Shown: piece after piece, positions 1-64,000 of the stretch
Position numbering within the stretch: the first letter of the stretch is position 1
How the letters are laid out: the number at the start of each line of letters is the position of its first letter
Origin: a bacterium
GTDB taxonomy: Archaea; Thermoplasmatota; E2; JACPAO01; JAHFTW01
Assembly (NCBI GenBank): GCA_040390065.1
Contig: JAZJZE010000001.1
Coordinates: 160,001-224,000 of the forward strand
DNA length: 64,000 bases
Direction: 5' to 3'
The notes under the pieces: generated by a model
Told to the model about the DNA's origin: nothing
Seen by the model: the letters and a program-made list of their open reading frames with translations, nothing else
The model's database searches: none
Position numbers and translations under genes: made by a program

Positions 1-170
1 GAGGTGCACGCGGCGCCAATCCGCGTCATCGGACAGCGGCATCGCGGCGCCGTCCGGGGCGGCAATCTTGCCGTCGAGGCTGCAGGCGCAGTTGAGAAGG
101 ACCCGTGGCCGTCCCACGTTGCGGGGTATGGACCGTTTGTTTAAGGAGGCGACGCGGGGTGGCCGAAGGC

Positions 171-992
171 GTGGCGGACGTCGCACCCCAACCGGCAACG
201 CCGCCGCCACCGCCCGGTCCGCCCGGGAAACTGACCCTCATCGGCGCCGGCCACGTGTTCCAGATCGAGGACGCCATCCGGCAGGCCATCCTCGCGTTGC
301 AGCCCGATGTCGTGTTCGTGGAACTCGACCGCGGCCGCCTGAACGGCCTCATCGAGAAGCGCCGGGGCAACGCGGCGCAGCCGAAGGGGGGCTTCGTGCA
401 CAAGCGCCTCGCGAAGGTGCAGGAATCGGTTGCCGGCATGTACGGCGCCGACGTCGGCGGCGAGATGCTGGGAGCCGTCGGGGCCGCGCAGCAACTTGGG
501 GCCCGTGTGTCTTTCATCGACGATGCCGCCGAGGACACGCTTCGCCGTGCCCTCTCCCAACTGACGTGGCGCGAGAAGTTCCGCGCAGTCGGCATGCTGA
601 TCGGCGGGGCCGCCAAATCAGCCATCCCGCGCAACCGGCGCAACGCCAAGGCCGACATCGAGGCCGAGATCAAGCGGTACCAGGACGACCCCGAATCCGT
701 GCTGGGCCCCGAGGGCGAGTTGGCGCGCAAGTTCCCGACCATCCACCGCATCGTCATCCGGGAACGCGACGAGAAGATGGCAAAGCGCATCCGGACGCAA
801 CTCGCAGGAATCCGCCACGGCGTCGCCGTCATCGGCGACGGGCACCTCAACGGCATGATCCCGATGCTTGCCGACCTCAAGCCGACCGTGTTCCGCCTCG
901 CCGACGTGCGCGACGGACGCCTGCCGCGGGCACTGCCGTTTGCGACGGGCACCACGGAGAAGATCGGGTTCTCCCTGCAGATTCGGACGTAG
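171..992 (+). CDS. TraB/PrgY-like family protein
   Basis: ORF 105..992 has LIGAGHV, PDVVFVELDRGR, IRERDEKMA and AVIGDGH motifs typical of TraB. GTG at 171 lies about 27 nt after TTTAA at 140. Confidence 0.75.
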   Translation: MADVAPQPATPPPPPGPPGKLTLIGAGHVFQIEDAIRQAILALQPDVVFVELDRGRLNGLIEKRRGNAAQPKGGFVHKRLAKVQESVAGMYGADVGGEMLGAVGAAQQLGARVSFIDDAAEDTLRRALSQLTWREKFRAVGMLIGGAAKSAIPRNRRNAKADIEAEIKRYQDDPESVLGPEGELARKFPTIHRIVIRERDEKMAKRIRTQLAGIRHGVAVIGDGHLNGMIPMLADLKPTVFRLADVRDGRLPRALPFATGTTEKIGFSLQIRT

Positions 993-1048
993 CGGCAGAT
1001 ACGGTGCCCACCACAACCCTCAAAACTCCCGGGGCGTGGCTTTCTCCT

Positions 1049-2158
1049 ATGCGGAACCTGTTGGCCCCCTTGGCCGTCGCCGTCATGACCTTGACAGTCC
1101 TGTCCGGCTGCTCGACGCCGCAAGCCCCCGTCGAAGCCCCCCCGATTGTCGCGCCAGCTGGCCCTGACCCGGCCGCCTACGTCGTGCCCCCCGTCCCCCA
1201 CGTGGACGCCGCCGCGCTGCTGGCCGACCACGCCGCCTTCGTCACGAAGAACAACCTGCGCGCCGACAACGTGCCGACCCACGAGTCCGCCCGCGTCGAC
1301 CTCTTGGCCCACTTCGCCTCGTACGGCCTCGACACGTACCGCTTCAACTTCACGACCGGCATTCCGCAAGCCGACATCATGGGCGTCAAGTGGGGCGTCG
1401 ACCGCGAGCACTGGGTGTTCGTCGGTGGCCACTATGACACGACGACGTGGGACAAGGCCGCCACGCACTCCATGGGCGACTCCGCCGTCAGCCAGGGCGC
1501 CTACGACGACGGCTCCGGCACCATGATCGCCGTCCACCTCGCCAAGGCCTTCAGCAACGTGACCCCGTACTACACGATTGCCTTCGTCGCCTACGACGGC
1601 GAGGAGCGCGGCATCCAAGGCGCTGCCGCAATCGTGGACGACGTGACCGGCGGCAACTCGACCGTCGCTGCCCACTTCGGCGTGCCCCGCATCACCATCG
1701 TCGGCGACCTCGACCTCGACATGGTCGGCATCAACTGGCCCGGCACGAGCGCGCCCATCGACCTCATGACCAACAGCAAGGCCCAGAGTGCCCAGATTCA
1801 CGCCCAGTGGAAGAAGCTCGGCTACCCGGACAACCAACTCATCGAGAAGGACGGCCTCAAGCTCGGATCGAGCGACTACTCCGCGTTTTGGCGCCAGGAC
1901 CAGCCGACCATCCCGACGGTCTTCTTCATCAGCGACTTCGAAGAGATCGGCGTCGGCAGCGCGCCGGATGCGGTGCAGACGCCGTTTGGCGCGTACCCGT
2001 TCTGGCACATGACGGACACTGTCGAGACGATGACGGCCATGGCCGGTGGCCCGGGCCCTCTTGAGCAAGGCTTCGACACGGCGGCCAACCTGGGCGCCTT
2101 CGTCGTGCACTCCATGGCTTGCCAGCCGCTTGTCAAGCTCGACGCCGTGGCGCGCTAG
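1049..2158 (+). CDS. M28-family metallopeptidase, lipoprotein
   Basis: Lipobox TVLSGC; GGHYDT, GAYDDGSG, DGEERG, LDMVG, SSDY and FWH zinc-peptidase motifs. Start reassigned from 68 to ATG 1049. Confidence 0.85.
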   Translation: MRNLLAPLAVAVMTLTVLSGCSTPQAPVEAPPIVAPAGPDPAAYVVPPVPHVDAAALLADHAAFVTKNNLRADNVPTHESARVDLLAHFASYGLDTYRFNFTTGIPQADIMGVKWGVDREHWVFVGGHYDTTTWDKAATHSMGDSAVSQGAYDDGSGTMIAVHLAKAFSNVTPYYTIAFVAYDGEERGIQGAAAIVDDVTGGNSTVAAHFGVPRITIVGDLDLDMVGINWPGTSAPIDLMTNSKAQSAQIHAQWKKLGYPDNQLIEKDGLKLGSSDYSAFWRQDQPTIPTVFFISDFEEIGVGSAPDAVQTPFGAYPFWHMTDTVETMTAMAGGPGPLEQGFDTAANLGAFVVHSMACQPLVKLDAVAR

Positions 2159-2187
2159 TCTCGCTGGTTAGTCCCGCCCCGCGGCTG

Positions 2188-2383
2188 CACTCAGATTTCA
2201 CAGAGGCCTCTGGGTTCATGCCGGAATGACAGGGCACTGGATGGGTACGGCCCCGACAGAATTTCGCAGATGAACTGTCGCCGCACCACGACCACGGCAG
2301 TCCATCTGGGGAATTCTGGCGGTGCCCGTCGAGTCCAGGCGCAGGCAGCAGGATCAGGCCAAGCAAATTCTGGGAAATCGGTG
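2188..2383. repeat. Nested palindromic CAGA-repeat element, copy 1
   Basis: Outer arms CAGATTTCACAGA (2192) / TCTGGGAAATCGG (2369); inner arms CAGAATTTCGCAGATG (2257) / CATCTGGGGAATTCTG (2303). Lies between convergent genes. Confidence 0.7.
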
Positions 2384-2409
2384 TCCGCCCGAGCCGAGTC
2401 CGAAGGGAA

Positions 2410-2628
2410 TCACGCCTTGCGCAGTTCGCGCAGCGTCTCGACGACGTCGCCCAGATAGGCCAACGCTTGCCCCGCGTGCCCAATCTTCTCGCGCACGTCG
2501 TTGGCCTCTTGCGCCCAAAGGAGGAGGATGCGGATGTCCTCGATGTTCTTGTTGATGGTGAGCTTGAGGGAATCCTCGTAGAGCTGGTTCTCTCGAGGCG
2601 CCGGGGGCGAACCCGGAGGCATGGCCAT
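2410..2628 (-). CDS. Small hypothetical helical protein
   Basis: 72-aa ORF with protein-like composition (LYEDSLKLTINKNIEDIRILLLWA); fills the gap after the matrixin gene. Confidence 0.6.
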   Translation of the reverse strand: MAMPPGSPPAPRENQLYEDSLKLTINKNIEDIRILLLWAQEANDVREKIGHAGQALAYLGDVVETLRELRKA

Positions 2629-2680
2629 GGAGGCGGGACGCCCAGGAGGGTCTTGAAGGGAACGGCCGGCAACCGGGCGA

Positions 2681-3445
2681 CTACGCGCCGTAGATCGACT
2701 TGATCCCCAGGATGTCGCCGTCGCCCAGCGTGCGCTTTTGGGTCTCGCCATAGTTGGCGTAGGCGTACATGGTCAGGCAGGCAATGCCGCCGCCCTTGGG
2801 GTGGTCGAGGCCGAACGTGTGCCCAATCTCGTGCGTGGCGATGTTGAGCACGTCCATGGCACCGGAGGAGCCGTCCGTCGCCCAGGCGTAGTAGGTGTTG
2901 TACTGTCCGTCCGATTCGACGGCTTGCCCCGAGTACCGGTTGTACCACGTCGTGGTGACCGCGATGGTGGTCGAGGCGCCGAGGGACACGAAGTCAATCT
3001 GGTTCACGCCGTCGAAGGTGCCCGCCGCGGCCGTGGAGCCAGCCGTGACGCCCGCGAAGATGCTGGCGGCGGTCTGCCCGTCCCAAGTCTGGCCTGCCGC
3101 ATCGAAGAGGCTCGCGTACGAGGATGCCGTGGCGGAATACGGGGCCGCCCAAGCCCAGCCGGCCTTGCGGAAGTTGTCGGGCTCGCAGTCGGTGCCGGGA
3201 TCGCTGCCGCCGCCGCCTCCACCCCCGCCGCCGCCACTGGGCCGTGCGTTGCTATCCGTGTGACGGTAGAATCGTTCGAATGCAATCGCGTCATTGTCGC
3301 TCCGGACGCCCTTCTCCCAGACAAGGCGGCCATCTTGGTCGTAGCCGCGCTCCGTCACCCGGTCCGAACCATGGGGCGATGCGCCCGCCGGAACCGCGAG
3401 CGGCAAGAGGAACAGAGCAACGAGAAGGGGGGCGGTTCGCAGCAT
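2681..3445 (-). CDS. Secreted matrixin/metzincin metalloprotease
   Basis: Signal peptide, HEIGHTFGLDH zinc motif, Met-turn LTMY, poly-Gly linker. Confidence 0.9.
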   Translation of the reverse strand: MLRTAPLLVALFLLPLAVPAGASPHGSDRVTERGYDQDGRLVWEKGVRSDNDAIAFERFYRHTDSNARPSGGGGGGGGGGSDPGTDCEPDNFRKAGWAWAAPYSATASSYASLFDAAGQTWDGQTAASIFAGVTAGSTAAAGTFDGVNQIDFVSLGASTTIAVTTTWYNRYSGQAVESDGQYNTYYAWATDGSSGAMDVLNIATHEIGHTFGLDHPKGGGIACLTMYAYANYGETQKRTLGDGDILGIKSIYGA

Positions 3446-3674
3446 GGCAACCGACCCTGATTCGGCCCGGCGCCCTCTTAACGGTTCGGGCGCGAATCCA
3501 TATCATCGAGGGTGACAGACGTCCTACCAAACCGGTCGACCGCCGGCACGGGGGCAAGGTCGGCCCAACCGCGGGGTATGCCCCTGGGGTACGTCAGTCA
3601 TGCCGCCGGCGGGGGGCATGGCCGTTTCCTCGGGTTTCGCCCCGCGAATCCCTATTCGCCCACGCCTTCGTAAT

Positions 3675-3816
3675 CTCCGCGTCGCTTCGCTCGCTACGGG
3701 CTCAGAGGGATTCGAACCCCATCGGACGGCCCTTGCGGGCCGCCCTGCGGGGTCCGATTCCCGTCTTGCCCTCCGCATCGCTTCGCTCGCTACGGGCTCA
3801 GAGGGATTCGAACCCC
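3675..3816. repeat. 46-bp direct repeat of tRNA-Arg 3' end plus trailer
   Basis: 3675-3720 and 3771-3816 are identical except for one base; the 50-bp spacer folds into a branched hairpin. Confidence 0.95.
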
Positions 3817-3866
3817 CGTCTGCGGGTCCGAAGCCCGCCAGTCTATCCAAGCTAGCCTATGAGCCC
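3793..3866 (-). tRNA. tRNA-Arg(TCG)
   Basis: GGGCTCA/TGAGCCC acceptor stem, GCGGG-CT-TCG-GA-CCCGC anticodon arm, GTTCGAATC T loop; no encoded CCA. Confidence 0.95.
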
Positions 3867-4013
3867 AGCGAAGCTGGCGAGTCAGGCGCTGCGGATAATG
3901 GCTGCGGGCTATGCCCGCCGGTCTGCGACTGGCATCGTGGCGCAGCCGATGTCGGTCGCAGCGAGGCCGCAGGCCGAGCGGACCGGTCGGTGCCGCGTGC
4001 GGCACCGGGCGGG

Positions 4014-4037
4014 ATCCAAGCCAGCCTATAGGCCCAG
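4014..4037 (-). repeat. Degenerate copy of tRNA-Arg 5' end
   Basis: ATCCAAGCCAGCCTATAGGCCCAG versus 3845-3868 ATCCAAGCTAGCCTATGAGCCCAG, 21/24 identical. Confidence 0.8.
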
Positions 4038-4072
4038 GGAAAAAACGAGGGGGAGGAAAGGGAAAAGGGAAT
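4037..4072 (-). terminator. Pyrimidine/oligo-T tract after rps3ae
   Basis: Minus strand reads TTCCCTTTTCCCTTTCCTCCCCCTCGTTTTTTCC right after the stop; archaeal-type terminator. Confidence 0.55.
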
Positions 4073-4081
4073 CGGACGGGC

Positions 4082-4858
4082 TTACTCTTCGTCGTCTTCC
4101 TCGTCGTCCTCGTCGTCGCCGGCGGTGAGGTCCTCGACTTTCTTCGCCTTCTCGGCTTCGATCTCGGCGAGTTGGTCGACGACGGGGGCGCCCTCTTCGC
4201 CGGGGGCGACGGGGGCGGCGGGTTCCTGGATCCTGATGACTGGGGTCTCGTCCGTCTCGATGGAGGGGGCCGTGAGCATCTCGGACTTGCCGATCTCGAC
4301 GCGGCGCACCGGGTGGATCTTGCGGGCTTCCTTGAACATGACGTTCGTTAGTTCGCCAAGCAGGATGTCGGCCAGGAAGCCGGAAAGAGTGTTGCGTTCG
4401 GCCGATTCCGTGAGGATGCGGCCCATGATGCGGCGGATCTCCTGCGACTGCGTCGTCTGGCAGCGGCGGTCGGTGACGGCGAATGGCTTGACGCGGATGC
4501 GCGAGCCGTCCTTCGTCTTGAGGTCGAAGACCGCGGGGATCTTCGAGTTGCCGCGGCGGGTGAGGCGGCGGATGTAGTCGGACGTCATCGTGTGGCCGAC
4601 GTACTGCGTCTTGGCGTTGAGGTCGACGACCTCGGAGACCTGGAAGTTGAGCTTGATGTGCATCTGCTTCATGTCGCCGGTGAGTTCGCTGAGCGTGACC
4701 TCGACGGTGCGGCCGGCGAGCTTCTCGGGTTCGTCGGCGAGGGTCTCGGCCAGGGTGGCGTTGTTGAACGATGCCGGGGCGGTGACCTTGTACCAGTTCT
4801 TTGCCTTCCACTTGTCTTTCGTGCGTCGGGCGGCGACGCGGGCGCGGGCGAGGGCCAT
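4082..4858 (-). CDS. rps3ae: 30S ribosomal protein S3Ae (eS1)
   Basis: KDKWKAKNWYKVTAP, GHTMTSDYIRRLTRR, IHPVRRVEIGK; acidic tail. Confidence 0.95.
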   Translation of the reverse strand: MALARARVAARRTKDKWKAKNWYKVTAPASFNNATLAETLADEPEKLAGRTVEVTLSELTGDMKQMHIKLNFQVSEVVDLNAKTQYVGHTMTSDYIRRLTRRGNSKIPAVFDLKTKDGSRIRVKPFAVTDRRCQTTQSQEIRRIMGRILTESAERNTLSGFLADILLGELTNVMFKEARKIHPVRRVEIGKSEMLTAPSIETDETPVIRIQEPAAPVAPGEEGAPVVDQLAEIEAEKAKKVEDLTAGDDEDDEEDDEE

Positions 4859-4933
4859 GGCTCGGCCGACATGCACCCCCTATTTCAAACGACTGTCCCA
4901 AACTTGATACAATCGTTTGTGGTCCGATGCGTC

Positions 4934-5245
4934 ATGCTGGTGGAAAATCCCCTGCTCGCGTTCCTGGGGCGGCGTGGCCGCGGCGCCGTCGTGGAGGCGC
5001 TGCGCCGCAATCCGGCTCGCCTCTGGTCCGTCCGGGATTTGGCGCGTTTTGCCGACGTGGCCCCGATGGTCGCAAGCCGCGCGGCTCGCGAGTTGCAGGC
5101 GCTTGGCGCACTCGACGTCGTACGACCCGGGCGCGAGGTCCGCATGCGGTTCCTCCCGGATTCGCCGGCCGGATTCTTCCTGGCCAACCTCGAAGTGCCC
5201 GACGTCGTGCCGGCGCGAACGCCGCCTATGCGCCGAAATTCTTGA
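4934..5245 (+). CDS. Small winged-helix protein
   Basis: WSVRDLARFADVAPMVASRAARELQALGAL followed by a beta-wing. Confidence 0.65.
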   Translation: MLVENPLLAFLGRRGRGAVVEALRRNPARLWSVRDLARFADVAPMVASRAARELQALGALDVVRPGREVRMRFLPDSPAGFFLANLEVPDVVPARTPPMRRNS

Positions 5246-5438
5246 AGAGGTACTGCACGCCGAGGTAGATGAGGACGCCAATGCCCACCACGATGGCCAC
5301 TTTCACGAGAGTGATGGCCGTCCGGATGAGGAGCATGCCGATGACGATGACCGCAAGGAAGAAGATCCACGACCATGGGATCGTGAAGTCGCCAACCTTG
5401 AAGCCGCCGTCCAGGAGCACCGTCGCAAACCCTTGCAT
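5226..5438 (-). CDS. Small two-helix membrane protein
   Basis: 70 aa with two hydrophobic segments. Confidence 0.65.
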   Translation of the reverse strand: MQGFATVLLDGGFKVGDFTIPWSWIFFLAVIVIGMLLIRTAITLVKVAIVVGIGVLIYLGVQYLFKNFGA

Positions 5439-5514
5439 ACGAGGGAAGGGGTGGGCGTCCCTTTGAACTCTCCGACGCCATCAACCTTTTACGGCCCGGG
5501 GCGCGTCGACCGGT

Positions 5515-6879
5515 GTGGCGGGTGTGCGGCGCTGTTTGTCCTGTGGCATGGACGTCGTTGCCAGCGCGCGCACGACGGGGCCAGTGCGCTGCCCGAAATG
5601 CCACGCGACCTTTGGCGTCGCGGTCCGCTTCGTCCCCGACGATCCCACCCTGGCCACGGTCTCGGCAACGCGCGCCGCCCCGCGGGTCCTGCCTCCGCTC
5701 CAAGCCCGGCCTCCGCGCCGCGCCAAGTCCGGACAAGGCGCATTGGCGGCGCTCGCCGTCCTGCTTCTCGTCGCGGGCGGCACGCTCATCGCCATCGCGC
5801 ATCCGTGGGACGCGGGGAGCATCCTGCCTGGCGTCGGCGGCGGCGATGGCCTGCGCGGCGACGGCGGCCGGCTTCCCGGAGGCCGGGGAGAGCCACCGGC
5901 GGACGCGGTCGACGGCATCTACCACCGCACCTATTCGTGGTCCTACGGCGGCACCGATTGGACCTTCAAGCTCAACATCCCGAAAACGGATTACGATTCG
6001 TTCCACGACGTGGACCCCCGGCCGAGCCGCATCGTCGAACGCAACGGCGCGCTCTACAGGCAGATGGCGTACGACGTCTTCGTGACCACGCCGCTTGACG
6101 ACGCCTACATGCAGGAACTTGCAGACCAACTCCACACCGCGGCGCAGGGCAAGGGCTGGAGCGATGACCAGACGCTGTCGTTCGCGTTGTCGTTCGTGCA
6201 GTCGTTGCCGTACACCTCGGATCGGGTCACGACGGGGTTCGACGAATGGCCTCGCTACCCACTCGAGACGCTCGTGGACAACGGCGGCGACTGCGAGGAC
6301 ACGTCCATCCTGTACGCCAGCCTGGTGCAGGCCCTCGGCTACGGCGCCATCCTCGTGTCGCCCCCCAACCACATGGCCGTCGGCGTCAAGGCGCAAAGCG
6401 GCGTTTCCGGGATCTCCTACCAGTACCAGGGCAGCTCGTACCTCTACGCCGAGACGACGGGGGAGGGCTGGGCGCTGGGCGAGGCCCCGCCTGAGTACGG
6501 CGATGCGACGGTGCAGATCTTCGACCTCGTGCCCAAACCGCTGTTCTCGCTCAAGGTCTCGTACAACCCGAACGTGGTCGGTGGCATGCAGGAACTCACC
6601 CTGAACGCGACGGCGATCGGGTCGGCCCTGGCCGACGGTGTCGAACTCACGGCGCAAGTCACGTCGGGTCGCACGACGTACGACACGCAAACCTGTGCGG
6701 CCGTGATCATCGCACCGGGGCACTACGCCACGTGCCTGCTTCGGCTCGACCTTCGCAAGGTGCCCCGTGGCCAGGAAGTCCTGATCGAGAGCAAGGTTCT
6801 GGACTCCGGCGATTCCGGCACGTTGTACGCGCGCCAGGATTCCGCGCCGTGGGTTCCCTGCAACCACAGCCGATGTTGA
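5515..6879 (+). CDS. Membrane-anchored transglutaminase-like cysteine protease with N-terminal zinc ribbon
   Basis: CLSC...CPKC ribbon, TM helix, then GGDCED, NHMAVG and YAETT catalytic-type motifs. Confidence 0.75.
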   Translation: MAGVRRCLSCGMDVVASARTTGPVRCPKCHATFGVAVRFVPDDPTLATVSATRAAPRVLPPLQARPPRRAKSGQGALAALAVLLLVAGGTLIAIAHPWDAGSILPGVGGGDGLRGDGGRLPGGRGEPPADAVDGIYHRTYSWSYGGTDWTFKLNIPKTDYDSFHDVDPRPSRIVERNGALYRQMAYDVFVTTPLDDAYMQELADQLHTAAQGKGWSDDQTLSFALSFVQSLPYTSDRVTTGFDEWPRYPLETLVDNGGDCEDTSILYASLVQALGYGAILVSPPNHMAVGVKAQSGVSGISYQYQGSSYLYAETTGEGWALGEAPPEYGDATVQIFDLVPKPLFSLKVSYNPNVVGGMQELTLNATAIGSALADGVELTAQVTSGRTTYDTQTCAAVIIAPGHYATCLLRLDLRKVPRGQEVLIESKVLDSGDSGTLYARQDSAPWVPCNHSRC

Positions 6880-6885
6880 TGGTGT

Positions 6886-7932
6886 CTAGCGCTTCGTCGT
6901 CTTGCGCACGGTCGGCAGCGTGTCCGGGGCACCTTTGACCCGGGGCTGCGTGTCGCGCCTTGCGGCGACAAGCCGGGCCGTCGGCGGCTGATAGCTGCGG
7001 TGGCTCGGGCAGTACTTGCTGCCCGTCCGGGACGTGTTGCGGCACTGGGCGCCGGCCGCCGTGATGGCAAGGCACTGCTCGCCCGGGATGATGGAGGTCG
7101 AGCGGCCCCGCACCGAGAGGAGGGCGTCGTCCGAGACGTCGTTGGCTGGCGTCGTGTCCAACATTTGCGCGAGCTTGCGTGCCCCAGGTGGCTGGTATCC
7201 CTTGTGGCTGGCGCAGTATTTGCTTGAGCCGCGCGTCGAGTTGCGGCACTGCGACCCATCTGTCGTGATGGCGGAGCATTGCGGGTGGTAGCCGTCATCG
7301 GATGACGGGGCTGCCTTCTTTGGCGGGCTCCGGGTCGGCGTGGAGACGCTGCGGCGCAGGAAGGGCAATCCGGTCTTGCTGTTCGCGCCGACCTCGTAGC
7401 CGGCCGGCATCGCACAAGGGACGCCCGACTTGGGCTTCGCCTTGGCGAAGAAGTACTGCGGCGAGCCATTGGCCGTGTGGCGGACGTGCAGCGTGTACCC
7501 GTTGTACGTGAAGACATCGTCCGCAGCGGGCGTGGTTTCGATCGCGAGCGCCATCGGGGCCGACGCAGGTGCAGACTCTGCCGTGCGGTGGACGCGAACC
7601 TGGACGCCCATGGAATCGGAGATGGCACCATTGGCGGCCATCACGTAAGGCGCATTGCAACCGGCGCATCGCACGGTCTGCGGCCTTGTCGTGAAGAGTT
7701 GGACGCTTTCGCCGCAACGCGAGCACGGGAAGTGCACGCGCGCCTGCGGAACTTCAAGGAAGACGTGCTGGACGCCGCCGAAGAAGGACTTGCGTACCAG
7801 CACGGCGCCGCGCTTCGTGTTGGCAAGGACGCGGCGCGACCCGATCGTCGTCGCATTGACGATGGTGGTGCCGGCGGGAAGGTTCTGCTGGAGATGGGAC
7901 TCGGCCCAGTCGGGAATCGGGTTGGCAGGCAT
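6886..7932 (-). CDS. Uncharacterised multi-zinc-finger protein A (shared N-domain + Zn ribbon + small basic domain + 2x CX9CX10CX2H)
   Basis: GAGGT ribosome-binding site; clear homology to 8431-9273 and to the N-terminus of 9270-10679. Confidence 0.85.
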   Translation of the reverse strand: MPANPIPDWAESHLQQNLPAGTTIVNATTIGSRRVLANTKRGAVLVRKSFFGGVQHVFLEVPQARVHFPCSRCGESVQLFTTRPQTVRCAGCNAPYVMAANGAISDSMGVQVRVHRTAESAPASAPMALAIETTPAADDVFTYNGYTLHVRHTANGSPQYFFAKAKPKSGVPCAMPAGYEVGANSKTGLPFLRRSVSTPTRSPPKKAAPSSDDGYHPQCSAITTDGSQCRNSTRGSSKYCASHKGYQPPGARKLAQMLDTTPANDVSDDALLSVRGRSTSIIPGEQCLAITAAGAQCRNTSRTGSKYCPSHRSYQPPTARLVAARRDTQPRVKGAPDTLPTVRKTTKR

Positions 7933-7987
7933 GGTGGACCTCGGCGCCCGTTGGCATGGGCATCGCCCATATACGGCTGCCGTCGCC

Positions 7988-8434
7988 TCAGAACAGGATG
8001 CCGCGCAGAGTCTCCGCGAAGTAGTCCAGGTCGAACGGCTTGGCGATGAAGAGGCGCACGCCGAAGTCGCGCGTCGCCTGGACGACGAGGGCGGGGTCGG
8101 GGAAGGCCGAGATCATGATGCTGGGCGTGCCGGGGCGGACGCGGGCCGCCTCGTCCAGGAACTCGAGTCCGTTCATGCGTGGCATCTTGAAGTCCGTCAC
8201 GATGAGGTCGATGGCCTGCCGGCGCAGGATGTCCAAGCCCTGCATGCCAGACGTTGCGGTCGCCACCTCGACCGACGGCAGCGCTTGACCCAGGGCGCGC
8301 TTGATCGAGTCGACGACGTCGGGCTCGTCGTCGACGACGAGGACGCGGGCGCGGCGGGTCTTGGGCAGGGCCATGGGCGGCAGCGTCGTCTTCCCGGGGG
8401 CCGCTGGCTTGGGGCGGCCCGCGGGTTGGTTCAC
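7988..8434 (-). CDS. Stand-alone response regulator (REC only)
   Basis: VLVVDDE, IVTDFKMP phosphoacceptor, MISA, KPF. GTG overlaps the upstream stop (alternative ATG 8374). Confidence 0.9.
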   Translation of the reverse strand: MNQPAGRPKPAAPGKTTLPPMALPKTRRARVLVVDDEPDVVDSIKRALGQALPSVEVATATSGMQGLDILRRQAIDLIVTDFKMPRMNGLEFLDEAARVRPGTPSIMISAFPDPALVVQATRDFGVRLFIAKPFDLDYFAETLRGILF

Positions 8435-9273
8435 GGCGTCGCCTTCCGGCGGACGCTCGGGAGCGTGTCCGGTGCGGCCTTGACGCGGGGCAGCGTGTCC
8501 TCGCGCTGGGCCGCGGCCTTGGCGATGGCGGGCGGCTGGTAGCCGAAGTGGCTGGCGCAGTACTTGGATTCGTGGCGCGCCGAGTTGCGGCACTGGTGGC
8601 CGTCGCTCGTCAGGGCGGCGCACTGCGGCCTGTAGTGGTGCTCGGCTTCGGGGGTCAAGTCCTCGCCGTCGGGGGCCGTACCCTTCTTGAGGAACGGCAG
8701 GCCGGTCTTCTCGTTGACGCCGACGTGGTATCCCGCCGGCTTCGCACACGGTGCACCCGACCGGGGCTTCGACTTGGCGAAGAAGTAGATTGTCCGCGAG
8801 CCGCCGTTCTTGAGTTCGACCATGCGGCCGTGCAGGGTGAAGCCGTTGAACATGAACGGTCCCGCGGCCGTGGGGCTAGCCGGTGCAGTGCGCTCGCCGG
8901 TCGCGGGCAGCGTCGCAAGGCCGGGGGTCCACGACAGGCGGTCCTTGATCTCCGGAAGGCCACTCGTGTCGATGGCGTACTTGCTGCCGCAGATGCCGCA
9001 ATGCACCAGCGCTGGCAGGTCGAGGCGGCGGAACTCGAGTTGCTCCTGGCAGACGACGCATTGGAAGTTGACGCGTTCGCGTGGGTTGGCAAGAAGCTCG
9101 TGGCGCGGCTCGCCGAACCAGCGCTTCGTCACGACGACGGCGCCGATGCGGGTGTTGGCGACGACGACGCCGCGGCGGTGCACGGCGGCATTGAGGAGGA
9201 CGGCGTCCGCGGGCAGGTTTTCTTTCAGGTGGTTGAGAGCCCAGGCGGGCAGGTTGGTCTCGGGCATGGTCAT
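8431..9273 (-). CDS. Uncharacterised zinc-finger protein B (paralogue of A, one CX9CX10CX2H)
   Basis: ATGA overlap with the kinase stop; same domain order as protein A. Confidence 0.85.
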   Translation of the reverse strand: MTMPETNLPAWALNHLKENLPADAVLLNAAVHRRGVVVANTRIGAVVVTKRWFGEPRHELLANPRERVNFQCVVCQEQLEFRRLDLPALVHCGICGSKYAIDTSGLPEIKDRLSWTPGLATLPATGERTAPASPTAAGPFMFNGFTLHGRMVELKNGGSRTIYFFAKSKPRSGAPCAKPAGYHVGVNEKTGLPFLKKGTAPDGEDLTPEAEHHYRPQCAALTSDGHQCRNSARHESKYCASHFGYQPPAIAKAAAQREDTLPRVKAAPDTLPSVRRKATP

Positions 9274-10679
9274 GTCCTCTTGGGAGCGGTGGTCGCGGCG
9301 CGTCGATGCGCGGCATGCGCGGCCGGAGCGGGAAGTGTCACGGCAAAGCGTGCGCCCTTGCCTGGCCCGTCACTGTGGGCGGCGAGCGAGCCGCGGTGAG
9401 CCTTCGCGATGGCGCGGGCGAAGAACAGGCCAAGGCCCAATCCGCCCTGCGTCTGCATGCGGGCTGCCTCGAGCTGGATGAAGGGCTCGAAGATGCGCTG
9501 GGCGTCCGCCGCGTCGAAGCCGCAGCCTTCGTCCTCGACGGCGAGGTCGGCGCCGCCCGCCAGCCGCTTCGCCGTGACCGTGATGCGTCCTCCCGGCTCG
9601 CTGAACCGGATGGCGTTGGAGAGCAGGTGATCCACGGCCTCGCGCAGTCGGGCCTCGTCGGCGACGACGGGCACGCTTCGCGGAACGCGAACGGCAAGCC
9701 GCAAGCCTGCGGCATCGGCCTTCGGCTTCCACGCGGCGGCTGCGGCCTCCAGCAGGGGCGAAAGGTCGGTGGGCGCCAGGGCCAGCGGCAGTTGCCCGGC
9801 CTGCACCTGCGACACGCGCACGACGCTGGAGATGACGTCCTCGAGTCGTTTGGCGTTGCGCACGGCTTGCCGTACGGCCGCTTGCTGCGGCTCGCTGTTC
9901 GGCGCGCCCTCCAAGGTCCGCAGCGAAAGCAGGAGCGGCGTCATCGGCGTCTGCAGTTCGTGGGCGGCCGAATTGATGAACGTGGTCTTCATTGCCTCGA
10001 GTTGGGCGTCCGTCTGCGGGGCCGCCTCGTCGGCGGACTCGGAGCGGTTGAGTGCGGCCCATTCAGGCATGCGTCGGGCCATTGCAGTGCGGGCGGCGGA
10101 GACGAGGGCGGGCGTCGAGGTCGAGCCGGCGTTTGCCGTCGCGGCCAGTGCCTCAGCCGCCAGGCTCGCTGCCGAAGGGCCGGTGCGTGCATGGCGCCGG
10201 CACAGGGACGAGTCCGGCCGCGCCAGGTTGTGGCAGGGCGCGCCGCTTGCCGTTTCGCCAGCGCAGCGCGCCTGCGGGACCGGTGGCGCCGTGCGGGCGC
10301 GCGTCGTGATGCGAGCGGTGGCCCGGCTGCCGGAGGGCGGCGCGCTGGCAGGCGCCGGGGCATCGACGCGGCCGTGCATATCGACGGCAATCGGCTTGCC
10401 GCAGTGGCCGCAATGGACGGTCGTTGGGACGACGAGTTGGCGGAACTCCAAGGCCTGGTGGCAGGTCGGGCAGGGGAAACGCAGGCGTTCGCGCGGGCTT
10501 GGCAACAGTCGATGCGTCGGCGCGCCAAAACGGCTCTTGGTCAGGACGACGGCGCCAAAGCGCGTGTTTCCGAAGACGACGCCGCGCCGGTGGACGCGGA
10601 CGTTGTAGACTTGGCCGAGCAGGGGCAGATTGTCGCGCACATGCTGCAGAGCCCATGCCGGAATCGTTGCCTTGCCCAT
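9270..10679 (-). CDS. Cytoplasmic sensor histidine kinase with zinc-finger input domain
   Basis: H-box AAHELQTPMT, N-box LLSNAIRFS, G1 DEGCG, G2 GGLGLGL; no TM segment; start MGKATIPAW at 10679. Confidence 0.9.
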   Translation of the reverse strand: MGKATIPAWALQHVRDNLPLLGQVYNVRVHRRGVVFGNTRFGAVVLTKSRFGAPTHRLLPSPRERLRFPCPTCHQALEFRQLVVPTTVHCGHCGKPIAVDMHGRVDAPAPASAPPSGSRATARITTRARTAPPVPQARCAGETASGAPCHNLARPDSSLCRRHARTGPSAASLAAEALAATANAGSTSTPALVSAARTAMARRMPEWAALNRSESADEAAPQTDAQLEAMKTTFINSAAHELQTPMTPLLLSLRTLEGAPNSEPQQAAVRQAVRNAKRLEDVISSVVRVSQVQAGQLPLALAPTDLSPLLEAAAAAWKPKADAAGLRLAVRVPRSVPVVADEARLREAVDHLLSNAIRFSEPGGRITVTAKRLAGGADLAVEDEGCGFDAADAQRIFEPFIQLEAARMQTQGGLGLGLFFARAIAKAHRGSLAAHSDGPGKGARFAVTLPAPAAHAAHRRAATTAPKRT

Positions 10680-10683
10680 CGTC

Positions 10684-10938
10684 TCACGGTCGTTGCGCAA
10701 TAGTGATGCGGGCGGTGTCGTCGCCGGCGGCCAGGATGTCGGGGATGCTTGTCGCGGCCGGGCGGGGGCGGGCAAAGTAGAGCAGGATGAGCGTCAGGAC
10801 GAAGGCCGCGTAGAGAAACAGCAGCGGAACCATCCAGCGCGACTCGTTGCGGGTGTAGTCGAGAACGACGGCGACGAAGAACAGGACGTTGGCCAGGAAG
10901 CCGATCTTCATGCCCCAGCGGACGGTGCGGCGCTTCAC
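10684..10938 (-). CDS. Small two-TM membrane protein
   Basis: 84 aa with two hydrophobic helices; GTGA overlap with the upstream gene. Confidence 0.7.
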   Translation of the reverse strand: MKRRTVRWGMKIGFLANVLFFVAVVLDYTRNESRWMVPLLFLYAAFVLTLILLYFARPRPAATSIPDILAAGDDTARITIAQRP

Positions 10939-11930
10939 AACGGGTGCCTCCCGAAGAGGCCGCCGAGTGTCACGAGAAGGGAGCCGCAGCCCATGGCGAT
11001 GCCGGCGCCGAGTTCGAGGTTGGAGCGGCGCGCAACCGAGGTGTCAGGGCCGCCGGGTGTCCCTGGCTGCGGGAACGGGTTTCCAGGGGTTCCTGGTTCA
11101 CCGGGCAGGCCCGGCTGGCCGGGCTGACCCGGGGTTCCGCTGGTTGCCGGGTAATTGTAGTACGACTGGTAGTACGACACGGGTGCGGCCGTCGAGTTGT
11201 AGTAAGCAGTCTGGCGGCCGTCAATGACGCTGTTGTTGTCGCAGTCGCCCGCCGTTGGGCAGGCGTCGACGTCGTCCGGGATGCCGTCGAGGTCGGTGTC
11301 TTGGACGTGCTGGGGGAGTTGGAGGTCAGCCGCCGCGGACGTCGAGCCGTACTGCAGCCATGTCAGCACGTCGAGGTCGCTCGCCGTCACCGTGAGTCCC
11401 AGCGTGTGGCCGCGTCCGAGGGAGGCGCCCGTCGTGCGCAGGAGCCAGGTGTCGTGGTACGGTACGAGGTTCTGCAGGCTCACGGTCTGCGTTTGCTCGC
11501 CAAGGAGGGTGGTGAGTCCGCTCGGCGCGACGTCGTGGAGTTCGACCGTGATCTCGGTGATCGCCTCGACGTTGACGAAGAAGTAGAGTTCGACGCGGGG
11601 CGAGGCTGCGATGCCGCGCGTGGCGTCCCAGCCCGTCGTCGAGTACCAGGAGATGGCAGGAGGCTGCAGTCCCAGCGGCAGCTGGCTCAAGATTGGAATC
11701 ATCGGCTGGTTGGCCGGCGACGAACCCGTCGGGGGAACGGTCGTCAGGAGGAGGACCTGGCCGCTCGTGCCGTTGGCTGCCCCGCTGTTCTGGCTGAGCC
11801 AGTAGTGGCTTTCGCTCACGGGGAAGGGAAAGGCGGTCGGGCCCGCCGCATCCCCAGCGGCAAAGGAGGGTGCCAAGACGGCAAATGCCGCAAGGAGGAT
11901 ACTTGGAAGTAGACGAAAGCGACGTCCCAT
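10935..11930 (-). CDS. Secreted, C-terminally anchored protein with Ca-binding-like motif and short collagen-like repeat
   Basis: Signal peptide, DTDLDGIPDDVDACP, GTPGQPGQPGLPGEPGTPG, C-terminal hydrophobic helix. Confidence 0.75.
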   Translation of the reverse strand: MGRRFRLLPSILLAAFAVLAPSFAAGDAAGPTAFPFPVSESHYWLSQNSGAANGTSGQVLLLTTVPPTGSSPANQPMIPILSQLPLGLQPPAISWYSTTGWDATRGIAASPRVELYFFVNVEAITEITVELHDVAPSGLTTLLGEQTQTVSLQNLVPYHDTWLLRTTGASLGRGHTLGLTVTASDLDVLTWLQYGSTSAAADLQLPQHVQDTDLDGIPDDVDACPTAGDCDNNSVIDGRQTAYYNSTAAPVSYYQSYYNYPATSGTPGQPGQPGLPGEPGTPGNPFPQPGTPGGPDTSVARRSNLELGAGIAMGCGSLLVTLGGLFGRHPL

Positions 11931-11944
11931 CTGATAACCCAGAA

Positions 11945-11994
11945 TTTGCGAATCTGAAGTCGTACTTAGGCGTTGCCTGGATGTTCGCGAATCT
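11945..11994. promoter_or_regulatory. Paired candidate operator sites TT(T/C)GCGAATCT
   Basis: 11945 TTTGCGAATCT and 11984 TTCGCGAATCT (palindromic core TTCGCGAA), just upstream of the operon and divergent from a TrmB gene. Confidence 0.4.
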
Positions 11995-12283
11995 CCAGGG
12001 CTTGTCCGCCAAACTGGCGTAACGCATGCTGGCGCGTCATCGAAAAGCGTGGCGGCGTCACGAAATCCATTGCTAAAGTGCGGGGGCCAATGGCCGACGG
12101 GCCTGATCGGGCGGTGCCTCCCTCCTTGCCGATATATGGCTTTTGGGCGTCTTGTTCATCGTTCTGAACAAACGACGACTCTTGTACCGGAGGCATGTCC
12201 CCTTTGCTGCACATGCGTGGCGATATGCATCAAGGCGTTGCCGATATGCGCTCGCCAATGACCCTTCGGCGCGGAGTTGGTGC

Positions 12284-13090
12284 ATGACCGACCCGCTGGC
12301 GATCGCGTTGGCCGACCTGGGCTTGGCCCTCGACGAGGCGCGCACATATGTCGAGCTCAACCGCACGGGTGCCAGTTCCGCCACCGACGTGGCGCGCGCA
12401 CTGCGAGTCTCGCGTCCACGGGCGTACCGGGCGCTGGAAGGCCTCGTGGGCAGCGGTCATGTGACCGCGAGTGTGGGGCGCCCCCGCATCTTCGCACCCG
12501 TGCCCCCGGCCATCGTCGTGAAGGGCCTGCAACTGCGCGCCCTAGCGCAGGTGGAGCTGCTCGAGCAAGCGCGCCGCGACCTCGTGCCCCGCATCCAGGC
12601 CCTCGGGGGCGCGGCCAAGGCGTCGCAGGAGCCGAGCTTCGCGTTGGTGCGGGGCCGCCAGGCGCTCGCAGCACAAGCCCAGCAACTCGCGGCCGGCGCG
12701 CACGGGGCCGTCGACATGCTCCTCGACGACGAAGCGGGCAAGGATGCGGTGAAGGTCCTGGGCGCCGCCTCCGCCCTGGCCGAGCGCGCACGTCAGGGGA
12801 TTGCGGTGCGCGTGCTTGTCCCCGCTGCGGTGCAGAGCCTGCAGCGCCTGCCCGCCGCCCTTCGCCTGCCCAACGTCGCGGTGCGGCAATGGCGGCGCGA
12901 GACCGTATCGACCTGTTTCCTCGCCGATCGCAAGGAGGCCGTCATCGTCGTCTCCGGCCGGAGCAAGGGTGAGATGGCGGACGAGGGGTGGCTCGCCATC
13001 CGCACGACGGCAGCGCACTTCGTCGCCACCAACCAGGCCATCTTCGACCGGATCTGGACGGCGTCGCCGCCCGAGACGGCCAAGCCCTGA
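12284..13090 (+). CDS. TrmB-family transcriptional regulator
   Basis: LGLALDEARTYVEL...SRPRAYRALEGLVGSG HTH, GRPRIFAPVPP, PLD-like C-terminal effector domain. Confidence 0.85.
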   Translation: MTDPLAIALADLGLALDEARTYVELNRTGASSATDVARALRVSRPRAYRALEGLVGSGHVTASVGRPRIFAPVPPAIVVKGLQLRALAQVELLEQARRDLVPRIQALGGAAKASQEPSFALVRGRQALAAQAQQLAAGAHGAVDMLLDDEAGKDAVKVLGAASALAERARQGIAVRVLVPAAVQSLQRLPAALRLPNVAVRQWRRETVSTCFLADRKEAVIVVSGRSKGEMADEGWLAIRTTAAHFVATNQAIFDRIWTASPPETAKP

Positions 13091-13141
13091 AGCTGGGCGC
13101 TCCTCTCAGCTTATGTCTTTGGCCGGGCTCGCCGGCACAGC

Positions 13142-14425
13142 ATGTCCAAGGTCGTCTCCGTCCACGCCCGCCAGGTCCTCGATTCGCGCGGCAATCCGAC
13201 GCTCGAGGCCGAGGTCACGACCGAGGAGGGCGCCTTCGGGCGTGCCATCGTCCCCTCCGGCGCCAGCACGGGGAGCCGCGAAGCCGTGGAGCTGCGCGAC
13301 GGGGGCAAGTCCTGGATGGGCAAGGCGGTCGCTGGCGCCGTGCGCAACGTGCAGGGTGAGATTGCCGCCGCCGTCGAGGGCGAGGACGTCTTCGACCAGA
13401 GCGGCATCGACGGCCGCATGGCCGAACTCGACGCCACGAAGAACAAGGGCCGCCTCGGCGCCAATGCGATTCTCGGCGTCAGCCTCGCAACCGCCCATGC
13501 TGCCGCGGACGAACTGGGAGTCCCGCTGCACCACTACCTCGGCGGTGCCGCCGGCCGCGTCCTGCCCGTGCCCATGCTCAACATCCTGAACGGCGGCGCC
13601 CACGCCGACTCGAACGTGTCCATCCAGGAGTTCATGGTCATCCCCGATGGCGCCGAGTCCTTCGCCGACGCCGTCCGCATGGGCGCCGAGGTGTACCACA
13701 ACCTCAAGAAACTCCTCAAGGCGGACGGCCTCGTGACGGCGGTCGGCGACGAGGGCGGATTCGCGCCCAACCTCAAGTCCAACGTCGCGGCCCTGGAGTA
13801 CATCGGCAAGGCCGTCAAGGCCGCCGGGCTCGAACTGGGCGAGGACATCCTGCTGGGCCTCGACGTGGCGGCAAGCGAGTTGTACGACCCGAAGAAGAAG
13901 CTGTACGACTTCGGCCCGGACGGCAAGAAATCGTCAGAACAGTCGATCGCCTTCTACGAGGACCTCGTCACGCGCTTCCCCATCGTCTCCATCGAGGACG
14001 GCATGGGCGAATCGGACTCTGCCGGCTGGGCGACGATGACGGAGCGCATGGGCCGCCACATCCAGATCGTCGGCGACGACAACTTCGTCACCAATCCGGC
14101 CCTCTTGGCAAAAGGCATCGAGGACAAGGTCGCCAATGCCATCCTCGTCAAGGTCAACCAGATTGGAACCCTGACGGAGACCTTGGACGTCATCCGCATG
14201 GCGCAAGAGGCCGGGTACGGCGCGGTCGTGAGCCACCGCAGCGGCGAAACGGAGGACACGACCATCGCGCATCTCGCCGTCGCCACCAATGCAGGCCAGA
14301 TCAAGACGGGGGCGCCCGCCCGCAGCGACCGCGTGGCCAAGTACAACGAGCTCATGCGTATCGAGGAGCGCCTCGGCGAGGCCGCCACGTGGCGCGGCCC
14401 GGCAACATTCGCCAAGTTCAGGTAG
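13142..14425 (+). CDS. eno: Enolase
   Basis: [37 protein letters not shown]. Confidence 0.98.
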
Positions 14426-14627
14426 CCACAAACCAGCCTCACTTCCACAGGAAATGCTCCCCTTGTGATTGGTCTGGGGCAGACATGCGTAGCCACCCCT
14501 GGAATTGAAAACGAAGCCTTATCCGCGGCAAGCTCCGTTTCGCGTCCGGGATGGGAGCATTGGCTATGCCCTGCGGCCGGGCCAAACCGGCGGCAGGCCA
14601 GCCTGGCCCCCGCCCTGCGGGATCTGC

Positions 14628-15764
14628 ATGAAAGACATCATCCGTGAAGCTGTGGCCCGGGCCGAGATGGAACGACAGGCGCCAGCCCGCTTCGACCCTC
14701 GCGCCGCGGCGTCCGCGACGACCATCCACAACGCCCGCGACGGCGACCTGGAGACCGTCCTGCAATCCCTCACGACGAAGATCAAGGTCTTCGGCTGCGG
14801 CGGTGCCGGCTCCAACACCATCCAGCGCTGCACGGAAGTCGACCTCGGCGACATCGAACTCGTCGCCCTCAACACCGACGCGCAGCATCTGCTCGTCTCG
14901 CGCAGCCCCAACAAGATCCTCATCGGCCGACACCTCACGCGCGGCCTTGGCGCCGGAGCCCTTCCCCAGATTGGCGAGGAAGCCGCCCTGGAGACGGAGG
15001 CCGACATCCGCGCCGCCGTCACCAACACGGACATCGTCTTCGTCACCTGCGGCCTCGGCGGCGGCACCGGCACCGGTTCCGCGCCCGTCGTGGCGAAGCT
15101 CGCCCGCGAAGCCGGCGCCCTCACCATCGCAGTCTGCACCCTCCCCTTCAGCTACGAAGGTCCGGTCCGCATGGAGAACGCCCAGGCCGGCCTTGCCCGC
15201 TTGCGCGACGTGTGCGACACCGTCATCGTCATCCCCAACGACAAACTCCTCGAAATCGCCCCGCGCTTGCCGCTGCAGGCCGCCTTCCGCGCCGCGGACG
15301 AAGTCCTCATGCGCAGCATCAAGGGCATCACCGAGATCGTCACCAAGCCCGGCCTCGTCAACCGCGACTTTGCCGACCTCAAGACCATCATGAAGCGCGG
15401 CGGCGTGGCCATGATCGGCCTCGGCCAAAGCGACGGCCAGGACCGCGCCAAGGAAGCCGTCCTCGAAGCCCTCAGCTCCCCGCTTCTCGACGTCGACATC
15501 TCCGACGCCACCGGCGCCCTCATCAACGTCGTCGGCGGCCCCGACATGACGATGCAGGAAGTCATGTCCGTCGTCGAGGAGATCCACAACCGCGTCAACC
15601 GCGACGCCCGCATCCTCTGGGGTGCCTCCATCGACGACTCGCTCGAACGCACAATCCGCGCCATGCTCGTCATCACCGGCGTCAAGTCGCGGCAGATCCT
15701 GGGCCCAACGGCGAAGAAGATCGAGAGGCGTCAGAAAGAGATGGGTCTCGATTTCGTCCTCTGA
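14628..15764 (+). CDS. ftsZ: Cell division protein FtsZ
   Basis: [24 protein letters not shown]; C-terminal GLDFVL. Confidence 0.97.
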
Positions 15765-15778
15765 CGGGCCCCGCCCGA

Positions 15779-15944
15779 ACACAGATTTCCCAGACCTGCC
15801 TCTGAATCATGTGGGCGTCGCGCACCAGAATTGCCCAGATGCACTTCCCCCGGCGTGGGGCCGCTGTTTCCGGAAACGAAAGTGCATCTGTGTCATTCTG
15901 ACGCAACCTGAGCGCCTCACAAATCCGTTCTGCGAAATCTGTGT
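15779..15944. repeat. Nested palindromic CAGA-repeat element, copy 2
   Basis: Outer arms ACACAGATTTCCCAGA / TCTGCGAAATCTGTGT; inner arms CAGAATTGCCCAGATGCACTT / AAGTGCATCTGTGTCATTCTG. Lies between convergent genes. Confidence 0.75.
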
Positions 15945-15997
15945 CCAGCGGGAAAAGGGCTTTGGCCAGGATGTCTGGGCACCGTGGGCCCGCCCGT

Positions 15998-17404
15998 CTA
16001 TTGACCGCCATCCAGCGATGGATGCAGCCCCCACTCGGGCTTCAACACGTACAGACCAGTGTGCATGTCGGGCACGACGAGGTAGCCCTGATGTGTCCAC
16101 CCTGCGCCCCAGACGAAGGGCACGAGCGGCACGGGGACTTGGAAGAACGTGGCTGGCACGACGTTGGGCAAGTCATGTGGCTGGAACGCGGCGAGTGTCA
16201 CGGGCTTGGCCTGGCGGTCCTTGGTGCTGACGTCGAACACCCAGGCGCCGCCGTGGTACCAGCCGATGGCCACTTGTCCGGTCGGCGTGGCGGCAATCTC
16301 GTGCGCCGAGAACATGTAGCCCTGCCAAGGCAGCGTGGGTTTGATGGGCAAGCGCCACGTTCCCAGCAATTGTGGGTGCGTCGGATCGGTGACGTTGACA
16401 ATCGACACGACGTCGCCCGTGCTGCCTTCCTGCGGGATGTTGACGAACGACTCGCCGGCGAGGATGACGAGGGCGCGGCCGTCGACGAGGTGCGGGATGG
16501 GCGTCTGCTCGTGCCAGCCGGTCCACGGGTCCGATGAGGGGCCGTCGTAGAGCAGTTTGGGGTCGGCCGGGTTCTCGATGTCGTAGATGCGGAAGCTGTT
16601 GGATGCCCCCGTGTAGAGGACCCACCTGCCCGTCGCGGGGTGGCGCTGCGCTGTGGCGTCGTGCACGCCGGGGACGGTCGCGGCCACGGAGAAGGTCTGC
16701 GTGGCGCGGTCGAACGCGACGATCTCGGTGATCTCGGTGAAGACGTAGTCGGTGCCGTTGATGTTGGCTGTCTGCAAGTTGTGCGAGCCTTGCACGTTCA
16801 CGAATGCGGCAAAACGCGGATTGGCCCGGTCCGTGACGTTCACGGCCACGATGCCGTTGCCTTCCTCGCCCGGAGCATGCGGTTTCGAGGCATCGACGCA
16901 CGTGCCCTCGACGCTCGACTGCGGGTTCAGGGGACCAAGCGTCTGGCAGCCGTAGAACACGTAGTTTCCGTCGTCGGAGAAACGCGCCGTCCAGCCGTCG
17001 GCTGTCGACGGGTACCACGACACCGCCTTGGGCGCCGCCGGGTCCTTGATGTCGATGATGGCGAAGGCCAAGCCGCCCTCCATGCCGGAGACCACGGCCC
17101 AGTCGCCCCAAACGTCGACTTGCGTGATGGAGCCGCGCGTGCCGACCGGCAGGATGTCCTGCAGGCCGACGTGGCCGACCACCTCGAGGCCGTGGCCGCC
17201 GGTGTGCAGTTCGGGCACCTCGTGTGCGTGGTCCGGGTCGATGACGGTCGAGAAGTCGAAGGTTGGCGCCGGCGGCACGAACGGGGGGAACGGGTCGACC
17301 GTCAGCGCCGATGGACCGCCATCCGAACCCGCGGGGCCCGTCGTGGAACAGCCGGCAGCGACGACGGCCACGGCAAGCAAGGCGGAAAGGGGGCTCAGGC
17401 GCAT
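15998..17404 (-). CDS. LVIVD-repeat beta-propeller lipoprotein
   Basis: Lipobox VAAGC; repeated IIDIKDPAAP / IYDIENPADP / IVNVTDPTHP; GWYHGG. Confidence 0.8.
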   Translation of the reverse strand: MRLSPLSALLAVAVVAAGCSTTGPAGSDGGPSALTVDPFPPFVPPAPTFDFSTVIDPDHAHEVPELHTGGHGLEVVGHVGLQDILPVGTRGSITQVDVWGDWAVVSGMEGGLAFAIIDIKDPAAPKAVSWYPSTADGWTARFSDDGNYVFYGCQTLGPLNPQSSVEGTCVDASKPHAPGEEGNGIVAVNVTDRANPRFAAFVNVQGSHNLQTANINGTDYVFTEITEIVAFDRATQTFSVAATVPGVHDATAQRHPATGRWVLYTGASNSFRIYDIENPADPKLLYDGPSSDPWTGWHEQTPIPHLVDGRALVILAGESFVNIPQEGSTGDVVSIVNVTDPTHPQLLGTWRLPIKPTLPWQGYMFSAHEIAATPTGQVAIGWYHGGAWVFDVSTKDRQAKPVTLAAFQPHDLPNVVPATFFQVPVPLVPFVWGAGWTHQGYLVVPDMHTGLYVLKPEWGLHPSLDGGQ

Positions 17405-17509
17405 GCCGGGGCAGACGGGGGCCGCCATATCGCATTTTTGCGCATCGGCATCCGGTCAAGCAAATCCACCCCAAGGCCCTTTAATGGCCCCCTCGGTCGC
17501 GCAGTTGCC

Positions 17510-18199
17510 ATGCCGGACCGAAAGGACCTGGACCGACCCGCGACCGTCATCCTCACCGCGTTCGGCATCGTGTTCATGGCCGCAAGCATCCCGTTCCTGC
17601 CGGGGCTCTACTGCCTGTCACAATCGCACAACCCGGACCTCTGCGACAAGTTGCCGGCGACAGCCGTCGTGTACGACGTCGCTTGGACCCGGGTGGCCAT
17701 CGGCTCGCCCCAAGCGACCACCCTCACGACGGCGCCCGGCGATGCAACGGCGACCATCACGGTCTCGGACCAGATCGTCGGCGACATCCACGTCAAGATG
17801 GCCGGCCCGTCCGAGTGCACCGACACCTACAACCGCAACACGCAGAGCCCGGCGACGATGACGTGGACCCTCAAGTTCGACGGAACCACCATCAAGGAGC
17901 CAACGACGTTCACATGCGGCGCCCCCTTCGACGAGACGGTGACCCGGCACGCCGAGCCAGAAGTTGCTGCCGTCAGGGCGCTCAACGACACCGATGCCGC
18001 GACGCAGGTCCACAACGCGACGAAGGCGCAACGTGAGACTGGCAGCTACACGCTTACCATCCATGCGGACCGGCAGCCCGGCACCGTCCCGGACCTTCCC
18101 CCGGCCAACCCTGCTGCGACGATCTCCATCAAGATGACCATCGTCGCCGACGGCTTCGCAAGTGCCGCCAACCTCCACAAGATGGAGGCGTCCAAGTGA
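17510..18199 (+). CDS. Membrane-anchored hypothetical protein
   Basis: N-terminal TM, Thr-rich beta domain; TTTAAT about 30 nt upstream; stop overlaps the permease start. Confidence 0.7.
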   Translation: MPDRKDLDRPATVILTAFGIVFMAASIPFLPGLYCLSQSHNPDLCDKLPATAVVYDVAWTRVAIGSPQATTLTTAPGDATATITVSDQIVGDIHVKMAGPSECTDTYNRNTQSPATMTWTLKFDGTTIKEPTTFTCGAPFDETVTRHAEPEVAAVRALNDTDAATQVHNATKAQRETGSYTLTIHADRQPGTVPDLPPANPAATISIKMTIVADGFASAANLHKMEASK

Positions 18200-19959
18200 G
18201 CGCCATCCCTAACAAGGGCAGCAGCACCCAGGCCGGTTTCCTCGCGCGCGGCATGTCGCGTTTCGGCTACCGCAAGAACGTCGACCAGCTCCTCGCCGAG
18301 GCGCACGACAAACAGGGCCTGGCGAAGACCCTGACCGCCTCGAACCTGGTCATGCTGGGCGTGGCCGGCATCATCGGCGGCGGCATCTTCGTCCTCGTCG
18401 GGTCCGGCATCATCAAGGCCGGCGCCCTCGTCGTGCCCGCCTTCATCGTCGCGGCCCTCATCTGCACCGTGGCCGGCCTGGCGTACGCCGAACTCGCCTC
18501 CGCCATCCCCGCATCGGGTTCCGCCTACGCATACATCTACACGGCCATGGGCGAACTGCCCGGATGGATGGTGGCTTGGGCCCTCATCCTCGAATATGCC
18601 GTCGGCGCAATTGCCGTCGCCGTCGCCTGCCGCAACAACCTGCTCGCGGTCATCAAGCAGGTCACGTGGATCTTCAACCCGGCCGACGCCGCCGCCCACA
18701 AGGACTACTTCACTGACCCGAGCAATCCATCCCTGTTCGGGTGGACGCACAGCCCGCTCGAGGCCGTGCGCGTGACGAACCTGGACGGCAGCTCCACCTA
18801 CCTTCATGGCATCATCAACATCCCGTCCATCATCATCGTCCTCCTCGTGACGATGCTCCTGGTGAAGGGCACGAAGGAGTCGGCGCGGTTCACGTCCGTC
18901 CTCGTCGTCCTCAAGGTCGCAATCCTCCTCTTCGCCATCGGGACCGCGCTGTTCTACTTCGACTCCTCCAACTTCGCGGACCCGCTGCCGCACCCGACGC
19001 CAGACGCCCCGAACATCCCGGACGTCCGGCAGTTCGGCCAAGCGGTCCTCGCCGCGTTCGGCGCCGCCGCCATCATGTTCTTCGCCTACATCGGATTCGA
19101 TTCCGTGTCGACCACCGCAGAGGAGACGAAGAACCCCAAGAAGGACCTGCCCATCGGCATCCTCGGCAGCCTCGGCATCTCGACCTTGCTGTACATCCTG
19201 GCGGCTGGCGCCCTCGTCGGCGCGTCACACTGGACGACGTTCGTGGGTGACTCCGCGGCCGCCAAGGCAGCCGCCGGCGAACCCTTCGGCTACGTCTTCG
19301 AGCAGCACGGTGCGCTCTCGATCACGCTCAGCAACGGCTCGCATTTCAGCCTCGGCGCCTTGCTCGTGAGGCTTGGAGCCATGATCGGAACCACGTCCGT
19401 CCTGCTGGTCCTCATCCTCGGCGGCGTGCGCGTCTTCTTCAACATGAGCCGCGACGGCCTCCTGCCTGGATGGATGAGCAAAGTGGGCCCGCGCGGCAAC
19501 CCCGCCAAGACCACGTGGTTCTACGGCGCCTTCACGCTGTTCTTCGCCGGCCTCCTGACGCTCGACGCTGCCGTGGAACTCGTCAACATCGGCACCCTGT
19601 TTGCATTCTTCATGGTCGTCCTGGCGGTCTGGATGTTCCGGCGCCGCCGCCCCGACGTGGAGCGGCCCTTCCGCATGCCGCTCTGGTCCGTCATGAACCG
19701 CAACGGCAAGCCCGTGCTGCCCATCCTGACCATTCTCGGCCTCCTCGGCATCATGGCCCTGATCTTCAGCCTCGACCCATTCACCCTCGTCGCGTCGGCG
19801 GCGTGGGCCGGCCTGGGACTCCTGGTCTACGCTTTCTACGGTATCCGCCACTCGAAGGAAGCGCACCACCGCCACGTCATGGCCAACCAGGAGTTGCCGG
19901 ACCCGTTCGCGGTCGGCCGCCCGGCTGGAACGACGGAAGAAGCGCCCCGCAAGAAGTAG
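18196..19959 (+). CDS. APC-family amino acid permease
   Basis: GIIGGGIF, YAELASAIPASGSAY, FFAYIGFD, AEETKNPKKD. Confidence 0.93.
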   Translation: MSAIPNKGSSTQAGFLARGMSRFGYRKNVDQLLAEAHDKQGLAKTLTASNLVMLGVAGIIGGGIFVLVGSGIIKAGALVVPAFIVAALICTVAGLAYAELASAIPASGSAYAYIYTAMGELPGWMVAWALILEYAVGAIAVAVACRNNLLAVIKQVTWIFNPADAAAHKDYFTDPSNPSLFGWTHSPLEAVRVTNLDGSSTYLHGIINIPSIIIVLLVTMLLVKGTKESARFTSVLVVLKVAILLFAIGTALFYFDSSNFADPLPHPTPDAPNIPDVRQFGQAVLAAFGAAAIMFFAYIGFDSVSTTAEETKNPKKDLPIGILGSLGISTLLYILAAGALVGASHWTTFVGDSAAAKAAAGEPFGYVFEQHGALSITLSNGSHFSLGALLVRLGAMIGTTSVLLVLILGGVRVFFNMSRDGLLPGWMSKVGPRGNPAKTTWFYGAFTLFFAGLLTLDAAVELVNIGTLFAFFMVVLAVWMFRRRRPDVERPFRMPLWSVMNRNGKPVLPILTILGLLGIMALIFSLDPFTLVASAAWAGLGLLVYAFYGIRHSKEAHHRHVMANQELPDPFAVGRPAGTTEEAPRKK

Positions 19960-20028
19960 TCCGGTCTCGTGGCTACATCCGGCCCGCGCGTCGAAGTCTT
20001 GAAATAAACCCCCAGAGTCGCGCCGACC

Positions 20029-20373
20029 GTGGACGAGAAAGACCTGGACGACGACGACGTCATGGACGACGACGTCGAGGAGATCGTGCGCGACGAGCCC
20101 AAGGCGAGCGCGCCGCCCACGCCGGAAGGTCCGGGTTTCGTCGGCCGCATGTGGCACTACCAGCACGCCATCAACCGCAAGTGGGACGGCATGGGCAAGG
20201 GCCGCATCGCTCGCGTCCTGCGCATGGCGCGCAAGCCGGAGCCCGAGGAGTTCCGTCAATCCGCCGTCATCGTGCTCGTCGGCATCGCCATCATCGGCGG
20301 CATCGGCTTCTTCATGTATCTCCTGATGAGCGGCTTGATCCACTGGATCGACACCAACCTCAAGGGCGTTTAG
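20029..20373 (+). CDS. secE: Protein translocase SecE/Sec61-gamma with acidic N-terminal extension
   Basis: RVLRMARKPEPEEF followed by a TM helix with IGGIGF; directly upstream of spt5. Confidence 0.9.
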   Translation: MDEKDLDDDDVMDDDVEEIVRDEPKASAPPTPEGPGFVGRMWHYQHAINRKWDGMGKGRIARVLRMARKPEPEEFRQSAVIVLVGIAIIGGIGFFMYLLMSGLIHWIDTNLKGV

Positions 20374-20374
20374 C

Positions 20375-20561
20375 GACCTGCAAACAGGTCGATCATTTGC
20401 GATGCCCTGCGCCGGCTTCGCCTCGCGGCATCGCGGCGGGGGACTGCCGCCCCCCGCCCCTGGCCCCCCGCTGAGGGGCCTGCCGGCCCCCGCAACCCCC
20501 CGCGGGCTCGCGCGGCGGCGCTCGCTGCAAGGCGCTCCTTCGTGACCTGCGTGCAGGTCGA
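20375..20561. repeat. Hairpin cassette bounded by 18-bp imperfect direct repeats
   Basis: GACCTGCAAACAGGTCGA (20375) and GACCTGCGTGCAGGTCGA (20544); internal GC-rich stem-loops. Confidence 0.6.
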
Positions 20562-20671
20562 CAAGCCGGCCGCGGTTTCGGCGACTTTCCGCCTCCGAAG
20601 AAGTGAAATAAGGGCCGTTCCTCGCCGCATCTACCCCGTTTTCACCCAGCGGGAGCAAGCGGTGAACTTTC

Positions 20672-21370
20672 ATGGCTGACGAAGACAACCTTGGCATCCT
20701 CCCGACGAAGGAAGAACTGGAGAAGAAGGCCCAGGCCAAGCCCGCGCCCGCCGCGACGCCGGAGGCGCCCGCCGCCCCCGCCAAGAAGGGTCGCAAGGCC
20801 AAGCGCGCCGAGATCGCCGACACCGAGCCCGCGCCACTCGTCGGCACGCAGATCCTCGTCCTCAAGACGCAAGTCGGCCAAGAGCGCCGCGTCGCCGAGG
20901 CCCTTGGCAACAAGGCCCGCCGCTTCAAGGTCCCCATCCTCGGCCTGCTCGCCCCCGCGGAGCTTCGCGGTTTCGTCTTCGTCGAGACCAACAACCCGCT
21001 CGAGGCCGAGAAGTCGATCCGCGGCGTGTCCTACGCCCGCGCCCTCGTGACGCGCAACGAGGAGGTCCGCGACGAGAACGGCAACATCGCCCGCGACCGC
21101 CGCGGCAAGGTCGTCACCCGCAAGATTCCGGTCGACATCCCGTTCAGCGAGATTGCCCACTTCCTGACGCCGGTCTCCGCCGTCGCGAAGATTGCGGAAG
21201 GCGACATCGTGGAACTCGTGAGCGGTCCGTTCCGCGGCGAGAAGGCGAAGGTCACCCGCGTCGACGACACGAAGGAAGAGATCACCGTGGAACTCATCGA
21301 GTCCATGGTGCCCATCCCCATCACGGTGAAGGGCGAACACGTGCGCGTGCTCGAGAAGAGCCAGGCATGA
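20672..21370 (+). CDS. spt5: Transcription elongation factor Spt5/NusG
   Basis: KTQVGQE and LRGFVFVE (NGN domain); GDIVELVSGPFRGEKAKV (KOW). Confidence 0.95.
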   Translation: MADEDNLGILPTKEELEKKAQAKPAPAATPEAPAAPAKKGRKAKRAEIADTEPAPLVGTQILVLKTQVGQERRVAEALGNKARRFKVPILGLLAPAELRGFVFVETNNPLEAEKSIRGVSYARALVTRNEEVRDENGNIARDRRGKVVTRKIPVDIPFSEIAHFLTPVSAVAKIAEGDIVELVSGPFRGEKAKVTRVDDTKEEITVELIESMVPIPITVKGEHVRVLEKSQA

Positions 21371-21549
21371 CCACACCAGTCGCGCCGGGCGACCTCGTCC
21401 TCGTCATGCAGGGGATGTTCCAAGGACAGCACGCCACGATTGTTGCGGTCGACGCGACCAAGGGGACGGCCAAGGGCAAGATCGTCGCATCGTGGATGCC
21501 TTTTGCCATGACGTTCAAGTTGGCGAACCTGCGTCGCGTCAGCGCCTGA
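21367..21549 (+). CDS. Stand-alone KOW protein, Spt5-KOW-like
   Basis: GDLVLVMQGMFQGQHATIVAVD aligns without gaps to the Spt5 KOW; ATGA overlap. Confidence 0.7.
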   Translation: MTTPVAPGDLVLVMQGMFQGQHATIVAVDATKGTAKGKIVASWMPFAMTFKLANLRRVSA

Positions 21550-21699
21550 GGCCACCTTCGGCCTGGGCGGCCGCCATGACGCTGACCGAATGGCGCTACG
21601 GCAGCCGGGGGGGCGCATGTGGCCCCCTGCGCCTCGGACCGCAGGCCAACCCATGGGAACCGGTAGGGGCATAAGGGCGCGACTCGAATCGGCCTTGCG

Positions 21700-21903
21700 T
21701 TGGACTGGATGGCCATCGGTCTCGGCGGGCTTGGTGGGCTGCTGCTCTACCTCGGCTTTCCCTATCGCCAACGCCGGCGCGGATGGGGGCTGACGGAGCG
21801 GAAGCCCGGATGGGTCGACTTGCCGTGGGTGCCCAACCTGATTCTTGCCGCTGGTCTTCTGCTGGTCGCGGCGGCCGTCGTCCGCTTCGCCCTACAGGGT
21901 TGA
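21700..21903 (+). CDS. Small membrane protein
   Basis: 67 aa with two hydrophobic segments. Confidence 0.5.
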   Translation: MDWMAIGLGGLGGLLLYLGFPYRQRRRGWGLTERKPGWVDLPWVPNLILAAGLLLVAAAVVRFALQG

Positions 21904-22218
21904 CGGGTGCCCCAAGAAACACGCTCCGCTCGTGGGAGAAACAAGATACCGGTCGGACCGCCAAAAATGATGGGTTGGTGGAGTCAGGTGGGTGGTTGTC
22001 GTGTGCTGCCCGGTCCCGTGAGGGTCCAGGTGGCATGCGGCCCGACCGGCAAACACGATGATACCGCGAGGGTGGATAAGAGGCAAAGTCGTGTATCCCA
22101 ACTGACGACCGCCCGCCCCTGCCCGCCTGGGGGGGAGGAGCCCATGCGCAGGGCCGCTTCCTCTCGATACCCGGGATACGCCGACAAGGCTTTTACCCTC
22201 GGCACGGGGTCTCCAGAT

Positions 22219-22764
22219 ATGACTTCGATGACGCTGATGCGCCTCCTGACCACCTACGCTGTCCTCGGTGGCCTCGTTCTCGTGGCCGTCGCCCCAGTCC
22301 ATGGCGACCCCGGAAACGGCAACGGCGGCGGCCAGGGCAATGGCAACGGGGGCGGAAACGGCGGCGGCAACAATGGTGCCGGCTCCGGCAGCAACTCCAC
22401 GAGCGGCGGCTCGTCGTCCGGCAACTCGACGAGCTCGTCGTCCAGCTCCTGCACCGAGTCGTGCTCGCAGGGAAACTCCACCTCCAGTTCGTCCAGCCAG
22501 GGCGGCTCGAATGGGGGCAACGCCATGGTGTCGGGGGCAACGGGCGCCGCCTCGGGCGCCATCAACTCAGGATGCAAGCCGGTGGCGCTCGAGACGGGAC
22601 CGGACCACCCGATGCGTCTCACGCTCAACCCGCTCCTCGGCTGGGTCTACATCAACCGCAACTGCCTAAAGGAATCCGTCGACCAGGTCGGCGCGGCAAT
22701 TGACTACGCCTTGCCGCCCCTCGGTCAAGCCGTCGTGAAGACTGTCCACAGCCTGATTGGATGA
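22219..22764 (+). CDS. Secreted Gly/Asn/Ser-rich protein
   Basis: Signal peptide, GNG and Ser low-complexity tract, small Cys-containing C-domain; ATGA overlap with the next gene. Confidence 0.7.
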   Translation: MTSMTLMRLLTTYAVLGGLVLVAVAPVHGDPGNGNGGGQGNGNGGGNGGGNNGAGSGSNSTSGGSSSGNSTSSSSSSCTESCSQGNSTSSSSSQGGSNGGNAMVSGATGAASGAINSGCKPVALETGPDHPMRLTLNPLLGWVYINRNCLKESVDQVGAAIDYALPPLGQAVVKTVHSLIG

Positions 22765-24338
22765 ACGCCAACCGCACCGGCCGCCGCGCGCGCCTGCAAG
22801 GCCGCGTCCCTCTCAAGGCAGCGGGAATCGCCGTCGTGTGCATGCTCGCCTTGCTCCCGATTGCGTCGGCACAGGCAAGTCTGGCGTCGGCGGAGGTCAC
22901 CTTCGCCAAGGCCAGGCTTTCGGGCAGCGTCGACGAGCGTTCGAGCGTGGACCTGCTGTACTTGCACCGCGAAGGCGCCCGGCCCGACGTCAACGCCCCG
23001 ATCATCGAGGCGACGGGCATCGTCAATGCCACCGAGTACGACTTGACCGCCTACGAGGCGGAGGCCGTCATCTACGAGAACACCGAAGGCGCCGTCTGCA
23101 TGGAGCCACTGTACTCCCTCGGCGTTCGCCACGGCTGCTACGAGCGCACCACCTACCTGCCGGCGGCGGGCACGGCGACGCTGCGCGGCGTCCAATCCTA
23201 CTACACGATCAACGTCCTGCGGCGCGACGGCGCGCCCCTCGACTTGGCGGCCTCGTACAAGCGCGCTGACCTTGCGCCGATGTCCGCCCCCGCCATGGAC
23301 GAAGGGGGAATCGCCGCCGCCGACCCCGGCCGTGCCAGCGATGTGGGCGGAAGTTCATGGAGTCGCCCGGTCGTGCCTGGCGACCACATCGAGACCGCCT
23401 TCACCGGAACGGGCAGCATCGACATCACCGGAAACGTCGTGGTCGAGATCGTCGGCATCGACTTCACCCTCACGGATGGCGCCGACCAGCGCACCCTCCA
23501 CAGCGGCACGGACCACCAGGCCACCGGCCCGGCGCCTGCCGGAGCCATGAGTTACCACTTCCTGCGCCTGCAAATCGCCGGCGGCCGCTTGCACGTCGAG
23601 ATGAACGACGACGCGACGGACCTGCGCTGGACGTCGACGCAGTCGACAGCACTCATCGAGGGCCCCTTCGCTCTCGAGAGCGCCAAGGGCACCGTCCACC
23701 TCGACGACGGACAGGACGTCGCGCTGGCCTCTCAGACGCTGAGCGGGGACGGCAGCAACTCCCTCAAGATCGCGCCGGGTTCTCAGCAACTCTCCGGACA
23801 AGTCACGCGCCAGACCGTCCAGCCGCAGACCACCGTTGCGGCCTCGGCGGCATCCGGCCCTCTGGCCCTTGCGGCCATCACGGCGGTCGTCCTGGCCCTC
23901 GCTCTTGCAATCGTGGCCCTGGCGCGCCGCCGCCACACGCCGCTCTTGGCGGAGGTCGAAGCGGCCATCGAAGCCGGCCACTACCGCCGCGCCGCGCGCG
24001 ACGCCGGACGCATCCTGCGCCGCCGCCCCAACATGGAGGACGCCCTCCTGAGCCGCGCGATTGCGCTGTGCAAGAGCGGCCACCCGGAGCGCGTCGTGCG
24101 GGAAGTCCAGGCGCACCTCGTGAAGGGCAAGCCCACCGATGGCTCACTCCACTACGTCCTTGGCTTGGCCTACCTGGACCTCGGACAGCGTCCGCAGGCC
24201 GAAGCCGTGTTCCAGGAAGCCCTGCGCCGCACCCCCTCGCTGCTCAATGATGTACAGGGGAAACTGGGTGTTGCGGGCACAACTACAAGAACCCCGGGAC
24301 CTCTCCAGGGCCCGGAGTCCACGCATGGCTACGCATAA
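22761..24338 (+). CDS. Single-pass membrane protein with extracellular beta domain and cytoplasmic TPR
   Basis: Signal peptide, TM followed by RRRH, TPR-like helices (LHYVLGLAYLDLGQRPQAEAVFQEAL). Confidence 0.75.
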   Translation: MNANRTGRRARLQGRVPLKAAGIAVVCMLALLPIASAQASLASAEVTFAKARLSGSVDERSSVDLLYLHREGARPDVNAPIIEATGIVNATEYDLTAYEAEAVIYENTEGAVCMEPLYSLGVRHGCYERTTYLPAAGTATLRGVQSYYTINVLRRDGAPLDLAASYKRADLAPMSAPAMDEGGIAAADPGRASDVGGSSWSRPVVPGDHIETAFTGTGSIDITGNVVVEIVGIDFTLTDGADQRTLHSGTDHQATGPAPAGAMSYHFLRLQIAGGRLHVEMNDDATDLRWTSTQSTALIEGPFALESAKGTVHLDDGQDVALASQTLSGDGSNSLKIAPGSQQLSGQVTRQTVQPQTTVAASAASGPLALAAITAVVLALALAIVALARRRHTPLLAEVEAAIEAGHYRRAARDAGRILRRRPNMEDALLSRAIALCKSGHPERVVREVQAHLVKGKPTDGSLHYVLGLAYLDLGQRPQAEAVFQEALRRTPSLLNDVQGKLGVAGTTTRTPGPLQGPESTHGYA

Positions 24339-24870
24339 GAGCCAAGGCATGAAGGGTCTGGTCCGCTCAATCCTCTCGGTCGGCAACGTGCTCGGCCCCG
24401 AGGAGGAAGCCCATCTTCTCGAACAACCACTGCGCCGCCGCTTGCTCGACATGATCGCCGAACAGCCCGGCATCCACGCAAGCCAGCTTTGCCGCAGCGC
24501 CGGCGAGCCATGGGGCACCGTGCAATACCACCTCAGCCTGCTGCACAAGGGCGAGATGGTGACTTCCGTGGAGGCCGGCCGCGAGCGCCGCTTCTTCCCG
24601 TCCGAGGTCGACCCACGCCGCGCCCGCCTGCTGGCGCTTCTGCACCAGGGCCGCCGCAGCGAGATCGCATCCTTCATCCGCGACCACCCCGGCTCGCGCC
24701 AAGTGGACATCTGCGACGCCCTCGACGTGTCACGCAAGACGTTCCGCTCCAGCGTCGAACCCATGGTCGAGGAAGGCCTCGTGAACGAGCGCCGCAGCCT
24801 GCAGGACAACCGGTACTTCCCGCAAGACGGCCTCGTCGAGATCCTCGGACCTGGGAACATCGGGTCGTAG
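24325..24870 (+). CDS. Tandem winged-helix transcriptional regulator
   Basis: LLEQPLRRRLLDMIAEQPGIH...GTVQYHLSLL and a second HPGSRQVDICDALDVSRKT unit (alternative start 24349). Confidence 0.85.
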   Translation: MATHKSQGMKGLVRSILSVGNVLGPEEEAHLLEQPLRRRLLDMIAEQPGIHASQLCRSAGEPWGTVQYHLSLLHKGEMVTSVEAGRERRFFPSEVDPRRARLLALLHQGRRSEIASFIRDHPGSRQVDICDALDVSRKTFRSSVEPMVEEGLVNERRSLQDNRYFPQDGLVEILGPGNIGS

Positions 24871-24877
24871 GTCGCGT

Positions 24878-25966
24878 GTGGCATCTGGATCTGGGCCGGC
24901 CGGCTTTCTTCTAGCCAGTCTGTTCCTGCTTGCCGGCTGCGGGGGCTTGGGAGATCCAGCAACCCTTGCCGGCGACGACCCGACGAACGGCACCGCTGGC
25001 GTCAATCTCGTATCAGCGCGCGACATATCCTGCGCGTCGGACCCGCAGTTCTTGCAGGCGGCAGACAACGGCGCCGACCTGATTGTTACCATCAGGTCAA
25101 GCAACCTGACGCTGCTGCAAGCCGGTTCAGCGAACGTCAACGCGCCCGAATTTGGGGTGTTCCTTCCCCTTGCCCCCGGTGGCCACATCCAAATTGAAGT
25201 CGCGGACGATGAAGGCGACGGAGCGAGCGTCCCCTGCGATGTCGCCGCGGGGCCGGGCCGCATCGCGGACGTGCTGTGGGACGGCCATGCCAGGACCGTC
25301 GATTTGCAGGGCGACGGGCCCGGTTCCGTGGCCGTCCGGCTGGAACTTGGGTTTGCGCCCAAGTTGCTTTCGGAGGTGCATGCGGCCGAGGAGACGCCAA
25401 ACGGCGCGACCATTGCGTGGACCCCTCTGGAGAAGCTCGACTCCGTCGAGGTGCTGGTGTCGCCGGGAAAGGTATCGTCCGCGACCCGCACGGCGTCGAG
25501 CCTTGGGGTAGGTGGCTTGTGCGATGGCATGGCATACCAGGCCCGCGTCATCGCCGTGGCGGGCCGATGGCACATCGGTCAGGCGTTGGACTTTGCCTTG
25601 CCCAACGAAGCGCCCGCCGCGCCGCGGGTGTTGTCTGCCCACCTTGATCGCTGGGGGACGTCCGTCGCATGGGAGAACCCAAGCCCCCATGACACGGACA
25701 GATTCGAGGTCTATGCTGGCCCCGCCGGCTTTTCGCCGGATGACCGCCACTTGCGTGCGGTGGACCGCAGTCCGGGCGTGTACTGGGACGAGCGTCAGAC
25801 GTTCCAACCCGCAAGCGGGGACGCCGAGGTCGTCATCCGGACCCTTGACGACGGCGGCCTGACGACCGATTCCACGCCGTTTGCCATTGGTGACGGCGAC
25901 GTGAAGGGCACCACCTTCGGAATGCATGAGTGCCAACCACCCGGCTCGGCGCCCTCGTGGCCCTAG
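24878..25966 (+). CDS. Lipoprotein with fibronectin-III-like domains
   Basis: Lipobox LLAGC; ATIAW...GLCDGMAYQARVIAV pattern. Confidence 0.6.
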   Translation: MASGSGPAGFLLASLFLLAGCGGLGDPATLAGDDPTNGTAGVNLVSARDISCASDPQFLQAADNGADLIVTIRSSNLTLLQAGSANVNAPEFGVFLPLAPGGHIQIEVADDEGDGASVPCDVAAGPGRIADVLWDGHARTVDLQGDGPGSVAVRLELGFAPKLLSEVHAAEETPNGATIAWTPLEKLDSVEVLVSPGKVSSATRTASSLGVGGLCDGMAYQARVIAVAGRWHIGQALDFALPNEAPAAPRVLSAHLDRWGTSVAWENPSPHDTDRFEVYAGPAGFSPDDRHLRAVDRSPGVYWDERQTFQPASGDAEVVIRTLDDGGLTTDSTPFAIGDGDVKGTTFGMHECQPPGSAPSWP

Positions 25967-26027
25967 CGGTTCGGGTGCCGCGCCGCAGGCCTAATGAGTT
26001 ATCAGACACGCCCTCGTCGCCGTCGTC

Positions 26028-27218
26028 GTGAAGGTCGGACTCGTCGGCAAGCCGAACGTCGGCAAGTCGACGTTCTTCGCGGCCGCGACGCTTGCGGAGG
26101 CGGCCATCGGGAACTATCCGTTCACGACCATCAACGCGAACCACGGCGTCGGCTACGTCCGCGTCCCCGACCCCGGCGCCTCCTTCGGCGTCCACAGCAC
26201 GCCTCGCCATGGCAAACTCGTCGGCGCGACGCGCTACGTGCCCGTCGAACTCGTCGACGTCGCCGGCCTTGTCCCCGGAGCCCACGAAGGCCGCGGCCTT
26301 GGCAACAAGTTCCTCTCCGACCTGTCGCAGGCGGACGCGCTCATCCACGTCGTCGATGCCGCCGGCGCCACCGACGCCGAAGGAAACGTGCTTCCCCAAC
26401 GCGGGCACGACCCGCTTGCGGACGTCGCGTTCCTGGAGGACGAGATCGACTGGTGGATCGAGGGCATCCTCGAGGACGGTTGGGACCGCATGGCCAAGCG
26501 CATCCAGATGGAGGGCCGCAAGCTTGAGGTCGCAATCGCGGAGAAACTCGGCGGCATCGGTGTCGGCGAGGCGTTGGCGGCGAAGGGCCTGCGAGAGGCC
26601 GGGTTGTTTGGCAAGAAGCCGACGGAACTGCACGCAGAAGGCCTGTTGGCATTGGCCCGCGCCATCCGGAAGGCGTCCAAGCCCATCGTGCTGGCGCTCA
26701 ACAAGGCGGACCTGGCCACGCCCGCAGAACTTTCCGCCATCGAGTCGAAGCTCTCGCTGCCGCACGTGCGAACGAGCGCGCAGTCGGAACTCGCGCTGCA
26801 GAAAGGCGCCCAAGCCGGCCTCATCGACTACGCGCCGGGCGCCGCGATGTTTGCAGCGAAAGGCACGCTCACGGCGGCGCAGCAGAAAGGCCTCGACTAC
26901 ATCCGCGACCACGTCCTCGGGCCGCTCGGCTCCACCGGCGTCGTGCCGGCCATCGAAGTCGCGGTCTTCCAACTCCTGCAACGCATCCCCGTCTTCCCCG
27001 TCGAGGACGAGGCGAAGCTCACGGACAAGGAAGGCCGCGTCCTGCCCGACTGCCACCTCGTCGCCCCCGGCACGACGGCGCGCCAGCTTGCGTACAAGGT
27101 GCACACGGACCTCGGCGAGCACTTCATCCGGGCGATTGACTGCAAGACAAAACGGGCCATCGGGCATGACCACGTCCTTGCGGCCGGCGACGTGGTGAAG
27201 ATCGTGGCGAAGGCGTGA
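26028..27218 (+). CDS. ychF: Obg-family ATPase/GTPase YchF with TGS domain
   Basis: GKPNVGKST, NYPFTT, DVAGLVPGAHEGRGLGNKFL, VHTDLG. Confidence 0.95.
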   Translation: MKVGLVGKPNVGKSTFFAAATLAEAAIGNYPFTTINANHGVGYVRVPDPGASFGVHSTPRHGKLVGATRYVPVELVDVAGLVPGAHEGRGLGNKFLSDLSQADALIHVVDAAGATDAEGNVLPQRGHDPLADVAFLEDEIDWWIEGILEDGWDRMAKRIQMEGRKLEVAIAEKLGGIGVGEALAAKGLREAGLFGKKPTELHAEGLLALARAIRKASKPIVLALNKADLATPAELSAIESKLSLPHVRTSAQSELALQKGAQAGLIDYAPGAAMFAAKGTLTAAQQKGLDYIRDHVLGPLGSTGVVPAIEVAVFQLLQRIPVFPVEDEAKLTDKEGRVLPDCHLVAPGTTARQLAYKVHTDLGEHFIRAIDCKTKRAIGHDHVLAAGDVVKIVAKA

Positions 27219-27308
27219 CGGCCCTGGCCTGCGGTAAAAACCCTCCTGTTGCCCTCCTGGCCCTGGGCGAGAAACCTTAATGGCCCGTAGGCCTGCCCCG
27301 CACCGTCC

Positions 27309-27674
27309 ATGAGCACGCCGCTGGCCGCATCCCGGCGCGTCAAGGAGAACCGCTTTTTCCAGAACCGCGTGGAAATCGCGCCTCCCGCGCCGCCGGCACT
27401 CCCAGGTTCCGCCTCGCCTACCAAGCGCCTCGAAGACGAGGACGAGATCAAGGTCTTCCTGCACGACGAGGGCCCGGTCGCTGACGGCGTCCGCCGTGTC
27501 CTTGCTGCCGTGAAGGCCAAGCGCGCCGAGCTCGGCAACGAGTGGGACGTCCGCGGCGCCGTTGCGCACTTCGTCCAGGCCTACCACCACGCGGTGCCGA
27601 AGGCGGACAAGGAGTACGTCCGCGGCATGAACCTCGCGCTCAAGGTCTACTTGGGACAGAAAGAGGGATTGTGA
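27309..27674 (+). CDS. Hypothetical protein
   Basis: 121 aa; CTTAAT about 30 nt upstream; TGATG coupling to the next gene. Confidence 0.7.
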   Translation: MSTPLAASRRVKENRFFQNRVEIAPPAPPALPGSASPTKRLEDEDEIKVFLHDEGPVADGVRRVLAAVKAKRAELGNEWDVRGAVAHFVQAYHHAVPKADKEYVRGMNLALKVYLGQKEGL

Positions 27675-28306
27675 TGGCGACGCGAAAGGCAAGCACGACG
27701 AAGCACGCCAAGACCGCGCCTGCCCCGCACACGGCGAAGGAGATCCTCGCCGCCGTGAAGGGCAAGAAGCTCAAGGTCGACGCACACGTCGACGCGCCCA
27801 CGAAGCCGCGCGGCAAGAAGGAGCCGCTGCGCGCCAAGGAGATCCTGAAGAACGCCAAGGCCGGCAAAGTCGAGACGAACCAGGACGCCCTCGAACCGCA
27901 ACTGCGCCGCGCCGCCGACATCCTCAAGGAACTCCGCAAGGAGCACTTCGAGTTCCACCACGCCGGCGCCGCCAAGAACGCCTTCGACCCGAACGCCTTC
28001 AACGAGTTCTTCATGGCGGAAATCGAGGCCGAGATCGCCAAGGTCGCCACCATCTACAACGACCGCTTCGCGCGCTGGCGCTGCCAGTGCTGCGACGTCA
28101 TCATCCCCGTCCCCCGCCGCACCACCGTGTACCACGGCGACTACGTCCTCGAGCACGACGACACCCTCGGCCTCATCGTCAACGGCGAGCGCTGGGTGCC
28201 GAAGGCCGAGACGCCCCTCGAAGTCGTCCAGCCGGGCCGCCTCAGGAACCCGTGGACCGGCCGCACCATCGAAGGCAAGGACGCCGGAACGACTGGCGCG
28301 TACTAG
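27674..28306 (+). CDS. Hypothetical protein with Lys-rich N-terminus
   Basis: Strong GC3 codon bias; RCQCCD and RNPWTG motifs. Confidence 0.7.
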   Translation: MATRKASTTKHAKTAPAPHTAKEILAAVKGKKLKVDAHVDAPTKPRGKKEPLRAKEILKNAKAGKVETNQDALEPQLRRAADILKELRKEHFEFHHAGAAKNAFDPNAFNEFFMAEIEAEIAKVATIYNDRFARWRCQCCDVIIPVPRRTTVYHGDYVLEHDDTLGLIVNGERWVPKAETPLEVVQPGRLRNPWTGRTIEGKDAGTTGAY

Positions 28307-29025
28307 CGCCGGCGCCGTTTCCCGGGCAGCGGCACGGGTCGCTGCGCATCCGGCCCCAAGCGCAAAGCCACGAGCGGAGCGAGGGCCAGGAGCACCTTCC
28401 CCTCGGCCTTGCGCACGTGCTCCTCCATCGTGGTGCGCGGCCGGCCAAGGCGTCGCGCGATGTCCTGCATCGTCGCCGTGCGCGGGACGTCGTAGTAGCC
28501 CGCGGCCATCGCGGCCAGCAGCGCCTCGGATTGTTTCCCCGTGAGGCTGCCCAGGATGTCGGCGGCCGTGAACATGAACTGCTCCTCGACGACGGGGGCT
28601 TCGAGCTTGCGCTTGGAGAGGATCTCGAACTCGCCCATCGCGCGCAGTTTGCGGAAGAAGCCAGGCAGCAGGGCTTCGTCGAAGCAGAAGACGCGAAACG
28701 TGTCCCACCCGGCCTGCAGGACAATGGGCGGGATGAGGAGGCAACCGTGGTCCTCGACGAGCCGGCTCACGGACGGCGCGGTTCCATGCGGGCAGTTGAA
28801 CACCAGCGTCCGAGGCGGCGCCCGTTCGTCGCCGAGGCGGCGCACACCATCCAGTTCCCGCGCGAAGCGGCCTGCAATCGCGGTCGTTTGTGCGGCGTCG
28901 CGTGCTTGGATCTCGACGACGTCGTTTTGCAGGTTGCACCACAGGACGAGGCGGGCATCCGGGTGCGCCGCCGCGATGCGCGTCATGGGGCGGTCCCGCC
29001 GCAAGCGGAAGACGACGTGGATCAT
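28303..29025 (-). CDS. Bacterio-opsin-activator-type (HTH_10) regulator
   Basis: LTGKQSEALLAAMAAGYYDVPR...EEHVRKAEGK. Confidence 0.9.
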   Translation of the reverse strand: MIHVVFRLRRDRPMTRIAAAHPDARLVLWCNLQNDVVEIQARDAAQTTAIAGRFARELDGVRRLGDERAPPRTLVFNCPHGTAPSVSRLVEDHGCLLIPPIVLQAGWDTFRVFCFDEALLPGFFRKLRAMGEFEILSKRKLEAPVVEEQFMFTAADILGSLTGKQSEALLAAMAAGYYDVPRTATMQDIARRLGRPRTTMEEHVRKAEGKVLLALAPLVALRLGPDAQRPVPLPGKRRRR

Positions 29026-29061
29026 GCGCGCGCCAAGGTCTCCGCCCTCATGAAACGATAG

Positions 29062-29101
29062 CCGTCACATGACGGTTCCGGCAAAGCCCGTCATTTGACG
29101 G
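29062..29101. promoter_or_regulatory. Two palindromic operators CCGTCA-N2-TGACGG
   Basis: CCGTCACATGACGG (29062) and CCGTCATTTGACGG (29088), between the divergent regulator and the MFS gene. Confidence 0.7.
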
Positions 29102-29129
29102 CATCGGGCTCTTCCCATGCGGCTGGCTG

Positions 29130-30413
29130 TTGGCCCTCGTGCCTCACTCCAAGCGACCAATCCACCCGGCCTGGCTCATCCTTGCCGTGGCCTTCCTCGC
29201 GGTCATCCTGCCAGCCGCCATCCGCGGCCTGCTGTCCATCCTGGCCGTTCCCCTCGAGTCGGAGTTTGGCTGGGGCCGCTGGGTCGTCTCGGCCGCCGCC
29301 GGGACCAGCATGCTCCTGTTCGGTATCCTCGGCCCCTTCGTCGCCGCAGCCGTCGACCGGTATGGAGGCCGGCGCGTCATGGTGGCGGGCCTGGTCCTCC
29401 TGGTGGCTAGCACGGCGGTGGCCCCGTGGGTTCGCGACCCCTGGGGCTTCATCCTCTTGTGGGGCGTCATGGGCGGCCTCGGTTCGGGTCTCTTGGGGAT
29501 CGTCTTCGGCGCCTCGGTCGTTGACCGCTGGTTTGCCAAGCGGCGCGGTCTTGCCATGGGCATCCTGAGCGCGGCCATCGCGACAGCCCAGCTCGTCGTC
29601 TTGCCGCCGGCCGCCCTTCTCGTCCACGCCTACGGATGGCGGGCCGGTGCCATCGTCGCCGCCCTGCTCGCCTCCGTCGTCCTCACGGCAGCGCTTCTAT
29701 GGATGCGAAACCGCCCCGGCGACGTCGGCCTCGGCCGCTACGGCGAGTCGGCGGAGGCGACGCAGAGTCAGCCGGCCCGCATGGGCGCCCTCCCGGTCCT
29801 CCGCGAGGTGATCGGCCGGCCCGCATTCTGGATGCTGGCCTTCCCGTTCTTCGTCTGCGGCCTCACGACGGGGGGCCTCATCGCCGTCCATCTCGTGCCC
29901 GCGTCGCTCGAGCACGGCATGCCCGAGATGGCGTCGGTCATGCTCCTGTCCACGATTGGCATCTTCGACTTCGTCGGCTCATTGTCCTCCGGCTGGTTGT
30001 CCGACCGCTGGAACAACGCCCACCTCCTCGGAGCCTACTATGGCATCCGGGGCCTCTCTCTCCTTGCGCTTCCGGCCGCCTTGAACGCGGGCGCGCCGGC
30101 CATGGTCATTTTCACGCTCGTCTACGGCCTCGGTTGGGTCGCAACGGTTCCGCCCACGGCGAGGCTCTGCACGGCGCTCTTCGGCGCCCGCGGCCCCGTC
30201 GTCTTTGGTTGGGTCTACGCGGTCCACCAGGTCGGCGCTGCCGTGGCCGCCCTCGGCGCTGGCGTGGTCCGAGACGCAACGGGTTCGTACTCACCGGCCT
30301 TCATGGCGGCGGCCATCATGGCCCTCGGGGCCGCTGCGATGTCATTGTCCATCCGGGTGCCGGCCGCAACTGCCAACCCTGCACCAGCACCGATCGCTTC
30401 GGAGGCGGCATGA
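29130..30413 (+). CDS. MFS transporter
   Basis: About 12 TM segments; VDRYGGRR, RWFAKRRGLAMG, GWLSDRW. Confidence 0.9.
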   Translation: MALVPHSKRPIHPAWLILAVAFLAVILPAAIRGLLSILAVPLESEFGWGRWVVSAAAGTSMLLFGILGPFVAAAVDRYGGRRVMVAGLVLLVASTAVAPWVRDPWGFILLWGVMGGLGSGLLGIVFGASVVDRWFAKRRGLAMGILSAAIATAQLVVLPPAALLVHAYGWRAGAIVAALLASVVLTAALLWMRNRPGDVGLGRYGESAEATQSQPARMGALPVLREVIGRPAFWMLAFPFFVCGLTTGGLIAVHLVPASLEHGMPEMASVMLLSTIGIFDFVGSLSSGWLSDRWNNAHLLGAYYGIRGLSLLALPAALNAGAPAMVIFTLVYGLGWVATVPPTARLCTALFGARGPVVFGWVYAVHQVGAAVAALGAGVVRDATGSYSPAFMAAAIMALGAAAMSLSIRVPAATANPAPAPIASEAA

Positions 30414-30757
30414 GCGAAATGGCCCGGCCCCGCGCCTACGTCTTGATCGACGTGGACGTGCACGACGCGGCGCAGTACGCCAAGTACCTGCCCCTCGGTG
30501 ACATCGCGGCCGCAGCCAACGGAGCCAAGTTCCTTGCACGGGGCGGCCAAGTCGTCCCCCTCGAAGGCGGATGGCAGCCGCGCCGCGTCGCCGTCCTAGA
30601 GTTTGCGGACGTCGATGCCGCGCGGCGTTGGTACGATTCGCCCGAGTACAGGAAGGCCAGGGAGGCCCGCGCCGGCGCCGCCACCTTCCGGGCCGTCATC
30701 GTCGAAGGCATCCCCCCTGATTGGCGGCAACCGGTCCGCCCGGCGGCTGTTAAATAG
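30410..30757 (+). CDS. DUF1330-family protein
   Basis: AYVLIDVDVHD, FLARGG, LEF...WYDSPEY; ATGA overlap. Confidence 0.85.
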   Translation: MSEMARPRAYVLIDVDVHDAAQYAKYLPLGDIAAAANGAKFLARGGQVVPLEGGWQPRRVAVLEFADVDAARRWYDSPEYRKAREARAGAATFRAVIVEGIPPDWRQPVRPAAVK

Positions 30758-30779
30758 GGGTTGTTCGTCGCAAATCTTG

Positions 30780-30881
30780 CAAGAGCGGCTTCGGCCGCAC
30801 TGGCTCTGGAATGTGGCCTTCGGGCTGAACCGGAAAAACCGCGCCCCCCTGCTCATGCAGGGATGCACGAAGGTGCACCAC
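30780..30881 (+). promoter_or_regulatory. Structured 5' leader of rpl15e (candidate ribosomal-protein leader)
   Basis: TTAAATA at 30750; cUUCGg hairpins at 30785-30798 and 30815-30826 plus two further stems. Confidence 0.55.
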
Positions 30882-31517
30882 ATGCCCAACGCGTACCACT
30901 ACATCGGAGAAGCCTGGAAGAACCACGAGAACGGCTACGGCACGGCCCAATGGAGCCGCCTCGTGGAATGGCGCGCCGGCGACTCGTTCGTCCGCGTCGA
31001 CCGCCCCCTGCGTCTCGACCGCGCCCGCAGCCTGGGATACAAAGCCAAGCAAGGCATCGTGATCGTCCGCGCCCGCGTCCGCCGTGGTGGCCTGCACAAG
31101 GTCCGCCCGGTCCAGGGCCGAGTCCCCTCCAAGATGGGTGTCAACAAGATCACGATGCGCGAGAACATCCAGTCCATCGCGGAGATCCGCAGCTCCAAGC
31201 ACTTCCCCAACCTGGAGGTCCTCAACTCCTACTGGATCGGCGAGGACGGCAAGCACCAGTACTACGAGGTCATCATGGTGGACCCGCACCACCCGTCCAT
31301 CATCAACGACAAGGACCTCGGCTGGCTCGCCACGACGCCGGCGACGAAGCGTGTCCTGCGCGGCCTGACGTCGGCCGGCAAGAAGCACCGCGGCCTGCGC
31401 TACAAAGGCAAGGGCTCGGAGCACACGCGCCCGTCCGTCCGACAGTCCGGCGTGCGCGCCAAGGACAAGCTCCTGTGGAAGAAACAGGACCAGGCGCGCA
31501 GAATCCGCGTCAGCTAG
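30882..31517 (+). CDS. rpl15e: 50S ribosomal protein L15e
   Basis: RLDRARSLGYKAKQG, NLEVLNSYWIGEDG, RGLTSAGKKHRGL. Confidence 0.97.
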   Translation: MPNAYHYIGEAWKNHENGYGTAQWSRLVEWRAGDSFVRVDRPLRLDRARSLGYKAKQGIVIVRARVRRGGLHKVRPVQGRVPSKMGVNKITMRENIQSIAEIRSSKHFPNLEVLNSYWIGEDGKHQYYEVIMVDPHHPSIINDKDLGWLATTPATKRVLRGLTSAGKKHRGLRYKGKGSEHTRPSVRQSGVRAKDKLLWKKQDQARRIRVS

Positions 31518-31686
31518 GCGAAGCCTGCGACACGCCTGATTCTGAGCGGCCTGCCGCTGCGGTCCGACTTGCTCGGGCCGCAGCGCCAGGCGTGCCGCAT
31601 GCGTGTCATCCAGCCGCCCTCGACCGTCGATGGCGCAGCTCACGTCGCTGCGCAATGGCTAAGCGAAGCGCATGCCATTGCGCCGC

Positions 31687-31872
31687 GTGGCATTCACCCA
31701 CAACGGCTACACCCTGCACGCACGCGAGGTCGCCTTGAAGGGCGGCCACAAGCAGGTCATCTATTTCTTCAGCCAGCGCAGGCCTCAAAGCGGCATGCCG
31801 GTCGAGATGCCCGAAGGGTACGACGTGGCCGTCAACAAGCGCACGGGGCTGCCGTACCTGAAGAAGAAGTAG
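31687..31872 (+). CDS. Small basic protein; free-standing copy of the domain in proteins A and B
   Basis: NGYTLH...IYFFS...SGMP..MPEGYDVAVNKRTGLPYLKKK (alternative start 31672). Confidence 0.85.
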   Translation: MAFTHNGYTLHAREVALKGGHKQVIYFFSQRRPQSGMPVEMPEGYDVAVNKRTGLPYLKKK

Positions 31873-31875
31873 TGC

Positions 31876-31964
31876 GGCGCGACGGTTTCGCCTCGCTCAC
31901 CCATCGCGCCGGGGGCCGCCGTCGGCGACCCGCACGCGCTCGCCTGCGGCTCGCGCGTCGCGCC
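31876..31964. repeat. Tandem-GA/triloop hairpin cassette
   Basis: Bounded by GGCGCGACG/CGTCGCGCC; minus strand reads ACGCGC-GA-GCC-GCA-GGC-GA-GCGCGT. Confidence 0.65.
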
Positions 31965-32035
31965 TGTTGGGCCACAACCTCTTGCAAGTTGTTTGCGGCG
32001 ACGAGCCTTAACTCGCGCCGTGTCCTGCCACCAAC

Positions 32036-32380
32036 ATGGACCGCAGGCTGTTGTTGGCGTCCGCCGCGTTGCTCCTGACTGTGGCTGCCTTGTCCCATCT
32101 GATTGCTGCCATGTCCGGAGGGGTACCAAGTTTTGCCCTCGCGGTCGCGGCCATCGCGGGCGCCGGCCTCGTTGCTCTCGTGGCGGCAATGCCGGACGGG
32201 GGCCGCCTGACGATGGGGGGTATCGGCGGGCTGGGTGCCCTGCTCGTGATGGTGCCGTTTGCCACCTCATGGCCGGCTGTCGTGACGAGCGAAGCCGGAA
32301 TTGTCCCTCTTGTTCTCGGCGCGGCCGGCTGCGGGCTGCTGGCCCTTGCCCTGGTCCGGGCCCGTGTGCGCGCGGCCTAG
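32036..32380 (+). CDS. Small four-TM membrane protein
   Basis: 114 aa, almost entirely hydrophobic. Confidence 0.6.
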   Translation: MDRRLLLASAALLLTVAALSHLIAAMSGGVPSFALAVAAIAGAGLVALVAAMPDGGRLTMGGIGGLGALLVMVPFATSWPAVVTSEAGIVPLVLGAAGCGLLALALVRARVRAA

Positions 32381-32415
32381 CCAACCCTTTTTCCGTTAGG
32401 CGTTGTGGCCGGGCC

Positions 32416-33144
32416 ATGGAGGACGACACCGAGGACGACGACTTCGAGGACGAGGAAGAGGAAGGCGTCGACCTCGACTGCCCGACGTGCCGCGAGGTGC
32501 AGACCCACGAGGTGCTGCGCGCTGCAGCCGCAGGATGGACGGTGCGCTGCATGGAGTGCCAGACGACGCGCACGCTGCCCGCCCCACCGAAGGAGCGCAC
32601 AATCGAGGTCCCCGTGATCCTGAGCGAAGGCGCCACGGCGCGCACGGTTCGCCTGGCCATTCCCCTCGACGGGCCGGTGTCCCCGGACGACGAATTCGAC
32701 CTCGAGGGTCACCGCGTCCGCATCACGGCGGTCGAACTCCCCAACGGCGAACGGCCCAAGAAGGCGCTCGGCCGCAACGTGCGCACGCTCTACGCCGTCA
32801 TGTTCGACACGGTTCCCCTGGATTACACCCTCAACGAAGGCGAGACGACGCGCTCCTTCCGCGAACAAGTCGCCCCGGAGGAAGAGGTGCACGTCGGCAC
32901 CGTCCGCGAAGTGCAGGGCGTCAAACTCGTCGTGAAGACCCTCAAGTCGGACCAGAACCGCACCCTCCACAGCGGCTACCTCCTCGCCCGCAACGTGCGC
33001 CGCGTCTTTGCCGACGTCGCCAACCCGCGGGCCCGGCATGGCCAGCGGCACAGGGCCCGCAAACGCGGCCCGCCCCCAGGTGTGCGCGGCAAGCCAAAGA
33101 ACCGCGTCAAGAAGCCCGGTCCAAGCCGGCCCCGCCGCTCCTGA
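32416..33144 (+). CDS. Archaeal zinc-finger protein (HVO_0476/COG1326-like)
   Basis: CPTC...HEVL...VRCMEC followed by VPVILS and VRITAVE. Confidence 0.75.
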   Translation: MEDDTEDDDFEDEEEEGVDLDCPTCREVQTHEVLRAAAAGWTVRCMECQTTRTLPAPPKERTIEVPVILSEGATARTVRLAIPLDGPVSPDDEFDLEGHRVRITAVELPNGERPKKALGRNVRTLYAVMFDTVPLDYTLNEGETTRSFREQVAPEEEVHVGTVREVQGVKLVVKTLKSDQNRTLHSGYLLARNVRRVFADVANPRARHGQRHRARKRGPPPGVRGKPKNRVKKPGPSRPRRS

Positions 33145-33190
33145 GGCCGTCACCCCAAGGGCTTAAGCCCTCCTGGGTTCCGGGCTGTCC

Positions 33191-33616
33191 ATGGCCTCCG
33201 CCAAGAAGACCGCCCCCGCGAAGAAGAGCGCCCCGAAGCCGGTGGCGAAGGCCCCCGCAAACGCCCCGGCCAAGATGCCGGCCAAGCCTGCAGCGCAAGG
33301 CGCGAAGCCGTCACCTCAAGGCGGAAAGTCCGCGGGCAAGCCCATGCCGGCCCCCAAGGGCACCCTCGCCGCATCCGCCGGCGCCAAGATGCACGCCGCC
33401 GACGAAGAGGCCCCCGTCGTGCTCCCCAAGTTCAAGCTCGAGAAGCACGCCGGCAAGGACACCCTCTGCCAGATCGAGATCGTCAAGGACGGCCACTTCT
33501 TCATCGCCCGCACCGTCACCGAAGGCGGCGCCGCCAAGGAATACAAGAACACCGTCTTCGAAGACCTCCTCACGGAGATGGTGATTACGCTGCAGGAACA
33601 ACTCTCCGACCACTGA
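33191..33616 (+). CDS. Hypothetical protein with histone-H1-like Ala/Lys/Pro N-terminus
   Basis: KKTAPAKKSAPKP tract plus a compact acidic C-domain; CTTAAG about 28 nt upstream. Confidence 0.75.
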   Translation: MASAKKTAPAKKSAPKPVAKAPANAPAKMPAKPAAQGAKPSPQGGKSAGKPMPAPKGTLAASAGAKMHAADEEAPVVLPKFKLEKHAGKDTLCQIEIVKDGHFFIARTVTEGGAAKEYKNTVFEDLLTEMVITLQEQLSDH

Positions 33617-33830
33617 ACGGGTTCGCTTCGCTCACCCGTTCAGTGGCTGGCTGAGGAACCCGCCGCTGGGGGCCCTCCGGGCCCCCAGACCCCCTCGGAG
33701 GAAAGGGCGGCCGCTCACACCGCGCGGCTCGTCGCCGCGCGTGTTCCTGCGCGCCGGGCGCCCGCCTTCGGGGCGCCAAGGCACGCCTGCTCGCTGCGCT
33801 CGCGAGCGGCCGCCCAGGCCGGCCGCGCAG
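33610..33830. repeat. Tandem-GA/triloop hairpin cassette
   Basis: 13-bp stem CCACTGAACGGGT / ACCCGTTCAGTGG around TC-GC-TTC-GC-TC; CTGGGGGCCC-TCC-GGGCCCCCAG-ACCCCC; further stems. Confidence 0.75.
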
Positions 33831-34197
33831 GATGGTCGCCGATACGGAATCGCTAAGGCCCGCTGAGGGCGCTCGGCTCCTACCATCCGGGTCCGCGTTG
33901 GCAAGCCGGCCGCCGAGGCCGGCCCCGCAGCATGGTCACGGACGCCGGGCCGCTTCGCTGGTGAGACGGCTCGGCTCTTGCCGTCCGGCGCCGCGTTGAC
34001 ACGTCGGTCGCCGCGGCCAGCCGCGCAGGGAGAACGTGGCCGTGAAGCTCGGCTGCGCCTGTTGCTTCGGTTGATGGTTGGGCGTCGGCGCGGCAGCTAG
34101 TCCGTCGCTTCCCGTTCGCCAATGGGCAAGACGGGCAGCGGGCGCATGGGCCTGACGGCTCGGAACCACGAGATGCTGACGGTGACCATGCGTCACC

Positions 34198-35244
34198 TCA
34201 GATGGCGTCGCGAATCCCTTGTTCGGTCACATTGACCACGGCTTCGCCTTCGGGCAGGTGCGGGCTGTCGACGAGGCGGCAGATGCGCTTTCCGCCCTTG
34301 CTCTTGCGCAGGTAGATGCGGAAGGTGCTGGTGTGGCCGACGATGTGGCCGCCGATGGGGCGCGTCGGATCGCCGAAGAAGGCATCCGGCTTGGCGCTCA
34401 CTTGGTTCGTGACGACGCAGGCGGCGTTGTTGATGCCGGCCAGGCGCTGGAGGTCGTGCATGTGCTTGTTGAGTTTGCCTTGGCGGTCGGCGAGTGTGCC
34501 GCGGCCGACGAACTCGGCGCGGAAGTGCGCCGTCAAGGAATCGACGATGATGAGCTTGATCGGGAACTCGCGGCAAAGTTCCGCGGCGCGTTCCGCCAGC
34601 AGCATCTGGTGGTTGGAGTTGAAGGCGCGGGCGACGTGGATCTTCTTGAGGGTCTCCGTCGGGTCCATGCCGAGGGCCTCGGCCATCTGGGTGATGCGCT
34701 CGGGGCGGAAGGTGTTCTCCGTGTCGATGAAGAGGGCGTGGCCCTCGAGGCCGCCGTCCGCTTGGGAGCGCTGCACGTTGACCGCGAGCTGCATGGCGAA
34801 CTGGGTCTTGCAGGAGCCGAACTCACCGTAGAACTCGGTGATGGCCTGCGTCTCGATGCCGCCGCCCATGAGTTCGTCGAAGGCCTTGGCCCCGGTGCCG
34901 ATCTTGGTGACGGTCTTGCGGCGCTCGGCCACTTCGAGGCCGGTCTCGAAGCCGCCGACGTCGGCAAGCTTGCGGGCCGCGTTGATGATCTTCTGGGCGA
35001 TGCCTTCGCCGATGTCGCACTTCTCCGCGATGTCGCCGGGGGACGCAACAGCGATGGCCATGAGGTCCTCGTAGCCGGCCTCTTTCATCTTCTCCGCGGT
35101 GGCGGGGCCGACGCCGGGGAGGTCCTCCACGGTCATGCGGATGTGCCCCTCGCGCTTCGGGTCGTTCGTGATGTTCGCGTCGTTTTCCAAGGTTGCGTCG
35201 TAGTCTTCTTCCATGGCAACCGATTCCTTCTGTTTTCTGGCCAT
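34198..35244 (-). CDS. radA: DNA repair and recombination protein RadA
   Basis: N-terminal HhH ([12 protein letters not shown]), [40 protein letters not shown]. Confidence 0.97.
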
Positions 35245-35355
35245 TTGAGGCACCAGCCGTCTGGAGCCTTGGCCCGGAGTTAGCCATGAAAGCCCAGGTG
35301 GATGAAAGTACTGGTGCAGGCCGCGGCCTGGACAGGAGCCAGAAGGCCCCGGCCG

Positions 35356-38300
35356 TTACTTGCCCTTCTTGGCCCGGGCGTCGTGCAGCTTCAGCAGGGC
35401 GTCGATCTTGGCTGCGTCGTAGCCCGGTGGGCCGGTGGGCGCCTTGGCCCCGATGCGTTCGACCAGCTTGCCTGCGGCGGGGCGGGCAGCCGGCGGCGGG
35501 ATGGGCATGCGCGGCGGCGCCGGTGCGGGCGGGGTCGGCCGCGCAGGGGCTGGGACGCCACGCGGCTGGATCGCGACGCGCGCCGCGGCTTGCACGGCCG
35601 GCGGCTCCCACGCTGGCACGGCGGCGGCTTCGCGACGCGCCTTCTCGGCGGCAGCGGCCGCCGCGCGGGCCCTTGCCTCCTCCTCGTCGCGACGCTTGGC
35701 CTCGGCCTCTGCCTGCGCATCCTGGCGGGCGATCTCGTCGCGGTGGGCTTTCTCGGCGTCCTCGCGTTCGCGGTCGCGGGCAAGCCGGGCGGCTTCCTTG
35801 GCCTGCTCCTTGGCTTGCCGTTCCGCTTCCTTCTCGGCGGCGGCCTGAGCCTTGGCCTGCTCCTTCTCGCGAGCCGCGCGCTCCTTCTCTTCGCGGCGGC
35901 GCGTCTCCTCCGTTTCCCGCTGGGTTTCCTTGGCCTTGTCGCGGGCAAGCGCCTGCGCGGCGGCCTGAGCCTCGGATTCGGCGGCATCGCGGGCCGCCTT
36001 CTCCTTCTGCTCGCGGCGGCTGAGGTCGGATTCCACCGGTTTGGCGTCAGCCTCGATGGTCTTCTCCTTGCGCAGTCGTGAGAGGAAGGCCTTCTTCTCG
36101 GGGGCCTCGGCAGTTGCCGCGGCAGGAGTGTCGGGCTTGGCGCGGCCGAAGCGACCCAAGAGGCCCTTCTTGGTCTCCGCGGGCTCCTCAGGCTCGGGCG
36201 TCGCGGTGATCTCCACGACCTTGCCAGCCTTGCCCTTCTTCACGACGACGACGGGCTCGGCGGGGGGCTCAGGTTTCGTCTCCGCCGGGGGCGCGTCGTC
36301 CGCCTTCTTGGGCTTGAATCGTGACAGGAATCCGGGCTTCGGCGCCTCTTCGGTAGCGGGCGCGGACGGGGGCTCGACGACGATGACCTTGCCGGCCTTG
36401 CCCTTCTTGGGCGCTTCGAGGACCGCGGGCGGCGCCGCCTCGGCGTCCGGCTTGGCCTTGCGTGCGAAGCGGCCGAGCAGGCCCTTCTTCGGCTCCTCTG
36501 CGGGGGAAGTCTCGACCGGGGCGGCCTTGGATTTCTTGCCGTCCTTGACGACTTCGACCTTCGCGGCCGCCTTGGGCTCGTCGGCGCCCTTCTTCGAGGC
36601 CTTCTTTGCCTCTTTGGCGGCGAGTTTGGCTGCGGCCGCTTCCTCCTTGGCCTTCACTTTGGCGGCCTTCGCGGCCTCTTTCTTCTGGCGCTTGAGGTCG
36701 CGCCTGGAGAGTGCGGGCGCTCCGGCAGGCGCTTCGGCCTTGGCCTTGCCGCGCAAGCGCGACAGCAATCCAGCTTTCGTCTCCTCGGGCTTGGCCTTCT
36801 TGCCCTTGGGCGTCGCGTCGGCCTGCTTGGCCTTGTCGGCCTTCCCTTTCTTGCCTTTCCGGAAACGCCCCAACAGGCCGGCCTTGGGCGCTTCCTTGGC
36901 CGCCTTCTTCTCGGCCTTCTTGGCGGCGGCACGCTCCTTCCGCGAGAGCTTGGGCTCGGCTGCGTCCTTCTTGCCACGGCGCAGGACACGGGCCAGCAAC
37001 CCGGCCTTGGCGTCCTCGGAGATGGGCTTGTCGGCGGCCGAAACAGGGGGCGCGGCGGGGGCAGCCTCCTGCACCTTGGCGGCCTTCCTGGTTGGGATTG
37101 GCGCGACGGCAGGAGTCGGCTCCTCCTCGCCCTTGCGCCGCAATCGGCCGAGAAGCGACGGCTTGGCCGGGGCCACGGTTTCCTCGCCGCGAGCTTCGGC
37201 CTTCGCCTTCTGCTTGGCAAGCCGGGCCGTCTCCTTGGCCTTGGCAAAGTCCGCCTTGCGCTTGGCTTCGGCGGCCTTGCGTTCCTCCTTGAGGCGTTCC
37301 TTCTCTTCACGGCGCAGCGCGCGCAGGTCGGCAGGCTTCTCCTCGACGGGGGGCGCCTCGACGGGAACGAGGGCCTCGGTGACGTGGAAGCCGGCGGGCG
37401 TCGTGTACTCCCGGCCCGCGCGGTGGCCGAAGGCGTAGACGCGGCCGTGCTCGCCACGCTCGTCCTCCGGCAGCTTCTCGAACGGGCTCACGTCGCCGGG
37501 CAGCCGCGGCTTCGGGTGGCTGTGCTTGTCCTCGGGCAGGACCTCGAACGGGCTGCGGCCGTCGGGCAGGCGGGGCTTCGGGTGCGGCGCGTGCTCGTCG
37601 TCGGGCAGGCGCGCAAACGGACTCGTGCCATCGGGCAGGCGCGGCGCGTCGTGGATGTGGCGGTCCGCGTCGATGCGGGCAAACGGGCTGCGGCCGTCGA
37701 CGAGCCGGACCTTCTCGTGGGCGGCGGCCTTGCGATCGGCCTTGTCGGTCTTCTCGTCCCAGTCGTCGCGACGAGCCTCTTGGGATTGCTGCCAGACGGA
37801 ACCCTCGTACGGGCTGGAGAGCGGCTTCGCGATGGCTTGCTCCCACAGCGAGGAGGACTTGCCCGCGAGTTTGTCTTCGCGTTCGCGGCGGCGTGCCATC
37901 TCACGTTCGCGGCGCTCCAGTTCGCGGCGGTGGCGCTTGTCGGCCCGGGCCGCGGCGCGGGGATCTGGCGCCTTGGATTCGTCCTTCTTGGGTTTCGCTT
38001 CGGCGGGCTTGCCTCTTGCCTCGAGCTTGGCGGCCTTGGCCTTTGCCTTCGCCGCCTTCTTGGCATCCTTGGCGGCCTTCTTCGCCAGCTTGCGAGCCAG
38101 TTTTTCCTCGCGCTTGCGCAGGGCGGCGGCCTGCTTGTCGGTCGCCTCGCCAGGGAACGGCTCGGTGGTCTTGGCCTTCTTGCCGAACGGGATGAGGCGA
38201 CCGAGTCCGGCGCCTTCCGGCTTCTCCTTGCCCTTCCCGGCCTTGGCTTTCTCCGGCTTGTCGGGCTTGGCCGCGGCCTTGTCATCCTTGCGGCCGAACG

Positions 38301-39984
38301 GCAGCGCGAAGCGGGATGCCTTCTCCGGCTCCGCTTTCGCAGGCTTTGCCTCCTTCGTGTCGCCCTTGCGTCCGAAGGGCAGCGCGAAGCGCGACGGTTT
38401 CTCGGCCTCGCCCTTTGGCGGCATCTTCGCCGGCTTGGCGTCCTTGGCGTCCGTCGCGGGCTCGACCACGGTCTTGCGGCCGAACGGCAGGCGCAAGCGG
38501 CTCTCGGCCTTGTCCTTCGGTACCGCGACCGGCGGCGCCTTCTTGGGGCCCTCGTCACCGGCGTCCACGACGACTTTCTTGCCGAAGGGCAGGCCGAAGC
38601 GGCGACCCTTGGCCTCGTCGACGTCGGGTTTGGCCGGCTTGTCCTTGCGGCCGAAGCGCAGGAGGCCGGCCTTGGCGGGTTCTTCCGGCTTCGCGGTTTT
38701 CGCGGCTGGGGCGGGCTTGTCCTCCCTCGTCCGGCGCAAGCGCGCAAACAGGCCGGGTTTTGCCTCGGCCTTTGGCTTGGCGCCGCCCTTGGGCTTGACG
38801 GGCTCGGCCTTTGGAGCCTCTTCCTTCGCGCCGCGCCCGAACCTTAGCAGTGAGCGCTTGGCTGCCGGGTCCGTCGCAGCAGGTTTCGCGTCGGCCTCGG
38901 CGGCTTTCGCCTGCTTGGCCGCGAGCTTGGCAGCGGCCTCGTCCTCTTTGGCTTGGCGCTTGGCCTCAGCCTTCGCGGCTTTCATCGCCTTCTTGTCGGG
39001 CGCGGGGGCCCCCGGTGTCTGGCCGGCGAGGCCGAGGAGGGACTTGCACTTCGGGCAGGTTGCCTGGACGGCATCGCTTGGCGCTTCGAAGACGTGGTTG
39101 CACTGCGCGCACTCAACAACCTGCTTGCCCGCTGACGGTGCAGGAAGGGCTGGCGCGACCGGAGGTGTCGGAATCGTCACCTTGGCTGGCCGGCGGGGCG
39201 GCGCAGCGGCCGTGGTTGCAGGAGGCTCGGGTTCGGGCGGCGCGTCGGATTTCGCCTTGCCGCGCAGGCGGAACAGCAGGCCGCGCGTCTTGCGGACCGG
39301 ATGCGTCTCGGCGGCCACGTCCACTTCGACGCTGGCTTTGGACTTGCGGCCGAAGCGGTGCAGGAACCCGCGTTCGGCCTCGTGCTTGGCCTCGGCGGCG
39401 TGCTCCTTGGCGTCGACGGCCTCGGCCGGATGGTCCTCGTCGTCCTTGTCGGCCGAATCCGGCTTGGCGATGAGCTCCTTGCGGAGTGCTTCTGCGCCGG
39501 GGTCGGCGTGCCGCGGCTTGAGCTTGCGGGCCGCCTTGATCCACTTGGCCGTGAGCTTGGCCGTGACGGGGACGCCGATGACGTTCTGCTCGAGGCTGTC
39601 GAGGTACGCTTGGATCTTGGCCGCAAGCGCCTCGGCTTCCTGCTGGGCGAGCTCGTAGATCGAGTTGATCTGGACGCGCACCAGCACTTCGGCAAACTGC
39701 GGGCCCACACCCTTCAGGCGGATGAGTTCCGCCATGTCCTGCCAGCTGCGGATGCGCGCCGCAGGGATGCCGGTCTTCTTGGCGAGCTCCTCGGCGTCCG
39801 CGGCCACGAGTTGTTCGCTGTTGTCCACGCCCTTCTGCCGGAGCTTCAATGTGAACGTCGGCCCGATGCCCTCGATGTCCAGGATGGGGATGCCGGCGCC
39901 CGTGGCGGGAGTGCGGTCGCGCCAGCGTAGGAAACGGCGGCGCGCCGAGCCGGCTGCGGCTTCGTCGGTGGAGGGCTTCGCCAT
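35356..39984 (-). CDS. Giant Lys/Ala/Pro-rich protein with N-terminal HhH (DUF4332-like) domain, zinc ribbon and repeated amphipathic motifs
   Basis: DIEGIGP, LIRLKGVGPQFAEVL, CAQC...CPKC; 1542 codons with consistent GC3 bias. Confidence 0.85.
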   Translation of the reverse strand: MAKPSTDEAAAGSARRRFLRWRDRTPATGAGIPILDIEGIGPTFTLKLRQKGVDNSEQLVAADAEELAKKTGIPAARIRSWQDMAELIRLKGVGPQFAEVLVRVQINSIYELAQQEAEALAAKIQAYLDSLEQNVIGVPVTAKLTAKWIKAARKLKPRHADPGAEALRKELIAKPDSADKDDEDHPAEAVDAKEHAAEAKHEAERGFLHRFGRKSKASVEVDVAAETHPVRKTRGLLFRLRGKAKSDAPPEPEPPATTAAAPPRRPAKVTIPTPPVAPALPAPSAGKQVVECAQCNHVFEAPSDAVQATCPKCKSLLGLAGQTPGAPAPDKKAMKAAKAEAKRQAKEDEAAAKLAAKQAKAAEADAKPAATDPAAKRSLLRFGRGAKEEAPKAEPVKPKGGAKPKAEAKPGLFARLRRTREDKPAPAAKTAKPEEPAKAGLLRFGRKDKPAKPDVDEAKGRRFGLPFGKKVVVDAGDEGPKKAPPVAVPKDKAESRLRLPFGRKTVVEPATDAKDAKPAKMPPKGEAEKPSRFALPFGRKGDTKEAKPAKAEPEKASRFALPFGRKDDKAAAKPDKPEKAKAGKGKEKPEGAGLGRLIPFGKKAKTTEPFPGEATDKQAAALRKREEKLARKLAKKAAKDAKKAAKAKAKAAKLEARGKPAEAKPKKDESKAPDPRAAARADKRHRRELERREREMARRREREDKLAGKSSSLWEQAIAKPLSSPYEGSVWQQSQEARRDDWDEKTDKADRKAAAHEKVRLVDGRSPFARIDADRHIHDAPRLPDGTSPFARLPDDEHAPHPKPRLPDGRSPFEVLPEDKHSHPKPRLPGDVSPFEKLPEDERGEHGRVYAFGHRAGREYTTPAGFHVTEALVPVEAPPVEEKPADLRALRREEKERLKEERKAAEAKRKADFAKAKETARLAKQKAKAEARGEETVAPAKPSLLGRLRRKGEEEPTPAVAPIPTRKAAKVQEAAPAAPPVSAADKPISEDAKAGLLARVLRRGKKDAAEPKLSRKERAAAKKAEKKAAKEAPKAGLLGRFRKGKKGKADKAKQADATPKGKKAKPEETKAGLLSRLRGKAKAEAPAGAPALSRRDLKRQKKEAAKAAKVKAKEEAAAAKLAAKEAKKASKKGADEPKAAAKVEVVKDGKKSKAAPVETSPAEEPKKGLLGRFARKAKPDAEAAPPAVLEAPKKGKAGKVIVVEPPSAPATEEAPKPGFLSRFKPKKADDAPPAETKPEPPAEPVVVVKKGKAGKVVEITATPEPEEPAETKKGLLGRFGRAKPDTPAAATAEAPEKKAFLSRLRKEKTIEADAKPVESDLSRREQKEKAARDAAESEAQAAAQALARDKAKETQRETEETRRREEKERAAREKEQAKAQAAAEKEAERQAKEQAKEAARLARDREREDAEKAHRDEIARQDAQAEAEAKRRDEEEARARAAAAAAEKARREAAAVPAWEPPAVQAAARVAIQPRGVPAPARPTPPAPAPPRMPIPPPAARPAAGKLVERIGAKAPTGPPGYDAAKIDALLKLHDARAKKGK

Positions 39985-40173
39985 GTCAGCCCCCCCCTTG
40001 CCCCAGGCTCATCCGAGGGCAGGGTCTGCTTTTGCGTTCGGGCAAGACGACGGCTCCTCCAGAGGCAATGCCGCACAGTCCGGCTATAAATAAAGGGGTT
40101 GGCGCGAGTCTTGGATTGGGCGGGATGGTCCGATTGTCGCGGCCAGCCTGCCCATCCGCCCGGGTCCCGGCCG

Positions 40174-40953
40174 ATGTCGCAAGCCTTTTGCCGTCCCACC
40201 CCGCGTTCACCGTCCGTGTTCCTGCGTGCCCTGGTCCTCCTGGTGGCCCTCACCGCCACGGCATTCGCCTCGACAGGTTGGGCACAGGCGCAGTCGTCGC
40301 CGACCGATTCCGACCAGGACGGCATCCCCGACACGGCGGACAATTGCATCAGCCTCTCCAACAACGACCAGGCGGACCTCGACCAGGACCACTTGGGTGA
40401 CGCCTGCGACGACGACCGCGACGGCGACGGCGTGAAGGACCAGTTCGACAACTGCCCGACGACGCCGAACGGCAACCAGACCGACGACAACCACAATGGG
40501 CAGGGGGATGTGTGCGAGCCGGTGGACCAGCACACAACCACGAGCGGCCCGCCGCCGGACAGGGACGGCGACGGTTTCTCGGACGCCAAGGACGTCTGCC
40601 CGACGATTGCGAACCACGACCAGTCGGACATCGACCACGACGGCATCGGCGACATGTGCGACATCGACGCCGACGGCGACGGCATCGTCGACTCCGGTGT
40701 GGCATTCCCCGACAATTGTCCGACGGCGCCCAACCACGACCAGAAGGATTCCGACGAGGACGGCACCGGCAACGTCTGCGACGCAACGCCCCTGCCGCTG
40801 TCGTGCGCGACGTGCACGACCTCGCCGCAGGTCCAGGACAACACCAAGAAGAGCGAGGACCAGGGGCCTTGGATGCTCATTGGGGCGGGCCTGCTTGCTG
40901 GAACCGTCGTCGGCGTGGCGGCGGCGGCCCTCCTCCTGCGCAAGGGCAAGTAG
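40174..40953 (+). CDS. Thrombospondin type-3 repeat surface protein
   Basis: Signal peptide, repeated DxDxDGxxDxxDNCP...NxDQxDxDxDGxGDxC, C-terminal TM plus RKGK. Confidence 0.88.
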   Translation: MSQAFCRPTPRSPSVFLRALVLLVALTATAFASTGWAQAQSSPTDSDQDGIPDTADNCISLSNNDQADLDQDHLGDACDDDRDGDGVKDQFDNCPTTPNGNQTDDNHNGQGDVCEPVDQHTTTSGPPPDRDGDGFSDAKDVCPTIANHDQSDIDHDGIGDMCDIDADGDGIVDSGVAFPDNCPTAPNHDQKDSDEDGTGNVCDATPLPLSCATCTTSPQVQDNTKKSEDQGPWMLIGAGLLAGTVVGVAAAALLLRKGK

Positions 40954-40954
40954 C

Positions 40955-41422
40955 CTACGGTCGCGCCGCTAGCATGGCCGAGACCGCCGCGATGGCGGCC
41001 GCCCGCGTCGAGGGATAGACTTCGAGCTTCAGCCGCACCTGGATGGCGTCTTCCCCGTCGAGAAGGCGCAACTCGCCAGCGGCCGCGGCCTGTTTGTCGA
41101 GGCGGAGGTAGAACACGCCATCGTCGTCGGTGCGCGCCGCCACGGTGCTCTGCAAGGTTGCAAGCGCGTCGGGAATCGCGACGATGCGTTCAAGCAGGTC
41201 ACGGATCGCTCGCGAGCGCTCCAGGGTCTCCTGCGCGATGACGAGCGGCAGGCCATGATGCGTCTCCATCGTCGTGGACACGAGGCCTGCTGCGTACTCC
41301 TCGTCGGCCACGCCGGCGACGAAGCGCAGCGCGGCATCCACCCTGGCCTGGTCCTCCGTCGGGTGGCAGGCAGCGCGCAGCCGCAGCCAATGGTACCGCG
41401 TCACGGCCGGCCTTTGCGCCAC
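40955..41422 (-). CDS. Archaeal RNA-binding protein (COG1325-like)
   Basis: CHPTEDQARV, HHG, FYLRLDKQAA, IQVRLKLEVYP. Confidence 0.8.
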   Translation of the reverse strand: MAQRPAVTRYHWLRLRAACHPTEDQARVDAALRFVAGVADEEYAAGLVSTTMETHHGLPLVIAQETLERSRAIRDLLERIVAIPDALATLQSTVAARTDDDGVFYLRLDKQAAAAGELRLLDGEDAIQVRLKLEVYPSTRAAAIAAVSAMLAARP

Positions 41423-41468
41423 GCGCCTGGCAGTGGCGCGGCCCTCTTAGAACCGGCGAGGCGCCCGA

Positions 41469-42980
41469 TCAGACGGCGTCGACGGTGATGGCTTGCGGCG
41501 TCGTGCGCACGAGGGCGAAGGCTTCCTGGCGCGGCATGATCCGCTGGGCCCCCGCCGAGGTCACGCGGTCGATGAGGCCGGCGCCCTGGAATTGGCGCAA
41601 GTGGTAGGCGACGAGCGACGGGTCGCAGCCGAGCCGCAGCGCGATGTCGTTGGCAGTCGAGCCGGGGAAGCCGAGAATCTGTTCGAGGATGGAGCGCGCC
41701 GTCTCGGAGCGCAGCGTGTCGTGACCCGGGACCGCTTCCGAGCCTTCGGCGTAGTAGCCCACGGCACCCTTCCATTCATGGCGGTGCACGAAGCCGGCGC
41801 GCACGAGGACTTGCAAGTGGTACTGCACGGAGGCGGAGCCGGTGCCGACGGCGCGCTGCAGGGCGCGGAAGTGGATGCCCGGCTGTTCGCGGATGAGGGC
41901 AATGAGGGTCTTGCGGTTCGGATGCTCCAGGAGCTCGTCGCCGGAGATGCGACTGAAGCCGGCGGCAAGGCCGCCGAGCCCAATCCACTTGCCGCCGGTT
42001 GCGACGCGCGCTCCGCGGGAGGCGATGCGCCGCCACGAGACGACAACGGCTCCGGCCACGCCGGCGGCCGCGATGGCGACGCCGACCGTGGACGGCGTGC
42101 CGCCTCCTGGCCTGTCCTGGACGGGGATGACTCCGGTCGAGGCCGGCAGCGCGGCGGTCTGCAGCCCAGAGGGCGCCGGCACGGCCGACAGGATCGCGCA
42201 GGCGTCGCCGTGGCCGTCATGGTCCGCATCCGCTTGGTCCTCGTTGGCCGTGCGGGGGCAGTTGTCCGCGGCGTTCTGCACGTGGTCGCCGTCGATGTCG
42301 TTGTCGCAGGCGTCGCCGATGCCGTCGCCGTCTTGGTCGGATTGCGTCGGGTTGCGGATGCCCGGGCAGTTGTCGCCGACGTTCAAGACGAGGTCCGCGT
42401 CGAGGTCCGTGTCGCAGGCGTCGCCGGCGGTGTCGCCATCGGAGTCGACCTGCGTGGGATTGTAGACTGTGGCGCAGTTGTCCGCGTTGTCCGGCATGCC
42501 GTCGCCGTCGGCGTCGCCGCTTGCGGCCTGGGGATCCGAGCCGTCATGCGGCTGCGAGTTGGAGGGTTCGGTGCTGCTGGACGAGCCAGATGGGCAGGGA
42601 GGATCGTTGGTGGCGTGCACCACGGCCTTGTAGGTCGTGGTCTGGCCGCGCGAGTCGGTCTCCTTGAAGACCACGGGGTAGTCGCCCGATGCGCCGTACG
42701 CGTGCTGCGGGTTCTGCTCGGTGCTGCTCGTGCCGTCGCCGAATTCCCAGGCCCAGGAAACGACCGGGTAGCCTGCTGGCGTCCACGACCCGTCGAAGGA
42801 CAAGGTCTCGGGCCCGCAGCCCACGGTTGTCTCGCTCCAGGAGAATCCCACCGCGCTGCCGTCGGCTTGCACGCCAGGCAACAGGCTGGACCCTGCCATG
42901 GCACAGACCACCAGGAAGGCCCCAAGATGGAAGGGGGTGCGGGAGTGGCTTCGGGGCAGGGACGGGACCACGTGGACCAA
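41469..42980 (-). CDS. Transmembrane regulator: PKD + TSP3 repeats + TM + tandem winged helix
   Basis: [20 protein letters not shown] (PKD), TSP3 repeats, [23 protein letters not shown]...VQYHL. Confidence 0.85.
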
Positions 42981-43310
42981 CCGGCCGGGATTCGGGCCAG
43001 GTGGCCCATCCTGAACCGCCTTCTAAAGGACTTTGGCGCATTTTTTCTTGTACAATCCTTTGCCAGTATCGTAAGATTGCAGGAAAACGGGGAACGTTGC
43101 GCCTTGCAACCGGCTTGGGGGGCCTAGACTTCGAAAGCGGCCACGACGGGCCAGGAATCGTCGTCCTCGTCGCTCCCGGCATACGTCCAAGCCCCCGTGG
43201 CGTGGATCAGAAGCAGCGGTGAACCGGACCCTGGAATGCGCAGATGCATGGTGGTCACAAGCCGCCGCATGGGCATGACGTTTTCAGGGGGCCAAGTGAA
43301 ACGATGGCGC

Positions 43311-43832
43311 TTACCTGGCGCGTCGTTGACGGGCGGCGGCCACCTTCGCCGGAGCTGCCATGACATCGGGGCGCGGCGTCCGGCTCTTCGTCGGCTTGCT
43401 CTCCCCCTGGGCGACCCTCGCAGCGATCGCCTCGTCCAGCCATGCCTCGGAGGCGCGCACCATGTTCGGGACCAGGACCGCCGCGCAGGAGACGCCGGCC
43501 AGCGATTCGGCCTGCAGCCGCACCTCCTCGGCGTCGCCCATGGACGGTGCGGCCATCATGAAGTCCATGCAGCGCTCCTCGGCGTCGGGCGGCGAGTACT
43601 GGTGCATCCACGAATCGTCGATGCTGCGCGAAATCAGCAGGCGGTCATCCTCGTCCGCATCCGCCGCCAGCTCCAGGTGCAGGATGAATGGCACGGCGCC
43701 CACGATGCGGCTTGGCCAGACCGCCGGCACGACGTCGAGCTCCCCGTGGGTCCACATGCGCTCCAGGCGGCGCTTGACGGTGCGTGCGCTCACGCCGATG
43801 CGTTGCGCGACGTCCTCCGGCCGCGTCCTACG
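43311..43832 (-). pseudogene. 5'-truncated AsnC/Lrp-like HTH regulator
   Basis: EDVAQRIGVSARTVKRRLERM begins right at the stop of the upstream gene, with no plausible start codon. Confidence 0.55.
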
Positions 43833-45195
43833 TGTCGCAACCCGTGAAGTCGTGCGTGGTAAACAGGGGGTTGTCGCGGAAGTCGACGCGCGTGTCCAGC
43901 TTGTAGGCAAGGCCAAGGGGTGCCACGACCTGTTGCGGGACGGAGTACACGATGAAGTCGAGGCCGCCGGAGCGGACCGGGCAGAGGTCCTTGGACGGCA
44001 CCGGGAACATGGTCTCGGTCACGCCGCCGTCGAATGGGCCCTCCTGCGAATCGAAGATTTCGTCCGTCTGCAGGCTTCCGCCGGCCACCTTGTAGCCGAC
44101 CCAGAGGTCGCCCCACGCCGTCGGGGAATTCGTCCAGGACATCGTCGTGAAGGAGATGTAGGAGAGCCGCGACTGGTAGGCGGCCGAGACTGCGTCGTCT
44201 GCATTGAAGCGAAGATGAGTCGCGACCTGGTCGTTGGGCAGCATGATGGTTCCCGTCAACGTCGGATTCAGTTCGTCGTGCAGGACTGGGACTGTCCAGA
44301 CGGCGCCGGACGACACGACTTGGTCAGCCAGCACTTCGCCGCCATGGTCCTGGAGGAACGCCGGAGGCACTGCAACCATGACCTTGGCGCCCGCCGGCAG
44401 CCAAAGCCTCGCCACACCGTCCGCGCCGGCCTGTGCGCTGGCAAGGACGCACGAGGTGAAGAAGCGGTCCATGTCGAACGTCGCGTCGAAGGGCGCCTGC
44501 GCTGACGCGTCGAGGATCGCCACTTCGGCCTTGGCAACCGGGCCCCCCGTTGGCGTCTCCCACCGCACGCGGACATTGACGGGGACGAGGTCGACCGCGA
44601 AGGCCTGCTCGTCGGGGAGGCCGGCCGGGTCGTCAGGCTGTCCGCATTCCCCGAGTCTGGCACCGGCGGGGTCGTACCAGAATGCTTCGAGCGTCAGTCC
44701 CGCCTTGGCGACATGCACGGCGCTCGTGGGCCTTTTCCCGATGAAGCTAGGGGATTCCATGGCGACGCGGAATTCCTGGCCGTCGACGAGTTTGAGCCGG
44801 GCAGTGCCATCCGTGCCCGTCGTGGCGGAGGCGTAGGAGCACGGGTTGAAGAACGCCCGGACATCCGCAAACGACGACGCGTTGCCCTGCGATGTCGCCA
44901 CGGCGGCAACATCCTTTGCGCTGACGGGGGCGCGCAAGGAATTCCCATACAGTTGGATGGTCACCTCCACGAGGGGGCTTCCGACCGCCTCGCCATCGGG
45001 TTGGCCCGTGGGCCGGTCCGGCAGGCCGCACGAATTCAGGCGCGGGGCTGTCGTCGGTGCAGTGAGGGGGTGCGACACTGGGGGCGGCGCGCTCGACGTT
45101 GACGGCGCGGCGTGGTCTTCTGGAGCGTACGCGCGGGGCGACGAGCACCCAGCCAAGGCAACGAGCAATGCAGCGGCAACCACCCAAGGGCGCAC
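43828..45195 (-). CDS. Lipoprotein with an internally duplicated beta domain
   Basis: Lipobox ALAGC; two copies of CGxPDxPxGxPD...FFxxC..ASA..G.DG.ARL.L. Confidence 0.7.
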   Translation of the reverse strand: MRPWVVAAALLVALAGCSSPRAYAPEDHAAPSTSSAPPPVSHPLTAPTTAPRLNSCGLPDRPTGQPDGEAVGSPLVEVTIQLYGNSLRAPVSAKDVAAVATSQGNASSFADVRAFFNPCSYASATTGTDGTARLKLVDGQEFRVAMESPSFIGKRPTSAVHVAKAGLTLEAFWYDPAGARLGECGQPDDPAGLPDEQAFAVDLVPVNVRVRWETPTGGPVAKAEVAILDASAQAPFDATFDMDRFFTSCVLASAQAGADGVARLWLPAGAKVMVAVPPAFLQDHGGEVLADQVVSSGAVWTVPVLHDELNPTLTGTIMLPNDQVATHLRFNADDAVSAAYQSRLSYISFTTMSWTNSPTAWGDLWVGYKVAGGSLQTDEIFDSQEGPFDGGVTETMFPVPSKDLCPVRSGGLDFIVYSVPQQVVAPLGLAYKLDTRVDFRDNPLFTTHDFTGCDT

Positions 45196-45398
45196 GAATC
45201 GTCGAGTGCTTTTGTGATATGATAAAGGCTTGGTCGGGCGCCCGCCCGCGTGCCCCGGGCTTCGTGCAGGACGCCGGACCAGCACCCAAAAGGCGCAGCA
45301 AGGAGGCACGCAACGCCAAGACGGCACCCGCGGCGCGCGGCATGCCGACCGAAGGGACGTGGCGCGCCGGCCGTGACTGTTGTCTGGGGGCCATCACG

Positions 45399-45878
45399 TC
45401 ACGGCGCCTTCGCCATGAGCGCCTGCATGAGCGTGATGCCGGCATTGATGACGGGCTTGCCGACGGCGTCCCCCGCAATCTCTTCCATGGGGCCCTGGCC
45501 AAAGTGGCGGCCGCGCTTCGTGAAGACGCTGATCCGGATGTCGCCAGCCTGGAAGTTGGGCACGGGTTCGCCCGCATAGAGACCGACTTGGCTCGCCATG
45601 CGCCGGCCCGCCGTCAGCAGGGCGTCGATTTGCGGTGCGAGGTCGCCGCGCAGGTTCCAGACCACGGCGCGCCCGCTATGGTTGTAGTACCTAGCGCCGT
45701 CGTCCCCAGGGAATGCCGCGATGAGGTCCATGCCGCCGTCAATCATGTATTCGAGCGTCACGGCGAGGACGTCGGCGTCGTTGCCCGCCGGGCTCGCCTG
45801 CTTTGACAGATGGGCAAACAGCGCGTCGCGAATCGGCGCGGAGACCGGCGAGGCCTTCGGCTTGGAGAACCAAGCCAT
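45399..45878 (-). CDS. Hypothetical protein
   Basis: 159 aa starting 6 nt after the atpB stop; no similarity to ATP synthase subunit D by eye. Confidence 0.65.
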   Translation of the reverse strand: MAWFSKPKASPVSAPIRDALFAHLSKQASPAGNDADVLAVTLEYMIDGGMDLIAAFPGDDGARYYNHSGRAVVWNLRGDLAPQIDALLTAGRRMASQVGLYAGEPVPNFQAGDIRISVFTKRGRHFGQGPMEEIAGDAVGKPVINAGITLMQALMAKAP

Positions 45879-45884
45879 GGAGTC

Positions 45885-47312
45885 TCAGTGCGCCTTGGCG
45901 ACCATCGGCTTCGGCGCCGTCTGTGCGCCTGCCTTGCGATATTTCGGATGGAACTGTTCCAGCGTCTTCTTGTCGATGCGGGTCAGGATGGACTCGTCGA
46001 CGGTGGCCAGGAGGTCCCAGCCGAGGTCCAACGTGTCCTCGATGGTGCGGTCGTCGTCGCGGCCTTGGCGGACGTACTTGTTCTCGAACAACTCGGCGAA
46101 GTCGAGAACCTGCAAGTCGCGCTTCGACAGGGCGTCCTTGCCGACGATGGCCACGAGGCCACGCAGGTCGCGCCCTTCGGCGTACAGGGCGTAGCACTGG
46201 TCGGAGACCTTCTTGTGGTCGTCGCGGGTCTTGGCGCCGCCGATGCCGGCGTTCATGAGGCGCGACAGCGATGGCAGGACGTTGATGGGCGGGTAGATGC
46301 CCTTGCGGTGCAGTTCACGCGAGATGACAATCTGGCCTTCGGTGATGTAGCCGGACAGGTCGGGGATCGGGTGCGTGATGTCGTCGCCCGGCATCGTCAG
46401 GATGGGGAACTGCGTCACGCTGCCCTTCTTGCCCTTGATGTTGCCGGCACGCTCGTAGAGGTTCGCCAGGTCCGTGTACATGTAACCCGGGTAGCCGCGG
46501 CGGCCGGGCACTTCTTCACGGGCGGCGCCGATCTGGCGCAATGCTTCGCAGTAGTTCGTGACGTCGGTGAAGATGACGAGCACGTGCATGCCGAGGTCGA
46601 AGGCGAGGTACTCGGCCGCCGTGAGCGCCAGACGCGGGGTGAGGATGCGTTCGACGGCGGGGTCGTCGGCGAGGTTCTGGAAGATGACTGCACGCTTCAG
46701 GGCGCCCGTCCTCTCGAACTCGTTCATGAATTTCTTCGCTTCCTCGTTCGTGATGCCCATGGCGGCAAACACGACGGCGAACTCCTCGCCCTGGCCGCGC
46801 ACCTTGGCTTGGCGGGCAATCTGCAAGGCAATGTCATTGTGCGGGAGACCTGCGCCCGAAAAGATCGGGAGCTTCTGGCCGCGCACCAGCGAATTGTTGC
46901 CGTCAATCGTCGAGATGCCGGTCTGGATGAAGTCGTGCGGCGAGGCGCGCGAGTACGGGTTGATGGGGAAGCCGTTGATGTCGCGGTAGTCGTCGGGGAT
47001 GATCTCGGGCCCGCCGTCGATGGGGGACCCGGCGCCGGAGAAGACGCGGCCAAGGATGTTCTTGGCGAGGCCGAACTTGATGGTCTCGCCGAGGAACTTC
47101 ACCGTCGTCTTGTCGTTGTCGATGCCGGTCGTACCCTCGAAGACCTGGACGACGACCTGCTTGCTCGACGTGTCGAGGACTTGGCCGCGGCGAATCTGGC
47201 CGTTCGGCAGGCGCAACTGCACGAGTTCGCCGTAGCCGACTTCATGGGTCTTCTCGACGAAGACGAGCGGGCCCTTGATCTGCGTGATGGTGCGGTATTC
47301 CTTCTGCGCCAT
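45885..47312 (-). CDS. atpB: A1A0 ATP synthase subunit B
   Basis: [39 protein letters not shown]; start MAQKEY with TTTATA about 25 nt upstream. Confidence 0.97.
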
Positions 47313-47413
47313 GGCAGGTCGGCGACGGGAGCGCGGTATAAAGACTGGACCTCCGGAAAAGGGACGAAATAGGACCGCTCTAACAGAAGCGAAAGCCACC
47401 GGAACACTGAAGA

Positions 47414-47431
47414 CCTATAGGGGCCTATAGG
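47414..47431. promoter_or_regulatory. Tandem CCTATAGG palindromes (candidate TA auto-operator)
   Basis: CCTATAGG at 47414 and 47424, 10-bp period, ending 5 nt before the antitoxin start. Confidence 0.6.
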
Positions 47432-47436
47432 ATATC

Positions 47437-47874
47437 GTGCAGGAACCGGCGACCACGCTCTGGGTCCCCACGGCGCTGCGCGACCGCCTCAACCGCCAAC
47501 GCGTGCATCCGGGTCAGCCGTACCACCAAGTGATTTCCCGCCTTCTGGATGCGTCCGAGCGGGCTCCCCAACTACCGCGCGCTGGCGGGATGGATGGTTT
47601 GGTCGCCGTCCATCGGGACCAGTTGCTGGAAGCGGCCCGAGCCAATGGTATCAACCGGTTGTGGCTGTTCGGTTCTCGCGCGCGAGGCGAAGCCGGCCCG
47701 GACTCGGACGTCGATCTTCTTTACGAAGCCCGCCCCGGCAAATCCCTGTGGGACATCTGCCCCTTCATCGAGGACGCAAAAGAAATCCTCGGCGTCAGCG
47801 TGGACCTGGTGGACCGCGCCGCGCTGCGGGGCGCATTCCGGGACCGGGTCGCCCGGGAGGCCATCCCGCTGTGA
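47437..47874 (+). CDS. MNT nucleotidyltransferase antitoxin with N-terminal RHH-like domain
   Basis: TTLWVPTALRDRL...YHQVISRLL, then LFGSRARGEAGPDSDVDLL. Confidence 0.88.
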   Translation: MQEPATTLWVPTALRDRLNRQRVHPGQPYHQVISRLLDASERAPQLPRAGGMDGLVAVHRDQLLEAARANGINRLWLFGSRARGEAGPDSDVDLLYEARPGKSLWDICPFIEDAKEILGVSVDLVDRAALRGAFRDRVAREAIPL

Positions 47875-48197
47875 CGCCGCACGACGACATCCTGTCGGTG
47901 GCCCAGATGCTCCAGTTCGCCAACGACTTGCGGACTTACACGAAGGGCCGGCGCCGCGAAGTCACCAAGGAGGGCATACTCCGGGACGCGGTCCTGCGCA
48001 AATTCGAGGTCTTCGGGGAGGCCGCAACCCGGATCAGTGCGGACTTCCGGACTCGTAATCCTGACGTTCCGTGGAAACGCATCATTGCCTTCCGAAATGT
48101 CCTGATCCACGCGTACGACCGCCTGGTCGGGGACGAGTTGCTTGTGGCGTTGGATGCCCTGCCGGGCGTCGTGGCCCAGCTGAAGGTCGCCAAGTGA
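47871..48197 (+). CDS. HEPN/DUF86 RNase toxin (HepT-like)
   Basis: GEAA, PDVPW, RNVLIHAY (RX4HXY); GTGA overlap. Confidence 0.88.
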   Translation: MTPHDDILSVAQMLQFANDLRTYTKGRRREVTKEGILRDAVLRKFEVFGEAATRISADFRTRNPDVPWKRIIAFRNVLIHAYDRLVGDELLVALDALPGVVAQLKVAK

Positions 48198-48222
48198 TCC
48201 GCCCCGTCGGGGTCGGCGAGGA

Positions 48223-48384
48223 ATGCACGGCCCCGCTACGACAGTGCAATGGCGCAACGTCACGGCGTTTCGCAACCGCCTCATCCATGGCTACGACGAA
48301 ATCGAGATGGACCGCGTCTTGGAAGCAGTGCCGGGGACAGTCAAGCAGGCGTTGCCAGAGTTGAAGACAATTCGCGACGGGTGA
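48223..48384 (+). pseudogene. Second, N-terminally truncated HEPN/DUF86
   Basis: 53-codon ORF not in the supplied track: VQWRNVTAFRNRLIHGYDEIEMDRVLEAV. Confidence 0.7.
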
Positions 48385-48408
48385 CTGGAGGGGCGTCGGG
48401 GCGGCCGT

Positions 48409-48711
48409 TCACGCTTTGGTGGGAGCCTGCTTCATCCGAACGCCCCAAGCGACCAGCCAAAGCCCCAGCCCCGCGGCTGGCAGGCCGAGCATCAGTCCCG
48501 GCAGTACATCCAGGTCGCCGGCCCCCGGGCGAAGGCCCGCCCACAACATCAGGGCGCACGCTAGAATGAGTGCGCTCCCAATCGTGAGTGCAAGGATGGA
48601 TGCGGGCCTGGTCCCGGCTTGTTTCGCTTGGCGCACGGCGGCGACCAACAGGTACAAGCCCACGCCAATCAGGACGAGGCCGGCCAGGAAGGATTGCTCC
48701 CACGGCGTCAC
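48409..48711 (-). CDS. Small membrane protein
   Basis: Three hydrophobic helices; the frame stays open upstream to the atpA stop. Confidence 0.55.
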   Translation of the reverse strand: MTPWEQSFLAGLVLIGVGLYLLVAAVRQAKQAGTRPASILALTIGSALILACALMLWAGLRPGAGDLDVLPGLMLGLPAAGLGLWLVAWGVRMKQAPTKA

Positions 48712-48792
48712 GAAGGAGAAGAGGAGGCCACCGACGGCAAGGCATGCACATGCAACCGCAGTCGTGGCCTGCCACCGGATGGCCGACTCCCC

Positions 48793-50556
48793 CTACGCCA
48801 TCATTTCCTTCTTCACGGTGACGTTGGCGAAACTGCCTTCGAGTTTCTTCATCGCGGCGTCGTAGACGACGTCGAAGTTGGCCTCGAAGCGGGCGCGGGC
48901 GAGGTCGGTGACGACGGGCAGGCCCGTGATCTCCTTCGTCGTGGCGCCGGCGGCGAGCGCCTTCTGCGCCAGGGTCTGGTAGCGCAAGATGGCCTTCCAC
49001 AGCTTGTAGTCCTTCTGCAAGGACGAGTACGCGTCGACCTTGTCGTAGGCGTTCTGCTGCAAGTAAATCTCACGGATGAGGCGGGCGGACTCCAGAGTGA
49101 TCTGCTGCTCTGGCGGCAAGGCGTCGGAGCCGACGAGTTGCACGATCTCCTGCAGTTCGGATTCGCGCTGCAGGAGTTCCATGATCTCGGCCTTCGTCTC
49201 GTTCCAGTCGGGGGCCGCGTTCTGCGTGTAGTACGGCGCCAGGTATTCCGGGTACAAGGAGTACGATTGCAGCCAGTTGATGGCGGGGAAGTGGCGGCGC
49301 TGGGCGAGCTTCGCGTCCAGGGCCCAGAACACCTTCACGATGCGCAGCGTTGCCTGCGTGACGGGCTCGGAGAAGTCGCCGCCGGCCGGCGACACGGCGC
49401 CGATGACCGAGATGGACCCCTCGCCGCCGCCCAGCAGCGTGCAGCGGCCAGCGCGCTCGTAGAATTCGGACAGGCGGGCAGACAGGTATGCCGGGTAGCC
49501 TTCTTCGCCGGGCATCTCTTCCAGGCGCGAGCCGATCTCACGCATGGCCTCTGCCCAGCGCGAGGTCGAGTCGGCCATGAGGGCGACGTCGTAGCCCATG
49601 TCGCGGTAGTACTCGGCGATGGTGATGCCCGTGTAGCAGGAGGCTTCACGCGCGGCCACTGGCATGTTGGAGGTATTGGCGATGAGGCAGGTGCGTGCCA
49701 TGAGCGGGTTGCCGGTCTGCGGGTCTTCCAGCACCGGGAACTCCGTCAGCACTTCCGTCATCTCGTTGCCGCGTTCGCCGCAGCCGATGTACACGACGAC
49801 CTTGGCGTCCGAATACTTGGCCAGGCTCTGCTGCGTGACCGTCTTGCCGGAGCCGAAGGGGCCAGGGATGGCTGCGGTGCCGCCCTTGGCGATTGGGAAC
49901 AGGCCGTCGAGGATGCGCATGCCCGTGTTGAGCGGGATGGTGGGAAGCTGCTTCTCGTCGAAGGGCCGCGGCATGCGGACGGGCCACTTGTGCACCATCG
50001 AGACCTTGGCGCCGTTGTCCAGCGTGCAGATGATCTCGTCGATGGTGAACGAGCCGGCCTTGATCTCCTTCACGATGCCGCCCTCGACGTTCGGGGGCAC
50101 CATGATCTTGTGCAGGATGGACTTGGACTCCTGGACGGTTCCCAGAGCGCCGCCGGGGACGACCTTGTCGCCCTTCTTCGCCGTGGGCTTGAACTCCCAC
50201 TTCTTCTTGTGGTCAAGTCCCGGGACGTCGACGCCGCGGAGAATGAAGTGGCCCATCTGTTCCTGCAGGACCTCAAGCGGGCGCTGGATGCCGTCGTAGA
50301 TGGACGTAAGGAGGCCGGGGCCGAGTTCGACGACGAGGGGCAACCCGGTGTTCTCGACGGGCTCGCCGGGCTTGACGCCGGACGTGTCCTCGTAGACCTG
50401 GATGATCGAGTACTCGCCCTCGATCTGGATGACTTCCCCCATGAGGCGCTCAGTGCCAACGCGTACGATGTCGTACATGGCGGGCTTGATGCCGATGGCG
50501 GTACAGACCGGTCCGGAGACGCGGTACACGGTTCCCTTCTCGTTTGCATTTACCAT
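48793..50556 (-). CDS. atpA: A1A0 ATP synthase subunit A
   Basis: [37 protein letters not shown]; no intein. Confidence 0.98.
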
Positions 50557-50855
50557 AGGTCGACACCAACTGCTTGCTTGATCTTCTCGCGAAGAGTGTT
50601 GTCCTCTTCGGTGCCCACTGCGACCAGCGTCGGCTTGGTGGCCGACACGAGTTCACCGCGGGTGCGCGGGCTGACCCTTTGAAGGTCGCCCGTCTGCATG
50701 ACTAGGATGGAGACACCGTCGTCGCGGCGCGCGGCGGCCACGGCGCGTTCGAGGTCATCCTCGGAGCCGGCGCCAGTCTCCCAAATCTTGCGGATTCCCG
50801 CCAGGCGGAAGCCGAGCGTGAACTGCTGCGAGCCGACGACGCCGATTTCGCTCAT
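50550..50855 (-). CDS. atpF: A1A0 ATP synthase subunit F
   Basis: [31 protein letters not shown]. Confidence 0.95.
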
Positions 50856-50971
50856 AGGAAAGCCTCCGACGACTCCGACCGGTCAACAGATGCGACAGAT
50901 GAAACCGATGCGACCAAGCCGTCCACCATCTGGTGGATCTGTTCCATCTGTTGACAAGCATCAGCGGTCAT
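50852..50971 (-). repeat. 9-bp-period CAGAT palindrome forming a 39-codon coupling ORF
   Basis: CAGAT/CAGAT/CCGAT at 50887/50896/50905 mirrored by ATCTG at 50928/50937/50946; ORF overlaps the atpC stop (TGATG) and the atpF start (ATGA). Confidence 0.7.
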
Positions 50972-52044
50972 CAGACAATCAGCTCCTTCAGGCGTTCTTC
51001 CGAAAGTCCGGCCGCCTTGCCCCGAGCGACGGCGCGAAGGGTTGCGACCTCGCGGTGTTTGCGGATGACGAAGAGCAGGATGGGGATGAGCGACAGCGGG
51101 TGGCTGTGGCTGAGGTGGTCGAGTTCCTTCATGGAGGCGCGCCACACGGCCGATTGGAATGTGCCGAGCATGCGCGTCTGGCTTGCCTTGGCCAGTTCGT
51201 CCTTGACGCCCGTGTACGGTTTGAACTCGCCCAGCGCCTCGGCGAGGGCGGCGAGGTCCTTGCTGCGCGCGAGGGTCATGACCTGCGCGACCTTCAGGGT
51301 CTTGCCGCCCGGGATGATGTACGCGCTGAAGTCGCCCTGCTCGCCGGACGCGACCCAGCGGGCTGCATTGAGGAGATTGCGGTGGTCGGCTTCGCGGCGC
51401 ACGAAATCCAGCACGTCGCGCGCGCCCTTCTCCTTGGACGCCCCGAGGGCGGAGATGAGCCGGTCGTAGTAGACGAAGTCGAGGGCGTCCTCATAGCGCG
51501 GCAGCGGCGAGCCAGCCGGAACCTTCTGCAGGATGGCTGCCCAGTCGCGGGCCTGGCGCGTGCCCTTCTCGAGGGCCGCGAGGACATCCGGGATGGTCTT
51601 GACGTCCTCCGCCAGGAGCGGGGCGAAGGTGTCGTAGATGTCCTGGTTCTCGATCAGCATCTCGCGCAGCAGTTCGTCGCGGCCGGCGCCCGCGTTCTTG
51701 CCGCGCAGAAGCGTCTTGAGGTCCTCGAGGTGGTAGCGCTCGAGGAACAAGGCGATGAGTTGGCCGCCTGGGCCTGAGACCATCTTGCGGATGGCGTCGT
51801 AGGTGCGTTCCTCGTTGACCGTGAGTGCCGCCTCCAGCAGGTCGAGGCCGGTGAACTTCGTCGACAACTCGTCGACTTCGGACTTGTACGCGGACTCTTC
51901 GACAAAGCGCGTGATCTCGGCCACGTCCATCTTCAGGATCTTCTCGTACTCGCCGGGTTGGATGAGTTTCGAGCGCTTGGCCTGCACACGGGCCACGGCG
52001 TAGGGGTAGTTGCTGGTGCCACCCTGGAGGAACGACATGGCCAT
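50971..52044 (-). CDS. atpC: A1A0 ATP synthase subunit C
   Basis: NYPYAVARVQAKRSKL, LKTLLRGK, LRAVARGK; operon position. Confidence 0.93.
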   Translation of the reverse strand: MAMSFLQGGTSNYPYAVARVQAKRSKLIQPGEYEKILKMDVAEITRFVEESAYKSEVDELSTKFTGLDLLEAALTVNEERTYDAIRKMVSGPGGQLIALFLERYHLEDLKTLLRGKNAGAGRDELLREMLIENQDIYDTFAPLLAEDVKTIPDVLAALEKGTRQARDWAAILQKVPAGSPLPRYEDALDFVYYDRLISALGASKEKGARDVLDFVRREADHRNLLNAARWVASGEQGDFSAYIIPGGKTLKVAQVMTLARSKDLAALAEALGEFKPYTGVKDELAKASQTRMLGTFQSAVWRASMKELDHLSHSHPLSLIPILLFVIRKHREVATLRAVARGKAAGLSEERLKELIV

Positions 52045-52051
52045 GGATGCC

Positions 52052-52606
52052 TCAGTGGAAGAGGCCGGCTTCGGCCTTCAGGACGTCGCGCCAGGCCTCG
52101 TCGAGGATGGTCTCGTACGTCAGGTCCAACCGGGTGCGCCCGTCCTCGGACTCGACGACGATGCCGCCAGCCACCGGCAGGCTGCCGCCGTGCTTGTACG
52201 ACTTCTGCGCGGCAAGCGTCGCGGTGTCCGCGGCGGCGCCCCAGACCGTCCCCTTCGGGATGATGGTCAGCGCGCGCTTGACGAGAGCCTGGAGGTGCTT
52301 CTCACGCGACTTGGCGGGCAGGTCGGCAAGGCCCTTCAGGATCATGGCGCGCATCTGGTCGCGCAACTCGGCCTCGGCGGAGAGGAGGCCCTTGCGGGAT
52401 TCCGATTCCGCGCGGCTTTGCGCTTGGGCCAGGACGGCTTGCGCTTCGCGGCCGGCGCGCGCGATCTGCGCGGCTTCGTGGGCCTGCGCGTCGCGGCGGG
52501 CGGCCTCGAGGATGCTGGCCGCCTCCTTGCGGGCGTCCTGCAGAATCTGCTGGGCGCGGGCTTCGCCGTCGCGGCGCACCTCGCCGATCACCTGGTCGAG
52601 CGACAT
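52052..52606 (-). CDS. atpE: A1A0 ATP synthase subunit E
   Basis: MSLDQVIGEV coiled coil; GGIVVESEDGRTRLDLTYETIL. Confidence 0.92.
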   Translation of the reverse strand: MSLDQVIGEVRRDGEARAQQILQDARKEAASILEAARRDAQAHEAAQIARAGREAQAVLAQAQSRAESESRKGLLSAEAELRDQMRAMILKGLADLPAKSREKHLQALVKRALTIIPKGTVWGAAADTATLAAQKSYKHGGSLPVAGGIVVESEDGRTRLDLTYETILDEAWRDVLKAEAGLFH

Positions 52607-52620
52607 GGAATCGCCCGGGC

Positions 52621-52857
52621 TTACGCGGAGCCGGTCTTCAGCCAGAGCAGGATCGCCATGACGAAGCCGAAGATGACCACGGTCTCGGGGATGACGGTCA
52701 TGACCAGGCCTTTGCCGAAGTTCTTCTCGTCCTCGGCGGTGGCGCCGACGGCCGAGGCACCGATGGCGCTCTGGGCCAGTCCCGTGCCGATGCCAGCCAG
52801 GCCGATGGCCAAGCCCGATCCGATGCCAAGCAGTCCATTTCCAACGTCAACAACCAT
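52621..52857 (-). CDS. atpK: A1A0 ATP synthase subunit K (c), single hairpin
   Basis: Gly-rich helix 1 with Gln; IPET ion-binding Glu in helix 2. Confidence 0.95.
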   Translation of the reverse strand: MVVDVGNGLLGIGSGLAIGLAGIGTGLAQSAIGASAVGATAEDEKNFGKGLVMTVIPETVVIFGFVMAILLWLKTGSA

Positions 52858-52917
52858 GTCGTTTTCAGCTCCTTTTTGGGTGATCTTTCCGCGTGTTTGA
52901 AAGAGAGAAAGAGGGTC

Positions 52918-55137
52918 TTAGGCGGCGCGACGGCCAAACGGTAGATAAGGCCGACCCCCGCCCGTGTAGAATTTCTGGAAGAACTCGACGAACTGCAGAC
53001 GCAGCGACTGCAATCCGGCGCCGAGGATGGCAAGGGGGATGATGCATGCGAACCCGAGCACGTAGATGATCCACCCGACCGGGTTGCCGTCGGCGAGGCC
53101 GGGGGCGATGGCGATGAGGGCCACGGCCATGCCGGCCTTGCTGGCGCCGATGGCCGCAAGACGCGTGTAGGACACGAGGTTGCCAAGCAGGCCGGGTACT
53201 TCGAGGAGCGCCACGAACCCGGCACCTAGGACCTTCGTGGCGGCCATCCAAAGGAGGGCCACGCTGAACACGGCCAAGCCGACGCCCAGCCAACCCATCC
53301 AGGGCGGCAGCATCGCCGTCACCAATCCGAGGACAGCCATCGCCGTACCCGCCATGAGGAACAGCCATGCAGCCTTCTCCTGGATGGCAAGCGCCGCGCC
53401 GTGCGACACGTAGACGTTGCGGATGCCGAGGACGAAGCCGAGGATGAGGTGCACGAGGCCGATGAGGACGCACCAGATGAGAAGCGCCTGGATGTCGTGG
53501 ATCTTGGAGTAGTAGCCGAGGTTGACGAAGCCGCCGAGGCTCAGGTGGATATCGCTCGAGGGCGCGAGCATGTTGGCGTGCGTCGCTGGCGCGGCTTCGG
53601 TGACGTTGAACCCTGCCGCTCTTTCCGCATCGTTCTCGGTGATGGTGTCGATCTGCTCCTGCGCCGCCGCACCGCCCGTCTTGTACAGGAAGCCGTGCGC
53701 TTCGGTGTCGTACGGCGTGTGCAGGTGCAGGATGTTCTCCCAGGACAAGTCGCCCTCGTGCTGCTGCTCCGGCGAGACGACGAAGTGGATGCCGAGGGCT
53801 TCGCCGAAGACGAAGGCGCCGACGACGATGCCGAGCACACCGCCCATGACGAGCGCGCGGCCGACGGCGGGGCCGCCGATGCCGAAGACCTTGTGCTTCT
53901 TCAGCAGGATGCCGACGAGGACGATGACGGCGCCGACCGCCATGTCGCCGACCATGAAGCCGAAGAAGAGCGGGAAGAACAGGAGCATGAGCTTCGTCGG
54001 GTCGATCTCATGGTAGCGCGGCTTGCCAAGCAGGCCAAGCAGGAACTCGTAGGGGCGCGCGAGCTTGGGGTTCTCCAGGTGCACGGGGGGTTCGTCCTTG
54101 GCGTCGGTGCCATGTTCATGGCCGCCCGCGTCGCCGTGCTCGTCCTTGCCGTGGTGGTTGTTGTCCGTCGCATGCGCGACCGGCAGCCCTGCCGCTTCCC
54201 TGTGGTGGGCCGGCGCATCGGGTGCGTCGCGCAGGTTCTCGATGTACAGCTTGTCGCCGCATGCCGCGATGAGGGCATTCTCGACGCGCTGCACGCGGCT
54301 CGTCGGGACCCAGCCTTCGACGTGGAAGGTCTGGTCGGTGACGGCGAAGCGCAGCGGCACCTGTGTCCGCTCGACTTCGCCCACAAGGACGCGCTCGAGC
54401 CCTGCAAGGCGAGGGCCCCATGCGTCGCTCCGCTTGGCAAGTTCCGCGTCGGTGGCCTCGAGCTTTCCTGCGAGGTCGGCCTCCTCCGCGGCGAGGCGGG
54501 TGAGGCGGTCGCTGGGCGTGCCCATCCCGGGAGGGAGGGCTGCGGGCGAGAAGGCGTTCTCGGCCAGGATGCGCTCGGCGGCCGAGGCGTCCTTGCTGGC
54601 GACGACCAGGGCGACGCCGAAGCCGCCGGGAGCCGCGACGACCTGCATCTCGTTCGACCAGGTGGCTGCCGCGACCGCGGCCGACGGGTCGGAGCGCGCC
54701 GTGCCAAGGAACACGCGGACGGAGGAGAGCGACGACAGGAGGCCCGTGTCGATGTCGAGGCCGGCGACGGGGGCGAGGGCCTGCTCTTCGGCGTCGATGG
54801 CGGCCAGGCGCGAGCGCAGCGCGTCGGCTTTCTCGACGGCGGCGGCGGTCGCGGCGCGGGCCTCGCCGAGCAGCCGGGAGGGGTCTGGGACGTGTTCGAG
54901 GATGGCAGGAGCGGCTTCTGCGTGAAGCGCCTTCTGCAGGCCGCGCACGGCGACCAAGAGTTCGCTTGCCTTGTCGCCCGCCTCGAGGGGCGTGCCGATG
55001 CGCGTCGTGCCGGTCGGGTCCTTGAAGTCCTCGATGTGGACCGCACCTTCGGCGTGCAGCGTCGCGATGACCTTCTCCAGCTGGTCGCGGTGGCCGCCCA
55101 CCAGCAGGCGGCTCATTCGTGCGGGAAGGAAACTCAT
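52918..55137 (-). CDS. atpI: A1A0 ATP synthase subunit I (a)
   Basis: EIDPT, FFGFMVGD, SYTRLAAIG, LRLQFVEFFQKFY. Confidence 0.95.
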   Translation of the reverse strand: MSFLPARMSRLLVGGHRDQLEKVIATLHAEGAVHIEDFKDPTGTTRIGTPLEAGDKASELLVAVRGLQKALHAEAAPAILEHVPDPSRLLGEARAATAAAVEKADALRSRLAAIDAEEQALAPVAGLDIDTGLLSSLSSVRVFLGTARSDPSAAVAAATWSNEMQVVAAPGGFGVALVVASKDASAAERILAENAFSPAALPPGMGTPSDRLTRLAAEEADLAGKLEATDAELAKRSDAWGPRLAGLERVLVGEVERTQVPLRFAVTDQTFHVEGWVPTSRVQRVENALIAACGDKLYIENLRDAPDAPAHHREAAGLPVAHATDNNHHGKDEHGDAGGHEHGTDAKDEPPVHLENPKLARPYEFLLGLLGKPRYHEIDPTKLMLLFFPLFFGFMVGDMAVGAVIVLVGILLKKHKVFGIGGPAVGRALVMGGVLGIVVGAFVFGEALGIHFVVSPEQQHEGDLSWENILHLHTPYDTEAHGFLYKTGGAAAQEQIDTITENDAERAAGFNVTEAAPATHANMLAPSSDIHLSLGGFVNLGYYSKIHDIQALLIWCVLIGLVHLILGFVLGIRNVYVSHGAALAIQEKAAWLFLMAGTAMAVLGLVTAMLPPWMGWLGVGLAVFSVALLWMAATKVLGAGFVALLEVPGLLGNLVSYTRLAAIGASKAGMAVALIAIAPGLADGNPVGWIIYVLGFACIIPLAILGAGLQSLRLQFVEFFQKFYTGGGRPYLPFGRRAA

Positions 55138-55147
55138 GGATGGGCCC

Positions 55148-55465
55148 CTACAGCTTGCTCTCGATGATGCGGATGGCGCGGTCGGTCACGCCGGCGACGC
55201 CGGAGTCGAACGTCTTGCGGATCAAGTCGGCGTCCTTCTGGCCCTTCGCGGCCTGCTTCTTCGCGGCGGCGTCGGCTTCCTTGCGCGCGGCCTCGAGGCG
55301 GCTCTGGTGGGCGAACTCGGCCTGGGCGCGGCCCTCGGCGAGGATGGCGTCGGCTTGGCGCCGGGCGTCGGCCACGATGGTCTTTGCCTCGGCCTCCGCC
55401 TGGGCGATGCGCGTCTTGGCGCCGGTCTCCGCATCCTTCACGCGCAACAGGAGTTCGCTCTTCAA
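55148..55465 (-). CDS. atpH: A1A0 ATP synthase subunit H (G)
   Basis: 105-aa Ala/charge-rich coiled coil at the head of the operon. Confidence 0.85.
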   Translation of the reverse strand: MKSELLLRVKDAETGAKTRIAQAEAEAKTIVADARRQADAILAEGRAQAEFAHQSRLEAARKEADAAAKKQAAKGQKDADLIRKTFDSGVAGVTDRAIRIIESKL

Positions 55466-55597
55466 GACGGGCCCTAGTCGCGCGAAAACGGTGCGCTATT
55501 TCAGGCCTGGGGTGGCCTTCCCGTGGACACCTCGCGCCGCATGGGATACAACCCTTGGACCAGAAAACTCAAGTCCGGCGCCCTTCGTGGCGCGGAT

Positions 55598-56623
55598 ATG
55601 ATGGTCCGTGCCCTTTTCGTCGCCGTCCTGCTCGTCGTCCTTGCGGGCTGCTCCACGCCCGCGCCCGGCCCGGACCCGGCCCCGCCCCCTGCTCCGGCGG
55701 CCGCCCCGACGCCCGTGCACGTCATCGCGCCGCCTGCGGCAAAGAACCTGGACTGGGGGACCGTGAAGGCCAAGCTGTCCGGCCACGCCGGCGACTGGTT
55801 CGTCGGCTACCAGGACCTCAACCTCAGTTCCGACCACCTCTCGTGGAGCGCCGAGTTCCACGCCTCGGCCACGAACAGCACGGGTGGCCCGGTGACCCTG
55901 TTCGCGTGGGCGCCATCGCTTCTCTATTCCTTCGGCAAGGACCGCAGCGTCCAGAACGCGCCCTTCAACGGCCACGTGATGCAGCACTCCGCGACGGGGC
56001 ACGCCAGCATCGATTACGTGATTCCCGGTGCCGGCTCCGGTCTGGGCGGCGAAGACCCGCAATTCGTCGGCGTCCTGTTCGCGGTGGCCGCCGACGGCCC
56101 GTGGAACGCGACCGTTTCCTTCTCGGTCGGCGACGGTCCGGATGTCGGCCCGCGCTTCACGCTGCAGGGCACCGGAGCGTCCATCCATTTCGGCGGCACA
56201 CACTTGGCGCAATTGCCGACGGCGCCCGTCGGCCAGACGACGTTGGACGCCGACATCGCAACGAGTGGCTGGACGCACATCGAAGTCGTCCGGGCCCCGC
56301 TCGAGCCGGACGAAGTGCGCGACTACGACTTCAAGCTCGCCAACGGGTACGCCATGACGGGGCCGGCGTACGGCGAGGGCTACTTCGTGCCCATGGTGGG
56401 CGGCAGCGCCGGGACGGGGGCACTCGACGGCTTCGGCAGCCTCCGCGACGGCCCGGGGAAACTGCATGCCGCGTTGACGTACGCGGAGACCGACCTGGGG
56501 GCGGAACTGGCGTACTGCCACATGCCGCTGCCGAGCCCGATGCCCGAGTATCTCGGCGACGGCAACTACACTGCGTTCAACTGGCCATTCCCCGAAGGTC
56601 TGCCCCCAGTCGCCAACCCGTAG
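55598..56623 (+). CDS. Lipoprotein of unknown function
   Basis: Lipobox VLAGC, Pro-rich linker, beta-rich body. Confidence 0.75.
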   Translation: MMVRALFVAVLLVVLAGCSTPAPGPDPAPPPAPAAAPTPVHVIAPPAAKNLDWGTVKAKLSGHAGDWFVGYQDLNLSSDHLSWSAEFHASATNSTGGPVTLFAWAPSLLYSFGKDRSVQNAPFNGHVMQHSATGHASIDYVIPGAGSGLGGEDPQFVGVLFAVAADGPWNATVSFSVGDGPDVGPRFTLQGTGASIHFGGTHLAQLPTAPVGQTTLDADIATSGWTHIEVVRAPLEPDEVRDYDFKLANGYAMTGPAYGEGYFVPMVGGSAGTGALDGFGSLRDGPGKLHAALTYAETDLGAELAYCHMPLPSPMPEYLGDGNYTAFNWPFPEGLPPVANP

Positions 56624-57045
56624 CACAGGACGGCTGCCGCGACGACGAGCGTCAGGTGGAAGCCCACGACGATGACCAAGAGGCCGTCCATGTTGAGGCC
56701 GTTGACGTAGTGCAGGTTGTCGTGGATCCACCAGTTGCCGAGCATCCAGGCGGCGCTTGCGTACTGCGCCACGGCCATGGGCCGCGACGGCCAGGTGCGG
56801 CGCACGGCGGGCCAAGCGAACGCCAGGAATGCGACCGCCAAGCCAAGGGCCGCGGCTTCGGCCAGTCCGACGCCAGCCGCGACGACGAGGGCGGCGCCCT
56901 GCGGTCGACTGCCCGCCATCGCGCCCTGCCACGGCCACACGTGCCACCAACCGCCAGCGGGTGAGCCGGCGCTCCACAGGAAGGCCGGCACTGCGACGCT
57001 TGCGGCAAGGATGGCGGCTTCGGCCGAGCGGCGCATCGTCGTCAC
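56566..57045 (-). CDS. Membrane protein with WWxHDxLH motif
   Basis: Four hydrophobic helices; GNWWIHDNLH and GFH. Confidence 0.6.
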   Translation of the reverse strand: MTTMRRSAEAAILAASVAVPAFLWSAGSPAGGWWHVWPWQGAMAGSRPQGAALVVAAGVGLAEAAALGLAVAFLAFAWPAVRRTWPSRPMAVAQYASAAWMLGNWWIHDNLHYVNGLNMDGLLVIVVGFHLTLVVAAAVLCYGLATGGRPSGNGQLNAV

Positions 57046-57563
57046 GACCTCGTTCCGACCAGGTCAAGCACGCCCGTCACGGAGACGAGTTCGCTCGTGC
57101 CCGACGCAGCATCGAGCTCCGGCTGCCAGGCGTCAAGTTCCAGGCTGGCCCCGGGCAGGGTCGTGGTGTTGGACATGAGCCGTAGCGGCAGCGGGCCATC
57201 GGCCATGGCGATGACCTTCGTGGGGCATGTCTTCTCGCTCAGGCAAAGGAGTTCGGCGTGCACCTTGAAGGTCGAGCCGACGCCGGAGAAGTAGCGGATC
57301 GTGAGGTCGGTGCCGACGAGGGCCTGGCTTTCGTTGAGGCCGATCTCCAACAGGCGCCCGTCGCCGTTGAAGAAACAGGAGCTGGCGACACAGCGGCCGG
57401 GGCCGGGAAGGTTGCCTGCCTCGTCGACGGCCTGCGTGGTCGACACGTCGGACGGTACGGAAGCGGCGGCGGGTGGGGCGGTTTCCGGCGGCGCGGCGGG
57501 GGCCGAGCATCCGGCGAAGGTGGCCAGAATCAGGCAGACTGCAGGGGCGGCAAGGAAGCGCAT
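57042..57563 (-). CDS. Lipoprotein of unknown function
   Basis: Lipobox FAGC; CTTAT upstream; stop overlaps the next start. Confidence 0.65.
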   Translation of the reverse strand: MRFLAAPAVCLILATFAGCSAPAAPPETAPPAAASVPSDVSTTQAVDEAGNLPGPGRCVASSCFFNGDGRLLEIGLNESQALVGTDLTIRYFSGVGSTFKVHAELLCLSEKTCPTKVIAMADGPLPLRLMSNTTTLPGASLELDAWQPELDAASGTSELVSVTGVLDLVGTRS

Positions 57564-57620
57564 GGTGGACGGAACGAAAACGGGCCGGGCGCACGGATAA
57601 GTTGTTTGGCGGCCGTGTCG

Positions 57621-60029
57621 TCATTCCGGCAGGACGTAGCGCCGCACCTGGATGAACCGGCGGCCCAGCCAACTCGACTTGCGCTTCCCAGGGACGCCGC
57701 CGCTGCGCACGATGAGCACGTTCCCCGCGACGCGATCCGTGATCTCCTGCGTCTTCGGCCCGAGCAGTCCCTTGCTCCACAACTTCGGCGGTGCGCTTGC
57801 CCCCACGACGACGAGGTCGTAGCCGCGCGACTTGTCGAGGACTTTGCGTACCGGCTGACCCGCCTCGGAACCGACTTCACTGGGGACTCCGGCTACGGCG
57901 CTTGCGCCGAGCTGTTGTTGGCCCCAAGCGGCAAACTCCTCGGCCGTCTCCGTTCCCTTGAGGACGTGGAAGAGGGTGACCTTGCCGCCGCTACCGCGTG
58001 CAAGGGCCGTGGCGAGCCGGATGCCAAGGGGCGCCGACGGCGTGCGCGCACCGGCCACGAGGACTCGGCGCGCCGTCAGTTCTGGCGTCTTGAGGCGCAG
58101 CACGGCGACGTCGCATGGCGGGTACGCCAAGAGCGGGCTCGTCGGCTGGCCGACCGTCAGGCGCGCCTGGCCACTCATGAGCAGGAGCGTCGCGCCTTCT
58201 TCGGCGACCACTTCGCGGACGAGGGCGTCGAGGCTGTGGCCGATGCGCACCAGCATCGAGGACGGGACGTCGGCGGGCACCGCGGCCCGTGCTTGCTGGA
58301 TGAGCGAGCGGTCACGGTAGAACGCCTGGCCTTCGGAAAGCGGCGTGACCTCGGGGACGAGGATGGGATGCAGGAGGACGACTTCGCCTTCGATGGCTTG
58401 GGCGATGAGGCCGCCGGCCTTGGCAAGTCCGCGCGCCGTGCTCGGGGCAGGGCTCGACAGGAGCACGAGGATGCGGGTCGCGCGGCGCGGTCCTGCACTC
58501 GCCATGGGCAGCGGGGCGGCAAGCGGCACGAGCGGCGGAAGCGGTTCGGGTTCGCGGCGCTTGACCCAGAAGAAGTACACCATCATGCCGATGGCGATCC
58601 AAAGTCCCGTCACGTACCACGCGACTTGGCTGTACTTCCACAGGTAGATAGCGAGGAAGAATTTCGTGAAAATGCCGATCATTGGCAGGTACGGGAAGAA
58701 GGGCGCGCGCTTGCCGAAGCGCTCGGCGGGGATGACCTTGCGCAGTTTGATGTAACTCGTGTTGACGAGAAGGAACAGGAGCAGGAACATGACGTCCGCC
58801 GCCGTCGCCACCGTTTCGATGGGCAAGAGCGCCATGGTGAGGATGAGGACCCCCGAGCCGAGCACGGCGTAATGCGGTGTACGCCGCGTCTTGTGGATGC
58901 GGCCGAAGACGCGCGGCAGGTCGCCGAGACGGCCCATGGCAAACGACACGCGCGAACTGGAGTAGATGGTGGCGTTGAGCGCCGTGATCTGCAGGAGCAG
59001 TGCCGCGCCCGTGATGACGATGGTGCCGTACGGGATGATCTGGTCGGCCACCTTGAGAAGACCGAGTTCCTTCTGCGCCCCGATGAAGCTCCAGGCTTGG
59101 CCCACCGGAGCGCGCGTGCCCGCGAGCGCGATGAATGCGATCAGGAGCATGATCGCCCAGACCACGAGGAAGCTGTACCAGTGCGCCCGCGGTACGTTGC
59201 GGCGGGGATTCTGGATCTCCTCGCCCGTCTGCGCGATGATCTCGTAGCCTTCGAACGCGATGAACATGATACCCATCGAGAGGAAGACGTTCGACAGGTT
59301 CGTGAGCGTGCTGGAGTCCTTGAAGAAGGGCGTCAGGTTTGTCTTGGCAAGCGCCGGGTTGCTCCAGATGTGCCACAACCCGGCGCCGATGAACACGGTC
59401 ACGGCGACGAGGACGAGGCTGTTGATGACGTTCTCCGCCTTGATGCCGATCTTGACGCCGAGATAGTTGAGAAGCAGGAACAGGCCGGCGACGAAGAGGG
59501 CCAGACCACGAACCAGCGCGGCGTTGTCCCCGTGTGCAAATCCTGCCATCTGGACGAGGAGGAAGATGAACGCCGCGCTGGCCAGCGCGTACAGGCTGCA
59601 GGCGATGACGTGGCTGAACCAGCCCAGCCAGCCGCCGAGAAATCCAAGCGACCTCCCGAGCGCTTGCCGCACCCACAAGTAGCCGCCGCCGGCGTCGTCG
59701 GAGACGGCACCGAGGTCCGCGTAGACCATCAGCGTGGGGATGGTGACGAAGCCGTTCAGGATCAGCGCGAGGATGACGCCGTTGCCGGAGACGCTGGAGG
59801 CAAGGCCGAGCAGGACGAAGACGCCGCCGCCCATGAGTGCCCCGATACCCATGAGGGTCGCATCGGCCAACGTGATCTCGCGCGCCAGCCGGACTTCGCC
59901 GCCCTTGGCCTCGACCTTCGCGTCCGGTGTCGGTGGCACGGCCAATGCGGGCGGCAGGTCGCCGGCGGGCGTCGGCGGCCACCTCGGCGCAGCGCCGTCC
60001 GACTCAGGAGAGGGTCCGGCGGCGTCCAC
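57621..60029 (-). CDS. APC-family permease fused to two universal-stress (USP) domains
   Basis: GALMGGGVF, FIAFEGYE, GEEIQNPRRNVP, SSSRVSFAMGR; C-terminal PCDVAVLR and YDLVVVGAS. Confidence 0.88.
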   Translation of the reverse strand: MDAAGPSPESDGAAPRWPPTPAGDLPPALAVPPTPDAKVEAKGGEVRLAREITLADATLMGIGALMGGGVFVLLGLASSVSGNGVILALILNGFVTIPTLMVYADLGAVSDDAGGGYLWVRQALGRSLGFLGGWLGWFSHVIACSLYALASAAFIFLLVQMAGFAHGDNAALVRGLALFVAGLFLLLNYLGVKIGIKAENVINSLVLVAVTVFIGAGLWHIWSNPALAKTNLTPFFKDSSTLTNLSNVFLSMGIMFIAFEGYEIIAQTGEEIQNPRRNVPRAHWYSFLVVWAIMLLIAFIALAGTRAPVGQAWSFIGAQKELGLLKVADQIIPYGTIVITGAALLLQITALNATIYSSSRVSFAMGRLGDLPRVFGRIHKTRRTPHYAVLGSGVLILTMALLPIETVATAADVMFLLLFLLVNTSYIKLRKVIPAERFGKRAPFFPYLPMIGIFTKFFLAIYLWKYSQVAWYVTGLWIAIGMMVYFFWVKRREPEPLPPLVPLAAPLPMASAGPRRATRILVLLSSPAPSTARGLAKAGGLIAQAIEGEVVLLHPILVPEVTPLSEGQAFYRDRSLIQQARAAVPADVPSSMLVRIGHSLDALVREVVAEEGATLLLMSGQARLTVGQPTSPLLAYPPCDVAVLRLKTPELTARRVLVAGARTPSAPLGIRLATALARGSGGKVTLFHVLKGTETAEEFAAWGQQQLGASAVAGVPSEVGSEAGQPVRKVLDKSRGYDLVVVGASAPPKLWSKGLLGPKTQEITDRVAGNVLIVRSGGVPGKRKSSWLGRRFIQVRRYVLPE

Positions 60030-60139
60030 CGCCGCGGCGAGATGCCGGACTCACTTCAGCCCTTTGGTAGCGCTCCAGGAGAGGCGTCGAGCGCCCGTGA
60101 GCCCGGCCGCTTGGCCGCGTCGTGCCTTGGGGCAGGCGG

Positions 60140-60412
60140 TCACGACGTAATGGTCAGGTCCGTCGGGCAGTTGCCGACGCCGTAGATGTACAGCGTCGAG
60201 CACACGCGGACGCGCGGGCCGTGGGGCTGCACGCAGGCGCCGGCGCCCTGAAGGCCGAAGCCGACGACGGCGCAGATGCCTTGGGAACCGTAATCCCCGC
60301 CGCATGCAGCGACCGTGTTGGGGTTGCCGACGCAGACGGGTTTGGCATCCGTCGCCGGGACGATGGACAGTGCGGCAAGGAGGAGGGCGGCGACGGCGAG
60401 CAGGGTCTTCAT
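60140..60412 (-). CDS. Small secreted six-Cys protein
   Basis: Signal peptide MKTLLAVAALLLAAL; six cysteines in the roughly 67-aa mature part. Confidence 0.65.
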   Translation of the reverse strand: MKTLLAVAALLLAALSIVPATDAKPVCVGNPNTVAACGGDYGSQGICAVVGFGLQGAGACVQPHGPRVRVCSTLYIYGVGNCPTDLTITS

Positions 60413-60590
60413 GGACGGAATCCTGGCCCATTCGGGCCGCGGCGGCATGGGGCGTGCGGCTCTTAATGCGCGCGGCGGCGCCTGCGGGCACCCGTCGAGG
60501 AGGGCGTCTCGATGCGCTGTCCATGATGTCCACGCGCGGCACGAGTCGGCATTCCACCTGGCGGGGGTCCGGAGGACGGGCGTCTGGCCT

Positions 60591-60857
60591 GGGCGGTCGC
60601 CGTGCGACCGCCCCGTCCGCTAGGGGGTCTTAGGGGGCGCGCAGCGCCCCCTAGTGCCCTCGCGACGACCGAAATGGGTACAGTCGGCGGGCGAGCGGCC
60701 GAGCGAAGCCCGCCGCACATACCCATTTCGGATGCGGGAAATCGGATTTGAACCGATGAACCACAAATGCTTGCCCCCGAAGGGGCTCCGCCCCTTTCGA
60801 AACCCCGAGGGCGGCTTCGCTTCGCTCAGCCACCCCATCGTCCCGACCCGTCATGAG
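60591..60857. repeat. Hairpin cassettes plus 35-bp copy of tRNA-Leu 3' end (60733-60767)
   Basis: 60733-60767 matches 60858-60892 at 34/35; flanked by TAGGGGGCGC-GCA-GCGCCCCCTA, CCGAAATGGGTA/TACCCATTTCGG and GGCT-TCGCTTCGCTC-AGCC stems. Confidence 0.9.
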
Positions 60858-60941
60858 TGCGGGAGATCGGATTTGAACCGATGAACCACAAAGGACTAGC
60901 CCCTCAAGCTAGCGCCGTTGACCAGGCTTGGCAACTCCCGC
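60858..60941 (-). tRNA. tRNA-Leu(GAG)
   Basis: GCGGGAG/CTCCCGC acceptor stem, CTAGC-TT-GAG-GG-GCTAG anticodon arm, long variable region, GTTCAAATC. Confidence 0.95.
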
Positions 60942-60974
60942 ATGGGGACGGGTCGGGGCGTGTGAACGGGAATT

Positions 60975-60988
60975 TTGGCAACTCCCGC
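60975..60988 (-). repeat. Exact 14-nt copy of tRNA-Leu 5' end
   Basis: TTGGCAACTCCCGC at both 60928-60941 and 60975-60988. Confidence 0.75.
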
Positions 60989-61095
60989 GGGTGGATGGAA
61001 AGAGGTTGGGGAAAAGGGCGGGCCGCCCCGGCAGCGGCCCAGGCGGCACCTTGCGGCGCACGCCACGCCGCAGACGCCGAAGCGTCCGCGGCTGA

Positions 61096-61178
61096 CGCGA
61101 GGGGTGAGATTTGAACTCACGCGGGAAAATCCCACCGCCTTAGCAGGGCGGCGCGCTACCGGGCTATGCGACCCCCGC
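61096..61178 (-). tRNA. tRNA-Ser(GCT)
   Basis: GCGGGGG/CCCTCGC acceptor stem, CCGCC-CT-GCT-AA-GGCGG anticodon arm, variable arm GGGA-TTT-TCCC, GTTCAAATC. Confidence 0.93.
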
Positions 61179-61247
61179 ATTCCGGCACGATCAAGCGCGC
61201 CGTCAGCGTTGCGGCCGACTTGAGGGTGCCATTTAATGGTTTAGGGG

Positions 61248-61964
61248 TCAGGCGCGGGGGCCAAGGCGGGACAGCGCCGGCACCCGGACGCGGCTCGCAA
61301 GCATGACTGCGGCTGGGTTGGCTTCCCTGCGAAGATTGGCGCCATCCGGCCAAACCTTTGCCTTGCGGGCCGCAATCTTGGGCCCGATGTGTCGGGTGCG
61401 GTAGGCCAAGGCGACCGTCTGGAACGTGTGGTAGACCCAGGGCCCGTCCGGATTCTCGAGCTTGGATTCGTCCAGGGCGGCCTGAATGAATGGCTCGAAG
61501 TTGTTGTACCACATGACGATGGGCCAGCCATAGAGTTGATCCGTTGGATTCTCGTGGATGATGCCCTTCTGCAATGCTACGGCCACAATTTCCAGGTGGT
61601 TCAGGATGATGTTCAGGTCTTCCGCCGCGTTGACGTCATGAGCGAAGAGGGCGTCAAGATAGCCCCTGGTGTACTTGGCGTTGGCGTCGTAGAGTACCGT
61701 CTTGCGGAAGCGCTGACGCTTGTCGGCAATCTCGCCATCGTTCCACCGGCTTGCAAGGTCGATGGTCGTCTTGTTGCGGTTCCATTCGTCGAGCTTCAAC
61801 CCCACGATGATGGTCCCATACGCCAAGAAAACCGTCGACTCGACCAGAAGCGCCGTCGTGAACGCGGCGTCTTCCGGGAAGGCGAAACGAAGTCCGTACC
61901 CGGCGGCCCCGGCAACCGCGAAGACGAGGGCGAGGTGCAAGGCGTTGGCAATCCAGCGACGCAT
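61248..61964 (-). CDS. Two-TM protein with DUF4760-like helical domain
   Basis: ILNHLEIVAVALQKGIIHE...YHTFQTVA pattern; visibly lower GC than its neighbours. Confidence 0.6.
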   Translation of the reverse strand: MRRWIANALHLALVFAVAGAAGYGLRFAFPEDAAFTTALLVESTVFLAYGTIIVGLKLDEWNRNKTTIDLASRWNDGEIADKRQRFRKTVLYDANAKYTRGYLDALFAHDVNAAEDLNIILNHLEIVAVALQKGIIHENPTDQLYGWPIVMWYNNFEPFIQAALDESKLENPDGPWVYHTFQTVALAYRTRHIGPKIAARKAKVWPDGANLRREANPAAVMLASRVRVPALSRLGPRA

Positions 61965-61976
61965 CGCCAGCCCTCC

Positions 61977-62402
61977 TCAGGCCTGGTTTCTTGCCAGTCG
62001 CAATCCGCTGCGTCCCTTCATCGAGTTGCCTGGTTCGGCCCACAGCCTTGGGTCGGGGGCGCCGAACGTGACTGTGTACAGTTCGACGGTGCGCTGGAAC
62101 TGGGCGTGCATGCCGGCGCCGGTCGCGTCGGGGATGTGGTCGATGAACTCGCCGAACACGGCGGCGCACCACTGCCGGTAGAGTGGGGTGTCGAGCACCG
62201 CTTGGTGCCAGAATTCGTCGACGACCTTGGACGGCGACAGCGACTCGTCCGGGTGGTTGAAGCAGAGCGCCGCGAACCGGCGAAATTCTTGCTCGACCGC
62301 GGCCGCGTCGCGTTCGCCCGATTTGGCGATGCGCTGCGTGACGGGGCTGAGGTCGAAGGACCAAATGGCCTGTGAGCCGGAGAGCGGGGGCATGTGTTGC
62401 AC
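61977..62402 (-). CDS. Glycine-rich-domain (GRDP/DUF1399-like) core protein
   Basis: EFRRFAAL, PSKVVDEFWHQAVLDTPLY..WC, FIDHIP, YTVTFG. Confidence 0.7.
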   Translation of the reverse strand: MQHMPPLSGSQAIWSFDLSPVTQRIAKSGERDAAAVEQEFRRFAALCFNHPDESLSPSKVVDEFWHQAVLDTPLYRQWCAAVFGEFIDHIPDATGAGMHAQFQRTVELYTVTFGAPDPRLWAEPGNSMKGRSGLRLARNQA

Positions 62403-62451
62403 CTTCGCTTGGGAGTCGGGGCGGCGCTAGTTAAGGTTCCCGGACGGCGGC

Positions 62452-63243
62452 CTACGTCATTCTCCTGAACCGCCAAACCGCAAGCGGCGCAAACACGGCG
62501 ATAATTCCCAAGCACCACAGGATGGCGATCCACCACGCGTCGCCGGCTGGCGTGCCTAGGGACCAGGCGCGTACGGCGTTGGTTCCCTGACTGACGGGTT
62601 GGCCGCCGGCGAAGCCCCGCAGCCAGTCGGGCATGGTCGTCGTGGGCACGAAGATGCTGCTCATGAAGACGAGCGGGAACACCCAGGTGAAGCCGACCAT
62701 TTCGGCGGCTTGAGCGTTCTTCACGATGATGCCAAGAGTCGCAGCGATGCACGAGAAAGCAAGGGAGAAGAGGATGCTGAGGCCGACGGCGCAGAGGGCC
62801 CCGATGGCGTCGCCGTGGAAGCGGTAGCCGACGGCGAAGCCGACGCCGACCATGATGAACATGGCGACGACGTTCCACAACGTGTCGGTCAGGACGCGGG
62901 CCACGAGGACGGTGCCGCGCGTGATGGGCAGCGAGCGGAAGCGGTCCATGACGCCTTTCTGCACGTCCTCGGCGATCTTGATGCCGGTGCCGGTCGCGCC
63001 GAAGATGACGGTCTGCAGGACGATGCCCGGGATGGCGTAGTCGGCGTAGGAGCCGTTCTGGGTGGTGGGTCCGATGGCGCCGCCGAAGACGAAGACGAAC
63101 AGAAGCGTGAACATGATGGGCTGGATGACGGTGTACACGATGAGCTGGGGGACGCGGACGTAGTGCAGCAGGTTGCGCCGCGTCATCAGCATGGCATCCG
63201 CCGCCGCCCAGCCGGCGCGGCGCATCAGGCTCGCTTCGCTCAT
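62452..63243 (-). CDS. ABC-2 (DrrB-like) permease
   Basis: QPIMFTLLFVFVFGG, GVMDRFRSLP, SSIFVP..TMPDWL. Confidence 0.9.
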   Translation of the reverse strand: MSEASLMRRAGWAAADAMLMTRRNLLHYVRVPQLIVYTVIQPIMFTLLFVFVFGGAIGPTTQNGSYADYAIPGIVLQTVIFGATGTGIKIAEDVQKGVMDRFRSLPITRGTVLVARVLTDTLWNVVAMFIMVGVGFAVGYRFHGDAIGALCAVGLSILFSLAFSCIAATLGIIVKNAQAAEMVGFTWVFPLVFMSSIFVPTTTMPDWLRGFAGGQPVSQGTNAVRAWSLGTPAGDAWWIAILWCLGIIAVFAPLAVWRFRRMT

Positions 63244-64000
63244 GGGCCGGCCCCCTTTGGCGTGCGGCCTTTTCTCCCGGACTTGACCGTCTCGTCGATG
63301 GCGGCGTGACCGGTGATGGCAAGGAACACGTCGTCGAGGGTGGGGTGGCGAAGCGACACGTCGAGGGCTTCCACTTTGGCCTTGTCGAGGAGGCGCACGG
63401 CGTCGGTGAGCGTGCTGGTCCCCTTCTTCGCCGGCAGGGACAGCCGCAGGCGGGAGGGGTCGGCTTTGGGGGACAAGGAGGTCAGTGCAGCCGTGCCGGA
63501 CTTCATCGCCTTGGCATCCGCAAAGGTGACCTCGACGACGTCGCCGCCGACGCGGGCCTTGAGTTCGGCGCTCGTGCCTTGCGCGATGACGCGGCCGAGG
63601 TCGACGACGGCGATGCGGTCGGCGATGCGGTCGGCTTCCTCGAGGTACTGCGTGGTCAGTAGGATGGTCTTGCCGCGGCGGCGCAGGTCCTCGATGATGC
63701 CCCACATGGCCAGGCGCGACGGCGGGTCGAGACCGGTTGTCGGTTCATCGAGGAAGATGACGTCAGGGTCGCCAATCAGGCCGGCCGCGAGGTCGAGCCG
63801 CCGCCGCATGCCGCCGGAGTACGTGCGGGCGGGGCGGTCGGCGGCCTCCTCGAGGTCGAAGCGGCGCAGCAGGTCGGCGGCGTTCGCCTTGGCCTGGGCC
63901 TTGGGCTGGTGGTAGAGACGGGCGACCAGGATGAGGTTCTCGCGGCCGGTCAGGTTTTCGTCGACGGCGGCGGATTGGCCGGCAAGTCCGATGATGCGGC
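63240..64000 (-). CDS. ABC (DrrA-like) ATP-binding protein, 5' end outside window
   Basis: YSGGMRRRLDLA, FLDEPTTGLDP, LTTQYLEEAD, PTLDDVFLAITG. Confidence 0.92.
   Translation of the reverse strand, partial: RIIGLAGQSAAVDENLTGRENLILVARLYHQPKAQAKANAADLLRRFDLEEAADRPARTYSGGMRRRLDLAAGLIGDPDVIFLDEPTTGLDPPSRLAMWGIIEDLRRRGKTILLTTQYLEEADRIADRIAVVDLGRVIAQGTSAELKARVGGDVVEVTFADAKAMKSGTAALTSLSPKADPSRLRLSLPAKKGTSTLTDAVRLLDKAKVEALDVSLRHPTLDDVFLAITGHAAIDETVKSGRKGRTPKGAGP

Follow-up and report, generated by a model that had tools for sequence, protein, structure and literature searches.

A shared N-terminal domain of a soluble histidine kinase and two zinc-finger proteins in a Thermoplasmatota gene cluster, and its possible tethering to a small membrane protein

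Organization of the gene cluster

The window, i.e., the whole 64-kb stretch of DNA analyzed here, contains a cluster in which a soluble histidine kinase and two non-kinase proteins, designated B and A, all encoded on the minus strand, start with the same N-terminal domain of about 105 aa (hereafter, the head; Table 1). Over this length, the head of B was 54% identical to that of the kinase and 39% identical to that of A, and an alignment of 23 sequences revealed 11 invariant residues: P, W, N, N, T, G, A, and two CxxC pairs. The initial annotation, which had described a common unit of about 100 aa with a CxxC...CxxC ribbon at the start of the three genes, was thus confirmed. In the head, a beta-rich part of about 65 residues precedes a zinc ribbon with four cysteines; the domain is basic (pI 8.5–11.3) and is tethered to the domains behind it (the cargo) by 30–120 residues that are Pro/Ala-rich or degenerate.

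Table 1. Features of the gene cluster and a related gene elsewhere in the window
Feature	Position	Strand	Description
Protein A	6886..7932	-	348 aa: head, basic domain, two fingers, tail
A, second finger	7000-7074	-	
A, first finger	7204-7278	-	
A, basic domain	7345-7515	-	
A, head	7618-7932	-	
Receiver-only response regulator (REC)	7988..8374	-	Response_reg PF00072, 81.3 bits; alternative GTG start 8434
Protein B	8431..9273	-	280 aa: head, linker, basic domain, finger, YQPP...DTxP tail
B, finger	8548-8622	-	
B, basic domain	8680-8862	-	
B, head	8956-9273	-	
Soluble histidine kinase	9270..10679	-	469 aa: head, Pro/Ala linker, CCCH finger, vestigial REC helices, HisKA, HATPase_c
Kinase, HATPase_c	9324..9659	-	PF02518, 83.1 bits against a cut-off of 26.4
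Kinase, HisKA (DHp)	9795..9992	-	PF00512, 39.4 bits against a cut-off of 26.9; H-box AAHELQTPMTP
Kinase, vestigial receiver helices	10005..10184	-	Residues 166-225; align with the last third of the sibling REC-kinase receiver (BLASTP, hhalign)
Kinase, finger	10191..10265	-	CX9CX10CX2H, regular-expression match
Kinase, head	10365..10679	-	All 11 invariant residues kept
TM84	10684..10938	-	84-aa mini-protein; 2 TM segments (8-30, 33-58), cytoplasmic C-terminal tail RITIAQRP
P331	10935..11930	-	Acidic surface protein; N-terminal signal/TM segment and C-terminal TM anchor (hydropathy), pI 4.5
Stand-alone basic-domain copy	31672..31872	+	66 aa; just after the L15e gene (Pfam), outside the cluster

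As described initially, the kinase combines HisKA and HATPase_c domains without a TM region, and no hydrophobic segment reached the TM threshold in a hydropathy scan. The H-box was invariant in all four head-kinases aligned, and the N, G1, F, and G2 boxes of HATPase_c appeared in the alignment as LLSNAIRF, DxGxG, EPF, and GGLGLGL. The GC3 values of the kinase, B, and A genes were 0.82–0.89. The stop codon of the kinase gene overlaps the start of B as ATGA, as had been noted. The GTGA overlap claimed between B and the following regulator gene, formed by the GTG at 8434, is uncertain, because the ATG at 8374 (MALPKTRRARVLVVDD), located 57 nt downstream of that GTG, is the more plausible start.

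This regulator, situated between B and A and consisting of a receiver as its sole Pfam domain, in line with the earlier description, comprises 128–148 aa, and its DD, D, S, and K residues are found in VVDDE, VTDFKMP, MISAF, and IAKPF. No orthologue was present at the locus in any relative examined, and only in the genome of the window (G000) does the gene lie two genes downstream of the kinase. At the locus of G010, a genome with an orthologous kinase, no REC gene was found within 4 kb; thus, the pairing of the kinase with REC is unproven.

The CX9CX10CX2H fingers were recovered with a regular expression in the annotated numbers, namely, one in the kinase (residues 139–163), one in B (218–242), and two in A (219–243 and 287–311), or four in all; elsewhere in the window, a six-frame search gave a single match, in a non-coding frame. 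The YQPP...DTxP motif trails the fingers in B and A, not in the kinase, and the basic domain of the same two proteins, previously given as about 55 aa, spans about 60 aa with a pI of 10.3; both features had been reported correctly. The 66-aa protein listed in Table 1 is related to these basic domains. A TATAT sequence occurs in the 55-nt gap upstream of A.

The spacing C-x9-C-x10-C-x2-H is common to the window fingers and the families zf-TRM13_CCCH (PF11722), DUF5763 (PF19067), and HGGxSTG (NF041373). Unlike members of PF11722 and PF19067, the window fingers fall slightly short of the cut-offs, with 19.8 bits for A in the comparison with zf-TRM13_CCCH (cut-off 20.9) and an E value of 0.094 for B with DUF5763. 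Matches to PF11722 and PF19067 were present in the precomputed annotation of the homologues P0006 and P0009. A Pfam search revealed no helix-turn-helix (HTH) domain in A or B, and the Atlas relatives of B residues 136–198 were only unnamed proteins of 61–89 aa and an HHH_5 protein. The cargo domains look like nucleic-acid binders, and A and B may bind nucleic acid. According to the available part of a study on human Trmt13, deletion of the CCCH finger altered neither tRNA binding nor activity (PMC8922252); the presence of a CCCH finger thus does not prove that a protein binds nucleic acid.

Distribution of the head and origin of the kinase

A search with the head profile gave 34 matches among 1.84 billion cluster representatives. 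Five matches of the Cna_B or C1 type were judged spurious and left out; the 29 true heads all begin within 13 residues of the protein N-terminus. The cargo is variable: four heads are followed by a kinase, seven by a helix-hairpin-helix domain (DUF4332/HHH_5), and 12 by a basic domain and/or CCCH fingers, while six proteins consist of the head only. Among 401 genomes sampled from the phylum, full-length heads were confined to one Thermoplasmatota family (f1) and one genome of another family. Within f1, the head was present in 20 of 32 genomes, usually as a single copy, and 18 of these 20 had one full-length head and no kinase fusion.

Head residues 1–65 had no match in Pfam or NCBIfam, and a profile search of the PDB returned only zinc ribbons, all sub-threshold. 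Comparison with known sensor and input families (PAS, GAF, HAMP, STAS, and others) gave no significant sequence match; a structural match to STAS in the Atlas had a TM score of 0.47 on a low-confidence model. For the ribbon part, the best match was LysW (E 0.0008–0.003), followed by Rpo12/RpoP, eS27, and topoisomerase 3-beta (E 0.01–0.1), all below significance, and Zn_ribbon_4 matched 14 of 23 family members below its cut-off. No description of the head or its architecture was found in the literature searched. Thus, the architecture is previously undescribed, as the initial annotation had supposed.

On the phylogenetic tree of the heads, those of the kinases grouped together as a single clade inside the B-type clade (98/96), and the head of A belonged to a separate clade (99/99). 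The kinase cores also formed a clade (88/89), sister to REC-kinases, and the two groups together were supported by 100/100. Alignment with hhalign (A6 against A9) gave a probability of 100, with homology starting at kinase residue 166, which corresponds to residue 87 of the sibling receiver. The trees and the alignment together showed a single origin of the head-kinase, in which a B-like head with its finger recombined into a REC-HisKA-HATPase kinase. The recombination point lies directly after the finger histidine, and the first ~86 receiver residues were replaced.

The kinase–B gene pair was shown to recur. Adjacency was read in the DNA of G000 and G010, and it is indicated for two more lineages by proxies: consecutive protein accessions in a third MAG and contigs of identical length in a fourth lineage. 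Between G000 and G010, the kinase orthologues shared 52% amino acid identity with a dN/dS of 0.43.

Conserved gene context and possible role of the head

In the window, P331 is the first gene of the module; its stop codon overlaps the start of TM84 as GTGA, and TM84 ends 4 nt before the ATG of the kinase. TSP3_bac repeats were significant in seven of eight P331 orthologues tested; the window copy gave only weak TSP_3/collagen matches. In relatives, P331 was found upstream of the TM-domain gene. A head-bearing gene directly followed a gene for the 2-TM domain in 19 of 22 loci, a context that the initial annotation had missed. The upstream gene was a stand-alone TM84 in 15–16 loci, a fused TM-module gene in three, and neither in three (the A-type locus of G010, G004, and G005). 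All 14 junctions of TM84 and head genes that were read overlapped or had a gap of at most 4 nt. The kinase gene lies directly behind TM84 in both loci read (G000 and G010); A of the window is not adjacent to TM84.

The 2-TM gene exists in two forms: a stand-alone form with the cytoplasmic tail, and a form in which the TM domain is fused to the basic/finger module and which has neither tail nor head. The C-terminal module of B was 72–76% identical to the fused form in genomes of the same genus. The tail has the consensus [KR]T[IV][IV]Y.R(P) and varies synonymously. A tail-bearing TM84 was present in 14 of 20 head-bearing genomes versus none of the 12 head-lacking genomes, which contained the fused form or gave no match. 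In G018 and G026, TM84–head pairs persist without cargo. The dN/dS values of the kinase, B, and TM84 were all below 1.

The cluster is best read as a lineage-specific elaboration of a conserved three-gene module comprising P331, TM84, and a head-first cytoplasmic protein. The head would serve for tethering or input by docking on the cytoplasmic tail conserved in TM84 and not on other heads, which we regard as a real possibility, somewhat short of an even chance. We infer this docking because head and tail are both restricted to cases in which the TM domain and the basic/finger module belong to separate proteins; where these are fused, neither is present. P331 would be a surface protein with calcium-binding TSP3 repeats. 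The kinase, B, and probably A would be drawn to the same membrane site, with B and A as putative nucleic-acid-binding cargo; the TM-less kinase would thereby read a membrane or surface cue and, in this genome, pass phosphate to the receiver-only protein, which would act by protein–protein contact. If true, this would suggest a way for surface signals to reach a kinase that has no membrane anchor. However, the association of tail and head is one of adjacent, co-inherited genes in related genomes and may record history, not function. Moreover, three loci lack the upstream TM gene, the head proteins of G002 and G009 stand beside the tail-less fused form, the RR codons of the tail could be constrained by the ribosome-binding site of the next gene, and TM84 evolves fast (39% identity and dN/dS 0.68 between G000 and G010).

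The head could instead be a cytoplasmic sensor of a small ligand, metal, or redox state, B and A being one-component regulators and the kinase the two-component version for one intracellular cue. The presence of one N-terminal domain on four kinds of cargo, including the kinase and helix-hairpin-helix domains, is the usual pattern of an input domain; the invariant set consists of polar or aromatic residues (W, N, N, T) together with four cysteines, sibling kinases have a regulatory receiver at the position of the head, and two family members contain Cys-rich, metallothionein-like inserts. However, the long linkers suit tethering better than allosteric control of the DHp helix, the head resembles none of the sensor families searched, and the near-constant, translationally coupled TM84 gene and its tail are left unexplained; we consider sensing rather unlikely. 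Far less probable is binding of nucleic acid by the ribbon, by which the kinase, B, and A would be held on DNA or RNA, with chromatin- or ribosome-associated targets for the kinase. Although the charge of the heads, the appearance of the cargo, and the resemblance of the ribbon to Rpo12/RpoP, eS27, topoisomerase 3-beta, and LysW (E 0.003) agree with it, these matches are limited to a generic CxxC...CxxC ribbon below significance, the best of them, LysW, acts as a carrier protein rather than binding nucleic acid, and neither TM84 nor the tail receives a role.

The initial annotation proposed that the head is a homotypic assembly module by which the kinase pairs with the heads of B and A, nucleic-acid-binding partners that would supply its output or input. 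The link between the kinase and B stood, given the recurrent gene pair; three heads are co-encoded in both G000 and G010, the B-type and kinase heads are mutually closest relatives, and self-association would be natural for a domain of dimeric kinases and DNA-binding proteins. The homotypic part was not upheld. Since only one full-length head gene, and no kinase fusion, exists in 18 of the 20 genomes with a head, docking of the kinase on a partner cannot be the general function of the head, nor hetero-docking its ancestral function, although homodimerization could be. In addition, the gene context points to the upstream 2-TM mini-protein instead, the invariant residues are polar or aromatic, the head sits on Pro/Ala-rich linkers, head-only proteins exist, and, between G000 and G010, the kinase heads have drifted apart far more quickly (52% identity) than the heads of B (76%). 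Homotypic docking is thus improbable, and it is slightly harder still to credit that the head is a passenger in a kinase whose receiver input was destroyed by recombination, the kinase being constitutive or controlled elsewhere and the adjacency of B a footprint of tandem duplication. Such an origin would fit the junction inside the receiver domain with its degenerate remnant, the faster evolution of the kinase (dN/dS 0.43 overall and 0.67 in its middle part) than of B (0.34 against G010), the loss of the finger in two of the six head-kinases with sequences read (it is kept in four), and the missing REC gene of G010. However, the fusion survives in six 90%-identity clusters of the protein database that have diverged to 43–59% identity, both kinase heads aligned keep 11 of 11 invariant residues, the dN/dS of the kinase head is 0.46, and the position behind TM84 is maintained. 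Local duplication and fusion, the scenario that the initial annotation had set against its own, is indeed how the kinase arose; because the fusion is under purifying selection in these clusters, it is nevertheless not a dead accident.

Comparison with known systems

As far as the available text of the archaeal census goes (Galperin et al., 2018; PMC5847659), about 40% of regulators are stand-alone receivers, and only three kinases and four regulators were counted in 11 Thermoplasmata genomes; this genome gave 24 HATPase_c and 22 receiver matches. The cluster resembles the cytoplasmic kinases and CheY-like regulators covered there in having a TM-less HisKA/HATPase_c kinase and a regulator made up solely of a receiver whose acidic pocket is intact; its output presumably also proceeds via protein–protein contact. 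It differs in that the input is the new head and not PAS, GAF, or any sensor listed in that part of the census (PMC5847659), the same head occurs on two co-encoded non-kinase proteins, and the kinase derives from a REC-kinase with most of the receiver replaced.

Histidine kinases are also controlled by small membrane or accessory proteins, such as SafA, MgrB, and UgtL acting with PhoQ, and by Bce-type transporters; in the cases covered by the excerpted review, the kinases acted upon are embedded in the membrane, and the contacts are periplasmic or TM (PMC8534201). If the head docks on TM84, a tiny operon-encoded membrane protein would likewise give a kinase a membrane or surface signal, as gene context and the split-versus-fused pattern suggest. 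Unlike in those systems, the kinase here is fully soluble and would be recruited via a dedicated cytoplasmic head, and TM84 would also hold non-kinase proteins.

One-component regulators reportedly share input domains with kinases (Ulrich, Koonin and Zhulin, 2005). Similarly, one N-terminal domain is combined here with a kinase transmitter or putative nucleic-acid-binding domains; in contrast to such regulators, as defined in the available part of PMC2808908, an unnamed basic domain, CCCH fingers, and DUF4332/HhH take the place of an HTH output, and the input is undescribed and flexibly tethered.

Regulators of the ToxR/CadC type are single-pass membrane-tethered transcription regulators, a design also seen in the fused TM-basic-finger proteins of relatives. 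As in these, a surface part would be coupled through the membrane to a binding module in the cytoplasm; the design of the cluster differs in being split over as many as three polypeptides (P331, TM84, and the head protein), with a kinase plugged in. A covalent analogue is encoded in the same window at 41469-42980, where an ectodomain with PKD and TSP3 is joined through one TM segment to a cytoplasmic HTH domain.

The gene cluster and the shared head domain

The genome of the window, G000, belongs to an uncultured Thermoplasmatota archaeon (2.68 Mb, 89% complete, 67% G+C). The cluster comprises six minus-strand genes and is flanked by the genes of ribosomal protein S3Ae and enolase. GC3 values of 0.82–0.89 in kinase, B, and A indicated that all three are coding. 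Reading of the junctions in the DNA revealed a GTGA overlap between the stop codon of P331 (an acidic surface protein with a TM anchor) and the GTG start of TM84 (an 84-aa mini-protein with two TM segments and a cytoplasmic tail), a kinase ATG located 4 nt past the TM84 stop, an ATGA overlap between the kinase stop and the ATG of B, and a GTGA overlap between the B stop and a GTG. The receiver more plausibly starts at an ATG 57 nt downstream of this last GTG. A 55-nt gap upstream of A contains the motif TATAT, about 35 nt from the A start codon in this G+C-rich genome; it may be a promoter of A's own, so that A is perhaps not co-transcribed with the kinase operon. The intergenic region upstream of P331 (approximately 350 bp) is common to a divergent TrmB-family gene.

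Features of the window discussed in the text
Feature	Position	Strand	Remark
454-aa protein	5515-6879	+	convergent with A
A	6886-7932	-	non-kinase protein with head
TATAT	7967-7972		in the REC-A gap
REC	7988-8374, or to 8434	-	receiver-only gene
B	8431-9273	-	non-kinase protein with head
Kinase	9270-10679	-	469 aa, soluble
TM84	10684-10938	-	two-TM mini-protein
P331	10935-11930	-	surface protein
Basic-domain copy	31672-31872	+	stand-alone, 66 aa; directly after ribosomal protein L15e gene
radA	34198-35253
1542-aa protein	35356-39984	-	adjoins radA
TSP3 surface protein	40099-40953
PKD-TSP3-TM-HTH protein	41469-42980	-

The domain content described in the initial annotation was recovered throughout. 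The kinase contained HisKA (39.4 bits) and HATPase_c (83.1 bits) domains and no hydrophobic segment exceeding the TM threshold, and REC carried Response_reg as its sole domain (81.3 bits) with an intact acidic pocket. The N-terminal domain common to kinase, B, and A, hereafter the head, extended over about 105 aligned residues (54% for B and kinase, 39% for B and A). Kinase and B each carried a single CX9CX10CX2H finger and A carried two, and a six-frame search of the 64 kb gave only one other match, in a non-coding frame. The basic domain had a pI of 10.3 in B.

When 23 heads, drawn from this genome and 19 relatives, were aligned, 11 positions proved invariant, namely P, W, N, N, T, G, A, and two CxxC pairs. 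The head had no match in Pfam or NCBIfam, and its ribbon half alone gave sub-threshold matches to generic zinc ribbons. From PHROGs came only weak matches below threshold, to finger and ribbon, and PADLOC detected nothing specific. Searched exhaustively, 1.84 billion cluster representatives yielded 34 head matches, five of which, repeat or C1-type proteins, were judged spurious and dropped. In all 29 true members the head started no more than 13 residues from the N-terminus, followed by a kinase (4), a DUF4332/helix-hairpin-helix domain (7), the basic domain and/or fingers (12), or no cargo (6). In two head-bearing relatives, P0126 and P0129, a Cys-rich, metallothionein-like insert of ~70–100 residues separates the head from the C-terminal modules and could be a sign of metal handling.

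The full head was present in 20 of the 32 genomes of one Thermoplasmatota family (f1). Among 401 sampled genomes of the phylum, it occurred outside f1 in only one genome of another family, the remaining matches being to the ribbon alone. A scan of species-representative genomes for B/kinase-type heads found only G010, a relative of G000, and the region-restricted homologue search yielded only four close relatives.

Origin and retention of the kinase

The initial annotation had regarded a local duplication with fusion as speaking against a functional docking role of the head. Such an origin was indeed borne out for the kinase; its product was nevertheless kept. On the head tree, four kinase heads formed one clade inside the B-type clade (98/96), and the A-type heads formed a separate clade (99/99). 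On the tree of catalytic cores, six head-kinases grouped together (88/89), and their sister was a pair of REC-HisKA-HATPase kinases of the same lineage (joint clade 100/100). BLASTP and hhalign aligned the kinase from residue 166 with this sibling from residue 87, a Thr in the fourth strand of the receiver, and the fusion junction lay two residues past the finger His. Thus, on the combined evidence of trees and alignments, the kinase is a recombination product, in which a B-like head, linker, and finger entered a REC-kinase and a degenerate last third of the receiver remained. One REC-kinase, P0157, is labelled "Halobacteriales archaeon" at NCBI and shares a 90%-identity cluster with the Thermoplasmatota protein P0156, to which it is 100% identical; the label is probably a binning or labelling error.

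The head-kinases formed six clusters with 43–59% identity. Between G000 and G010, the kinase had a dN/dS of 0.43 and B one of 0.34, both rough because dS was near saturation. Adjacency of kinase and B was read in G000 and G010; for a third MAG it was taken from consecutive accessions and for a fourth lineage from contigs of equal length, both being database proxies and neither a DNA reading. The scope of the fusion is narrow: of the 32 family genomes searched, two contained it, and another four clusters came from assemblies outside those 32. A metagenome scan with the kinase alignment found nothing but generic kinases, none above 36% identity.

The REC gene was absent from all relatives' loci read, the G010 locus continuing with unrelated genes, and REC lies outside the conserved unit. 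Its best relatives were 48–49% identical. The window REC was also considered as kin of the sibling kinase's receiver, and no specific relationship was detected. HATPase_c matches in the genome numbered 24 and receiver-domain matches 22, many of the latter in short frames. Two-component genes are unusually many in this lineage for its phylum; a 2018 census gives three kinases and four regulators in 11 Thermoplasmata genomes (PMC5847659).

Genomic context and possible function of the head

HMMs were built for the head, TM domain, basic domain, finger, and tail, and 22 head loci from 21 genomes were mapped. The gene immediately before the head gene was TM84-like and stand-alone in 15–16 of the 22 loci and had the TM domain fused straight to the basic-finger module in three; three loci had neither form there. 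P331-type genes preceded the TM-domain gene in most loci, and TSP3_bac was significant in 7/8 P331-type proteins tested. The TM84 stop and the head start overlapped or lay no more than 4 nt apart in all 14 pairs read. Stand-alone TM84 proteins ended in a conserved tail, [KR]T[IV][IV]Y.R(P), represented by RITIAQRP in G000 and RLVIAERP in G010, with synonymous or conservative codon variation. In a family-wide search, the tail-bearing form was found in 14 genomes, all with the head, and in none of the 12 head-lacking genomes, which carry the fused form or no match. The genes are adjacent and co-inherited in related genomes, and the counts show a pattern, without the force of a statistical test. 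In a tree of the C-terminal module, neither the split nor the fused form was resolved as ancestral.

Across 13 loci, a Tyr in the TM84 tail accompanied "HW" in the fourth-strand region of the downstream head in 10/11 cases, and an Ala variant accompanied a head without the Trp in 2/2, both kinase loci. The pairing amounts to one clade-level change and is a weak lead for an interface.

The TM domain and the basic-finger module are fused in some genomes and encoded separately in others, a classical argument for their physical association, and the tail and the head are exactly the two elements confined to the split state, which would name the interface. The reading that we rank first, though at somewhat less than an even chance, is therefore that the head would dock on the tail of TM84, with kinase, B, and A converging on one membrane site. 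Such docking fits the strictly N-terminal position of the head, the flexible head linkers, the TM84-head pairs persisting without cargo in G018 and G026, and the position of the kinase gene directly behind TM84 in both loci read. Against it stand the three head loci without an upstream TM-domain gene, the position of A away from TM84, and the coexistence of the head with the tail-less fused form in G002 and G009; in addition, part of the TM84 tail may be a ribosome-binding site.

The head could instead be a cytoplasmic sensor domain, which we consider rather unlikely. For the head, comparison with the Atlas (model pLDDT 0.61) gave a weak STAS match (TM 0.47) beside zinc ribbons. The initial annotation had proposed homotypic docking of heads, which would bring the kinase to nucleic-acid-binding A and B. 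This appears improbable; 18 of the 20 head-bearing f1 genomes had a single full-length copy, and three copies with the kinase fusion were found only in G000 and G010. An inert relic is quite improbable, and all invariant residues were present in the two kinase heads of the 23-head alignment. A nucleic-acid-binding role of the head itself seems very improbable. Among PDB sequences, LysW was the best match (E 0.0008–0.003), followed by Rpo12 and eS27, and hhalign found no relation between the head and the TM/basic/finger alignment (probability 2%).

Extending tail docking to the whole locus, P331, TM84, and the head might form an unrecognised three-part transmembrane signalling device of Thermoplasmatota with interchangeable effectors, a possibility that we hold as doubtful. 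A calcium-binding surface protein and a two-TM mini-protein would display a short cytoplasmic tail, onto which the zinc-ribbon head would plug reversibly; evolution would have hung swappable effectors on the head, among them DNA-/RNA-binding modules and, in a small number of lineages, a histidine kinase. If this is true, one surface sensor could serve both soluble kinases and nucleic-acid binders in archaea.

Within their families, kinase and receiver are unremarkable. The novelty lies in the head domain, in its occurrence both on a kinase and on non-kinase paralogues encoded alongside, in the fusion into a receiver domain as reconstructed here, and in the P331-TM84-head module; in the literature, searched mostly at abstract level, no account of the architecture or of these domains together was found. 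Ulrich is said to have described in 2005 that one-component and two-component systems share inputs. The nearest analogues are this sharing (one-component systems are defined in PMC2808908), kinases under the control of small membrane proteins (PMC8534201), and membrane-tethered regulators, exemplified within the window by the PKD-TSP3-TM-HTH protein. The 2018 census names as open in archaea the signal route to kinases without membrane segments and the targets of receiver-only regulators (PMC5847659). The locus offers a concrete, testable case: the partner of a new head domain can be guessed from where genes are split and where they are fused, the steps leading to its acquisition by a kinase can be retraced, and the protein set for testing is small (TM84 tail peptide, head, kinase, and REC). 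Head and basic domain are moreover defined by this locus as two families as yet without a name, the basic domain being widely distributed in one Thermoplasmatota class.

Finger, basic domain, and other genes of the window

The finger narrowly missed the zf-TRM13_CCCH and DUF5763 cut-offs, and its matches to the NCBIfam models HGG_STG and GvpO_arch_Nterm were weak. For human Trmt13, PMC8922252 reports that deletion of the CCCH finger left tRNA binding and activity unchanged. The basic domain was far more widespread than the other parts, occurring in 91 of 301 sampled phylum genomes, among them almost every genome of the same class; it was mostly a stand-alone protein of 62–75 aa, with several copies per genome. 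The stand-alone copy in the window, about 2.3 kb away from radA, may be a protein of chromatin or one that binds RNA. In the Atlas, residues 136–198 of the B model were linked to unnamed proteins of 61–89 aa and to an HHH_5 protein.

The 1542-aa protein begins with a DUF4332/helix-hairpin-helix domain, its sole Pfam domain, and is otherwise Ala/Lys/Glu/Pro-rich (21% A, 14% K); its gene accounts for the strong negative AT skew of that region. The PKD-TSP3-TM-HTH protein, encoded near a TSP3 surface protein, combines PKD and TSP3 repeats with a signal peptide, one TM segment (295–317), and a cytoplasmic HVO_0163_N/MarR-type HTH, and is predicted to be a single-chain surface-to-DNA regulator. The 454-aa protein, for which weak Zn_ribbon_4 was the only Pfam match, has an N-terminal CxxC...CxxC ribbon, one TM segment (73–98), and an outer domain whose GDCED...H motif recalls transglutaminase-like proteases. 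The convergent pairing of its gene with an A-type gene is also present in G010.

Follow-up and report, generated by a model that had tools for sequence, protein, structure and literature searches.

A small basic beta protein, conserved and multi-copy in a class of uncultured Thermoplasmatota, is a credible candidate for a new chromatin or nucleic-acid-binding protein of archaea

Uncultured archaea of the Thermoplasmatota encode a 61-residue protein that is a credible candidate for a new chromatin protein or nucleic-acid binder. As judged by sequence comparison, it belongs to a family built on a domain of about 60 residues that is not in Pfam or NCBIfam and appears restricted to Thermoplasmatota. 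We think it quite possible, and prefer as an explanation, that this domain is a new candidate module for non-specific nucleic-acid binding, probably with a DNA-architectural role. The first family member considered here is encoded in a 64,000-nucleotide stretch of DNA, called the window (GCA_040390065.1, contig JAZJZE010000001.1, positions 160,001 to 224,000, forward strand), with a G+C content of 67.5% over its 64 kb:

31687..31872, plus strand: gene of the free-standing 61-aa protein, basic and predicted to be all-beta, with a GTG start and a TAG stop

The longest open reading frame of this gene, from the first ATG, is 31672..31872 on the plus strand and encodes 66 aa; the N-terminus of all 35 aligned orthologues is M-A-[FY], which corresponds to the GTG at 31687, so that 31687..31872 (61 aa and TAG) is the best gene model, as the initial annotation had placed it. 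The composition of the reading frame is of the coding type (GC3 0.90, GC2 0.39), and comparison with 15 close orthologues gives dN of 0.03-0.22 against dS of 0.51-1.17, a dN/dS of approximately 0.06-0.29 that is similar in range to that of the adjoining RadA gene. The gene is real, strongly constrained and under purifying selection; a chance open reading frame is excluded by dN/dS and by the homologues.

Neither the 66-aa nor the 61-aa form of the protein has a Pfam or NCBIfam match. When 25 aligned members were scanned singly in Pfam at E ≤ 10, only two unrelated one-off matches appeared (Lipoprotein_15 and PapG_N); a profile search of PDB sequences gave a single non-significant match (E 0.58), and the ESM Atlas gave only the family's own Thermoplasmatota clusters, with nothing usable among the named clusters. 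No paper describing the domain was found in the literature searched with the terms used, and such a paper may still be in print. The homologues themselves are numerous: a word-indexed search returns 62 proteins, 36-116 aa in length and 56-89% identical, every one annotated as hypothetical, the named ones being from Thermoplasmatota MAGs, and an exhaustive profile search returns 857 cluster representatives at E ≤ 1e-3, including 431 at E ≤ 1e-10. Every named match to the family is from an uncultured Thermoplasmatota MAG, and no named match is bacterial. Likewise, the best 80 loci in species-representative genomes are all from uncultured archaeal MAGs, 74 of them labelled Thermoplasmata, Thermoplasmatota or Thermoplasmatales and six labelled as other euryarchaea.

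Within the phylum, the domain is present in 128 of 401 sampled genomes and was not found in the other 273. It is near-universal in the class to which the window belongs (18/18, 13/14, 54/54, 4/4 and 12/12 genomes of families f1, f4, f5, f6 and f7, respectively), at 2-10 matches per genome, and four other large families gave no match (0/48, 0/36, 0/24 and 0/58 genomes). The window's own genome, which is 89% complete, has five copies of the domain: three in the window, a fourth in an apparently free-standing second paralogue on contig 9, and a fifth in a 403-aa acidic protein on contig 5, close to its C-terminus.

The 61-aa protein is as conserved as RadA. Across 35 radA-linked orthologues, 29 of its 61 columns are invariant, and identity to the window copy is 66-95%, compared with 62-94% for RadA in 33 of the same loci, locus L026 being left out for an internal stop. 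In a tree of 367 domain segments, which is based on 62 columns only and leaves most forks unresolved, the free 61-aa forms constitute one short-branched clade of 60 rows (SH-aLRT 98), of which 57 are free; the fused forms are distinct from it. The reading of the 61-aa protein as a ribosomal protein was rejected, since genomes carry several near-identical copies and fused forms are numerous.

The initial annotation had described a small, basic, aromatic beta protein and had proposed a profile search and a structure prediction. The description agrees with the results: the window copy has a pI of 9.99, 10 lysines and arginines versus 4 aspartates and glutamates, and 7 aromatic residues, and an AlphaFold2 model based on a 25-sequence alignment (mean pLDDT 95.5, pTM 0.77) places four strands at residues 8-16, 22-29, 45-49 and 56-60 and has no helix. 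The aromatic residues of the 61-aa protein, at least seven in number, are mostly invariant, with conserved positions Y/W8, Y26, F27, F28, Y45 and Y57; conserved basic positions are R13, K18, K/R31, K51, R52 and a C-terminal KKK. In alignment A1, which consists of 20 free-standing proteins, three with a basic N-terminal tail and the segments of proteins A and B (see below), 24 of 25 rows have a pI of 9.5-10.6 and the remaining row is acidic.

The model, though confident, is without a match among solved structures. Foldseek found nothing in the PDB at E ≤ 1e-3 (best E 0.63), and a wide VIA search of 48,161 representative chains gave nine with Z ≥ 2, the best at Z 2.4. Neither Cren7 nor any SH3-like chain is present in the Foldseek PDB and wide VIA lists, and there is no OB or CSD fold match among the Foldseek and VIA results; in both cases, non-listing does not exclude the fold. 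The BFVD database contains one match, an uncharacterised 78-aa siphovirus protein (A0A8S5TRK4) with a TM score of 0.73 on the query and a Foldseek probability of 1.00 (rmsd 2.8 over 67 alignment columns, 19% identity, E 4e-3).

By a six-frame motif scan, the window contains the domain exactly three times, once on the plus strand near 31693 and twice on the minus strand near 8856 and 7512. The latter two copies are embedded in proteins A and B, which are encoded together with two signalling proteins:

9270..10775, minus strand: histidine kinase of 501 aa, with the N-module of A and B and one CCCH motif, followed by HisKA and HATPase_c
8431..9273, minus strand: protein B, 280 aa, with N-module and zinc ribbon, linker, domain, CCCH motif and C-terminal tail
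7988..8374, minus strand: single-domain response-regulator receiver, 128 aa from an internal ATG, located between B and A
6886..7932, minus strand: protein A, 348 aa, with the N-module of B, the domain and two CCCH motifs

That the free-standing protein is the same domain as that embedded in A and B, and that they are encoded some 22-24 kb away, was claimed from the outset, and both points hold: the 61-aa protein has 32/58 identities with B (BLASTP E 5e-22) and 30/59 with A (E 2e-19), a likeness that by this comparison is far beyond chance, and the distance between the genes is 22.4-24.8 kb. A and B are paralogous along their entire length (42% over 287 aa, E 3e-68). B begins with a module of helix and sheet followed by a zinc ribbon (aa 4-113) and a disordered linker; the domain follows at approximately aa 140-197 (DNA 8680..8859), then one CCCH motif (aa 218-242) and a disordered tail with DTxP motifs. 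In A, the domain occupies approximately aa 141-195 (DNA 7348..7515) and the CCCH motifs aa 219-243 and 287-311. The domains of A and B fall into separate, longer-branched clades of fused forms. In a model of B, the N-module is confident (helix and sheet, then zinc ribbon) and the domain is confident again (pLDDT 90-96), separated from the N-module by the disordered linker. A fold search with this model gave only middling matches, all to the N-module: the best was 2lyx (Z 5.9), and others were a bacterial PH-domain protein (Z 5.1) and the LysW zinc ribbon (Z 4.7).

The initial annotation had also linked A and B to a phosphorelay. Locally, this stands: the genes are ordered HK-B-RR-A on the minus strand with short gaps or overlap, the stop of the kinase gene overlapping the start of B, and the kinase, which is without a copy of the domain, shares with B both the N-module (48% identity, E 1e-36) and the CCCH motif (E 5e-4). 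It does not extend beyond the genus. The N-module, which is present three times in the window's own genome, was found by genome search in 7 of 21 relatives, all of the same genus; a related-locus search with the N-module of B as sole query found no relative. Among six loci examined, the arrangement of kinase and B recurs in only one other genome, and three others have a pair of domain-bearing genes with no kinase within the 3.3-kb locus. A and B are linked to a phosphorelay here, but the link is young, narrow and confined to the genus.

Fusion of the domain to other modules is by no means limited to A and B. Among the top 150 representatives, 22 are free-standing proteins of at most 85 aa and 24 are of 86-130 aa; the domain is doubled in tandem in 13, stands at the extreme C-terminus in 50 longer proteins and is internal in 41. 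Partners were counted in the 103 of these representatives that exceed 130 aa, 40 of which were scanned at E ≤ 1e-3 and 63 at E ≤ 1e-4. The commonest are helix-hairpin-helix (HhH) partners (23/103), often as several HhH_5 units with the domain at the C-terminal end, followed by CCCH motifs (zf-TRM13_CCCH/DUF5763; 8/103), which match a motif of the tRNA methyltransferase TRM13. Rarer partners are DUF2188 (3/103), amino-acid permease C-termini (2/103), endonuclease VII (1/103; P0107, a single sequence found on two short contigs) and the Lrp/AsnC RAM domain (1/103; P0127, with a second RAM cluster in P0253). Two further matches are of low value (Trypan_PARP, which falls on low-complexity sequence in P0072, and DUF7139, which scores below its cut-off on P0133), and in 63 of the 103 long forms no partner was recognised.

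A further search, aimed at longer proteins, returned 206 at E ≤ 1e-5. Of the 120 listed, 35 belong to a DUF2188 subfamily of approximately 351-362 aa; P0068 (360 aa), with the same architecture, has a membrane anchor, two tandem copies of the domain and DUF2188, a family whose available description says only that it is uncharacterised and defence-linked. The C-terminal CCCH part of B-type proteins can be replaced by HhH (P0089). In another recurrent layout (P0151, P0160, P0189 and P0132), a conserved N-terminal 'LRxILD...RRL' motif is followed by a long acidic linker, HhH and the domain; the contig-5 protein of the window's own genome opens with the same motif. By sequence, the RAM fusions appear to resemble Lrp/AsnC regulators in which the usual HTH has been swapped for the domain.

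The gene of the free-standing protein occupies a recurrent position in the genome. Its neighbours in the window are the following:

30882..31517, plus strand: ribosomal protein L15e, which adjoins the 61-aa gene in this genome only through an inversion
32416..33144, plus strand: CPxCG-related zinc-finger protein (PF19769), second gene of a conserved three-gene block
33191..33616, plus strand: third gene of the block, encoding a 141-aa protein whose N-terminal tail is basic and rich in Ala, Lys and Pro and whose C-terminal domain is conserved
34198..35253, minus strand: RadA recombinase, whose gene immediately precedes the 61-aa gene in relatives, both on one strand

In close relatives, the 61-aa gene heads this one-strand block of three genes, and the order is radA(+), 61-aa gene(+), CPxCG zinc-finger gene(+), 141-aa gene(+), L15e(-). 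The window has these three genes as an inverted block between L15e and radA; adjacency to L15e is therefore secondary. The inverted block is flanked by only a weak 17-nt pair of inverted repeats (82%), which gives no evidence of mechanism. Among 77 informative related loci, radA is directly upstream in 40: in 20 of 22 close loci, where it ends 48-518 nt upstream on the same strand, and in 20 of 55 distant ones, where it ends 62-107 nt upstream. Paralogues fall in three recurrent contexts; besides the radA loci, a paralogue is upstream of Rpr2(Rpp21)-S19e-PDCD5-L31e in 11 of 80 loci, and 10 of 80 loci have a copy next to the gene of a membrane protein that carries a RAM domain at its C-terminus. 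Its position beside radA and the Rpr2/S19e cluster suggests that the 61-aa protein likely has a housekeeping role. A prediction of the complex of RadA with the 61-aa protein, run with no controls, gave a score of 0.00 and a mark of 0.32 and counts neither way.

In all 17 low-GC radA-linked loci inspected by eye, the spacer between radA and the 61-aa gene contains a BRE/TATA-like sequence, 'gaaaaaCTTAAAtg', at a conserved position approximately 40-45 nt before the ATG, as well as a GGAGGT Shine-Dalgarno sequence, and because both are conserved in the spacer, the 61-aa gene is predicted to have its own promoter. A regular-expression count finds TATA-like sequences in 57 of 57 loci and Shine-Dalgarno-like sequences in 49 of 57, which is weak evidence in AT-rich DNA. 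A scan for sigma-70-type promoters found nothing, as expected for an archaeon.

Chromatin proteins of known types were surveyed by six-frame HMM searches of MAGs, which are incomplete, so that proteins are reported as not found and not as absent. In the window's own genome, these searches gave no match to the histone fold, Alba, MC1, Cren7 or Sul7d; they did find one HU gene (PF00216) outside the window (C1:258435-258704) and one gene of a cold-shock-domain protein (C5:29750-29953). Among 61 sampled genomes of the class, HU is found in 11, a histone fold in four (just one of them strong) and Alba in 42; Alba is found in 0/18 genomes of the window's family, and MC1 in 0/32. For 11 of 18 genomes of the family (completeness 85-94%), none of HU, histone, Alba and MC1 was found, and each of these 11 carries 3-6 matches to the domain. 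Since the rest of the class has Alba (42/61), the 61-aa protein is not needed everywhere to fill an empty niche.

In the explanation that we prefer, the sheet face that is rich in conserved aromatic residues and flanked by conserved basic residues would contact nucleic acid in a non-sequence-specific manner. Its ligand would most probably be DNA, because the partners that dominate (HhH, CCCH and endonuclease VII) have nucleic acids as their targets, and DNA binding is also suggested by the RAM fusions, since they resemble Lrp/AsnC regulators with the HTH exchanged. The free 61-aa proteins, encoded by 2-4 nearly identical genes per genome with their own predicted promoters, would act as abundant architectural (chromatin-like) proteins, functionally akin to Cren7 or Sul7d of the Crenarchaeota; this reading is favoured because the free forms are tiny, basic, extremely conserved and multi-copy with a strong-looking promoter of their own, and because in many genomes of the window's family none of the classical archaeal chromatin proteins surveyed was found. 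The nucleoid-associated function that the initial annotation had proposed is compatible with this indirect evidence. The embedded copies, as in A and B, would tether multi-domain proteins to DNA, the proteins so tethered carrying sensor-like, HhH, CCCH, endonuclease VII or RAM modules.

Several results weigh against these proposals. The model, confident as it is, matches no DNA-binding fold among the structures searched; 63 of the 103 long fused forms are without a recognisable partner; partners unrelated to DNA occur (the two permease C-termini and the 35 anchor-DUF2188 proteins among the 120 longer proteins listed); and the endonuclease VII fusion amounts to one sequence on two short contigs. 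An architectural role in particular is weakened by the HU homologue in the window's own genome. Adjacency to radA and ribosomal genes does not tell which polymer the domain would bind.

In an alternative that we consider unlikely, the domain would bind or chaperone single-stranded nucleic acid (ssDNA or RNA) in the manner of Csp or small SSB proteins and would not package dsDNA; the aromatic sheet would stack on bases and the paralogues would serve RadA recombination on the one hand and translation or RNase P (Rpr2/S19e) on the other. Conserved aromatic-rich strands flanked by basic residues would suit such a protein, as would radA directly upstream of the gene, a second paralogue upstream of the Rpr2 cluster, the multi-copy pattern, which resembles that of Csp families, and a CCCH partner matching a motif of TRM13. 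However, HhH, the commonest partner (23/103), binds the duplex-DNA backbone, the endonuclease VII partner acts on branched duplex DNA, and the window's own genome already encodes a cold-shock-domain protein; an OB or CSD fold match is not among the Foldseek and VIA results, in which non-listing does not exclude a fold.

Two further readings do not involve nucleic acid. The domain might serve protein-protein contact or oligomerisation, through beta-sheet extension or by binding HhH proteins (including the HhH N-domain of RadA) or the preceding acidic linkers. Tandem duplication in 13 of the top 150 representatives, a modelled four-stranded, helix-free sheet with one uncovered face, occurrence in very different architectures that include membrane proteins and permease tails, and co-occurrence with HhH in fusions and, via RadA, in synteny are all compatible with this; we nevertheless consider it quite unlikely, as 2-4 near-identical 61-aa copies conserved at the level of RadA would call for a partner present in great abundance, a pI that is consistently high suggests a polyanionic ligand, and the predicted promoter of the gene makes co-transcription with radA not obvious. 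Binding of another polyanion or ligand (polyphosphate, acidic phospholipid head groups or a metabolite), with the domain as a regulatory input or output domain, would accord with the basic charge and with fusions to membrane anchors, amino-acid permease C-termini and the ligand-binding RAM domain, but is very unlikely, for it does not account for HhH and CCCH being the dominant partners, for the endonuclease fusion or for the information-processing neighbourhoods.

The preferred reading of a DNA-architectural module has a bolder form, which we regard as rather doubtful: the 61-aa protein would be the principal chromatin protein of the whole uncultured Thermoplasmatota class (including MBG-D-type MAGs such as SG8-52-3), would have a new DNA-packaging fold and would have replaced Alba, histones and HU in the window's family, its domain having been repeatedly recruited to anchor HhH scaffolds, nucleases, RAM regulators and a two-component system to DNA. 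What the family offers is a concrete candidate chromatin protein that is tiny, easily expressed and confidently predicted to have a fold without a solved relative, and that occurs near-universally, in multiple copies, in an uncultured class that is large and common worldwide. Should it prove to have no role in chromatin, a domain that is not yet catalogued, has at least 857 cluster representatives and occurs in many architectures would still merit a family entry and a structure.

Among the candidates known from related archaea is a 74-aa lysine-rich protein of Methanomassiliicoccales (WP_019177984.1/AGI86273.1), a proposed nucleoid-associated protein (NAP), which according to the available text of a preprint by Hocher et al. 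has orthologues throughout Methanomassiliicoccales and in Sphingomonadales bacteria, several Thermoplasmatota lineages being reported there to lack every known chromatin protein (10.1101/2021.07.08.451601). This is likely what the initial annotation meant by small candidate chromatin proteins reported in Thermoplasmatota. As far as that text goes, the 61-aa protein resembles the 74-aa candidate in being small and basic, with no known DNA-binding domain, in a Thermoplasmatota lineage without known NAPs, and differs from it in having no named bacterial match and in belonging to a family not found in 273 of 401 genomes of the phylum; compared by this phyletic pattern only, the two are probably different. 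The criteria for a NAP in the same text include a size below 290 aa, a known or predicted DNA-binding domain and high abundance (10.1101/2021.07.08.451601). The 61-aa protein is well within this size, and no known DNA-binding domain or fold was found in it by Pfam, Foldseek or VIA. The part of a Thermoprofundales transcriptome paper that was available (PMC6461988) contains no passage on histones or DNA-binding proteins.

The only convincing structural look-alike is A0A8S5TRK4, which is uncharacterised and gives no functional information. The 61-aa protein has no HMM match to HU/HTa (PF00216) or to the cold-shock domain (PF00313). Like HTa/HU, it is a candidate architectural protein in histone-less Thermoplasmatota; unlike HTa/HU, whose fold is unrelated and whose sequence is too, it belongs to a domain family that is near-universal in the class, HU being patchy there (11/61). 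Membership in Cren7 or Sul7d is excluded at the sequence level by the lack of an HMM match to PF11520 (which also has no match in the window's own genome) or to the Sul7d/Sso7d family PF02294, the Sulfolobus control being positive for both, and membership at the fold level is not supported by the Foldseek and VIA lists, in which non-listing does not exclude a fold.

Sul7d is a small, basic, beta-rich protein with several nearly identical gene copies, and the same can be said of the 61-aa protein, which is unlike Sul7d/Sso7d/Sac7d in that no sequence or fold match was found and no C-terminal helix is predicted. Cren7 is a basic, all-beta, monomer-sized protein of approximately 60 residues that is lineage-restricted yet near-universal within its lineage. 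The new domain belongs to another phylum, has no sequence match to Cren7 and is also a promiscuous fused domain, whereas we know of no instance of Cren7 as a fused domain; its free form nevertheless shares with Cren7 a length of about 60 residues, basic charge, a predicted all-beta structure and near-universal presence in a restricted lineage of its own. Archaeal chromatin proteins are famously lineage-specific, and by analogy the nearest functional counterparts of the 61-aa protein would be Cren7 and Sul7d of the Crenarchaeota.

Among the 61 genomes sampled from the class and searched with profile HMMs, Alba is found in all 41 genomes of families f4, f5, f6, f7, f8 and f51. The 18 genomes of the family that contains the window gave no Alba hit, a distribution that suggests loss of Alba at the level of this family. 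HU (Bac_DNA_binding) is found in 11 of the 61 genomes, and the window's own genome (G000) carries one gene:
G000 C1:258435-258704, locus L086, outside the window: HU (Bac_DNA_binding) gene
A preprint by Hocher et al. describes HU homologues as confined to Thermoplasmatales (10.1101/2021.07.08.451601).

The domain of the 61-aa protein recurs elsewhere in the genome. Two tRNA-Tyr genes precede another free-standing copy, the second paralogue of this kind in the genome (L004, G000 C9:469231-472407); the long open frame at this locus is an artefact of read-through of the two tRNA genes. An architecture without family assignment recurs in L005 (G000 C5:70455-73631) and in the cluster representatives P0132, P0151, P0160 and P0189: an N-terminal conserved 'LRxILD...RRL' motif is followed by a segment with 'PKVxIH' and 'EDLYEVEK...PEFxEVKP', by a long linker that is acidic and of low complexity, by HhH and, at the C-terminus, by the domain of the 61-aa protein. 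Proteins A and B, in which the domain is embedded, share with the histidine kinase (6886-7932, 8431-9273 and 9270-10775, respectively, all on the minus strand) an N-terminal module, assigned to no family, of a helix and a sheet followed by a CxxC...CxxC zinc ribbon, and also a C-x7-G-x2-C-x9-10-C-x2-H motif with weak matches to zf-TRM13_CCCH, DUF5763, HGG_STG and the N-terminus of GvpO. The C-terminal ends of A and B carry a repeated 'DTxP...PDTxPxVR' peptide that is conserved in distant homologues.

Two further genes near the 61-aa gene encode larger proteins:
33191-33616, plus strand: 141-aa protein with an Ala/Lys/Pro-rich basic N-terminal tail and a conserved C-terminal domain of about 70 aa
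35356-39984, minus strand: 1542-aa protein encoded immediately upstream of radA in the same orientation, recognisable only in its N-terminal DUF4332/HhH_5 region
Among the distant radA-linked loci (L028-L084), 22 have an NAD-kinase-like gene after the 61-aa gene, and 14-15 have MtrA/MtrH-like genes upstream of radA. The 61-aa gene, a CPxCG zinc-finger gene and the 141-aa gene form a block (31687-33616) that is inverted in the window genome relative to at least 20 close relatives (L006-L027). In those relatives the block stands after radA in the same orientation and runs towards L15e. In the window it is flanked exactly by a weak inverted repeat of 17 nt (82%; 31654-31670 / 33624-33640). A hairpin with arms of 14 nt (93% complementary; 31646-31659 / 31674-31687) spans the TATA-like 'AATGGCTAAGCG' and ends at the GTG start of the 61-aa gene; in L008, the nearest relative, 'caatggctaagcg' is retained at the corresponding position.

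The 141-aa gene accompanies the 61-aa gene in close relatives. The 141-aa protein may be another nucleoid-related protein; its basic tail is reminiscent of H1-like tails, and its C-terminal domain has no Pfam match (pI 9.5).
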